Origin: Gracilinanus agilis
Lineage: Eukaryota
Assembly: GCF_016433145.1 (NCBI RefSeq)
Contig: NC_058131.1
Span: 686,962,992 to 687,023,266 of the forward strand
Length of the DNA: 60,275 bases
Direction of reading: 5' to 3'
Positions 1 to 60,275 of this stretch are shown in pieces. Under the pieces are notes generated by a model. The model was not told the DNA's origin and ran no database searches. It saw only the letters and a list, made by a program, of their open reading frames with translations. Numbering within the stretch: position 1 is the first letter of the stretch; each line of letters starts with the position of its first letter. A program made the position numbers and the translations under genes.

Positions 1-1717
1 TCAGTAAGACTCATGTTCTTTTTCTTGCAATGGGGATAGCCTGCACTGAACTTTCCTTGAGTATACCCCCTAGTGACCAGTGTTACACATTATGACATCC
101 ATTCTGTTTCAGCCTTGGGGAAGACATTTAATTACCCATGTCTGTCAAATTTCAGAAATCCTCCATGCTGTAAGTTTGAATTACCACAGTAAAACAGGTC
201 TTTCTTCTTCTATATGGGAAGGTGGTGACATAGGTGATAATCTGAATTTTTTTTTTCTGTTGGCACACCAGTTTTTGCTTTAAAGATTTCAAATTCTATC
301 CCATTAATATCTCACATCTTCTGTTAAATGTTGACTTATGACCTAGTATTTGACTTGTCTGACTTTAATGCATTTCAAATCCACATTGTAATCCAACATG
401 ACAATCAGACAGAGCTATTTGTACAATTTTAAAAGGACATGTCATGCTGAAGTAAAATTTAAACCTGTGTATATTTTCACTTTTCATGTGATGTTCAAGG
501 GGAAAAGGAAAGAGGCCAACTTAGACCAAGTAAAAATTGACCTGAGCCTTTAGCACAAATAACATCCTGTTTCTCATAAAATCAAATGTGCTCCTCTTGA
601 ATATGCTACCTTTTTATGTTCTTGTGCCTGGCACTTATATCTTCCACATGGATTCAATGAAAGATGTGCAGAGTTGTCAAAAGAGAGAAGCTCCAAGAAG
701 TTAAATGTTGATCAAAGCTGGGGTTGGGGGTTGTCACTATGTTGAAAAGACCACTAAGAAAATCCTCATCTTGAATCCATTGTGTAAACAATTAGAAAGA
801 TAAGTAACTGAGGATGGAGAGTAACAGGTGGAAGATCAAATTCATGACCTGTTGTGTGACCCAATATAACTTACCCAATCTCTGATTATTTTGCCTACCA
901 CTTAAAAGTGGAGGAAATGCTATTTTGATCTAGATGGATATATTTAAAATAATTTAGAAATTTGATTATATTAGGAATCTGTTAGATAATTATAGGCCAT
1001 AAAAGACCATAAAGAAGGAACTTAGTTTATATGTATGGGCAAGATGATATCCATTTTAAGAAATTCTTTAAATATCTGAGTATTCAAATCTCTTGGCTCA
1101 GAATCTTTCCCATAGGAAACACAACCTCTTTCTCAATAATTTAAGAATGTCTACATGTTGTGCCATGTCAACAAGCTAATAATAATTTATTGATATGCCA
1201 GTCTCAGGGCTAAACATCGAGTATACAAAGAAAGGCAAAAACATTGTCTCTTCCCTCAGGGACTTGCCATTTTAATGGAGTTCACATTCTGGGTGAGAGA
1301 ATTTGAAAAGTTTCTATTGGGCTGTAGAGAACTTTGGGGCAGTGGTCTAGAAATCAAATATTTAAAACCAGATTTTTCTTCCCATTCAGTAAAGCAGTCA
1401 ATCTCTCTTTCCTCTAACATGACCTTTCAGGGCAGTACTATTCCTGGATAGGTAGCATTCGTCTATTGGATGTCAGAGACATGCAGTTAAGACTTTGCTA
1501 TGAGATCAATTACAGACAAGCATTCTGCCAGGAGTAATAAAATCTATCTATTGTGAGAACAAGGAACAGCAGTCAAGAGTCTGCTTTTGTTCTATCAAAT
1601 TTAACAACCACTATTAGGAGAGAAGAATGGGCAGAAGGCTGGTTTAGTGGAAAATGATTCCTTATAAGAGACAAGAATGGGTGACCAAGTCAGCTGCAAC
1701 ATGCTCATCACTTGGAA

Positions 1718-1719
<2 letters not shown>

Positions 1720-1766
<47 letters not shown>

Positions 1767-1772
1767 CATACA
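1720..1772. repeat. (CA)n microsatellite
   Basis: Read directly. Confidence 0.98.
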
Positions 1773-2214
1773 CACTTCTCAAAATACATACCCCTTTACA
1801 TTCACTCACACATAAAAATAAAAACAACAACTAATGTATAGTTATACATAAACACAGGATTTGTTATACACATTCATTATGCTGCAAGTCAAAGGGTTTC
1901 TTACTGAATATTTAGAAAGGAAAACAGTAATCACTAAAAGCCAAAATGGATTCAGCAAAAACTGATTAATGGAAACTAATTTTTTTGTTGTTGTTGTTTC
2001 TTTTGATAGAGTTCCTGGGCTTAGACAAATGTCATGGACAGGATATACTTAGAATTCAGCAAATAATTTAATGAAGTCTCATATAGTTTGCTTGTGGGAA
2101 AGAGAGATATAGACTACATAAGAGGAGAATTTAGTTAGGTAGATGAAGAACTGATTGAATGACTGGACTCAAAGGAGGGATTTCAGCCAAAGGGAGGGTT
2201 CTAGGAGAACTAGA

Positions 2215-2350
2215 GATCTTTTACAGATGAAGAACTGAGGCAAATAGGATTAAATATCTAGCCTAGGATCATATGACTAGTAAGTGCATAAGGTCAGATT
2301 TGAACTCAGCTCTTCCTAACTCCAAGCCCAGAGCTCTATCTATTGTGGTA
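2215..2350 (-). mobile_element. MIR/MAR1 CORE-SINE (representative of dozens of similar old copies not listed one by one)
   Basis: TTACAGATGAAGAACTGAGGC...GATTTGAACTCAG core. Confidence 0.75.
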
Positions 2351-2989
2351 TGCAGTGTTCCTATGGTAACGGAGGGACAATTTTCACTTTGGGGTATAGA
2401 AAAATGTGGATAAGTAAGAGAAGACTTGTTGGTGGAAGGATGATTTGAGTTGGCTTTGGATGATTTGAGCTTTGATAGAAAATACTAATAGGTAGAGACA
2501 TGGCCCTAAGGAAGGTGATTTGGCTTTGGGGAGTAGTTAATAGTCTATTGTGACTGGAGAATTGAGTATAAGTGAATTAATAGGAGATAAACCCATATGG
2601 ATAAGCTAGAACCACCCCATGACAGGCCTGGAATAATAGCTTAAGAATTTGTATTTAATTCCATAGGTGATGGAGAGGTATCATAAGCAGAGAATTATGG
2701 AAAGAAAATTAAACTTAGAGACAAGAAGTTCTGGGTTCAAATCTCCTCACTGCTATTTCCTAATTAAGTAACTCTAGATAAGTCAGTCTGCATTCATTAA
2801 ATAACTACTATGCCCCAGGCACTGTGCTAAGATGGAAGAGATATAAACTCTGCCCTTAAGGAGCTCAAAATATAATGTGGGATACAACAACAACAATAAA
2901 CATACACACACCCAAACCACATGCAGGATGAACAGTAAAAAATTAAGAGGAAACACATCTTATAGTTTAGATTAAAAACAAAAACAAAC

Positions 2990-3180
2990 AAAAAAAACCT
3001 TCCCTTCCATCTTAGAATCAATACTGTGCATTGGTTCTAAGTCAGAAGAGTGGTAAGAGGTAGGCAATGGGGTTAAGTGACTTGCCCAGGGTTACACAGC
3101 TAGGAAGTGTCAGGCTAGATTTGAACCCAGGACCTCCCATCTCTGGGCTTGGCTCTCAATCCACTGAGCAACCCTGCTCC
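2990..3180 (-). mobile_element. SINE-1 (opossum CORE-SINE)
   Basis: Diagnostic tail CTTAGAATCAATACTGTG and core GTTAAGTGACTTGCCCAGGG. Confidence 0.9.
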
Positions 3181-3957
3181 TCTCTTAGTTTAGTTTTAAT
3201 TAAAGGAAGACAGAAAAATCCTGAGATAAAGATGGGGAGGGAGATCATTCGAGGCCTGAGGCACAATGAATGGAAATGTTCAGACTCAGGAGTTGGAGAA
3301 TACTCATGAAACAGCTAGCAGACCACTGTCACTGGATGAAAGAATGCAAAGAGCACATGATGGGAAATAAGGTCAAAGAAGAATAGAAAGGAAGGAGGGG
3401 ACAAAATAATGAAGGGCTTTGAATTCCAAAGGGTGGATTTTGTATTTGATCCTGGGTGTGAAAGGGAGCTACTAGAATTTATTCAGTTGGAGAGGGGGTG
3501 ACAGAGAAGGAGCTGAACTCCAGGAAAAATCACTTTAGTGGCTGAAATTACATTTATTACAGTTTCATTTTCTTCATCCATAAAACCAGGATATTAATGC
3601 TTGTAGTATTAATCTCATTGGCTTGTTATGGGATCAGAGAAGATAATGTAGATCATGAAACTTTGTTAATTCTTTTGTGCAATTTAAATAGAGGTGATTA
3701 TTAGTCATTGCTCCTCTGGTATTCTTTTTTTGGACTAGACTTTTCGTTCATTGCATTGAATATCCTAAAAGTCTTAGTGTAGTTTTAGCTTAAAACATAG
3801 TACAGTTTTAAGCTGAAACTGCACTAAGATCTTTGAGTCACTTCATATATAAGGAAGATCTAATGCTCTGATACTATTGGTTTCAATTGCCTGTGACATT
3901 AAAAAGTGCCATAATTTTTTTCAATATCTCACAGTTCTTAAATTTCTTTTCTGGCTG

Positions 3958-3961
<4 letters not shown>

Positions 3962-3997
<36 letters not shown>

Positions 3998-4017
3998 TGT
4001 GTGTGTGTGTGTGTGTG
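3962..4017. repeat. (TG)n microsatellite
   Basis: Read directly. Confidence 0.98.
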
Positions 4018-5159
4018 TTTAACTTGATCAATTGGTTGGTTAGTTTGATTTTTAAAAAATAGACAAAGGGGGAAATTAAATCTTTTCCATCAGGAGAGAG
4101 TTCATATTTGTATAACAGGAAGAATGCCCTGACAGCTATGGGGATAATGGCTTGGACAGGGCAGTTTAGTATGATTTATTATAATCCAAGAGATATAGTG
4201 TTATAAGATGAGGATCTGGTCACGAGAATAAAAAAGTAGGCATAAATGCTTGAAAGAAAACTGACATATGATTGGGAATACAGGATGATTTCAGGAATTT
4301 GTATCTGGGTAACTGGGAAACTATTGGATACCTCCATAGAAGTAGGGTAGAAAGGAAAAGGAATAGATATTAGCTAAAAGATGTGATGCTAGTTTCTTTG
4401 ACATTTCTGGGAAGAAAAAGTCATCGTCAATGTATTGACCTCTGCAAGAATCATAGCCCCAGAGAGCAAAATAGCCCTGTTAATATTAGTATCTGACAAG
4501 TATTAGGAGCAGCTTCTGGTGAGTCCGAAGTAGAATCTGGACAGATATTGAACTCTTGTAGACCTCTTACTGTCAAGGATGTTAACTGAGCTGCAAAGGG
4601 ACATGGATTCAGGGCCACAAAGCATAGATGGTAGAAGCTTCCAATGGACCTCCTAATCAGCATTTAAGGAAACCTTAATTGGCTTTATTACAACAGGAAA
4701 AGTTAGGCACCATAAACAAAACCAAGAGAGAGCTGAGACATTAAAGGACTCACGCTTCATGGCTTAGTACTGGTAATAAAATGAAATCTCATTTCTGGTC
4801 AATGCACCAGCAATTTTCCCTATCTTTGAGTCAGCTCAAAGCAAAAGCTATCTGAGATTTCAAAAACTTAACTACTTTTTTTTGTGCCATTCTGTTACCT
4901 TTTAAAGGGACAGAAGTCTTACATTAGAAGGCCAAACAAAATGGGGGATCAACTTGGTTTTCATGGCACTGGAAGGCACAACTTGGAACTATCATTGATG
5001 TTTTAAGAGAGGCAAAATTTAGTCTTTAAATAAGAGTAGGAAGAGGAGGAAATTAATAAAAATAAAACTATTCAAAGTGAAGGAACAAAATGAGCCTTTA
5101 ATTATTTAGCCCTACTTTCTGTCTTAGAAATAATATTAAATGGCAGTAGTTATATGTTA

Positions 5160-5295
5160 GAAAAGTGGTAAGGGCCATGCAATTGGGGTCAAGTAACTTG
5201 TCCAGAGTCACACAAATAGGAAATATCTGAAGCCAGATTAGGACTAAGTTCCTCCTGTCTCCAGGCTTTCTATCCCCTGAGCTACCTGGCTGCCT
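5160..5295 (-). mobile_element. MAR1/SINE-1-like CORE-SINE
   Basis: GGGGTCAAGTAACTTGTCCAGAGTCACAC core motif. Confidence 0.75.
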
Positions 5296-5334
5296 TGAAA
5301 TAAGACTTTATCAAGTGACTATGTGGTGTGCAGG

Positions 5335-5560
5335 AGGCAGCTAGGTGGCTCAGAGTATAGAACACTGGGCCTGGATTCAGCAAGATGTGAGTTCAAATTT
5401 GCTATGTGACCCTGGGTAAATGATTTAATCTCTGTTTGCATTAATTCACTGGAGAAGGAAATAGTAAACCACTATAGTATCTTTGCCAAGAAAAACCCTT
5501 GAACGGTATTGGTGTGCTACGGTCCACAAGATAAAGAGTCAGAAACAACTGAATGACTGA
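5335..5560 (+). mobile_element. MAR1-type CORE-SINE with RTE-derived tail
   Basis: The core is followed by CTGGAGAAGGAAATAGTAAACCACTATAGTATCTTTGCCAAGAAAACCC...ACAACTGAATGACTGAAC. Confidence 0.85.
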
Positions 5561-7164
5561 ACAGCATCATTGTAGGCATTACATAGAAAGTGCTTTATAA
5601 AATACTTATCTCATTTGATCCTCACAACTCAGAAACATAGATTCTATTATTATCTTTGATTCCCAGAGTTAGAGTGCTAGTAAGTACGTGAAACTGGATT
5701 TGAATTCAGGCCTTCTTGACCGTAGGCTCAACACTCAATCCACTGTGCTTCAAAATTGTTACTCAGAAGGTAAGGGGTTCTGCTAATTGGGAGTCTTCAA
5801 ATAGAATATGGATAATTAACTAAAGGCAATTCCTATTCTCTTAGGAATTGAACTAGACGGCTTCTTTAGTCACTTCCACATCTAAGGCTTTGTGATTCAG
5901 TGAAATTGGAATCCATAAAAAAAAGAGGCAAGTAGGATGAAGAGTAATCAGTCATGCCTCAATTTAACAACCTTTCCCAAAAATATTTGACCAGACTTGT
6001 TGCTAATAAGAGAACATGCTAAGACTGCCCTTCCCTGTCTTCATTCAACTTGGCTAGTGATAGGTCAGAAAACTAGAGATAGAAAGGACTTCCCACAGTC
6101 TAATCTTCAAAATTTATAAATGAGGAAATTGAGGGTCTCAGAAGTAAAGTGACTTGGCAAAGATCATGTAAATCAGTAGGCCAGAAAGGATCTTCTGATT
6201 CTAGAGCTCATCTCATGTACTTTCCATGTACTCACATGATGATTGACACTCAAGAATCATAAAATAGCATTATGAAGGATGGATGGGGGAAAATTAGAGT
6301 TTAGGTACTCTATGGAGTATATTTTTAAAAGGGCAATAAATTTTAGTGCTCTTAAGCAAGATGAGAGCAGATAGAGAAATAGGAGCATGAGATCAGAAGA
6401 GTAGAGATGGAAGTGGTCTTAAATATCAACTACCATACACCCCCACTGTAGAAGTGAGGAAACTGAGTCTCAGCTAAATGAAAAACAATGTTCTGACCTC
6501 TGGTCCTCTGACTCTTATCAAGTACTTCTTTTTCACCATGCTGGAAGCCTGTTCAACTACAAGATGAAGACTGTGCAAGTGAAGATATTCAATGTCTACC
6601 CGAATTGCCACTAAAGCTAGGCCTGAGAAGCCTGGGCTACCACAGAATGGCAACTTTCATAGAGAAAAGGCAACAGTTAGAATTGATGCCAGAAATTTCT
6701 GGTTCCATGTACACACCACCAAAATACTGAGTCGAGTCAAATAAACAAGCATTAATTAAGCACCTACTATATTTTAGATACTGTGCTAAGGGCTGGGGAT
6801 ATAAGGAAAGGCAAAAACAATCTCTGCTTTCAAGGAGCTTGTGGTCTAGTGAAAATTTTAAAAAGCAGCCTATCAGTCACTTAGTGAAAAATACCCATAT
6901 ATGGTATACCTTGTTTTATATGCAAATGATCAGTTGACAAAAGATTTAATTCATATTCTCACATTGACATAATTGTGTTTTAGTCATAAAAATTAGAAGC
7001 CAAAAGTTTGAGTCTGATATGATATGCAGGACAGTGGGAATTGAGGGGAGAGAGGCATTGTGGGGGAGAGCGGGGAAGAAAGGGCAAGTAGTGAGTTCAA
7101 TTGCCAAATGTCCAGAAATTAAAAATATGATCAGGACAGTCAATTGACAAAGAAAGACAAATCA

Positions 7165-7352
7165 GGGGCCAGTTAAACAGCACAATGATTAGAGCACCAG
7201 GCCTGGAGTCAGGAAATCCTGGCCTCAAGTCAGGGGCCTCAGACAATTCCTAGCTGGGTGACTCTGGGCGAGTCCCTTAACTGAAATTGTCTAGCCCTGG
7301 CTGATCTTGTCTTAGAATTGATAGTAAGATAGAAAGTAAGGGTTAAAAAAAA
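7165..7352 (+). mobile_element. SINE-1
   Basis: tRNA-like head, core, tail GTAAGGGTTAAAAAAA and a TSD-like AAGACAAAT on both sides. Confidence 0.85.
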
Positions 7353-7578
7353 GACAAATTAAATTAACAACAGTATTTGTATAGTGTCTACTATGTGTAA
7401 ACTACTTCACTAGACTTTGAGGATTTGAAGATATAATGATACAATTCCTGTTAGCAAACAGTATCTTGAAGGGATACAACAGATACTGGGCAAAATATAA
7501 GGTGTTAAGGTTAAAGATGCACTAAAATTTGGGGGATATGCTTTATAATACAAGGTGGTTGGGGAAGACAGACTAGAG

Positions 7579-7802
7579 CAGGGGTCGGCAACCTTTTTTC
7601 GCCGTGAGAGCCATAAATGCCATATTTTTTATAATGTAATTTCGTGAGAGTTGTACAGTGCTCCCAGTGCCGCTCCTGTAACAGTGTGCGTTCCTATAAC
7701 AGCACCTGAAAAAAAATGACTTTATGGCTCCTGCAGAAAGAGCCATATCTGGCCCTCAAAAGAGCCAGATATGACTCGAGAGCCATACTTTGCCAACCCC
7801 TG
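7579..7802. mobile_element. hAT-Charlie non-autonomous MITE (OposCharlie-like)
   Basis: TIRs CAGGGGTCGGCAA...TTGCCAACCCCTG. The 8-bp TSD GACTAGAG/GTCTAGAG fits the Charlie NTCTAGAN target consensus. Confidence 0.92.
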
Positions 7803-7899
7803 GTCTAGAGCAAAGGTTTCTAGGCAAATATGAAGAAAGCAAGACTGTTTTAATGAAGAAGAAGAATCCGGGAGGATTTGCAAGTTGCGCTGGTGAGTT

Positions 7900-8170
7900 G
7901 ATTAAGAAACTTGGTTTCTTTCCAAAAGTAACAGGAATTTGTTAACTTAACCAAGGCTTGGGATTCCAAGAAAGGAAGTTGTACATCCTGACTTCCCAAA
8001 GGCTTTGATAGTGCCCTTCATAAAAGCCATTAAAGCCACTCAGTAACCACAGGGTGAGAGGCTACCCTGTCACATGCATAGAGCTTTGATTAAGAGACAG
8101 GAAGCAAAGAGATAAATAGATGACCCCTTCTCAGCACTGAGAGAGGTTAATAGCCAGATGTTGCTGAGAT
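7900..8170 (+). mobile_element. L3/CR1 reverse-transcriptase remnant
   Basis: Degenerate LDFxKAFD (GACTTCCCAAAGGCTTTGAT) and WLxDRKQR (TAAGAGACAGGAAGCAAAGAG) motifs. Confidence 0.7.
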
Positions 8171-11100
8171 CAGAATTAGTAGGTACATTCCCTGAGTGAC
8201 CAGAGTTGGCCCCATTCATGGTACAAAATTAATTGAGCTCTGTGGCTCAGTCCAGAAAGAATGGAACCAATCTGTGAAGTTCCTAACAAAATGAGATAAT
8301 TGGGAAGCACAATCAAATGTGAAATACCAAGCCAGCAAGGTGATATGTATGGGACAGAACAATTTTCTTTCCCTCTACACAGGGGTGGGCTGTGATTGAA
8401 GGGCATCTCTCCTGGAAAGGCCTATGTAGTCACGCCAGGCACCTCAGTGATGAACTTTGCTCAGTACACACCAAGAATGAGGACCTAAATGAGGCACTGG
8501 AAGGCCTTAGCAAAAAGCATGGAAAGACATTGTCTCATAGAAATATTTCTATTTCACTCTGTGCTCATCAGTGTGTCCCAGAAATGAAACAGATGATTAA
8601 CTCAAATAGTCCTCTACACAAGTAGAGGTGGCATAAAAAAAAAAATGACAACACGAATATCACAAAGGGGAGTATCCCTTCCTCTAACAAATTCCCCAAG
8701 TTTTTTCTCCCCGAATTCTGAAAGATCTTAAAAAGGAGTGTCATTCTTATAGACAGTACAATGATCTTTGTAAAAAACGATGTCTAGGTAACACAGTGGA
8801 GAGAGCATTGATTGAGGTTTTTAAGACTTGAATTTGAATACTCAGACATTTACTAGTTGCAAGACTTTGGGTTAATCCCTTAACATATTTCAGCCTTGGT
8901 TTACTCATCTTTAAAGTTGGGATAACAAAGGCACTTATCTAATAAGATTATTGTGAGGATCAGATGAAGTGAAATAAAAGCACTTTGAAAATATTAAAAC
9001 CATAATATGAAGAGTAACTATTATTAATAAAATGCAAAGAACTTTGGGAAGGTATCATTTTTAATAATACTAGCTTTGTTTTGAAAGACTTTAGGATTTG
9101 TGAAGCACTTCTCTCTTCACAATTTTGTTAAATTTGCATTATTACAACTTTTTTCAAATGAAGAAAGAGAGGATCTGCAAGGACAAGTCTTCATTGTTCT
9201 AGACCCTTGTCTACAATACTCTTTCCATTTGTGTAAACATAAGAGCTAAGTAATTAGAAATGTGGGAAGAAGATGGAGGAAGGGGTGGGGAAATGTGTAG
9301 GAGTGGGAGGAAAAAGGAGAAGGGATAGAAGAAAAGAGAAAGAGAAGGAAGAAAAGAGGAAAGAAACATGTCACCTGATCTGGTTTCCAACTCTAGCTAA
9401 TGTGCTAACTACCTATGTGACCAAGAGCAAGTCATTTCTCTCTGGGCTTCAGTTTATTTAGGTTTCATTTGAGAATCTCAGAGTCAAAAGCTCACTTAAG
9501 AAGTTGGAAGCTTTTTAAGCAATTTGCATAAATTTCAACTTGTTACCAGATCAGTCTACATATACTAGTATCCTTTACAAAGGAAAAAAAAAGAGGAAAA
9601 CAAATGTAAACGAAAACAGAAGTTTCTGATGGACCAAGACAAATTTAATAATTTCACCATAATGATGAGCATCACCATAATGATGATCTTTAGGTCCCTT
9701 CCGAGTTATCTAACTGTGATATTGTAGTACTACTATATTCGTGTAAATAAATCATATATCCTTTCCCAGGGATTGGTTTTGACAAGGAGAACATATGAGA
9801 GCATTGGGAACTTGCCGCCACAGAAAGGTGTCTTCAATGAAAAGGGGAAAAAAAGGATCACACAACTAAGAGCCTGGGTATGTCAAAGGACATTCTTTCA
9901 ACTTCCTTATTCTGACATGGTCCAACACTGATGTTGAACCTCTAATATGGAGAATCTAAATAACCGCAATATCCAAGCACTTGATCATATTCTTAATTTT
10001 TCTCCACTGAAAGCTATTTTTCCAAGCTATTCAATCTTTAATATATACAAGGCAATATAAGAAATCCTGGAGTTAGAAAAATAAGGTAAAGCAAAACCAC
10101 AGAAAACAGAACTCCTTCCATTTGAAGAATTCATGATCTCCTAGGGGTTGGTGAAACTTATTCTTTCCAAAATTATCCATGATATCTTAATGATAAATAC
10201 GTTGGTCTTTGTGGACTCCACATTCTACTTGATCTCTGCAGGTTTGTACACTGGTGGAAACCTCCCTCCCATTGGACATATTCTTCTTCCTTGGTTTCTA
10301 AGCTACTGTTCTTTTTTTTGGTTCTTCTCCCATCTGTCTGACTATCCCTTCTCTATCTCCTTTGCTTGACCATCAATCCTTCTCCCTTTAAGTGTCTGTA
10401 GACATATTTCCAAATTATTCTCTCCCATTATTGTTGGACTTTATTAAATTTAATTACATATTTTAATCACTTCCTTTGCAAAAGACACCTCAGTGATTTT
10501 TCTTTTTCTTTCTTTTTTTTTAATTGGTCACCCTTGGCTTGTAAGTATTACTTTATCTGGTCCTCAAACACAATGTACATTTTTCAAGAAACATTCTGGT
10601 TTTCCTAATGTACTGAAGAGTTAACCACCCCCTCTAAAGCAAAGGAGTGATTATCTTTTAATCCATGCAAAAAAGAAATGTTCAACTTTTCAGAGCCAAT
10701 GGCAACACTTCTGATATTAGTGTTTAAACCTTTTCATCCCAAAGGAGTATCATAAATAACCTTGCCAGCAAGGCAAAGGGTCAAATTAATTTTCAATGAT
10801 TTGTCAAAATTCAGACTTGTCACAAGGACATGACAAATACATATATATGAACAAAGACACAACTTGATTTGGATTATTAGATGTGAAAAATTAAGAGCAA
10901 TTAAAAAGGACAATAATATTTTGTTTGCTTGAAAATAAAACAAATCAAAATGATTCGTAGGCAAATAGTAGAGTAGGGGAATGAGCCAAACCAGAGATAA
11001 GAGAAAAAAACTAAAAAAGAATGGTGACCAAAGAAATAAACAATAAAAAGTATGTGCATATAACTGTTTCCCATATAATTTTTTGAGCTAAATAATTATA

Positions 11101-11859
11101 AATATTTCCATTTTTAAAAATGAGGATACTGACACTTGAAGAAATGAAAGGTTTGCCAGTAGTTACACTTAATAAATAGGAAACTGAGAACTCAAAAGCA
11201 AGCTCTAGTTCTCATTCCTCAGTACTGGGGTTGCCTGGGCACAATATCAACTTAAAGAGATAGAGTGGATTGGATGTCACCATTGAGAAGATTTCCATTC
11301 ATGTTAGAAGCCAGTTTGCCATTTTTGTTTGTTTTGTACTGAATTTTTTTTAAGCTAGAAGAGAGTGATTTGTCTAAACTCCCTTTCTTATCTTATAAGG
11401 AGTTTCTGGAAGCTACTCCTGCAAATTCCCTGCAGTGAGAAAGGGATGGCTAAACACCAAATAATCATTGATTCATATTAATTAATTCTCCATTATATGT
11501 CAGGTAGATGCTGTTGAAGAGTTTGTCATCTGAAAAATTGCTTCGAGAAGCCTGCTTTCTTTCCAAAGTTTTCCTTATTGCTTCTTCTTAAAATGTCAGA
11601 GTCAAAAGCTCACTCAAAAACCTCAAAGCCTTTAAAGCGATTGTAGTAAATGTCAAAATCTATCCAGGGCAGCCCATATTTATGCCCACATCTTCCTTGC
11701 AGGGAAAACAAACAAATAAACAAGAAAACAAAAAGCTAAAGCAAAGGTTTGGGGAGGAACAAGTCATCTCCAACTATACCATGTTGTGATTTTCTGGATG
11801 ATTAAGTGATACTCTAGGCCAGAAAAATTTCCCATTTGACATGTTTGTTATTTTTCAAT

Positions 11860-12085
11860 TGTTTCCATTGTGTTTGTGTCTGATGCTTTGTGACTATTCA
11901 GGGTTTTCTTGGCGAAGATACTATAGTGCTTTGCCATTTCCATCTCCAGATAATTTTAGAGATGAGGAAAATGAGGCAAACAGGATTAAGTGAATTTCTC
12001 AGGCACAGCGAGTAAGTGTTTGGAGCTAAATTTGAACCCAGGCCTTCCTGACTTCAGATTTAGTGCTCTATTTACTGCACCAAAT
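11860..12085 (-). mobile_element. MAR1-type SINE with RTE tail
   Basis: GGGTTTTCTTGGCGAAGATAC...TTTGCCATTTCC plus core. Confidence 0.8.
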
Positions 12086-12311
12086 AGATGTTTATTTTGC
12101 ATCCAGTCCTCTAATCTCATCTTTGTAAGTTATTTGATGTAGAAATCCCATCCTCCCAATGCAAATCAACTTCTCACTACACTGAAAAAACTTTAGTAAT
12201 TTCTCTAGGGAACTGAGAAATGAAATTATTTCCCTAGAGTCACAGAATTCACAAATGTCAGAGGCAGGATTAGAACCCAGGTCTTCCTGACTCCAAATAA
12301 GTCTTCTATAC

Positions 12312-13180
12312 TTTTTTTTTTTGCAAGAGAAATATTTAATTTATGCTAAAGAAATGTAGACCTTACACATTGTATTAGAATATTCTAATCATGTATATGT
12401 GGCTCTAAACTTCTAACTTCAACCAAGTAACTTTAAAAAAAAACATGATTTAATAAGTATACAAACTAAGAACACAAACAAGAGTATATGATGAGTTTTA
12501 TTTAGATGGTTCAAATGGAATCACTTCATTTCTTCCTGTTGCTCCCTGTTGCTAGCATGGCGGCTATTCAAAGAAAGATGTATGGTATATCCACGTAGAT
12601 ACCCATCATTGTACTAATGCGGTCATATATCTCTGGGCCATTCATTAGCACTACTGCATGTCTGATGACTTTTTGGGTATAATTTACCCAAATGTGCTAA
12701 AAAGGAAGAATGTGCTAAAAAGAATTAATCTACCATAAGTTGCTACAGAATAAAGACTAGCACCAAGTATAGTGGCAGGTGATATAAACACAGATCTCAG
12801 AGAAGAAACAAAGGTAACACCTAGACCCACTCCCAATGGTGCTCCACATTTAGGAATTTTTCACTGGGAACACACATGACTACAGGAGAGAGGCCACCCA
12901 CAATGCCTGCTATATATCAAATAGCTCTGAGGATCAGAGGGCCACTCAAAAAGTCAGAGGAAACGGACCATCCAAACAAGATGTTTTAGAATTCAGTTCT
13001 CTTCATATGATATTGACCAAAATGTGTTCTAGCACCAATCATAGCAGCAAAAGTTGCTCCAATTGCCAACCAAGAGCCTTTCATCACAAAAGTTATTTAA
13101 CCAGGTGATCAGCTGACTGCTAAGGCAGACAATGCTGTTAAAACAACTCTCTTTATGAAATACATAAAGGTAGCATGAAT
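12312..13180 (-). pseudogene. GHITM: Processed pseudogene of GHITM (Bax inhibitor-1/TMBIM family), 5'-truncated
   Basis: The minus strand gives IHATFMYF..LTALSALAVS*..MKGSWLAIGATFAAMIGA..SISYEE..KHLVWM..PLTFLSGPLILRAI*YIAGIVGGLSPVVMCVPSEKFLN..PLGVGLG..ASLYSVATYG..TQKVIR..YDRISTMMGIYVD..AAMLATGSNRKK*, collinear with the GHITM C-terminal two-thirds. It is intronless across several parental exons and has several stops and frameshifts. Stop at 12526-12528, about 200-nt 3'UTR, ATTAAA (12335-12340) and a poly(A) remnant (T run 12312-12322). Confidence 0.95.
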
Positions 13181-13203
13181 TTCACTCTGATAAATATCTG
13201 AAA

Positions 13204-13460
13204 ATCAATTGGGAAGTGGCTAAACAAGTTGTTGCATGTGATTATGATAGAATATTACTGCTAGGTAAGAAATGATGAGTAAGTTAATTTTTAACAACAT
13301 AAAAACATGTGAAATTATATACATATGTGTGTATATGCTTGCAAGGGTGTGTTTGTCAAATGATGCCTCCTCTAGAATGGAGAAGGGAGCGGGGTACCTG
13401 GGATGTAAATACATAAGAAATTTATGTACTTACAATGATAGAGATTACCTTAGTTTCCCA
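13204..13460 (+). mobile_element. L1 3' fragment abutting the GHITM retrocopy
   Basis: ATCAATTGGGAAGTGGCTAAACAAG...AAGAAATGATGAG resembles the L1 ORF2 end. Confidence 0.65.
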
Positions 13461-16119
13461 AACTCTCTCATGCATATTAATGTGTGATCAAATTTCCATA
13501 TTTGCCCTTAATAAAAATCCTTTTAATTATGTCTCTTCTCTGAAGAGACAATTGTCATCCTCCTATTCTTTTTAGCAGAAGTTCATTCTTGCCTTCTTCT
13601 CATGCCAGTAATATGGCCTTGTTATTGGGACTCAAATGGATGGCTATAGAATATTATTAGAAACATTCCAGATGGAGAAACTGAGGCTTAAATTTAGGGA
13701 AGGCTGGAAGGCAGCTACTGAAGCTTAAGGGGCCTATTGATGCATTAAATTAATGAAACAAAACTACAGAACAATCCAGTTGGATATCAGGCCCCCAAAA
13801 TTAATGTCATAAAACCAGAAGCACTGATGCTCAGTAGAACAAATTACTTCACTGGAAAGGAATCAGCACAGTTATAAATGGAGCCAGAATAAAGAAAATC
13901 TTATCTGAGTACAAAGCAATCAGGACAAAAATATCCTGGAAAATGAAATTAGATTGAAGGAGAATGAATATTCTCTTGCTCTCTCTCTAATGGAGAGCCT
14001 GAAGATCATCGAAGGGACCATGATGGCAGGGATGTTGGTTGCCTTCCAACATGTTCCTGCACAGATGAAAAAACCTGCAAAAGAAAGTAATTGAAGAATC
14101 CGTAATGAGATTTGCTTGGCAAATACCAAAATGTAAAGAAAAGCAATTTAATAACTAAAGTCCAGTAAGGGATTTTTGTGGTTTTTGAACTGGATTATCC
14201 CAACTCAGTAATCATCATCACAGTAGATTAAATGGCAAGGATATGCAATGGGACTAATGGAACCAGTTATGGATGAATAACCTAATCCAGTGATGAAAGA
14301 ATAAATGCCCATTTCTTGTTTGTCCCTTCTGAACACTTTTCTGCAGACCAAATATGTGGTTCCAAACCAGAAAACTCACAATCCAGAATGCATTTTAGGA
14401 GAGCAATAAGGATGGTGAAAATGGAAATAAAACCCATTCAGTGTTAGAAGGAGACTGAGGGAAGATGTCAGGGGTGGCACGAAAGGTACCTTCATGTATC
14501 TGCAGAGTTGCCTTATGGAAGACTGTCAGTTTGCTCTGTCAATCCTGGAAGACAGAACTTTAAACAGTGAATTGACCAAGGGTGAGTCACAACCTTCATC
14601 TGCTTAGTTTAATCAAAATGAGGATAATAATAGTACCTAACTTCCAGGTTCTTGCAAGGATCAAATGAGGTAATATTTGTAAAGTGCTTTGCATATCTTA
14701 AATCTCTTTGCAAGTACTAGTTATTATGATGATCATCATTATCATTATTCCAATAACTTGTAGAAAGAACAATTTTAACTTAATGGGGGGGGGGGGAAAC
14801 ACCACTTCCTAATAATCAGAGTTGTCAAATACTGAAATGGGTCACTAAAGAGAGTCATAAGTCCCTCCTTACTGGAAATCTTTAAACAGAGGCTGAAGAT
14901 TATTCTTTGAGGATGTTTAATGGGACATTTCTCTTCTGACACAGGATGAACTGACTGATCTCTAGAAGGTCCTTTCCAGCTTTTAGATTCTGGGATGTTA
15001 TCACCTTTCCCAGTTGTAAAGAATAAATGGGGCATAATTGCTAAGGGTTAGATAAGAACAATCTCCATTTCTGACTATACAAATCTTGCCTCAAATTAAA
15101 AGCTAATATAACATGGGGAAAAGAATGAACAAAAGTGGATGTATTTTTTTTTAAATGGGAAAGATACTACTGCCTAAGCAACAGCTAAAGGATATTTGAG
15201 AATAACACTCTTGATTACCATCTGAGCTGTGCCAAATGAGATATGCACTTTGAGATTATGGGAGTGACACTTTTATTGTGCCTCCTTAATTCTGTAAAAG
15301 CAAAAGAAAATAAAAAAGGTTTTACCCATGAGCCCAGAGGCATATATACATAAATGTACATGCATATGTAAAATATAGACCCATTTTATACATATATGAA
15401 AGAAAGAGTAAACAAAAGGTAGGAAGTCTGAAATAATCCCTGCAGCAAAGGGGATAACCATAATTGTGACTTGTCTGATCATCAGTTAGAGACGCAATGA
15501 GAAATACAACCTCTCTACATTCTCATTAAGTCTCCTTAAGTTCAGTGATATTTACAGATTGTGAGAAATTATGTGATTTCAGTAAAGAGAGTTTTACACA
15601 GTAACCAATTCCATTCTCAATAGCAATAGGAACTGGCCCAAAGTGAAATAAGAAATGCAGAGGAAACATTAAAGGACCTTGCAACCAAATCATGTCAATA
15701 TCTCCTATTGTAAAGTGGAATCTGGGAATTATTTTGTAGAAGGCAAATAAGATAAACTAAATCAAATATCTACTTTCTTTTTCCAAGGGGTAAAGATGAG
15801 AGACCTGAAAGGGGTCTCAAAGATCATCTAGTTCAAGAAATTCATTTCATGAAGGAGAAAATTGAGGTCCAAGGCCTCACTCATTCAAGGTCACACACAA
15901 ACAGTAGGCAGTAGAACCAAGATTTGAATGTAGGTGCACTGACATCAGATTCAGCACTCTTTCTACTGAATCATAGTCATTCAGAGTGCTGCTCTGAAAA
16001 TTAGCCTGGTAGGCTTCAATACTAAAATAATTTTGCTTATCTTGACTGAGGAATTGAGCTCCAAATAATTGTAGAAACAAGTCAAAAGTTTCTTTGTGTT
16101 CAAATTCATCCTGCATTCA

Positions 16120-16690
16120 GCCCCTAAAGTAATTTTCTGAAAGCAGAGATCCAACCATGTGACTCCCTAATCCCACCCCAACACTCCCAAACTCAGTAAG
16201 CTCCAATGGCTCTCTATTGCCTCCAGGATCAAATACAAAATGTTCCATTTGGCATTCAAAACCTTTCATAAACTTCTCTTCCTCCCTTTCTAGTATTATC
16301 ACCCAACATGTATTATTAAATCCAGGGGCACTGCCATCCATATCTCAGCTCTGGGCATTTTATCTGGCTGTAATCCATTCCTAGAATTTTCTGTAATGCT
16401 CTCCCTTTACATCTCTACCTACTGACCTCTCTGGCTTCCTTTACTTGTCAACAAAAAGGCCATCTTTGGCTAGAAGCCTTCCCCAATCCCCTTTAATTCC
16501 AATGCCTTCACTCTATTAACTTTTTATCCTGTACATAACATACTTTGTGTATATTTGTATATATATTGTCTTCTCCACTAGATTGTAAACTCCTTGAAGA
16601 CAGGAAGTGTCATATACCTCTTTTTGTACCTCCATCATATAATACAGTTTCTGACAAATAGTAGGTGATTAATTAATATGTGTTGATTGA
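16120..16690 (+). mobile_element. L2 3' region
   Basis: CCCCTAAAGTAATTTTCTGAAAGCAGAG...GATTGTAAACTCCTTGAAGACAGG...TTGATTGAC 3' end. Confidence 0.85.
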
Positions 16691-16878
16691 CTTATTTACA
16701 AAACTGGAAAGAGTAGGACGGATTTAGGTGCTAGACAATTTAAGTTAAAATCCTTCCTCTCTTTTTGACTACAAATATTTATGACTTTGCAGTAAGAATG
16801 AAGAATAGCAACAACAAAGATTAAGGATTTGATAACTATGACATGCAAGGGAATATGACTAAAATATCTAATATTTCT

Positions 16879-17063
16879 TTTTTTTTAAACCCTTGTACTT
16901 CGGTGTATTTTCTCATAGGTGGAAGATTGGTAAGGGTGGGCAATGGGGGTCAAGTGACTTGCCCAGGGTCACACAGCTGGGAAGTGGCTGAGGCCGGGTT
17001 TGAACCTAGGACCTCCTGTCTCTAGGCCTGACCCTCACTCCACTGAGCCACCCAGCTGCCCCC
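16879..17063 (-). mobile_element. Young SINE-1 (CORE-SINE) with 14-bp TSD
   Basis: Full length with retained CpGs. TSD TATCTAATATTTCT at 16865-16878 and 17064-17077. Confidence 0.95.
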
Positions 17064-17179
17064 TATCTAATATTTCTATACCAATTCAATTACTCTGACC
17101 CAGATAAACTCCTTGGGAGGTACTTTCGTACCACAACATTAGAGCATAGGAAAAATTTGCACAAAAATGAGCTTCAGCT

Positions 17180-18100
17180 TTTTAGAAAAGGCTCAAATGG
17201 GTCATCAAAGAGACATTTGGCAAAACTGACAGAGAGTAATTAGAGAGACCCAAATGATTTTTTTCAAAAATTATAATGAAAGAATAAACTTCATCTCTTG
17301 TTTGATTGGATGATAGGAAAGGGAAATTCTTGAGGTATACTTTATCTGGACATTAGGAAAAACTTTGGTGGAGTATCTCATGCTATTCTTGTGGAAAAGA
17401 TGAAAAGATATAGAACTGATGATAATATACAATGAATTTAGAATTGGGTGGATGGAGGGACTTTAAGAAAATTTTCTAATGATTCAGTTTTAATTCAAAC
17501 AGAATTCTCCTATAGAAAGTCCTAGTTATATAGGTTTGCCCCATGTGGTTAACATTCTTATCAATGAGTTGCACAAAGACACAGATGGAGTGCTGATAAC
17601 ATTTGCAAATTATACAAATCTGGGAAGGATAGATCACACAGCAGATGACTGAAGTATAGATCACACAGGAAAGGACTGAATCAGAATCCAAAAAGATCAT
17701 GACAGCTTGTAGCACTATGCTAAATCAAATTCTATAAAACTTTATAGGTATAATTATGAAATTTTACTCTTAGGGACAAAAAAACAACTTCTAACATGCA
17801 AGATGGGAAGACATGATTTAGACATTAGTTTGGTAATCGAGAGTTTTAATGGACTGAAAATGCGGTATAATTTAGCATTCTGATATGAAATAAAAAAATA
17901 ACTAATGAAATTTTGGTCTGAATTAATAGAGGCATAGTTCAGGAAATAAGAAGGTAATAGTCCCTTGGTAGTCTTCCCTGGTCAGATATTATTAACTATT
18001 GTATTGAAACCTAGGTACTACAGTTTAAGAAGGACATTAACAAGCTGGAAAGTATCCAGAGGAAGGAACAAAAAGTGGTACAGGGTCTTGAATCCATGTA
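17180..18100 (+). mobile_element. L3/CR1 ORF2 remnant (continues about 18520-18720)
   Basis: Degenerate YLDxxK, SHAILVEKM, FNIFINDL and KFADDTKLG motifs. Confidence 0.8.
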
Positions 18101-18866
18101 ATATGAGTTAGTCAGTAAATAGGCATTTATTAATTGCCTACTATGTGCCACTCACTACAGATACAAAGTGGTGGGGCTACAAGGAAGAGCAAATGTCATC
18201 CTTGCCTTTAAGGAGCTCATGATCTAACAGGCACAACAACAAGGGGAAAATATATACATACATACATACATATATATATATATATACATATATACACCAA
18301 TTTATAAAGTCAAGGCACTAGGAATAAAGTTAATTGGGAAAAATAACTTTCTTGTAGAATATGAGATTTTAGGTGGCACTTAAAGGAAGCCGGAGATGTA
18401 CGAAGTAGAAATGAAGAGAGAGAGAGCATTCTAGGCAAGGGGGAAAGGCAGAGAAAACTCCCAGAGCCAAAAGACTAAGTGTCTTGTTAAGGGAGGAGCC
18501 AAGAAGGCAATTATCACCACATAGAAAACATGGGCATATAAGGTGTAAGAAGACTGGATACATGGAGGAGGGCTTAGAAGTAACTGGAGATATTTAGCTT
18601 GGAGAAAGGAAGATTGGAGATGGTGGTCACAGAAGCTACCTTGATATATATGAAGGGCTTTCATATGGAGAAATGGTTTAGCTATCAGAGAGGCTCCCAC
18701 TTTTAGACTATAACTGAGCAGATTCCCCCAATATTTGGCACCAAGAATCTTTGAGTTACATGGTACATACACATAAAATCTTCAGCATCAGCAGGTACAT
18801 AGGAAGGGATAGGACTGTAGATCAGGAAGGAAAACAGATGGATAGGGCAAGTTCAGGTTCTGGAAA

Positions 18867-18994
18867 NNNNNNNNNNNNNNNNNNNNNNNNNNNNNNNNNN
18901 NNNNNNNNNNNNNNNNNNNNNNNNNNNNNNNNNNNNNNNNNNNNNNNNNNNNNNNNNNNNNNNNNNNNNNNNNNNNNNNNNNNNNNNNNNNNNN
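18867..18994. other. Assembly gap (N run)
   Basis: 128 N. Confidence 1.
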
Positions 18995-21900
18995 GTAAAC
19001 AAGATTTGTAGGGCCATTTCCATATAGCATTTGCATTCTCACTTTATGCTTCCAGCTATATTTATTAGGTGAAAAAAAATCCTGTTGTGACTGCCAAGCA
19101 TCACAGAGTGCACCAAGCATTCTCTCTGGGGAAAAAATAATAATGCCACCCCACTAGCCACAGAATCAGAAACAAGCAACTTGTCTATTTATTCAAAAAG
19201 CTCAATGAGCTGTGAAGATTGACATTTAAACTATTAACAGTGCATTTCATCTGACAATGTTATTAAATATTAAGTCTGATTTATGTAAAGGTTTAATCAA
19301 ATGGCAGATCAGGTCAGCCCATGTGCTGCAAAGAAAGCACATTATAGGGAATAGTATTTGATAGATTTGATCCCACAAAAGGGGGGGAAACAGTCCACCA
19401 TCAACAGCAAGGTCTGACTTCATTTGACAAAGTTATTATCATATAAATTCAAATGACTTGCTAGCTCAACACAACACCCAAAAGTTTCTCTAATTGATAT
19501 TCTTAGCAGTTTGGAAATCGAAAAGCCGAATCATAGACTTCAATAAATCTAGCTCTAACAAAGGAGAGGAAATGTCAGGTTATTGAGCTCTGGGTTCTGC
19601 ACACTGATGGCAGGATGGAAACATGCTAGAATGATTCAATGCAGGTGTGGCTAGTGGATATTTTGTGAAGTTTGGTAAATACATTGCTTTTTAGAATGGG
19701 GAAAATGAGGAGCAGGAGGAACTGTGTAATGACAGACCAGTACAATGGACAGCGACAGGAACAAGAAAGGCTGTTGTGGGCTATCAAAAAGAAATAGATC
19801 AACATGAAGCAGGCAAAAGAATACTGACTTTGCCATCTGGATCTGGCTTAACATATCATATATTCCCTGTGTAAAGTTATACAAGTCACTTGACCTCCAT
19901 TGGCCTCATCTTCCTCATCTAAAAAATAGAGGTTTTAGATGAGATGAATTCTGATAGCCTCTCAGTTTTTAAATCCTTGTTCATATGCAAATGGATAAGA
20001 ATTAAATACTATAAAGCTATTAAACTCCAGGGAGAATTGGATCAAGCAAGCAAGGACAATGTATTTATTAAGCACCTGTTATGTGTCATTTTAAGTGATA
20101 TGGATAGAAACACAAAAGTAAAATAGCTTTTGGCTTGATGGGGCTTACATTCAACTAACATGGAAGTGGTCAAGCATGAATACTAATACAAAGAGGACAG
20201 AAGGGAAGTTGTTCAAACAAGAGTAATCATGGAGGGAAGAAGCTCAAGATCTTCCTCTCACATTAGACTTATTTGCCTAAAGGTAGAGAGGTATGCCTTC
20301 TTCATACTTCAAATATTCATTATTTTGTCACTGTGTGTATTCCTTGTTATTATTGTTTATGTTATATGACTTTTCTCTTGTTTAACTCTTTGTGAACTTT
20401 TTGGGGTTTTCTTGGCAAAGACACTGGAGTGGTTTGCCACTCCCTATGCCAGCTAAATTGACAGATGAGAAAACTGAGGCAAATAATCAAGTGACTTGCT
20501 AGAATGAGGGTAAGCCTCTCTCAAATCCCCTAATCTCATCATTTGATTCAGAAATATAGTCAGTTGTTAGGTCCCAACCTCAAAACATTCCTATTTTGCT
20601 AAGAACTGTCAATGCCTGTTTTTTTTATTGCCACAGCCTTTGAGAAGCTAGAGACATTTACATTTCACAAATACAAATAGTAATAGGACACTGATGATGA
20701 TTTTGGTAAGGTATGAGGAATTAAAATATGAAGAGTAGCATATAAAATAATGAAAGGCAAAAGGATCTAAGTTAATAATAATAATAGCTACCATTTACAT
20801 AGTGATTTAGGAATTGTAAAACACTTCAGATATCTCATTTTATATTTAGATCATGATCAGAGGTATTTTTATCCTCTCCATTTTACAAATAGGAAACTGG
20901 CAAAAAGAAGTTAAGTGACTTTACTAGTGTCTCACAGCTATTAAGTATCTATGGCTAGATTTGAACTCAGATCTTCCTAATTCTATGTGCTTAACTTCAT
21001 CCACTATGCCACGTGGCCATTTCTTATGGATAGTATATCACTGAAATAATGTCATCATGCCAATGGCATAAAGTTAAAACTGGCCCTAGAATCTACCTTG
21101 ATTCCTTTCCTAAGGGGTTGTACTGAATGGGAAATAAAAAGAACCTGAAATGCTCATGACACAATATGTCAGAGTTATTCTCTATGTCTGACAGTTTAAG
21201 AAGATCCACATTGGAGGAAACCTAGGCTAACATAACAGTTGATTTAACAAAAATGTAAGCTGCGACCTTTGAATATACAGTGTTCAAATTCAAAAGGATG
21301 AGAATGTAAACTCCTCAGGTAGACAAGGAATACATAAGATCAGAGCTGTAAAGCTACAAAAGATTTCTGAAGTTATCAAGCTGTAGATGAAAAAACTGAG
21401 ACCCATAGAGGTTGTACCTTGCCTCAAGTTACATGGGAAACAAATGACAAAAACAGGATCCAATTTCAATTCTGTTGACTTCAAATCAAATATTCCTCCC
21501 CCCACACCCCATAATCATAGCTCTACACTGTTCCAGGAACAATTTGATTTACTAAGGAGTATCTGGAGCAGGAACTGAATCAACTTGTTAGAGTTAAAAT
21601 TGTTGCACTTCAAAATCACCCCCATATTGCCATACCATGATTTCATCACTAGTGGTTTTGAAGTGATCCATTATCCCTCAGTATAATGAGTCTCTAATTC
21701 TCTACTCACTTAATTATTTTGCAACTTCTTTAAGAAAAGATACTATAGCATCCATAATATTGTCTTTTTATTCCCAATATCAAATGTAGGGATGTGTATG
21801 TAGTAAATGATTCAGACATATTCTGTAATTTAATTGATGATGATGATGTTCAGTGATCCTATAGTCTTCTATAGGTATTCCTTGGTATTACTGGCTAAGT

Positions 21901-22739
21901 CTTCCTTTGTTTTCTTCACTATCTTCAGTGCAAGATAAAGCTTTTTAGATATTCACTTTTAGCTATTTATAACATGAAAATGTAGAAAGCCAGAATAAAA
22001 TATTTAGAGAATAATTCACCTACCCACCCAAGACTATGGAATTGTTTTTTTCTAAGACTCGTTTGAGTCTTCTTACCTCTTCCCAAGAGATAATGCTACT
22101 TAGAGTTACATTCCTAGGGAAGAGCTGAATTAGTTTAGCCAGAAGACAAAAAAGCTCCCCAGTATTGATTTCCTCTTCTCCAGCATAGAGATAGACACAG
22201 ACAAATAGGAACTTTTTCTCCTCTCTAAGAAAATAAAAGATAAGATACTAATATATGTCAAATGGACACATTTCAGGGAAAACATGCTGAGTCTCCCATA
22301 CACATTAACAGGAGATTCACAAATGTGGTTAGGTCATCTCTGTTCTACACATTCCTTTGAATTTTCAGATTCCAGTCATAGTTAATAAAATTTTGATAGA
22401 ATTTTGTGAATTATAAAGCAATTTCTCTGTACTACCTCATTTTACTCCTACATCAATTCTGTGAATCATATTTCAAAGCTATTGCATTTTGAGATAAGAC
22501 AACAGATGTTACAAGAGGTCGAGACTTATTCATGACATACTTAAAAATGAGGGATGGGATTCAAACCTACCTTTCCTAATTCTACACTAATGTCTTTTCA
22601 CCATACCAAAACTTTGATGCCAGAGTCAGAAACCTATTAATTCAACCACTTGTTGAGGCTGAGAGGAAAGACTGTTGTCTTCTCTATTCATGCCTCCTGT
22701 TCTATCCTTTCCCATTTTAATCTCAACAGAAAAAAACAA

Positions 22740-23230
22740 TTGTGAAAATAGAGACCATGAAACTTGAGTTTCCCATTCTTCTTATACTTGACCCTCCCTT
22801 CCATCAATAATCTTCTCTCCTTTCCTCTTTTGTTCCAGTCTCTGAAGAAAAGGTCATTCCTTTCCTTGCCAACACAAAACACCTCAATATGTGGGCTTAA
22901 TCCCATCAACTTCAGGTTTTTTTAGGGGGGTAGATTTTCCCAATACTTATCTCTTCTTGCTCTGTAATCTTCAATCTCTCACTATCCATTTGCCCCTATT
23001 TGATGCCCACAAGTGTACATAGGTCTCCCTTATGCTTAAAAACAAAACAATATACATGCAGGATTTGGACATGGTTTTCTTGAGTTTCCCTGACTCTAGT
23101 CAAATGCTTTCACAACTATGCTCAATTGCTTCTCATAATAAAATGTCATATAATCTCTAGATACAATATACCATTACCATTCTAAATTTGACCTTCAGTG
23201 TCTCATCATGCCATGGAAGTGACTTTGATT
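22740..23230 (+). mobile_element. L2 ORF2 remnant
   Basis: Pyrimidine-rich L2 internal sequence (CTTGACCCTCCC...CCCATCAACTTC). Confidence 0.6.
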
Positions 23231-24395
23231 TTACACAGGCAGCACCAGCAAAAATAAGCTCTGGAATATTCTACTACATTTGAAATATTTTGAGTTTGGT
23301 TCCAAAAATGGACTCAATAAATGTTTAGTATTCAAAGACCATCCTTGCTTAGCTAGAGAAATTCATCTCCACACTGACCATAAAATGATTTTTTTTTAAT
23401 TTTATTACCACAACTCTCAAATATCAGTTGCAAACTTCCTGGTCCCCAGTCCCTGCTTCAATAAAATGAGGAGGGGTGTTTTAGATTGCTTTTGATGTTT
23501 CTTCTGTGTCTGGATGTAAGATCCAATGATCTACTAATGTAGGTATAAAGCAGATATGTGGATGAGAACGCATGGACCCTGAAGTCTTAAAAAACAGTGC
23601 CTTGAAAACCACAAATTTCAATGCATAAGAAATAAATTTTGGACTTAGAAGATGAAGTTATGTTGAAGTCTTTTCTTTGGAGCCTTGTTTTGAAAAGACA
23701 ACTGATCTTATTTAAAAGTGTTCTTAGAAATTTTTCAAGGAACAAAGTATCCCTAGACTTTTTTTTTGGTAAGGAGCATATATCCTGGTCTGGAGCATTG
23801 AAAACAGATTATCTTTTGGTTCCAATGATTCATCTTCCTAATTACACTTTCCTTAGGTTCATATTAAAATGTTTGCTTTCCTTTTGCACACACTGACAGC
23901 AGGAGTAACATGCTGGGAGAGTCAGTAAAAAAGCTATCCAGAGATTAAACATTTGTCACAGAAAAACTGACTATATGCTAAAACATAAAAGTTCAGGGGG
24001 AGAGATTTGTTTCCTTTTCAAGAACTTGGAATATTAATGTAATTATTAATTTACTGGCTTGTCAAGATGTAGACCAGATGAAGAGTATGTCTATATATTC
24101 ACCCCCAGTTCAACCCCCTCCCTTGGGCTCTCTCAACCATCATTGAACCTCAGTCATTAGAGAAAACTCTTCTCTGGCTTATATTATTTACTCTCTTTAG
24201 ATGAAGGAAGAGGGAGGATTTCAGCCACTATCAAGATAGATAATTCTGGGTAATGATACATTACGGGATCCAAAAGCATCTTAGAGATAATCTTTTATTT
24301 GTCAGATGAGGAAATTGAGGCCTTGGTGCTTTGCCTAAAGTCATACAAGTTTTCCCTTTTACCATATTCATTTTGTATGTGTATATGTGTGTGTG

Positions 24396-25049
24396 TGTGA
24401 AGATGGGATTAACTCTCCCCTGCCTACTTTTAGATTTAATCACCAGAAGCATGTACACTCCCACTTTCTGCTTAAATGGGAGGAGGTTTGCAACCCACCC
24501 TGGGCAGTCCTAAGAAAATTTATAAACTACAATTGGTCCATGTAAAGTAGAAGGAAGGCACAAGAAGTGACACAAAGAAGGGTCTTTAAAAGTAGTTGCA
24601 ACTTCCTGTAATGGGGAGTTTTGGGAAGATGTTTTACGGAGTTGGAGTTCTTTTGGAGGATCTGAAGGTTGGAGGAGGATCTTCTCTTTGGACTAACACA
24701 TGGGTGAGTGGAAAAGGCTGACTTCTTCCCTGGCTCCTGAAGGAACTAGCTTTTGGAGAAGCCCCCTGTCTTGGAGGAGGCCTCATGGCTAGAAACCTTG
24801 CTTTATTCACCACCAGCTCCTCTGACCCATGCTCTTCTGCTGGAAAGTTAATGAGCTCTGCCTGGTTCGAACCAGACTAGTGTAATTATCTAGTGTGATA
24901 GGATAGATACCTTCTCTACCCTCTTTGTCATTTCTCTACTTTCACTTTTTCCCTCTATTTTATAAATAAATACTGCTATCAAGTCATTATGACTTAAGAT
25001 ATATTAATTTCAGCAACCACACTTATATATGTGGTCCAACTTTAATTTT

Positions 25050-25054
<5 letters not shown>
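24396..25054 (+). mobile_element. Probable solo ERV LTR
   Basis: Starts TGTGAAGATGGG, has LTR-like composition, AATAAA at about 24965 and an opossum-LTR-like 3' end (CAGCAACCACA...AATTTTTAACA). No TSD is resolved and the ends are uncertain. Confidence 0.65.

Positions 25055-25084
<30 letters not shown>
25052..25084. repeat. (CA)n microsatellite
   Basis: Read directly. Confidence 0.97.
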
Positions 25085-25087
<3 letters not shown>

Positions 25088-26485
25088 TTACTGTTGAAGG
25101 GTTCTCCAGTGGTAAATAGTGAGAATATTGGTCTTTGAATCAGCAGAAAAGGCCAGAATCCTAAATTACCCATGAAATGTGTGTGTATGTGTGTGTGCGT
25201 GTGTGCGCATATGTGATTGTCATGTACACATGCCTCCGATTCTGATTCTCTTTCTCTTTTACAGGAATTCATTTCTCTCAGTTCCTGGATTTCCCATCAG
25301 ACAGAGGGCAGGTATGATAAAGTTTTCTTAGTATGTATTTCTCCCTCTTTGTAAATGCTTTGTGCCAGTTTGGCTAGGATGATTTCACATAGAAACAATG
25401 ATAAAGTCTCATGTTTTGTATCACATGATAAGCTATATTGTTGTACCTTATGAAAATTAGGCACAATGAAAATCAAAGCCCTGTCCATGATCATAACAAA
25501 ACTTTCAGGTATCAGTATTGTTCTACCTCACCCTAAGCATTATTAATTTATCTCCTTTCAAGGGGAAGGATGCGAAGACCAATTCTAGATTGATTTAGGA
25601 TTTGGGATGATGGTTCTGACTGGCCATCTACATTTTTTTTCCTTTGGTGTTTCTTTTTCACATTACTTAAGCTTTTTTTTTCTCCCTCTAACCTTAATCT
25701 TCTGAAGAAAAATAAAAGTCTTATAAAAACATGCATATTCAAGCAAAAAAGATTCCCACATTGGCTATGTCCTAAACTGTGTATCTTAGTCTGCATGTTA
25801 GGTTTATTATATCTTTGTCTAATACTGTGTAACTTCATCATCAGTCCTTTGGCACCATGGCTTGTCATTGCATTAATAAGTTCTGAAGTCTTTGAAAAAA
25901 TATTTTTGTTTTCAATATTATTGCAATTGCAAAAAGTGTTCTCCTAGTTCTTTTCACTTTACCCTGCATCATTTCATGAAAGTCTTTCCATTTTCCTCTG
26001 AAACCCAACTTTGTCCTTTCTTAAAGCAAAATATTCCATTCCATTCATAATATGTTCAGCAATTCACTAATTGATAGACTCCATTTTAGTTTCCAGTTCT
26101 CTTACAATACAAAAAGAGAAGCTAAAAATATTCCAGTACAGCTTGAACTCTTTGGGATATAAACTTGTAGGTTGTATTGCTGGGGCAAAGGGTATGAAGT
26201 ATAGTATCTTTTCGAGCATAATTACAAGTATTAAAGTTTCCAGATTTAATAGATCAAATCACAGTTCTATCAATAGTGACTCAATGTGCCTATTTTTCTG
26301 GAACTCAGAAAACATTTGTCATTTTCCTTTTTTTTTCAACTTTGCCAATGTGACCAGTATAGAATGGTACCTCAAAATTGTTTTAATTTATACTTTTCTA
26401 ATGAGAGGCTATTTAGAGTAGTTTTATATGACAGTAAAAACAAATATATGTCTACTGTTGTAAACTGATTTTTTATCTTGGGCGT

Positions 26486-26887
26486 TGTAAGGATGAAGGG
26501 TAAGGAAAAATAATTTTGGGGGGAGAGAATGTTGCACAACAGAAGCGTAAGACAAGAACGGCAGTTGGAGACAGTAAAGGATTCCTGCAGAAGGAGTTTT
26601 TGGTTTGCAGAGCGGACCCCCAAATCTCCCCAGCCTCACCCTTGCCTTACTTGAGAGACCTTTTTAACATATTCATATTTTAGTATATAGACTAAAATTA
26701 GAGATAGAGGGAAGGGAAGGAGAAGCTTTGGGTTGGAGACTGAATTGGTTCTCCAAATTGAAGGACCTTTCCTCAGTAATCCTTCCTAGAATTCTTCACT
26801 GTCTCCAACTGTCATTCTTGTCTCACGCTCCTCTTGTGCAACATTCTCTCCCACCAAAATTCTTTTTCCTTACCCTTCATCCTTACA
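26486..26887. mobile_element. Unclassified 402-bp fold-back element with 99-bp TIRs and TGT...ACA ends, inserted in an old L1
   Basis: 26486-26584 and 26789-26887 are ungapped inverted repeats with 9 mismatches in 99 bp. The flanks GCGT (26482-26485) and ACAT (26888-26891) are a probable diverged 4-bp TSD. The host L1 sequence rejoins across the site. Confidence 0.8.
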
Positions 26888-27149
26888 ACATTTATCAATT
26901 AGGGTGTGGTTCTCATTTCTATAAATTTGAATCAGTTACACATATATTAGAAATTATACATTTTTCAGAGAACCTGGGTGTAAAGGTTCCCCCCCCCATC
27001 TGATTAACTGTATGCCTTCTAAACTTAGTAGGATGTTTTGCATGACTTCAGATGTATAATTCATGTTTGTTGCTTTCTCAAGGAGTACAGGAGGGTTAGG
27101 AGGGAGAGAATTTGGAACTCAAAATTTTTAAAAATGAATGCTAATTTTT

Positions 27150-27327
27150 TTAAACCCTTGTACTTTCGTGTATTTTCTCATAGGTGGAAGAGTGGTAAGG
27201 GTGGGCAATGGGGGTCAAGTGACTTGCCCAGGGTCACACAGCTGGAAGTGGCTGAGGCCAGGTTTGAACCTAGGACCTCCTGTCTCTAGGCCTGACTCTC
27301 ACTCCACTGAGCTACCCAGCTGTCCCC
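27150..27327 (-). mobile_element. Young SINE-1 (same subfamily) with 15-bp TSD
   Basis: About 8 differences from the 16879 copy. TSD TGAATGCTAATTTTT at 27135-27149 and 27328-27342. Confidence 0.95.
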
Positions 27328-28259
27328 TGAATGCTAATTTTTGATGAAATTTATAAATATCTAATGAAATAAGTAAAATGTATTTAAACTTAGTTGTATT
27401 GTATTTGTTTCTGCAAAACTTCTTTTCTCGAATTTGTGAAATCGAAATTGTACATGTTTTCTTCTATGATCCTTTCTTTTTTGTTTGTTCATGAACCTCT
27501 ACTGATTCCAAAGGTAATTTCTTCTTCTTCCTATTCATTTTTAAAAGATGACCTCCTATATTTGTGTCAATTTAAAGTTTATTTTGGCATCAGTGTGAGG
27601 TTTTGGTCTAGACATATTTTTTCCAGACCTCTAAGTTTTTGCAGCTATTTTTTTAAATTTATTTTTACCAAATGTTGTGCCTTTACTCCAGTAAATGGAG
27701 TCTTTGAATTTATTGAATGCTAGGCTAGTAGGTTTGTGTCTCAGTGTTGTGTATTTCTCTGTTCCACTCATCAACCTTTGTGTTTTATTAAATCAGTATC
27801 AAATCATTTTAATGAATGCTGTTTTGTATAATAATTTAAAGATCTGGAACTACTTGACCCTATTTCTTACCATTTTTTATTTCCATTGATACTCTTAGCC
27901 TTTTGTTCCTCCAGATGTTTTTTCCCTCTATTTTTATAAAGTAATACTCAGGCAGTTTTCTTTGTTGTTTATTGATGAAATCTTCAGTGTAATCATGAAT
28001 AAGAAGTTTGGCATCCAAGTTGACATTTGACTATTCAATTTTCTATTCCAGGGCCTTTACTTCCATTGTCTGAAAAGGCTACTGCTCATCAATGCAGCAA
28101 TGCAATAAATCTCTATTACCTTCATGTAATGGTTCCTTCTATATTTCCATTATCCTTCCTTAGTAATGATTGGCTTGTTGAGTCCAAACTACTTGGAGTC
28201 TTGACAATTTTATAGGGGTGTTCACTATATAACCAAGGTGATAATGATGAACACAAGAA

Positions 28260-28560
28260 GGTTAAGGTTGAGAGAGGGAAAATGGGTAGGAATGTAGAAG
28301 AGTGAAAGACAGAAGGAGAAGAAAGGGACGAAGGAAGGCAAGGGAGAGAGTAAGGGGAGGGAGAGAGTAAGGAGAAAGAGTGTAAAAAGGAGACTTAAGG
28401 ATAAAGAAGGAGAAGGAGGAAGAAGAGGAAGAGGAAAAAGAAGAGACAGAGACAGAGAGAGAGCTGAGGAGAGAGGGAAGGAGGGAAGGAAGGAAGGAAG
28501 GAAGGAAGGAAGGAAGGAAGGAAGGAAGGAAGGAAGGAAGGAAGGAAGGGGAAAAAGAAA
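28260..28560. repeat. Purine-rich tract with (GGAA)n (about 28487-28547)
   Basis: Read directly. Confidence 0.95.
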
Positions 28561-29069
28561 GACATTTGACTGGGATTTTGAAGAAGTAAAGAGATGATGA
28601 GGTGATTCCACATCAGGCATGGTTGACTACTGAAGTTCCTGTTGGTTCTGAGATTGTATGATTGTACAAGCCTAACAATGAATTTGTAAAGAAAGAGGAA
28701 CAGAGAGGATAGGAAAATATGGGAAACATGTGTTGACTTCATGACTAATCAGTTCAAGGAATCAAGGCAAAAAGGATAGATCAGAGGCACGGAACCTGAC
28801 TACATATCAAAAGTTTAAGTCTGTATTTTTCCACATTCAGCACTGAGGGTCACAAGAATACTCTGAGGCTCAGGGACAAAAATCTCTAATTGGGTGTGAG
28901 AATGAGATATGCTCCCCCACCTCAGATTTCTGTGCCTAAGGCAAAGCTCCAAACGTCCCACACTCATTAAGGTTCTATATTCAGGCCCTCCACAATCCAT
29001 TTCAAGCCTAATTTTCTATCTCTATGTGTCACTAATTCCCCCACATACAGTCAGCCCAGCTGACTTGGG

Positions 29070-29072
<3 letters not shown>

Positions 29073-29132
<60 letters not shown>

Positions 29133-29137
29133 TCTCT
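29073..29137. repeat. (CT)n microsatellite
   Basis: Read directly. Confidence 0.97.
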
Positions 29138-30066
29138 CGTACCATGTATACTCTCACCTTTGAATGACTGATTATAAGATTATAGATTTATGCATTCTAA
29201 AAGGCATACTATAGTATCTGCTCTGACTCCTTCATTTCAGAGATAAAGAAAATGAGAACTAAATAATTTGTCAAACTTGCCCAAGATCATACTGAGAGAA
29301 CTGGAACTCCAGCCCCTTACAATTCTGTTCAAATTATTTTTGTAGTTTTTCACACGACAAGAATGTATTTCCTCTTCTTTTCAATTATCCCATGAAAAAA
29401 GAAAAACAATATTCATGCCTAAAATTTGCTTTTCCCTCTGCAATATTTATCTTTCCTTTAAGTTCCATCTTCTCTGACTTTCCTTTCTCAATCACCACTT
29501 TTGAGTGATCACACTTTTTTTTTTGAAAGCAAACACTCATTATCTTTATCACTCTTTTGGCACTTACCCTTAACTACCCATAATGGTAATTATCTTGTTT
29601 TTATATGCATGGGCTTTCTGTTTTCCCAGATGGAAAGGACCTCAGCATCATTCTAACACAATCTGTTAATTCTACAATTAAGGAAACTGTGGTCCATGGC
29701 TGTGAAATGAATTCCTAGTTAGTAGCAAAGTCAAGACTAGAACCCAAGTCTCCTTGTTTCTAATCTACTGATATTTTCATCAGAGCAGCTAGGTGGTGGT
29801 ATAATTAAAGTGCTAGACTTGGGACTAGAAAGTTCTGACTTTGAATCCTACCTCAGATTATTTTGGCTTTGTGACCTGAGCAAGTCATTTACTCCCTCTC
29901 TTTAGCGTCTTCCAGGATTGTTATGAGGATCATCTAAGACAGTACATGTAAAATGCTTTCATACCTTAAAACGCTATGAACACACTCATCATTATCATTC
30001 TTATTCTATTCTGCCCACTTTCTTATACCAGAGAAATGCAAGGTATCTTGTGCTTCCCCTTCTTAC

Positions 30067-30262
30067 CTTCCTGATGCCTTCAGAAGGATTTGAAACACAG
30101 TTATCAGCTCCATTGTTCTTGCTGATGGTCTTCCAAAGTTCAGCAAATGTGCTGTCCTGTTCCAAGGGGTTGGTGCCTTTGGCTCTAAAGTATTCATATA
30201 CAGCTGAGTCTCTGACTGTGCCATAAGATATATCCATTTGTTTGGACAGGTCCTGAAATGTT
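30067..30262 (-). CDS. GRID1: GRID1 (GluD1) internal coding exon, 196 bp, S2 ligand-binding segment (human exon 13 equivalent)
   Basis: The minus strand translates to (R)[65 protein letters not shown]. This matches GluD1 closely and is clearly distinct from GluD2. The acceptor is canonical (CCTTTCAG|A, AG at 30263-30264) and so is the donor (AAG|GTAAGA, GT at 30065-30066). Confidence 0.97.
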
Positions 30263-30899
30263 CTGAAAGGCAGAGAAGCATCAGGATATTATCAGTGGGA
30301 GATATACTCCTATGATTTCCATTTTCTAACTGATTAGATTTCTGCGAGTATCTAAAGAGAGACAAAGCACCCTGGACACTCTGCCTCCATTACTTGGTAA
30401 GTTCTGTTCAAAGAATTCACTTTCTTGGAAAGACAAAATAGTTAAAATCCCAGACCAAAGCTTTTGAACCTCTTGACTGGCTGAGATATGAACAGGAAAA
30501 TACTAAAATAGCAACTTATAGCTTGAGATATTGAAAGGAAACTGATAATAACCACTGTTGCTTTTCAAATCCTCCATTTGCCATGTTCTTCAAAACTTCC
30601 CTAGAATGTACCTAGAGGTTTCCAAATGGAAGTCTTGTTCTCTCATCACTTGCCACTCTTCCTTATTGCCCAATAAAGAGCCAATTTTAGAAAATCTTCT
30701 GCATTTTATATACAGAGATAATGCTGGTATTGAGGGTACTATCTTGTTCACTGGTCATTTCATATCTGGATCCAGGTCTCAGTTGAATTGGAAGCTGTTT
30801 CTGGATAGTGTTACAATTAAAAATGATAAAGACTGATAAAATGAAGGAAATTAGTAGTTTAATTAAAGACATGACCATATCAATAAAATATATATTTTG

Positions 30900-31105
30900 A
30901 CCACGCGTCTGATAAAATCTCTTTAAATGGGCCAGTGCTGCCCATCCTTGCTATGTAGCCAAGAAAGAGATGGTCTCAAGCCTGACCTCCAAATTTTAAG
31001 CTGCCCTATACGTGGGGATGTCTGATGTTCCCACATCCGAAACCGGAAACCTATTGGATCATGGGGAATGTAGTCTCATAGTTCCCATGTGTCCACAGGA
31101 AGTTT
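30900..31105. promoter_or_regulatory. Candidate promoter-like motif cluster (ETS, CCAAT, ZNF143/SBS)
   Basis: CCGGAA 31043-31048, ATTGG 31053-31057, minus-strand ACTACATTCCCCATGATCC 31056-31074, CAGGAAGT 31096-31103, and 5 CpGs in about 140 bp. Confidence 0.35.
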
Positions 31106-34100
31106 GTAAGATACTTTTAAATGACACCTCCCTGAATTCCAAACACACAGTAGACATTACATTTCTCAACAGCACCTAGCACAACACAATTCATATAAGA
31201 GGAGTTCATGGATAAAACCAAGTTAGTAATGCATTCAGTAGGAATAAAAGATCACAAGACTTTAAAATTAAATTTAGAAGAGGTGTTAGAAGTCATCCAT
31301 CAAATCCCCATGTTTTATAGGTGAAGAAAATGTGGCTTGGGGAGTTTGCATTAATTGCCTGAGTAGATGGGTCACCTGGCTTAGCATATAGGTAAAAGAC
31401 CTTACTTAATGTGAATGAGCAATCTGATATGGATGGCTCAGGAAAAGGCAGGTTTGATTTGATGGCCACCATAGCCACTGGATCCTGAACCAGGTGACCT
31501 AGGGGAAATTAAACTACATAGCACCTTTGGGGCTGATGGAAGACCTAGAATTGGGGCATGAAGATATGATGCGCTTTGGATGAAATCTGAACTCCTTGCA
31601 GGAAGCAATCTCATCCCATAGATCAAAGTACAACATCCTGGATCAAAGTGCTGTTCAGCCCAATGTAGTTATGACTAAGCTCATAAAGTACATTTTGTTC
31701 AACTGAGTAATATGTCTTTCTATGTAAGATGAAGTCACATGCTTTCTACTGTTGGATAACCAGGAGGTATATATTTCCATATTCAAAAGACCTGAACTCT
31801 CCTTTGTCATTCTATCTCCCATCAATATTTTCTACTTTATATGTGCTTAATCCCACTTGCAGCTCTATCTTAAGTCCCAAAATTATACAAGGCACTGTGA
31901 AGCACAAAAGGAGAAGCCACAAAACCTGCCTACTAAGAGCTTTGCAATATATATTTATTTTCCTATAAATTTAAAATGATAATAATTATAATAATAATAT
32001 CAGACACCTATTCAGCAGCATAAGGTTTTCATAGCATTCTTCATACAATTTTTCATTTGTGTAAGCATCCTGGATATCTCCTCTGTCACTTTTGTATACA
32101 TCAAACATATCTATGAGCATCTATTTCAATGCATCATTGATAAAAGGAAACAAAAGATGAAGTAGTGAATTAAACAAAGCCACCTCTCTAATGATTGTTC
32201 ATTATTTTTGGTCTAATTGAAGCATAGTGTTTCCTTCATAGATCCCCAGGTTGGTGACTGGTACAATTTTCTTGGAATGTATGGGGGTAAAACCTATTAT
32301 ATTTTTTCCTCCCACTCTTGTTATTTGTTATCATGCTAATCCAAGCAAACACCAGGCTTCTGATGAATGGAAAACATCAGGGTGAATTACACAGTTGAGT
32401 CAAGTCCTGAAAGGCTCTAAATTGCTGCCATTTCATCCAGTAGGAAAGGCATCCATAACTGCCTGAGAGCCTCAGTAGGGCTTTTTCATTCCCTACATTT
32501 GGAATGATGGGGCCTGCTTTCTGACTATTCTTTGGTTATTTCATTTCTGTGGGTCAGAGGAGAGCAAGCATTCAAGCATGCAAGCATTGCCAGTCTTTTG
32601 CTTCAAAGCCACCATATTCTTGGTATATTTCAGTAACCAAATTCTCAAGCAGCACTAGCTTCTTCCATGTCTTTGCTTTCCAGCTTCATACCTTACCTTC
32701 CTGCATCCTTCTTTCTCAGGCTCTGGCAGCTTCCTCTTCTATGTTTGTGCAGAAATATTCTTTGGGGGATGGGAAGACAGTTTCTTTTTTTTCCCCTACA
32801 TTTCTCCATCTCCAGATTACCAAGGTTACTGCCTGAGATGCAGTAACAACCTCCACCTGGTACCTTTCTTAAATTCAATCCCTAAGCAATAGCCATATCA
32901 CAGTGAATGCTTCCCCAATGAGAGTGCCATTGTAGGTCAATGATATCTAACTAGATATTTTATCTGCATTTGTACGATTTATATTCTGCATCTTATCTTT
33001 TGTATACCACCATTAAGCCTCATTAATATTTTTATATATCAATGCACAAATGTAAAATAACATTAGTTTTATTTTTCACCCATAACTCTCCCTTTCATTC
33101 CCTTTGCCCTCTTCCTAGTCATTCCTGTTTTTCACTTTCACTTTCCATTTTATTTACTTTTCATTTCTGGTACCAACCAGTCTGAGAGCTCAAATTGCCA
33201 TCCAATTGCAATTAAAACAAAATAAAATATTTTAAAATCATGATCTAATATGCTTACTTTTCTTTACTTAAAATGAATGAATGAAAAAGAATTCAGTAAT
33301 TGAATCAGGTGGAAGCATTGAAAAGCAAGATAATCCCTGCCCTCATGGAGCTCATATTCTAATAGGGAGAGTCAATTCATATAGGGAAATTTTGCTGCAT
33401 CTCAAATGGCAAATGACCTGGCTGTATTAGCGGAAGTGGTATGTAAGGGTGTTATATCCATGATACTTTATAATGCTATCTATTTGCCATCCTTTTTTCC
33501 ATCCTCAATGAATCGATTTCTATATTTTCTATGTATATTTGCAACAAAAAATAGGTTTGCATCATGATTCAATATAGAATATTTGTAAACACATCTTTGT
33601 GTGTCAAGGAAGGAGTTACATAGATAGTGGAGATAAATACACTTATAGCAGGAAAGAGATCAATACTCAATATATGTAAAACAGGTTTCACCAACTAGTA
33701 AGATGCTGTAATTATGTTCTTTATAATTCTAAGTCATAAACTCATATTACTCTCTCTTAAGGAGAAAAGAAAAATGTTGAGCAACTGAAAAAAACATGGG
33801 AGATTGAGGTCCAATTATCCTGCCTAATGTGATTATGTTATAATGAAAGACCACAAATACTTCCCTAATTAGCAGAATATTCTCTTTTGGCCTGCATTGT
33901 TTCTTTTTTTCCCTCAATATCCAACTCCAAAAGGGATGCTTTTGTACAGATGCATCCAGATCTTCATTGGAAAGGCTCTATAACCTATTTCCTGGGTTCT
34001 TCTATTGCTAATTCTAGGCAGTGCAGAACAGTGGGAAAAGCACCATTTTTGGCAATTGAGTACTTGATTTTGAATATTGTTTCCACCACTGAATACATGT

Positions 34101-35359
34101 GTGATCTTGGGTAAGCCACTTAACATTGAGCCTAACTTTACTCAACTGTAAAATAGATAGGCTGATCTACATGACATCTATTTATTTCAAGCGCTAAGTA
34201 AGTGGTCCTCATGTTCTCCCATGACCTGAAAATTCTTCTCTTCTCTCTGAAGCAATTATTCCTAAATGTCCATTTTTCTGCCAGCTCTCTCTTTTATTCT
34301 GTAAAATATGGAAAACCTTAAGTGTTATAACATTTGAACAATAGTTAAAGGGGGCAAAAACTTGGAAAATGGATGTCTGAACCATGTTCCCATATTTTCC
34401 CTTAATTCAGTTAAATCTTGGGCTATGAGTAGGAAGAATATAGGTGACAGACTGTGGTTAGCATCATCTCATTCCCATAATTATCTCAGGGCAAGTTCCA
34501 CTTGAATCCCAGCAAGCACCACTGTGAATAAGGCCTTCCTTGACTGTGTAAATGGTAGCTCAGATTAGATACTTAGATGAAAAAGATTACAGAAAAGCAT
34601 AGACTCATAGAATCTCAGTGTTTGAAGTGGTCCAATAGGTTATAAGTTCCTCCAGGGTAGGGACTATTTCATCTTTTTATTTGTGGTCATCCCATCTGGC
34701 ATCAGGCCTGGTGCATATTAGATGCCCAATATAAACTTATTGATTAATTCCCAATGATTTTCATGTGACAATGGGATAAAGAGAGCTGGACCTGTGGAAA
34801 GAAGATGTAGATTCAAATGTAGGCTCTATTTGACAATGGACTTTTCTCTGTGCTTCCATTTTCTATTCTATTAAGATAATATTGACTAAAATATCTTGAA
34901 CATCTTTTTTAGCCTTCCAAATACAAATCATAGGCCCTTACATAAAAATAAATAAACTAAATTCAACCCGAACTTGAGTAGGAGCATCTTGTACAGCATA
35001 ACACATCATCATCCATCTTCCATTTGGAGAATTTCAGTGATGAGGAATTCACTCCTTCATGAAACAATCCATTTCTCATGGTTAACCTCCCTTCAAATAT
35101 TCATTACCCATAAGGAGAGCAGACTAAAGACTATTCAGTAAGTATATAACAAATTTCTTGTGACTATTTGCAAGTAAACATAAAATAAATCTACATGGTT
35201 CAGACAAGACAAAGTATAAGAACATTAAGGGACTCCCCACTTCCTGCAAAGTATTTTGCTGCTGGATATAGAGGCTTAATTTCTTTTTGACCATTTCTTT
35301 AACATCAGGAATCATTTAACTTTTGATCAAATGAAAGGCAAGTATAATCAAGGTATTTA

Positions 35360-35900
35360 TCCAGGTCCAATCCACTCAAGCATGAAAATGATTTTCCTAA
35401 AGCACAGGCAAAAACCAATAAACTTCAGTGGCTCTCTATTACCTGTTCACCAATCTCTCCACACTATCCCCGACACATCACATACTATTCAATACAATGA
35501 CACTGGTCTTCCTACCTTTTTTTCTTAAATGAGATACTTCATCTTCTAACTCTAGGCATGTTCACTGACTGTTCCTCTGTGCATGGAAAGCTCTCCCTCC
35601 TCCTCTCTGCTTCATGGCTTCCTCGAAGCCTCTATAGAAAATCTTTTACAATCCTTCTTACTTCTATTGCCTTTCCTTTCTTGATTATTTCCTAATATAT
35701 ATATATATATATATATACATATATATATAACCGAATTTATGCATATTATTTGTAGATAGCTACATAATTATTTGCATTTTGTTCCCTGACCCCTCCCATT
35801 AGATTATGAGCTTCTTGAGGGCAAGGGTGATCTTTTGCCATTCTTTGTATTGTCAGTGTTTACAATAGTGCTTAGAACACAGAAGGATTATAATAAATTT
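35360..35900 (+). mobile_element. L2 3' region interrupted by (TA)n
   Basis: TGATTTTCCTAAAGCACAGG...AGATTATGAGCTTCTTGAGGGCAAG. Confidence 0.8.
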
Positions 35901-37254
35901 TTATGGATTTAATGATACAGGACCAAACATGGCAACTGGCTCATTCCATCATTGTAAGCCAGCCCCCTCCCATATTTGAATGAGTTTCCATAGTAAAAAG
36001 ACTTTAGTATCTCTGGTTTCAGCAGCCAAACCAGGAAAAAAACTGTTTTCCACCACTGAACATTAGCAATGTGATAAAAAAGAATGTTGGATTTAAAGTG
36101 AGGGGACCTAGATTTGAAATCCAACTTTTTCATTTTTTTACCTATGTAACCTTGAACAAGTCACTCAACCTTTTTAGGTCCCAGTTCTTTCACCTTTAAG
36201 ATAAGGAGGTTGGATACCATGATCTCTAAAATCCCTTCCAGCTCTGGGAATTCGTGGTTCTGAAATATTTGCTGCTGAGAATCAATATAAAAACAGGATG
36301 CACCATTAACTTCTAATATATAATGACTGAGTTTCCTAATCCATTAAAGATCTGATGAAACTGGAAATCACAGCAGCAGCACCAAGGGAGGTCTGGGAAA
36401 TTGCCTTTTTTGTCTCTTAGGCACTGTATCATCTCTCTACCACGAAAGTATCTCTATTTTCATCACCTCTCTTCTTCCATATTCCTTTTCTCCTTTTTTT
36501 CTATTCTTCTCCCTTTCTTCCTCTCTCCCTCCATCCTTGGTCATCATCATCATCAACAACAACAAAAACAAGAAGCAATAATTAAGTGTACATTGTATGC
36601 AAGGCACTAGGGGAAAAAAGACAGGCAGAAACACAGACCTTGCCTTTAGTGACCTCAGGTTCTAAATGAGGAAAGAATATACAAATGAATTATGTACATA
36701 TAAAATTGATAGCGTAGAAATAGGAGGAGGTAATCTCAAGGGGAATCACATGTAGTGGGTTGGGGAGTGGACTATGAAAGACCTCTTGCAGAAAGTGATA
36801 TTTTAGCTGATTCTTATAGGAACCCAGGATGCAAAAGGGAAAAGAACATTCCAGGTGTTAGGGATAGTCAAGGAAAAGGAACAGAATAGGCAAGTAGTTT
36901 TGTGCAAGGAAAATGGGAGGGTTTATAGGGGGAAATTTAATTCTAATTATAACAGGATGAGTTGACTAGACACTAGGTGTCTAGTTCAAAATGTCCAAAA
37001 CATAGTTGGTGATGTGTGACTGGAATTCAGGATAGATTTTTGGACTGGCCAAATAAATCTGAAAATTCTTCCTTTCTTTAATTATAGATAATATACCAAA
37101 GTACAAAGTATAATAAAGAACTCTGGAAGTTATTTTTCCAAGGGAAAAAAAAGCAGATATGGTCACTGACTTCACAAAACTTTGGACAATAAGAAACGAG
37201 AAAGAAGTGGCCTTAGAGAAAATTCAGTCCTCATCTCTCTAGCCCACCTTATCA

Positions 37255-37282
37255 TATACACACACATACACACACACACAGA

Positions 37283-37333
<51 letters not shown>
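37255..37333. repeat. Compound (CA)n/(CT)n microsatellite
   Basis: Read directly. Confidence 0.95.
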
Positions 37334-37335
<2 letters not shown>

Positions 37336-38889
37336 CATCTCTATCTTTTTCTCTTTCCCTTCATTTAATTTTATATTTAAAAACATTATGACCCCAAAAA
37401 ATTAAATTGACTTGACTAAGGTCACACAGGTAGTAAATAATAAGGCTGACATTTGAATTTAGAACCAATAGAGGCAGCTTAACTATTAGAGATGAATCAG
37501 AAGGGGAATATTAGCATCTAAGAACACTATCACCTATAATGTGGTTGCAGCAATCCAGGCTGGATGTCATAAGAGGTTGGTTTGTGTAGAGGCAACAGAA
37601 ATAGAAGAGGAAGGGGTGATCCCAGAAACATTACAAAGAAAATATATTGGACGTGGCAAAGAGGAAATGGAAAAGAGCATAGAGGAAGCGGTGGTGGTTG
37701 TATAATTTACAGACATTATATTCAAATTGGAGAGATAAAACTATCACGTGGGCAGCAATTAGTAAATGCAAGGCGATATATATGAAAATATTTATAAATA
37801 TGTGCCTATCTATTTATATATGAATATAACTAGGCACTATATGTAGAAATGTGAATATAATTAAGACTTAACGTGTGAATCAGAATAAAAGGGTTGAGGG
37901 ATTTGAAAGAATCCCATTGAATTCCAATGAAAGAATGGGATGATTATTGATCCCTTAGGAAGCCAAATATTAAAAGCATTTTTATCTCTATTTTTCCTTT
38001 GATCCTTTCAATATTTGTGACATAGGCAGAACAAATATTATTATACCTATTTTACAGATGAGGAAACTAAGATAAAGTATTTGTTTGGGGAAGGAGATAA
38101 TTTCTATTTTTTGATACACTAAAGTCCAGATGCTCAGCATATGCTCCTCAGAGTATGCCTTGTGGGACAGTTACAGGAATCTTACAATGTGGTGATATTC
38201 ATTCATTGAGTCATTCAATGAATCACATACATTCAAGTGATTAAAATTCAGAGTACTGTTCTTGGCTCTGGTGTAGTTACAAAATGGGCAATGTGAAGTT
38301 TGTATGATAGTCTGCCCTCCTGGGGCTTACTGGTGAGAGTATAAAAAAGAAACATATATGACCATTAAATGTCATATATCATGAATAATGAACAGGAGGA
38401 AGGCAATGCAAAGTTCTATGTGAAGTCCCAGGAAGATGGTAAATACCAATTTATAAAACTTTCCACCTAGTCCTATTATTTCTTGATGGGTTATCTCCTT
38501 TTCTGGATCTGTAAATGTGAGACTCTAAAGATAACCACCAAACACTTACTGCATTCTACACTTATTCAAATAGGAATATCTGAGCCATTTCTGGAAGACT
38601 ATAAGATTGCCTGAAACCAAAGTATAGGGACTCAGGAGCAATGGATTGATTTTTTTTAATGTTTTTGTCCTTTAAAGCTAAATGTTATTCATTCCATTAA
38701 TTTTGTCTCAAATTCCACACCTGTTCTTTCTAATGGTCAGTGAAAACCTGGGCCAAGGAACTCTAATTTTAGGCTATTTATATATCAGCCTGTTTCAAGT
38801 GCCACATACCTGTTTAGTGCATGACTGAATCATCAACGATGAAGTAATTTTTATTTTAAATTTCATTTCATATGAAAAGTTTTAAAGTT

Positions 38890-39245
38890 GCCTTTTTTAT
38901 TTTACATTTTGTAATTTTCTTCTAACTCTTGCTTGGTTTTAAAATCTTTCTCTTCCCATAGATCTAACAAATATACTATTCTGTGCTCACCTAATTTACC
39001 TATAGTTTCCTTCTTTATATCCAAGTCTTTCACCCATTCTGAGTTTATCTTGATATGTTGTTTGAGATGTTGATCCAGGCCCAATCTCTTCCATATTGTT
39101 TTCCAATTTTACCAGCAGTTTTTGTCAAATAGTGGGTTTTTGCCCCAAAAGCTAGGTTCTTTGGGTTTATCATAGACTGTCTTGCTGAGGTCACTTACCC
39201 CAAGTCTATTCCACTGATCCTCCCTTCTTTCTCTTCACCAGTACA
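38890..39245 (-). mobile_element. Internal L1 ORF2 fragment, relatively well preserved
   Basis: Translates to KINSEWVKDLDIKKETIGKLGEHRIVYLLDLW..., the opossum L1 ORF2 C-terminal region. No 3'UTR or poly(A). Confidence 0.9.
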
Positions 39246-39559
39246 AAAAAATCTAATTACTCCCCAAGTTTGCCCCATCCTATACTACACCACTCCACAT
39301 GGTTTTCTTCTTTGAAACAAAGAGAAACAGTTAGGAATACAACTAATAAAGTAACTCAGTCTTAAGACATATGTAACAATCTTTCCCCTCCCCATGCCAG
39401 TACAAACATAATTTCTATCTCTCTTTTCAGAGGAAAAACCTATATCCTTTGTTTAATCTGTTTTCCAAGATCAACAATTGTTCTTTGACATTAATCTGAG
39501 TTCAGTTGCCTTTTGGTGATTTTTGTTGTTGCCTCTTCTGTCAAGTCAAGTATTTATTA

Positions 39560-41720
39560 AGGGCTGATTCTGGTACATTTTACATTCAGCCCCTAAGGTG
39601 ATTTTCCTAAAAATTAGGTTTGACCATGTTGACCCATAACTCCCTAGTGACTCTAAGATCAGATACAAAATTGCATTAGGCATTAAAAAACATTTGTAAT
39701 CTAGTCTTTTCATACCTTTCCAATCTTCTTATACCTTACTCTGCCACACTTAGTCTTCCATCCAGTGACAGTGGCTTCCTGGCAATTCCAGGAATGATAC
39801 TATATCTTGGGGTGTTTTCTCTGTCTCCCATGCCCAGGAATGCTCTCCTTCCTGGCTCCAACTACTACCCTCCCTGTCTTCATTTAAGTCCTTACTTGTG
39901 GGAAGCCAATAAGAGGATAGATAAAAATCTGAGACTCCTCTTTTGACCCCTTTTGTGATCCACACCTTTTCTTGTTGAAAAATATTGTGGCCTTAATGAA
40001 AAAGCTTTAAATTCCTAGCAAATCGACAGTCAAGAGGTTAACATTCTCTCCTTTGGTCAGAAATACAATTGTTTTTGTTTCAAAAGTAGTTTCTAGACAA
40101 GTCAAGGTCAATAATGGACAAAATTTAGACAAAACCTCCTCCAGTGGGGTCTGAGAAAGTATTCCCAAACTTAGCTTTTGATAATGGGCCAGCCAAAATT
40201 CAGCCTTGGTCTTGTTCTACTCTGAAGCCAATGAGACCTTTTGTGTTTTGATATGACATAATCTGTATTTTTTTTGCAATTGCAAAGTTTTGGGGGGTGC
40301 TTTTGGGTGAAAGGGAGTTTGAATTTTTATATATAATAAACTTGTGACTCAATGGCACTTCGGAGAAGCAGCTATGAGTTAAAGGTCAAGATCTTCTCCT
40401 GTGTCCATTATTTTCTTATCAACTAAGCTGTCTTTATCAGATTATCAGAGATGATAAATAGTTCTGGACACTTACACAAATCCAATCTTTTACTTGTTTA
40501 ATTCTCTTCTATTTATTTCCTATTTATCCTGTATAGAGATTTCTTTTTTATCTATTTGAATGCTGTTTCCCACATTGGATTGTAAGATCCTCAAGGGCAG
40601 GGATTGTCTTTTCTCTCCTCTTAGTGCAGTGCATGGCATATAATAGGCAATAACTATTATTGATTGAGATATTAAGCATTTGGGCTAAGCACTGGGGAAG
40701 TTCCTTGTTCATTGGAAGCCCATATTTTAAAGGCAAGGACGACATGTAAACAACCATATATATACAAGATATATATATATATAGGGCAATTGGGAAGTAA
40801 TCTCAGTGGTAATGAGATTTATAATCATTGTGGGTACATCCTAAATGTTAGTTCTGGGTTCTTTCTCCTGTCTCTACACTCTCTCAATTGGTGATCTCAT
40901 TAGTTCCATGGGTTTACTATTATATTTTTATAAACGGTTGCCACATCTACATATCCATTTTTAAACTCTACCCAGAGCTTGCATCATGCATTATCTGCTG
41001 CCCTTTGGTCATCTCTAAATAGGTGTTCTATAGCTCTCTCAAACATACACAACATCTCTAAAACAGAATTTATTATCTTTTCCCCAAAACACAATAATCT
41101 CCTGAACTTTTCTATTAATGATGACAACATTTCTCTGAAAGATTGATTTACAGTCTCACTGTTTCCCTCAAGTTCTCCCTCTCTCTCACTTCACGTATCC
41201 AGGCCTGAGCAAATCTCTTTGCTTCTTCCTTCTCAAAATCTCTCACATTTGCCCACTCTCCCAACTTACAATTTGGCCACCCTAGCTTAGGACCTCATTA
41301 CCTCTCCTCTGGATTACTGCCATTTCCCTGCCTCATGTCTTTCTCTACCATAATACATTCTCCACATCATTACTAAAGCAATTTCCCTATGACAAAAGTC
41401 TGACCATTTCATTCCCCTACTCAATCATGTCCACTGGCTCTGCATTGCCTCTAGGATGAAATCAAATCTTATTGTGTTGGCTTCAAAGCCCCTTGCAACC
41501 TGGACCCAATCTACCTTTTCAGGCTTATTATACCCAAGTCCCATTTCCACAATCTATGGTTCAGCCCCACTTTGTTTCTGTCTCAGTTTCCTCCACTGTA
41601 AAATGGGGATAATAATAGCACCTGCCTTATAGGGTTTTTGTGAGATTGAAATGATGTATTATCTTTAAGGTACTTAGTTCAAGTCCTGGCACAAAGTGAG
41701 TGCTTAATGAATGCCTATTC
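39560..41720 (+). mobile_element. L2 cluster (two remnants; hosts the LTR at 39897-40470)
   Basis: Typical L2 3' and ORF2-end sequence. Confidence 0.75.
39897..40470 (+). mobile_element. Solo ERV LTR inserted in an L2
   Basis: TG...CA termini, a 6-bp TSD CTTACT/CTTACA and an internal TATA/AATAAA region (about 40328-40340). The L2 sequence (AAGTC...CAAATCC) resumes across the insertion. Confidence 0.8.
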
Positions 41721-44700
41721 TCTTACTTTTATCCATGCATTCAAATACCAAATACTTATTTTATATATAAACTCAAAAATATTTATATATCTATATATCC
41801 ATATATATGTATGGGTATACATGCATATACATATATGCTCACATACATATACACATTATAAATAATATATAAATGTATCTAAATCTATAAAGTAAATCTG
41901 TAATAAAATACATAAAATCCCTGGATAGAAGGCAAGCTTCTTGGGGGCAGGAAATATTTTACCTTTTATAATTGTTTCTCCAGAACCTTACACATAGGTA
42001 GTGCTCTGTAAATACTTAGAGAGAGATTATTTGGTATATTGCAATCCATTTCCTGCTTATTCCACTTTCAGTGAGTCTCCCATGTTTCCCTGAATTCCTC
42101 ATATAGATTGTTCCTTAGAGAGTAGAGAATATAACGATATTTTCAATAACAAAAGATTTTAAAATGAATATTGAAAAATAATAAATCCCAGACTTGGTCC
42201 CTAGCAAGTGTGAGTTGGCTTCTTTCTTTTCACCCTGACTCCTTTGCAGGGGTGGGGATCCACAGACATATAATATAATAGTTTTTCAATGCGCTGATTG
42301 ATTTTGTATAGTTTCCTTTTTCTTTTTCTTCCTTTGATATATGAGTTGACTTTTAGGAGGGACAAGGAGGAAGGCTAAAGGGGGATATGTAAGGGATATG
42401 AAAATAAAAGTTATTATAGAATATATTTAAATATATATCCTTTCCTCTACCCCAATATGCTCAGCCATGCTCCAAGTGATGAATATCTCCTTTGTCTCTT
42501 TTTTCTTTCTGCCACATGAATTATTATTATAAATATTTTGGTACCTATGGAACCTTTTACTATCTTTGACCTTCTCAGGGATATATCTAATAGGGGGATT
42601 GTTTTACTAAACCAAAGGATATTAGATATCTAGTAACTTTTCTCTCATAATTCCCAAATATTTTCTAGAATGGTCAAACCAATTTATACTTTTGCCAAAC
42701 ATGGATTAATGTTTCTGGCTTTCTCACAGTCCTTCAGAAATGGATGATTTCTATTCCTGTCATTATTATGGTAGTTGTTTTTAAAGAAATACCCTGAATT
42801 TGCCATTGATATTAAAAAGCTGATACCATTTAGTCTTTCCCATCTCTTCAAGTTAGTGTTTGAGGACTCCAAACTGCGTGTTTTCCTTGAAAATTCAAAT
42901 CCTGTTTCATTATGCCTGCTGGAGCCCACAACAACTGCAGGGTAGTTTTTACACAGCACAAACATCTAGTAATTAAAATCCAGTCGTTCTAAATACCCGA
43001 AGCTTTGCCAACAGAGGACTCTGGCAGATTTGCCACCTAGGAAGCAGGAGGTGGTGAGGGAGCTTGTCTCCAAGTCACCCAGCATGGCCCACAGCACAAA
43101 CACCCAAATGAAACAAAGTGAATTAGCTTCCCTTCAAATGTAGCTGAACAAATAGCTGTGTTGTCCTCTGACTTCTTGGAAGTGTGCGGCTTCCCCCCAC
43201 ATGGGGTTCTAGGATGAAAGGCCAGAAATGAAAAACAAAGCCTTTCCTTAGACAAGTCTCTTCTTTATAGATGGAAAACAGAAGCTTTCAAAAGACCCAG
43301 AGAAGGAGACCTCCAAAGAAGTAGCTACCTGCCTAGTCAAAGAAAATCAGGATTTCATGGCAATGTTCAAAAGCATGTTTTATTTAAAGACAGGCCCGGC
43401 TGCCTCTGCTGGCTCCCTGATCCTTTGTTATTTATTACCAAGAGTGTTTACAAGAAAATGAGGTCTCTGCTGAAATGTTCATCCCCCTGCTGCTTAATAT
43501 CCAACTCCAGTCATTCTCCTCGATTAGCAATCAAGGAGTTAGGCACGAGATTGGTCCCTCCTTAACCACTGGACAGAACACTCCCATGGAGACCTAAGGT
43601 ATCTCTATGAAGCCACCCTCCCATTCCCCCTTCTTACCCTTCTCCTCCCTCCCTGAAATTCTCTAAACTCTATTAAGGTGGAGAGTGTAAAGCTTAAAGT
43701 TCCCTTGTCATAGGTATTTTTCAAAAACACTTTTCCTTGGCTATTACACATATCTAAACATAGATGATATCTGAAAACAGATGGAAAGGAACTAGAACAT
43801 TTTAAGAGGAGGGATGTAGAGAAGAAGAGAAGGAAGAATGGGCTGCTTTCTGTGGCTACTGAGCTCCCTGGTACTACTAAGATTAAAGGAGAGGTTTTAT
43901 AATCTCAAATTAATATTAAAGGGTTATATATTGGGGCAATGGAGAGTGCTGGGCAAGGAGGATTCATACAATGGAGGTTTTTTAAAATGAGATAATTTCT
44001 AATATATTTATCTTTCAAAAAAATCAATAAGCATCAGTTACCTACTGTGTGCTAGGCACTTTACTAGGGACTCTGACATTTCAACTCTGAGATGCGATGA
44101 TCTATATGAGACTTCTCTTACATGAAGCCTTTCCTGACACACCTCCCCGCCAATTCTTAGTATTCTCTCTCTCCCTCTCCCTCTCCTCCTCTCTCTCTCT
44201 CCTTCTCTTTTTTCTTCTCCCTCTCCTCTCTCCCTCCACCCCTCTCTCTCTCACTTCCAACCCATTCTTTAATTAAACTTGGCTCCCACTTTATCCTGAA
44301 GTCTGCCTTCAACTGTTCTACCAAGTCCTGAAGTCTTTCAATCTCATGTTGCACATTTCATTTCATTTTTATAGTGTATTTAGCATTCCTCATTGCACAG
44401 TATAATTAGTTGTGTTTGCATATTACATGAGACAGCATGTATATAGGAGCATATGTAGCATATATAGAAGATGTCTACATTGGTGATTGAAGGCGGGGAG
44501 ACATCATGTCATCAATCTGACTCCTGACCTCTTAAAATCCTCTACTCCATGAGAGTTGACCACTTTATCCAATTCAATTCATTTCAATATAATTCCATTC
44601 TATCCCATTCTATTTGAAAAATCTATATTAAGCACATACTATGTGGAAGATACTATTTTAAGCACTTGGAGACTCAAAAGCCAAAAATAAACAAAAACCA

Positions 44701-45544
44701 AGTTGGTTTCTGATTTCAAAGACCTTATAATATACTCCTGGAATATACAAATAAGATCCATGTAATCATCATTGAAGGTAACCTGATGAGAGCACTAAAA
44801 CCTCAGTGAGTTATGAAAGTCATCTGAACTGAGTCTGAAAAGAAGAGAATTCTGACTGACAGAGAAAGGATGGAGCCTATTTCTGTGATGGTAGTTGACC
44901 TCCATGAATATAGGGAAAGGTAATCACCCCAGTTAAAGGTCAAAGAGAACAAGAGCAGAGAGAAAGTCAAATAATATTCAAATTAGGGCCTTTTCAATGG
45001 CCTTTGACAGAGTAATTTCAGTAAAGGAATTAGACTCAGTAGAGGATAGGGATAGCTCTCCCTCCAAGTTAGGAAGAAAGGAGGAAAGAGCAGATAATTC
45101 TGCTGAGAAATTTTCAAAAATAGGGTCCAGGAGCTAACAAATCTCCCAGCAAATAGATTCATTCTTCTTAATGATGAATGAGGTCATTCAATCATTCAAC
45201 AAGCATTTAATAATAATGAAATAGCTAGCATTTATATAAAGCTTTTTACACGTTTTATCATTTGAACTTCACAATTATGCTGTAAGTTAGATGCTCCTTT
45301 TGACCAATGAGGAAACTGAGATGGAGATAGATTAAGTAGCTTACCCATGATCACATAGCTAGTAAGTTTCTATAAAAGGATCTGAACTAGGCTTTTCTGC
45401 CTCCAAGACTCATATTCTATCTACTATATCACCTAGTTTTCTCATTTATTTATGTGTTCATTTATTTCTAATTATGAGGTAGGTACTGCTCTTAACAATG
45501 TAGTTATAAAACAAAAACAAAAATGAATAAAAATGAGGGCAGGT

Positions 45545-45725
45545 ATGCAGAACAATGGGAAAAAGCACCAGGCCTGGAGTCAGGAGGCCATGGGTTTAAA
45601 TATGATCTCAGACATTTCTTAGTTGTGTGACCCTGGGCAAATCACTTAGCTCCAATTGTCTGCCCCATACCACTCTTCTACCTTAGAACCAAACACAGTG
45701 TAGATTCTAAGAGAGAAGGTAAGGA
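45545..45725 (+). mobile_element. SINE-1 whose tail runs into a (GA)/(GAAA)n expansion
   Basis: Core plus tail CCTTAGAACCAAACACAG...GAAGGTAAGG. Confidence 0.85.
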
Positions 45726-45797
45726 AAGAAAGAGAGAAAGAGAGAGAGAAAAAGAGAGTCAGAAACAGTGACAGTGAGAGAGACAGAGGCAGAGAAA

Positions 45798-45798
45798 C

Positions 45799-45880
<82 letters not shown>
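45798..45880. repeat. (GAAA)n microsatellite running into a gap
   Basis: Read directly. Confidence 0.97.
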
Positions 45881-46288
45881 NNNNNNNNNNNNNNNNNNNN
45901 NNNNNNNNNNNNNNNNNNNNNNNNNNNNNNNNNNNNNNNNNNNNNNNNNNNNNNNNNNNNNNNNNNNNNNNNNNNNNNNNNNNNNNNNNNNNNNNNNNNN
46001 NNNNNNNNNNNNNNNNNNNNNNNNNNNNNNNNNNNNNNNNNNNNNNNNNNNNNNNNNNNNNNNNNNNNNNNNNNNNNNNNNNNNNNNNNNNNNNNNNNNN
46101 NNNNNNNNNNNNNNNNNNNNNNNNNNNNNNNNNNNNNNNNNNNNNNNNNNNNNNNNNNNNNNNNNNNNNNNNNNNNNNNNNNNNNNNNNNNNNNNNNNNN
46201 NNNNNNNNNNNNNNNNNNNNNNNNNNNNNNNNNNNNNNNNNNNNNNNNNNNNNNNNNNNNNNNNNNNNNNNNNNNNNNNNNNNNNNNN
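45881..46288. other. Assembly gap (N run)
   Basis: 408 N between (GAAA)n and (CA)n. Confidence 1.
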
Positions 46289-46393
46289 CACACACACACA
46301 GACACAGAATTCAGAAAGGAAACAACCTTGCATATTAGCTAAGTCATGGACTGGCCAAAGGTTAGAGCTGCTTGGGACCAATGAGGCAAATAG

Positions 46394-46614
46394 CTTTGTT
46401 GGTGAACCTATGGCATGTGTGCCAGAGCATGCCAAAGGGGGCTGTTCCCATCCCCTTCCATACACACCTGAGGACATTTCTCATATGACCACCATTCTGC
46501 CCCCCAGCCCAATGAGAGCTCTTCCTCTCTCCCTGCCTAGGGTAAGGTGGGGCTCACATGCAGTATGAAGTTTGCAGTTTGGACACTAGGGCTCTAAAAG
46601 GTTTGCCATCACTG
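46394..46614. mobile_element. hAT non-autonomous MITE (CAGTGATGG-type TIR)
   Basis: The right TIR AGGTTTGCCATCACTG is intact. The left TIR is degraded (CTTTGTTGGTGAACCT) and followed by the typical ATGGCATGTGTGCCA subterminal motif. The TSD is poorly preserved. Confidence 0.75.
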
Positions 46615-48725
46615 GCCTAAGGCATTCTTTTGGCAGATGTGAAAACAAGCTCTGAGAAAGAAGGGAATTGCCTCAGGTTTTACCTACTAATTAGCAGAAC
46701 TGAAAATTGAACCCTGATTCTCTTAGGCAAAATGCAGAATGCATTTTCTTACATCATTTTGGTAGCAAGATATGAGAACAGAAAATGCTACTCAATGTGG
46801 AGTCAGAAGACTTTGATTCAAATTCTGACTTTTCATTCATTCATTGCCTCTGTATACATTCACTGCCAATTCTCTCTAGGACACGAAAAAAGATTTGGAA
46901 TTCTACAGTCCAATCTAGCTCTAGTATTCTATTGTTTCTCTGCTAAATATAATCAGTGCCAAGATTTCATGAATATTTCCATGGTATTTCTGCCTCCTTT
47001 AATACTATTCAGTGAATTAGCCACTTCAATATTTTTCAGTTTGTAAATGACACTCAGCAGTCCTGGTCAGTAACAAGGCCAGCTTTCCTTCTTCTCAGAC
47101 TCTTTGATATAAAGCTGGAAAGGTGCTTAGAGGTCATCTAGTTTGTATCTCTCATCAGTCCACATGCTGATTTCTGAATGGTACACAGATCTTGGAATGG
47201 ACAAAGGTTAATTCTGCCAGAAACCTGAGAGGTCATCATGTCCAAGTCACTATTTTTGTAGATGAAAAAATTGAAGTCCTCTTAAATTGCATGCATAGTA
47301 AGTTGCAAAGCTAAGTATATGATTAGATTACTCTGATTCTCTTGCTCCATTTAGTAGCCTTTTTTCCCCTACCCCAATGGGATGCACTGAGATGCTGCTG
47401 AAGAGAGAAAATTGCAGGAGTGTCTTTAGAAGAATAGTTTAGGTAGATATAAAAGTGGCAAATGAATTTCAATATAGTCCAAGGAAGGACAAGGCAGCAT
47501 GAAGAAAAGTCAGTAATCAAGGAGGATAAGCTCAGAGCTATGTGTCCCAGAGTCTTGGGAATCATTGTACCCAGAAAGCATCACCTGGTAATATCAAAAT
47601 GACCTACACTAGCATCTACAACAACCCTAAGCTTTAGAGATTATCAAGAAAAGTAATATAGGCAAAACAGAAATGGTCCTTGGCCCCTTGCCCTTAGCTC
47701 TTCTGTGTACCTGCTCCATAGGTTCAGTTCCAGTCATGGCACTTCAGAAAAATAAGGAAAGAAATAAACACATAAAAAATGGAGTAATTGAAATATTTAA
47801 AGGGAAAGAAGGACTTTAACAAAATGGAAATATCTGCCTTCAAGAAAGATGGTGGTCAAGAAGAAAAAGAATCGAAGTCTATAGACTCTGGAATGCTATA
47901 TATAAGACTAATACAGAAAGCTTCACACAATCTGGAATCTTATCACAAGAGAACATCCTTAAGATTGTGAAAGAGGTGAAGTTAAGGCCAATAAAAGAAT
48001 GTTCTACTTTACACAATGGCTAGTATTATGTGGAACTCAGCCGGGTGTTGAGCTGTCCAGATTGGTCAGTGAGTAAGAAATTCACTTAGCTCAGCATACC
48101 TAGGCAGCCCTGGGCTATGCTTCAAATCCCATCCAACCATCTGTCAGTAAACCAAGCTCTACCCGGGGATCTTGCCATCTGACATTCTACTCCTTGTCCC
48201 TCTTTTCTACCTCTTGCTCTGAGAACAGTAATCACAATACTACTACTGCTATTGGAAAGGACATGACAATCATGTCTAGGTTGCCTTTCACATTCTCTGT
48301 ATATTCATAGACCAAAACTCTTTTTCCTGCCACCATACTTCTAATAGAGTAGGTCTCATTCTTATTAATAATACCAATTGATAGAAATATAGTGCTTATT
48401 ATATGTAACTACTTTACAATCATTATCTTATTTGATGCTCATAACAATTTGGCACAGAAATACTATTATTATCCCCATTGTACAGATGAAGAAACCAAAA
48501 CAAAAAAGGTAATTAACTTGCCAAGGGTCACACAGCTAATACGTGTCTGATGCCAGATTTGAATTCAGGTCTTTTTGAGTCCAGTTCTAGCTTATCTCTA
48601 TCCACTTGGTCAAGCTTCTAAAGGGTAATGATAATCCCAATTTTGGTTCTATGTCCATAGCACCTTGCACCCTGACATACAGCAGGTATTTAATTTTTTC
48701 TCCTTACTACTTTTTCTTTTACTTC

Positions 48726-48920
48726 NNNNNNNNNNNNNNNNNNNNNNNNNNNNNNNNNNNNNNNNNNNNNNNNNNNNNNNNNNNNNNNNNNNNNNNNNNN
48801 NNNNNNNNNNNNNNNNNNNNNNNNNNNNNNNNNNNNNNNNNNNNNNNNNNNNNNNNNNNNNNNNNNNNNNNNNNNNNNNNNNNNNNNNNNNNNNNNNNNN
48901 NNNNNNNNNNNNNNNNNNNN
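48726..48920. other. Assembly gap (N run)
   Basis: 195 N. Confidence 1.
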
Positions 48921-49734
48921 CTTTCCTCCTTATTCCTAATAGTCTATAGATTGAAATTGCATTTGGATTTAGATAAAAAAATTATCAACATAATTGAATG
49001 AATATAAATCTGTAAAATTCATGGATAAAGGCAGTCCACCTAGTTCCTGACACATAGTAGGTGCTTTATAAATTCTATTTGATTGACTGACTGATCAAAG
49101 TCAAGATGTGTTGCTGAAGGAATCCAGCATGTTTAGGGAATAAATAAAACCTGAAGTATTTATATTAAAGTAATTAACAAGGTTCTTCTACAACAATAAT
49201 ATATACCTTACTCAGTGGCTTAATCTTGGATTGCATCAACTTTGAGGCTGAAAAAGTGTAGGAATTGGTTCATTCTCAATACTCTTATATCAGGAAAGTA
49301 GAAAATGCATGAGGAAGGTCATTCAGAACTAAATTTCTAGACCCAATATAATTAAGCAATAAGTAAGTATCTTTATTGGCCATTGTAATGATGAAGGAGA
49401 TAGGCCCAAGTATGATGGAGATTGCAAATGTTTTACTTGTATAAAAGGTCAAGAAGAAAGAATGAATAAGAAGCATACATTGGAGCTGTGACTTTGTTTA
49501 CATGACAAATTCTCATTATGAAGATTGCTTCCACTAACAATAACACAACCAAAATAAATTTTGTAGTTAAATCCTAGAGCATTGACAGGCAAACTTTTTA
49601 AAGAGGGGGTCAAAGGAAAAAAAATGCTCATCTGTCAGTCTGTTTCTAAGGCAACTCTTTCCAAGTTTCATTGTATTGTATCCTACTCATTGTATTCGTC
49701 AGAAATTAGGAATAATGTCACATGGCGAGATAGA

Positions 49735-49785
49735 ACATTTCAGGGGGCCACATATGGCCTGCGGGCAGTAGTTTGCCCATCACTG
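49735..49785. mobile_element. hAT/Charlie MITE terminal fragment
   Basis: GGGGGCCACATATGGCCTGCGGGCAGTAGTTTGCCCATCACTG followed by TCCTAGAG, a Charlie-like target site. Confidence 0.6.
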
Positions 49786-51189
49786 TCCTAGAGAATTGCT
49801 TGAGGCACATAAGTGATTTTACTAGGTCACACAGTCAGTGAGTGTCACAGGTAACATTTGAATTCAGTATCCCTCATTTCAAGTCCAGCACTCTCTACTT
49901 CCTGAGGGCACATCCTTAGAAAAAATAAATAACTTTGCACAGTTATCTGGGAACATGGGAATGAAAGCATGGCACAATAAAGAGTTAGAGGGGTACCCCA
50001 AAACCCTAGATTTAAAAAATGTCCTCAGAAGAGCAAAAAACATCCCACCCAGGTGCTGAAGGAGATAAAAAAAAAGTGTGAATGATATCTTTCTAAGCCA
50101 CTCTCAAGCTCTGTTGAATTGATCTGGGGTTGGGGGGAGAAGATTTAGGACTAAGGTACAAAGGGAGATGAAACTTTAAATCTCCAGTCTGCAAATAAGG
50201 CTTTAGAAAGTAGATGAACTCTGGTTCAGAAGTATATTTCCTGCTCTCACTACTCATATATGAGTGTGACCAGTATGTCCATCAGTTAGACCTTATGTTG
50301 GAGAACTGTTCCCTTAAGAAGGGATATAAGCATAATCTGCTAGCAGCTGGGCAGCATCATCCAAGAAAGAGAGAACCACCTTAGTTAGAGCAAGGATCAC
50401 AGAATGTTCACTTCCCACACAAGCTGAAAGGATTTTGAAGGAATGAACCAGAATAGCGATGGCTAATAACTTCTAAGAATGCAAGAGTTTCCAGAAAAAT
50501 TCAATGCAATGGAACTTGACAGAAGACCCAGAGAAGGGAGCTTTAATTTAAAGGAGGATGACTTAGGGACTCTTATTGGAATCATATGCTGGACAGTACT
50601 GTGAGCATCTGAGACAATCCAGATATCTGGAGAAGCATTACTTATAGATTTTTTTTTTTATTTTAAGGGAATCTGCAATAATTTCATCTATTTCTCTTGA
50701 AGATAAAAGTCTTTTGGGGGAACTTGAGAACACATGTGCTTAGAAGGAAAGCTAATCATTACTCCCTTTCTTTTGATGATTTGGGCTGGAATAGTAAATC
50801 CTAAAATAAATAATGTTTTTAAAGCACTTAGCATAGTGCCTGGCACATAGTAGGGTGCTTGATAAATGTATGTTCTTTTCCCCACTGCCTCAACCCCCAT
50901 CCAAGTCCTCTGGGTCAACACAAGAATCCAGAGAAGTTAAGGTGCCTGGATCTTTTTTTTTTGAGTGAATAACCATTGAAAGAAGAATTATCCAGGCATA
51001 AGTGCCATCCATTATTTTTTGTTTTCATATAGCACCTGACTACAAGTCCAAAATAAATACAACTGAAAATGGCCATTGTCTCTTTCTTTAGGAAAAAGGG
51101 ATTTCTCTGAATATATGAAATTAAAAAAAAATTCTACTTGAACTTCTATAGTAGTTGTCACTTTGTTGGGTTTTTTAAAATTATTTTTT

Positions 51190-51630
51190 GGGAAGCCAGG
51201 CGACTCAGTGGAGAACCAGGCCTAGAGATGAGAGGTCCAGGGTTCAAATCTGGCCTCAGATACTTCCTAGCTCTATGATCACTTAACCCCACTTGCGTAG
51301 TCCTTGCCTCTGTTCTACCTTAGAACCAATACTTAGTGTTAATTCTAAAACAAAAAGTAAGTGCTTTTAAAAAAAATTAGGGTTATGAAAAAAATTAGTT
51401 TGTAGAACCAAGAAGAGAATATACTTATAGCAATATAAATGAAAATACTGATAGCACCAGGCCTGGAGATGGGAGTTCCTGGGTTCAGATTTGGCCTCAG
51501 TTACTTCCTAGGTGTGTGACCCTGAACAAGTCACTGAACCCCATTTGCCTAGCCCTTACAGCTTTTCTGCCTTTAAATCAATACTTAGTATTGATTCTAA
51601 GATAGGAAGTGATGATAAAAAAATAAATAA
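51190..51630 (+). mobile_element. Two tandem SINE-1 copies (about 51190-51375 and 51450-51630)
   Basis: Both carry the core and the CTTAGAACCAATACTTAG-type tail. Confidence 0.8.
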
Positions 51631-51900
51631 ATGAAAATGCCTTAACCAAAGCGACTAAAACTGAATGTATAAAAATCATGACAAAATGTATCCCCTATAC
51701 AGATAAGAATTTCTTTGCAGAGATGGGGGACTATACATGTGGAATGATGCATACAAAGCCAATTTTTTGAAGTATTGGTTAGTTTTGCTAATCTATTTTC
51801 CTTCTTTTTTTTATCTTTTTTTTAAAATAAGGAATGGCACTCTGGGATGGGGAGACATTGAGAAACAGAGGTCATTTAAAAACAACTGATACCAAGAAGA
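51630..51900 (+). mobile_element. Old L1 3' UTR
   Basis: GATGGGGGACTATACATGTGGAATGATGC...GTTAGTTTTGCT. Confidence 0.6.
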
Positions 51901-54900
51901 TTATTTTAAATGGAAGAGGTGGTATGATGGGAAACTTCAGTTAAAAAATTAAACTAAAGTAAAGCTCTGGAACAGTTAAAAAAAGACAGATATTGAAATA
52001 TAAAAGAAAAGGATTTCAGATAGAAAATAGTATCCCTATACCCTAGAAAGCTTCAGAGGCTTGAATAGCTCGATTGGATATAAAGAGGCCAACGAGACCC
52101 TGAACTTGCCTGCTTAGCACAGGTTGCCTTCATAACTTTGTTCCCAGTCACTCATCTAGAGCAGATCTCCAAAAAATAATTTGAGAGGAAGAACCAACTA
52201 AGAGAGAGAGATATATATTTTATATTAATTTAAATACACATTTTTATGTTTTTATATATTCATATATGTATATACACACTACATACTTTTTCTCCACAGT
52301 TGATGAATGTACAGAAGGACTAGTCATTCCATATTAAATTAAAAATGATCACTCCTGGACAAAGAGTGTTGCTTCTAAAGGGAAGGGACCTTTGGGCCAG
52401 GAAAGATTCTCCCCTGATGGAAGCTCTGAGATAACTGAAGGGGAAGAGGCTTTTGCTGATCATAAGTTAAGAGTCATTGACCCAGCTAGAATAGTACTGT
52501 AGCACTATAGTATCCATAAGCAATATAACACAGCAGTTTAAGAGTATACAGCAGCAGCATCCAACCAAGTCAATACCTGATGACAGAAAAAGGTTGAAGT
52601 TGTCCATCAGACAGTAAGCCTACTTACTGTAGAGACGCTAAAGTCTAGTGGCCTTCTACCATGGCTCTTCTAGCCTCGTGACTGTTATTTAGCAACCATC
52701 AGTTGTCCTATGCTTTCCAACTATTAATGCCCAGTAGCTCAATCTTTTGTCCAGCTAAGTCCAGCAGAAGCCAATACCACGAGTATCCAATATAGCCATT
52801 CAGTGATCTTTTTCATCCAACTTATGGGTGGATCAGCCATCCATTGAATGGAGATTCATATCTTAAAGGGAGGAAACCCATCTGAGGAGCCCATCCATCA
52901 GGGATGTTGTTCCCTAGCAGAGATAGCCCAATTAAAGTGTCATAACTGACATCAAGCAATGAAGCAAATATCCTAAGGATCTTCCAGAGGAACAAAAAGT
53001 GCATCAGACCTTGGAATTTCTAGAGTTGTGAACAGCTTTAATCATGTATGTCTCATACATGAATGCCTCACCATCACTGTATAAGTCATTCCCACCCTTC
53101 CTCTTAAGAAGCCGGTGTATATCTATTTCCCATGGTATTGGGAAAAGTTCATTAGGTCTACTTTGCCTGCTATGCATTTAGCCTGGAGGCCTAGCACAGA
53201 GTAGGTGTTTATAAATATTTATTGTCTATTGCTTTAACCCTTTGAGTAAATATCTTGGTAAAGAACTCAGTCTACTGGCTAGTAACTTGGTACTATAATG
53301 GATGAAGAATCCAACTTCAAGTCAAGATGAAATGAAATTGAACCATCCCTCAAATACTAAGCTGTTCATTCTTGGGCAAATTACTGAACATCTATATTTC
53401 TCAGTTTCTATATCTATAAAATGAAGATAATAATAAATAACACCTTGTTCATGGGGTTGTTATGAGCACTAAATGAGTTAATACATGTAAAGTGGTTTCC
53501 AAACTTTAAAGTTATATATAAAAGTTAGCTACAATATTGTTATTATTATTACTGCCTAACACATAACAGATGATGAGCTAATGTTAGGAAGCTAGATACC
53601 AACGTCTATGTCATTAGAACCCAGAAAATAGTAACAATCATCTCTCTGGAGATCAAACTTGTTAATGTGGGCTTGAACTGGGCAGATAAGCCCAAAGTTG
53701 GGTATTAAATTAAAAAAAAATACAATATATATTTATGTCAATTGTTCCTTTCCCTGGGAATTTGGCTATTGACTAGACTTTGGTTTTGGATAGGACATAT
53801 GACATTGGAAGTAGAGGCAAAAATAATTGAGTTCAAAGTCTTTAAACTTGGAGTAAAATAATTTAGATTATCAATCCAAATTTTAGGTCAATGACATTAT
53901 CTGACATAGAGCAGTCTCTTTGGCTTTCTATTTCCAAATCTATAAAATAAGGCAGGGCTGAGTTAGATCTCAAAGATCTCAAAGGTTGTTTCCAGATATC
54001 ATGTTCTGAAATCATTTTAGTAACACAGAGATCATAGATTAGTCATTTTCCTTTCCTGAAATTCAATTTCATTATTTTTAAAATGACAGGTTGTATCCAA
54101 CAATATTATATGGTCCTTTCCTTCTCTACTCTTCAAAATGAACTGATGAATGTACATATGGATTTATAGCTATTATTTATAAAAAAAATTTTTGAGAGGC
54201 TCCAATTCTGCCACTTAGACTTATTTTCTTTTAAGAAAAGTAACATGGAAAAAAAAGATAACATATTTGAGAGAAAATTTTTAGTAATTCTTACTAAGTA
54301 TACAAAAGGGGTGAATGCACACATATAGCTCAAGGAATGCTTTTTGCCTGAGTAATAAAGGTCTAGACAATGCAATGTGGTAGAGAGATGCCTGACCTAG
54401 ACTCGGGATTTAGAACTGAGGCTTAGGTAGACTAGTTATGAATCATGTGTCCACAGTGATCCTAGATCCTAGATCTTTCCAGGTCTAGAAGGGACAAAAG
54501 ATGCCTGAGATCACACAGATAGAATCACAGATTAGAGCTTGAATACAGGGCTTCTGGCTTCAGATCAACTTCTTTCCCTTTTTTCCACTCTGCTTTTCAC
54601 TTCTCTTTTTGGAGCCATAGTTTCTCAATCTGTAAAATGGGGTTAACATTACTGCCACTACCCACTTCTCTGAGGCAACATGAGAAAAATATTCTTAAAA
54701 CTGGAGACCACTATAGAAAATAGAGCTATTATTATTATTAATTATTAATTATCATTATTATCATTATTATTCCATAGATGACTAATCTGTTCTTTTACTC
54801 TCTCCTTCTTTCCTTCCTTTCTTCCTTCCTTTTTTCTTTAAAAAAATTCACAGCTTTTTTGTTCTCCAAAAATCTTGGGAAACAAGCTTTACAGGGACAA

Positions 54901-57029
54901 TTCATTTCTTTGCTCACTAGACTCAAGCATAATTAGTCACTGGGCTTGCCATTAGTTAATGGCAGGCACAGTTATTAGAGACATTATTTTTCTGCTTTGA
55001 AAAGAGAATAAAATAAATAAGGCCTGGGAGAAAACTTGGCTCCTAATTGGTTGCTGTTTTTAGACTGGGGCAATGCTAAATGTCTCCAGCCACACCTTCT
55101 CAGAATTGAGAAAGGACTTAAGAGGCTGTCTAGTCTCATCCATAAATGAACAGGTCTCCCCTCTATAACATTCCTGACAAGTGGTCATCCAACCTCCTTT
55201 TTTAAAGCTTTGATGTATTATTTTTTTTCTATTTCCTTACATTGATATTTACTTATAATATTTTTAAAACACTCTAACAATGATGCAACATCAAGCAAAG
55301 CGATTCCCACATTAACAATTTCCAACAATGCATGGCTTATTTTGCACCACAAGTCATTCATTCTCTCTGTCAAGAGGTAGGAAGCATGCCTCATTATTGG
55401 TCCTTAGAATCATAATTGGCTGTTAAGCATATCAGAGTGTTTCATCTTTCAGAATTATATCTTTCAGTCTCTTCCTGAGGACTTTGGCGATAAGGAACTT
55501 GCTATCTCTTCTGAGATAACCCACTTTATACCCAAATGAATCTAACCATTAATAGGTTTTTCTTTAAACATGCCTGAAGCTGCCTCTCTGAAACATCTCA
55601 AAGTCTTAAGCAACATAAATACACTGCTGGACCCACACTTTGTTCTAACCTACAGAGATGGCAAACCTGGAACCCAGGGTCATTACTTCTGTACACTTCA
55701 CCTTTGCAGTGGGGCCGTAAGAGAGGGGAATAAATGTGATGTTGAAGAATTCAGCTACTCAAGGACATGTAGAGGAGGGAGGGTTAAACAATAGTTTGTG
55801 TCAAAAGACAAAAGAGTTTTAATGGACTGCATCAACAGTAAAAATGGGGCAACCAAATCAGCCAATCAAATCTCAAGACAGCATTATCATTATCTTTTCA
55901 CATTTCTATAGCATTTCTAATTCTACCTGGTATTTTCCTTAAAGTATATCTCAAAGTTAAGTGGTGCTGTATTGTTACTCCTACTTTACATATGAAGAAA
56001 GGGACCCTAAAAGACATAAAATGACTTTCCGAAAGTCAAAAGCTTGATGTGGGAGCTGGGATTAGAACCTCTGATCAGTTCTTGTGACATTTTTATTATA
56101 CTAAATTGCCTCTTACCATTAAATGTAGCAGGATTAGGCTCTGCTGCTTGTCCCACAAGGTAATACTAAGGAATAATGGATGGGATTGGAAAAGCAGACT
56201 TTAGGTTGGGTTTCCTTGTTATTTCTAGGTAGATGACTCTCCTATGGATATATCCAACCCCAGTCTCTCCCCTCAGTTTCAGGCCAATATCGTTAATTAC
56301 CTAATAGGCACATCAACTAGGATGTCTTAGAGACAACTTAAACTCGACATGTCTTGAACTGAACTCATCAACTTTTCCCTTTATATTTTGCTCTTCTTCC
56401 AGATTGCTCAGTTTCTGAGATAGGCACCACCATTCTTGCAGGGTCTCAGGTTCATCATCTCATCATTATCATGGATTCATTCTCCTTCACTCAACAAAAT
56501 CAATCACTTGCCAAATCTTGTTTCTGCCACCACAATACATCTGACCCTTTCTACCTACTCAAATAGCTACCTCTTAAAGCTCAGGTCTTTATCCCTTCTC
56601 TCCTTGATCACTGCAAAAGGACTCCTAATTGGTTTGTATGTCTCTCTCTGCTCTAAGTCATTGTAATTTTCTTTAAATGTAGATCTAACCATTTGCTTTG
56701 TCTTCTCCATCCTCTCCAAAAGCGTATTACTTCTAGGATAGAAGATAAATTTCCATGTTTAGCTTTTAACATCTTTCACAAGCTGGCCCCAACCCAACTT
56801 CCCTGCCTTCGTGGATGTTATTGTATGTCCTACACTCTAGGATTCAGCTCTTCTGATGTCTCTTTTCTGTACTTAAAACACTCCATACCCCTTTTCTGTT
56901 CATTTACATTGATCATCCCTCATGCTTGAATGTACTCTATCCTGGTCCCTCCCTCATTAAGCACCTCTCTTCCTCTGAAGATGTAACTCAGCCACTACCT
57001 TCTGTATAAGGCATTCCTTTTCTTCCTCC

Positions 57030-57220
57030 CCCCCTTACTTTCTATCTTAGAATTAATACTGTATATTGGTTATAAGGGAGAAAAGCAAGAAGGGCTAGAC
57101 ATTGGGGCTTAAGGGACTTACCCAGGGTCACAGAGCTGGGAAGTATCTGAGGCCAGATTTGTACCCAGGACCTCCCATTTCTAGGCAAGGCTCACAATCC
57201 ACTGAGATAGCCAGTTACCT
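57030..57220 (-). mobile_element. SINE-1 inserted in L2
   Basis: Tail CTTAGAATTAATACTG and core on the minus strand. Confidence 0.85.
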
Positions 57221-57234
57221 CTGTATACCGTATT

Positions 57235-57680
57235 TCTTTTTTTTTCCCCTTGTTCTCAACATATTTATTTTTATTTGAAAATCTGTAATTAATTAATTAA
57301 TTAATTGAAAATATTTTTCCATGGTTACATGATTCATGTTCTTTCCCTCCCCTCCTCCCATCCCCCTCCTGTAGCCTACAAGCAGTTCCACAGGGTTGTA
57401 CATGTATCATTGATCAAATCCTATTTCCATATTATTAATATTTGCATTATGTTGATTGCTTAGAGTCTACATCCCCAGTCATGTCCCTTTTGACCCATGT
57501 GATCAAGCAGTTCTTTTTCTTCTGTGTTTCTATTCCCACAGTTCATTCTTTGGATATGGATAGCATCTTTCTAATAAGATCCTCAGAATTGTCCTGGATC
57601 ATTGCATTGCTGATAGTAGAGAAGTCCATTACATTTTATTGTGCCACAGTGTACCTGTCTCTCAGTATACAATGATCTCC
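57235..57680 (-). mobile_element. L1 3' UTR
   Basis: TTTTCCATGGTTACATGATTCATG...CCCACAGTTCATTCTTTGGATATGGATAG, an opossum L1 3' end with a T-rich tail. Confidence 0.9.
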
Positions 57681-58784
57681 CTCCCAAACCACCTTATATT
57701 TAATGACTTTGTATAAATTTGTCTTACTTAACTTCATGCTGGTGCTATATACATTTCATATGCATTTACTGTTTCCCCCATTAGAATATAAACTTGTTAC
57801 AAGTAGGAACTTTTAAAAATTATTTGTTCTTGAAGCCCTAGTGTTTGGCACATAGCAGACATTTAATAAATGTTTGCTGATTTTATTGACATGACAAAAA
57901 GAAGTAAATGTTCTTTTGGAGGTATTCAAGAGTTGATTATAGGTCTGTAGGTAATGAGTTCCTCATCACTAGAAGTGTACAAGAAATGCAGAATGACCTC
58001 TCCTTCAGTTCAAGTAAAGGTTCAAGTAGATGACCGTTAAAATCTGTTCCTTATGTTCAGAGATGTTTATCCCTAAAAAAATGACTTCTGAATAATAAAT
58101 AGTTCTACCAAGTCTCAGCAACTTGATGTGGCAGTCTACTAAGGTAAAGCCTTAAGGGGAAGAGAATAAGCACTTATATAGTACTTTCTATGTGTCACAC
58201 TATACTAAATTTTTTTTTTAATATCTCATTTGATCCACACAACCACCTTGGGAAGTACATGCTATTTTATGCCCCATTTTGCATTTGAGGAAACTGACAC
58301 AAAAAGAGGTTAAGTGACTTCCACATGGTCAAACAAGAAGTAAATGTTAGAGGCCACATTTGAACTCAGATCATCATATGTTCAGGCAAAGTCAACCTTA
58401 GCTGCCTTAGTTTTCTGGCATCACTAGCAGAGGGAAGGTTACTCACTACAATGAAAGTCATAGGTTCCTAAACTATTAGAACAATGTAGAAATTGTTGAT
58501 TTAAGTATTTGGTCTAATCAACTTTGTCTTATTAGATCTGGCTTATAACGCCAACCTGTTGAGATCATTTATATATAATTTATGAGGATAATATATATAT
58601 ATATAATAAATTCTATATATAGAATAATAATATATAGAATAATAGAATGGATACACATCCATTCTATTATTCAACATGTTTATTTCCTCTTTCAGCTTAT
58701 CATTACCCCCAGATTGGATAAATGTGTTATCTATATCTTCTTTTAAATCAATGACCTAATGTTTCCTTACAATGACCTGTATTA

Positions 58785-58980
58785 GGGACAGCTGGGTTGC
58801 TCAGTGGATAGAGCCAGGAGTAGATAGGAGGTCCTGGGTTTAAATCTGGCCTCAGACACTTCCTAGCTATGTGACCTTGGCCAAGTCACTTAACCCCCAT
58901 TGCCTGGCCTTCACCACTGTTCTTCTGTCTTAGAAACAAAACTCAGTATTGATTCTAAGATGGAAAACGTTTTAAAAAAT
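58785..58980 (+). mobile_element. SINE-1
   Basis: Full length, with a TSD-like CTGTATTA on both sides. Confidence 0.9.
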
Positions 58981-59199
58981 CACAGATCTGTATTACACAT
59001 CTCCATGATAAGCTGAGATGAATACAAGTCATTGATAAAAAAGACAGATGCTTAGGTATGGAGGCTAAGAGGGTCTCAACCTTTTTCTTATTCAGATCAT
59101 GTTCTAATTTGCCATCATATCTTCATATGATGTCAAGCATTTCTCCCCTACCCTCTAATCAAAACACACTGGGAGCACTGAATACCATTTTGGGCATCA

Positions 59200-59400
59200 T
59201 ATAGGGGCAACTAAGTAACTCAATAGATAAGAGAGCAAGAACTAGAGATGGGAAGTCCTGGATTCAACTCTGTCATCAAGTACATCCTAGCTATAGAATC
59301 CTGGGGAAATTACTGAACTTCAATTGCTTAGCCTGTAGTAGAGATTAGCTCTTAGTTCTTAGTATGGATTCTAAGAGGGAAGGCAAAGTTTAAAAAAATT
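59200..59400 (+). mobile_element. SINE-1, diverged
   Basis: Head, core and GATTCTAAGAGGGAAGG tail are recognisable. Confidence 0.7.
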
Positions 59401-60275
59401 TGGGCTTCAGTGAGAACAGAGAGAGGTGACCAAGATAGGAAGAGATTGACTGCAGGATTATTTGAAGAGAAGTGGATTATTTACTCTAGAGGAAAGGAAT
59501 TTTAGGATAAAAACAATTAGTATCTTTAGGTATTTGAGGGATTGTCATGTTTTTGTTATGAAGACTTGTATTGCAGCTCTCCTGTAAGTTGAAGAAATGG
59601 ATGGATGTTCTAGGAACTTCAGTTGGAATTAATTCACAAACAAAAACAAAAGACTTGTCAAGGTGGTCGTCACAGCAAAATCCTCTCAATTCTCTGATCA
59701 TACTTTTTTAGATATATTCTTGTTGGCCAATGTCCCTCCTAGAGTACAATTCCCAAATGATACTGAATGTAATATTCCAGGCGGGGTCTAACTAGTACAG
59801 AGTACTGTGGGATAGACAATTTACTAACTTTTGACTAAAATTCTATTATTTTTTAGTCTGTGATTGGATTTAGATTATAAAAATGTAGGTTCAAATCCTA
59901 TTGCTTTCATTTAATATCTATGTTTCTTTGGACAAGTGTATTAGTCAATTTCTCTAATCCCCAATTTCTTCTTCTATAAAATACAGAGGCTGGGTTAAGG
60001 GACCTTCCTTTTTGATATCCAAGATCCAATGATCCTATGCATTACAACCTACAGAGAAACATAGTTGATGAAAAAATATATCTCAGAGCCAGGAAGTCCT
60101 AGATCCAAGTACCACTTTGGAAATATACTGGTTTTGTGACCCTGACTGAGATACTCTCAGTGCCATGGAAAACTCTAAGATTTTAAAATGTAGAAAAGTT
60201 TACTTCATATCTCTCTCTGACTGAGTTGCAGAAGGAGTTTCCTTCCTGGAAATTTCTGAATACCAAGGAATCAAA

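What the first reader, a model, noticed from the sequence alone, without database searches (positions are those of the whole stretch)
26486..26887. Fold-back transposable element with TGT...ACA ends, 99-bp TIRs and a probable 4-bp TSD
Seen: two ungapped 99-bp inverted arms (90/99 identical) enclose a 204-bp core, and several CpGs are retained. Removing the element and one TSD copy restores the host L1 (TTGG-ACAT-TTATCAATT), implying a 4-bp duplication (GCGT/ACAT, two transitions apart). Known: the usual marsupial DNA transposons are hAT (8-bp TSD, short TIRs) and Tc1/mariner (TA TSD). TG...CA ends with 4-bp TSDs mark DDE integrases of LTR retroelements and Ginger-type DNA transposons. Inference: this may be a non-autonomous Ginger-like MITE, or an LTR-derived palindromic element moved by an integrase-type enzyme, from a family that may be unclassified or mislabelled as an LTR in opossum.
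Basis: partly seen in the sequence, partly recalled or inferred. Interest (0 to 1): 0.75.

Follow-up and report, generated by a model that had tools for sequence, protein, structure and literature searches.

The report
Decayed foldback transposon-like insertion, family unproven
A 402-base stretch with two 99-base mirror-image ends is real and looks like an old non-coding jumping element sitting in older repeat DNA of an opossum-type genome. I could not show that it has other copies, or that it made the 4-base target duplication on which the "integrase-type" reading depends.

Summary
Arms 26486-26584 and 26789-26887 are ungapped inverted copies (90/99). With one further GT/AC pair they reach 101 nt (92/101) around a 204-bp core. 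Identity stops abruptly at all four edges, and chance cannot produce this.

The core is not palindromic, has no coding signal and has no poly(A) signal. The ends read TGTAA...TTACA. The element is richer in G+C (42.5% vs 36%) and in CpG (o/e 0.22 vs 0.08) than its surroundings.

The claimed 4-bp duplication is only GCGT vs ACAT, 2 of 4 identical, which is weak on its own. A rival flank reading exists: a gapped 14/17-nt direct repeat, anchored P about 0.014.

No second copy could be found in the window or in any collection I could reach. Copy number, the TSD rule and an autonomous partner therefore remain untested. The target rules of Ginger1 (CCGG/CCGT) and Ginger2 (RTATAY) are not met.

Unchecked notes from the same scan report many TGT...ACA foldbacks with 4-bp TSDs in this genome, which raises the prior.

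Best reading (about 0.55): one decayed copy of a non-autonomous TIR/foldback element. Rivals: an ERV-derived product, or a local inverted duplication.

The parts
26482..26485 (.). candidate left copy of a 4-bp target-site duplication (GCGT)
   Evidence: identical to the right candidate at 2 of 4 positions, and both differences are transitions. Its last two bases (GT) also extend the inverted repeat.
26486..26584 (+). left terminal inverted repeat, starts TGTAA
   Evidence: 90/99 (92/101 with the two outer bases) complementary to the right arm, ungapped.
26585..26788 (.). 204-bp core, non-coding and not palindromic
   Evidence: left half against the reverse complement of the right half gives z = 1.1; no Pfam family in any open frame; no AATAAA or ATTAAA on either strand.
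26617..26650 (-). degenerate look-alike of the outer about 37 nt of the arm, inverted, inside the core
   Evidence: local alignment score 11 against 7.6 +/- 1.3 in shuffles (P about 0.03).
26702..26745 (+). degenerate look-alike of the outer about 40 nt of the arm, direct, inside the core
   Evidence: score 14 against 7.7 +/- 1.3 in shuffles (P about 0.001 by mononucleotide shuffle). Purine-rich composition may inflate this.
26789..26887 (-). right terminal inverted repeat, ends TTACA
26888..26891 (.). candidate right copy of the 4-bp target-site duplication (ACAT)
26472..26485 (.). left member of an alternative, longer gapped flanking direct repeat
   Evidence: 13 of its 14 bases match 26891-26907, which carries 3 extra bases. 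Anchored at the element's edges, P is about 0.014 against random sites in this window; unanchored, P is 0.07-0.11.
26891..26907 (.). right member of that alternative flanking direct repeat

Best explanation
Window 26486-26887 is one decayed copy of a non-autonomous, non-coding transposable element of the foldback/MITE type: two 99-bp terminal inverted repeats around a 204-bp unique core, inserted into older A+T-rich repeat DNA. Shown here: the structure, the sharp edges, the TGTAA...TTACA termini, the lack of coding capacity and the compositional contrast with the flanks. Inferred: a DDE-type enzyme supplied in trans bound the identical ends, joined the 3'-CA ends to a staggered cut 4 bp apart, and repair produced a 4-bp duplication. 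That duplication has since decayed by two transitions (GCGT / ACAT; an original ACGT would need one change per copy and would also explain the two extra paired bases). The TG...CA plus 4-bp signature points to an integrase-like enzyme (retroviral/ERV1-type or Ginger-type), but this step is the least supported. If the arms were identical at insertion, their 9.6% divergence implies an insertion tens of millions of years old.
For: A 99/101-nt ungapped inverted repeat with abrupt edges. Termini TGTAA...TTACA match the TGTNR rule, and the TIR length lies within the 40-270 bp reported for Ginger elements (PMC2836005). The core is not palindromic, so this is not a simple hairpin duplication of one sequence. 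No Pfam domain in any open frame. G+C is 42.5% against 36% and CpG o/e is 0.22 against 0.08 for the window (P = 0.07), as expected for DNA of different origin or age from its surroundings. Among lengths 2-10, a 4-bp duplication is the best flank match, and both of its mismatches are transitions. As leads only, unchecked: at least a dozen first-reader notes on this same genome describe TGT...ACA foldbacks of 115-329 bp with 4-bp TSDs. One has 101-bp arms (s1-180432). One was followed up as a family with thousands of copies (s1-153820).
Against: No second copy was found: none in the 60-kb window, and only chance bacterial hits in the public collections I could scan. These collections hold essentially no marsupial DNA, so this is absence of a test and not a negative result. 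The TSD is 2/4, which about one random site in four would give. TGT is reached only after trimming two paired bases from the maximal repeat, which weakens the terminal-motif argument. A competing gapped 14/17-nt flanking direct repeat has better statistics (P about 0.014). The flanks fit neither Ginger1 (CCGG/CCGT) nor Ginger2 (RTATAY) targets. No Ginger repeats are reported from mammals in the papers read (PMC5753468).
Confidence: 0.55

Rival explanations
1. This is a local, non-mobile palindrome. A replication template switch or fold-back repair of a break copied about 100 bp in inverted orientation next to its source, leaving a spacer. It would be a single-copy rearrangement with no family and no transposase.
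For: No other copy was found anywhere I could look. No intact TSD of any length. A gapped flanking direct repeat of 14/17 nt could be a scar of a replication-based rearrangement.
Against: In such an event one arm plus the spacer would be original host sequence. Yet the whole 402 bp, core included, is richer in G+C and CpG than both flanks. The ends fall on TGTAA/TTACA. By my recollection of L1 3' regions (not tested), the two flanks read as one continuous L1 segment, which leaves no room for an arm to be host sequence. Unchecked notes report many similar TGT...ACA elements in this genome.
Confidence: 0.2
2. This is an ERV-derived product and not a DNA transposon. It is either a solo LTR whose two ends happen to be long inverted repeats, or a by-product of reverse transcription that carries the same LTR end at both termini and was inserted by the ERV's own integrase (a 4-bp TSD is typical of ERV1/gamma-type integrases, from established knowledge).
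For: TG...CA ends and a size of about 400 bp typical of an LTR. A 4-bp TSD is the best flank reading. An unchecked note (s1-176205) describes a 540-bp palindrome in the same genome made of head-to-head ERV R-U5/PBS/leader copies.
Against: No AATAAA or ATTAAA on either strand, and only one TATATA, at the exact centre. LTRs normally have inverted ends of a few bases up to about 20 bp, not 99 bp. A snap-back by-product should be palindromic throughout, but the 204-bp core is not. No ERV with related LTRs lies in the window.
Confidence: 0.15
3. This is a retroposed or otherwise captured hairpin sequence flanked by a long (14-20 bp) target duplication, as made by LINE-type target-primed reverse transcription or by filling of a widely staggered break.
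For: The gapped direct repeat 26472-26485 / 26891-26907 abuts the element (anchored P about 0.014).
Against: There is no A-rich tail or T-rich head at either end and no TT/AAAA-type nick site. The repeat needs three inserted bases and is not significant without the anchoring (P 0.07-0.11). It was found post hoc. This L1 region is T-rich then G-rich and may resemble itself by composition.
Confidence: 0.05

Closest known systems
Ginger1 and Ginger2/TDD DNA transposons (Bao, Kapitonov and Jurka 2010, PMC2836005)
   Same: TGTNR...CA termini like LTR retrotransposons. Long TIRs (Ginger1 40-270 bp, Ginger2 50-180 bp). 4-bp TSDs. Non-autonomous derivatives are expected to look like this element.
   Different: Ginger1 inserts at CCGG or CCGT/ACGG, and Ginger2 in RTATAY. 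The candidate target here (GCGT/ACAT within TTGG..TTAT) fits neither. No transposase-bearing copy is known here. The papers read report only domesticated Gin-1 in opossum and no Ginger repeats in human.
ERV1-type LTRs and retroviral integrase products
   Same: TG...CA ends, a probable 4-bp TSD, and a length of about 400 bp.
   Different: 99-bp inverted ends, no poly(A) signal and no recognisable U3-R-U5 layout.
Generic MITEs / foldback elements (for example hAT- or Tc1/mariner-derived MITEs of mammals)
   Same: Small size, TIRs, no coding capacity, strong hairpin potential.
   Different: There is no 8-bp (hAT), TA (Tc1/mariner) or TTAA (piggyBac) duplication at the edges. The TIRs are far longer than in the usual mammalian MITEs.
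GingerRoot (PMC6839031)
   Same: Integrase-related transposase family with TIRs of 100-150 bp and termini that mimic those of LTR elements.
   Different: The TSD is 6 bp, rarely 7-8. The family is reported from a clubmoss, fish and invertebrates; the word 'mammal' does not occur in the paper.

Membership tests
Ginger1 | 5' terminus TGTNR (and ...CA 3') | tested here: met
   The element reads TGTAA...TTACA at 26486 / 26887. The maximal inverted repeat starts two bases further out.
Ginger1 | TIRs of about 40-270 bp | tested here: met
   99-101 bp.
Ginger1 | 4-bp TSD | tested here: inconclusive
   GCGT vs ACAT, 2/4 identical and both differences transitions. About one random site in four gives 2/4 or better.
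Ginger1 | target CCGG (75%) or CCGT/ACGG (24%) | tested here: not met
   Neither flank tetramer is CCGG, CCGT or ACGG; GCGT is one base off CCGT.
Ginger1 | autonomous copies encode a Gypsy-integrase-like transposase | not testable with these tools
   No marsupial genome collection was available. The window holds no such ORF.
Ginger2/TDD | 4-bp (or 5-bp) TSD inside an A+T-rich RTATAY target | tested here: not met
   The site reads TTGG-GCGT / ACAT-TTAT, with no RTATAY.
Solo LTR of an ERV | U3-R-U5 layout with promoter and poly(A) signal | tested here: not met
   No AATAAA or ATTAAA on either strand. An old copy could have lost it.
Solo LTR of an ERV | the same sequence flanks proviruses elsewhere | not testable with these tools
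   No genome-wide search was possible.
MITE (generic) | TIRs, small size, no coding capacity | tested here: met
MITE (generic) | many copies with conserved ends and a constant TSD length | not testable with these tools
hAT / Tc1-mariner / piggyBac | 8-bp, TA or TTAA duplication at the edges | tested here: not met
   8-bp flanks match at 1/8; there is no TA or TTAA at either boundary choice.

The most novel reading that the evidence does not exclude
The element is an older, larger member of an opossum-lineage group of non-autonomous elements moved by an integrase-type DDE enzyme (Ginger-like, or an ERV integrase acting on mini-substrates with identical LTR-like ends). That would be integrase-type 'cut/copy-and-paste' MITE activity in a mammal, which none of the papers I could search describes. 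The degenerate terminal-like motifs inside the core would then be remnants of a composite of two smaller foldback units that came to move by its outer ends.
Probability: 0.3. Interest if true: 0.7.

Novelty: new member of a known kind. Interest (0 to 1): 0.38.

Why it matters
Mammalian DNA-transposon catalogues are dominated by hAT, Tc1/mariner and piggyBac. According to the papers read here, integrase-type (Ginger-like) elements are known in mammals only as domesticated genes. If a marsupial carries families of TGT...ACA, 4-bp-TSD foldbacks, they point either to an unrecognised transposase source or to ERV integrases mobilising mini-elements. They would also be a source of long hairpin RNAs. 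This single decayed copy cannot settle that. Its value is as one more, older and larger data point for a class that needs a genome-wide census.

Tried and rejected
- **Other copies in the window:** blastn of the element against the window and a dedicated scan for TGT...ACA inverted pairs found only this element and microsatellite artefacts.
- **Public DNA collections, exact TIR words:** Viral contigs gave 0 hits twice. Metagenome contigs gave one chance match in a sediment bacterial contig. Genome contigs gave two chance bacterial matches. None bears on the question, because these collections hold essentially no marsupial DNA.
- **Translation trick:** the word-based protein search found nothing with a 74-aa translation of the element or with the left-flank ORF. 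An exact look-up of eight ORFs found nothing. Non-genic eukaryotic ORFs are evidently not in that collection.
- **Sequencing runs:** Depth, joints and empty sites therefore could not be read.
- **Paralogous empty site:** no other copy of the flanking repeat in the window spans the site.
- **Fully palindromic core:** rejected.
- **RNA and protein families:** Rfam gave only sub-threshold miRNA-like hits. Pfam gave nothing.
- **Literature:** five word searches and one sequence-string search found no description of such opossum elements. Gentles et al. 2007 is not held.
- **Earlier findings by sequence:** blank.

Full report
**What is there**

Reading the sequence and the repeat finder confirm two ungapped inverted arms, 26486-26584 and 26789-26887, 90/99 identical, around a 204-bp core (26585-26788). 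The repeat runs two bases further out on each side (GT on the left, AC on the right), giving 101 nt and 92/101. Beyond that, and inward of the arms, complementarity drops at once to chance level.

No comparable inverted pair exists in the 60-kb window. The other listed pairs are microsatellite or purine/pyrimidine tracts. As single-stranded DNA the stretch folds at -116 kcal/mol, z = -14.9 against shuffles.

**Anatomy**

- The nine arm mismatches are six transitions and three transversions (K2P about 0.096).
- The core is not a decayed continuation of the palindrome. Its left half against the reverse complement of its right half scores no better than shuffles (z = 1.1).
- No open frame in or around the element matches a Pfam family.
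- Neither strand carries AATAAA or ATTAAA.
- The element has 42.5% G+C and CpG o/e 0.22. The flanks have about 36% G+C and o/e 0.08-0.12, and the window as a whole has o/e 0.08. Four CpGs where 1.5 are expected at the window's rate gives P = 0.07. This is suggestive of DNA of different origin or age, but not significant.
- The outer 40-45 nt of the arm has degenerate look-alikes inside the core. One is direct, at 26702-26745 (P about 0.001 by mononucleotide shuffle). One is inverted, at 26617-26650 (P about 0.03). The order outer-left end, inner right-like end, 51-bp A+T-rich spacer, inner left-like end, outer-right end would fit a composite of two smaller foldback units. However, the purine-rich composition may inflate these scores, and the inner halves are not reverse complements of each other. 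I leave this unexplained.

**The edges and the claimed duplication**

With the TGT...ACA boundaries the flanking tetramers are GCGT and ACAT: two identities and two transitions. For lengths 2 to 10 and for both boundary choices this is the best match, but no length gives an intact duplication. About one random site in four would give 2/4 or better.

An original ACGT target would need one change per copy and would also explain why the inverted repeat seems to extend by GT/AC. That is inference only.

There is a competing reading. Positions 26472-26485 and 26891-26907 form a gapped direct repeat: 13 of 14 bases match, with three extra bases on the right. When it is required to abut the element, it is matched or beaten at only 1.4% of random sites in this window. 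Without that anchoring the figure is 7-11%. I found it post hoc, and it needs indels.

From my recollection of L1 3' regions the flanks do look like one continuous L1 segment, and a 4-bp overlap aligns without gaps. That is memory, not a test. No paralogous L1 copy in the window covers the site.

**Search for relatives**

This is the decisive question, and I could not answer it.

- The window holds no second copy.
- Exact TIR words found nothing in viral contigs. They found only chance bacterial matches in metagenome and prokaryote genome collections.
- Translations of the element and of the left flank found nothing in the protein word search. Eight ORFs are not in the protein collection at all. 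That collection does not carry non-genic eukaryotic ORFs.
- Two sequencing runs hold words of the element, 0.79 and 0.05 of the sampled words. The 0.05 share in a second organism could be an ortholog or a relative about 9% diverged.

None of these blanks is evidence that the element is single-copy.

**Earlier notes of this scan (leads, not support)**

For this same genome there are at least a dozen first-reader notes on foldbacks of 115-329 bp with TGT...ACA ends and 4-bp TSDs.

- One has 101-bp arms (s1-180432).
- One was followed up as a family with thousands of copies that is absent from two related species (s1-153820).
- Another note describes a 540-bp palindrome of head-to-head ERV R-U5/PBS/leader copies (s1-176205).

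I could test none of them. They raise the prior that such a class exists here and that this element is an older, larger member of it.

**Comparison with known families**

- **Ginger.** The Ginger paper (PMC2836005) gives TGTNR termini for both groups. Ginger1 has TIRs of 40-270 bp and 4-bp TSDs at CCGG or CCGT/ACGG. Ginger2 has TIRs of 50-180 bp and 4-bp TSDs in RTATAY. This element meets the terminus and TIR-length criteria. It is inconclusive on TSD length and fails both target rules. A transposase-bearing copy could not be sought.
- **GingerRoot** makes 6-bp TSDs (PMC6839031).
- **Ginger in mammals.** Repbase's survey of human repeats finds Ginger only as domesticated genes (PMC5753468).
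- **LTR.** The element lacks a poly(A) signal and has inverted ends far longer than usual for an LTR.
- **hAT, Tc1/mariner and piggyBac** duplications are absent.
- **Literature.** No paper in the held library describes opossum TGT...ACA foldbacks. Gentles et al. 2007 is not held, and Dfam/Repbase could not be queried. 'Undescribed' here means undescribed only within what I could read.

**Verdict**

- The most likely reading (about 0.55) is a decayed copy of a non-autonomous TIR/foldback element inserted into an old L1-like repeat. It was probably joined by a DDE enzyme making a 4-bp stagger. The integrase-type identity of that enzyme is the weakest link.
- A local inverted duplication (0.2), an ERV-derived product (0.15) and a long-TSD capture (0.05) remain open.
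- On its own, this copy is an ordinary-looking repeat of moderate interest.
- The class it may belong to deserves a proper genome-wide census.

Noticed in passing
window 26617-26650 and 26702-26745: Degenerate look-alikes of the outer about 40 nt of the TIR lie inside the core, one inverted and one direct, on either side of a 51-bp A+T-rich spacer. This hints that the element is a composite of two smaller foldback units.
   Followed up: partly
window 26472-26485 and 26891-26907: A gapped 14/17-nt direct repeat abuts the element (anchored P about 0.014). It is an alternative to the 4-bp TSD reading, or it may be self-similarity of the host repeat.
   Followed up: partly
window 27145-27342 and 16880-17075 (also about 3045-3178, 58785-58922, 57090-57214): A SINE-like repeat lies 255 bp downstream of the element and has a 94%-identical copy 10 kb away, plus several 75-85% copies.
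   Followed up: no
window 25052-25220: An interrupted (CA)n/(TG)n microsatellite pair gives spurious miRNA-family and inverted-repeat hits.
   Followed up: no
window 28400-28620 and 29074-29138: A purine-rich GAAGG-type tract and a (CT)n tract about 600 bp apart account for most 'inverted repeats' listed for the window.
   Followed up: no
window, whole: There is no stop-free stretch above 133 aa and none that looks like a conserved protein. CpG o/e is 0.08 and G+C about 36%. The window is repeat-rich, gene-poor DNA.
   Followed up: partly
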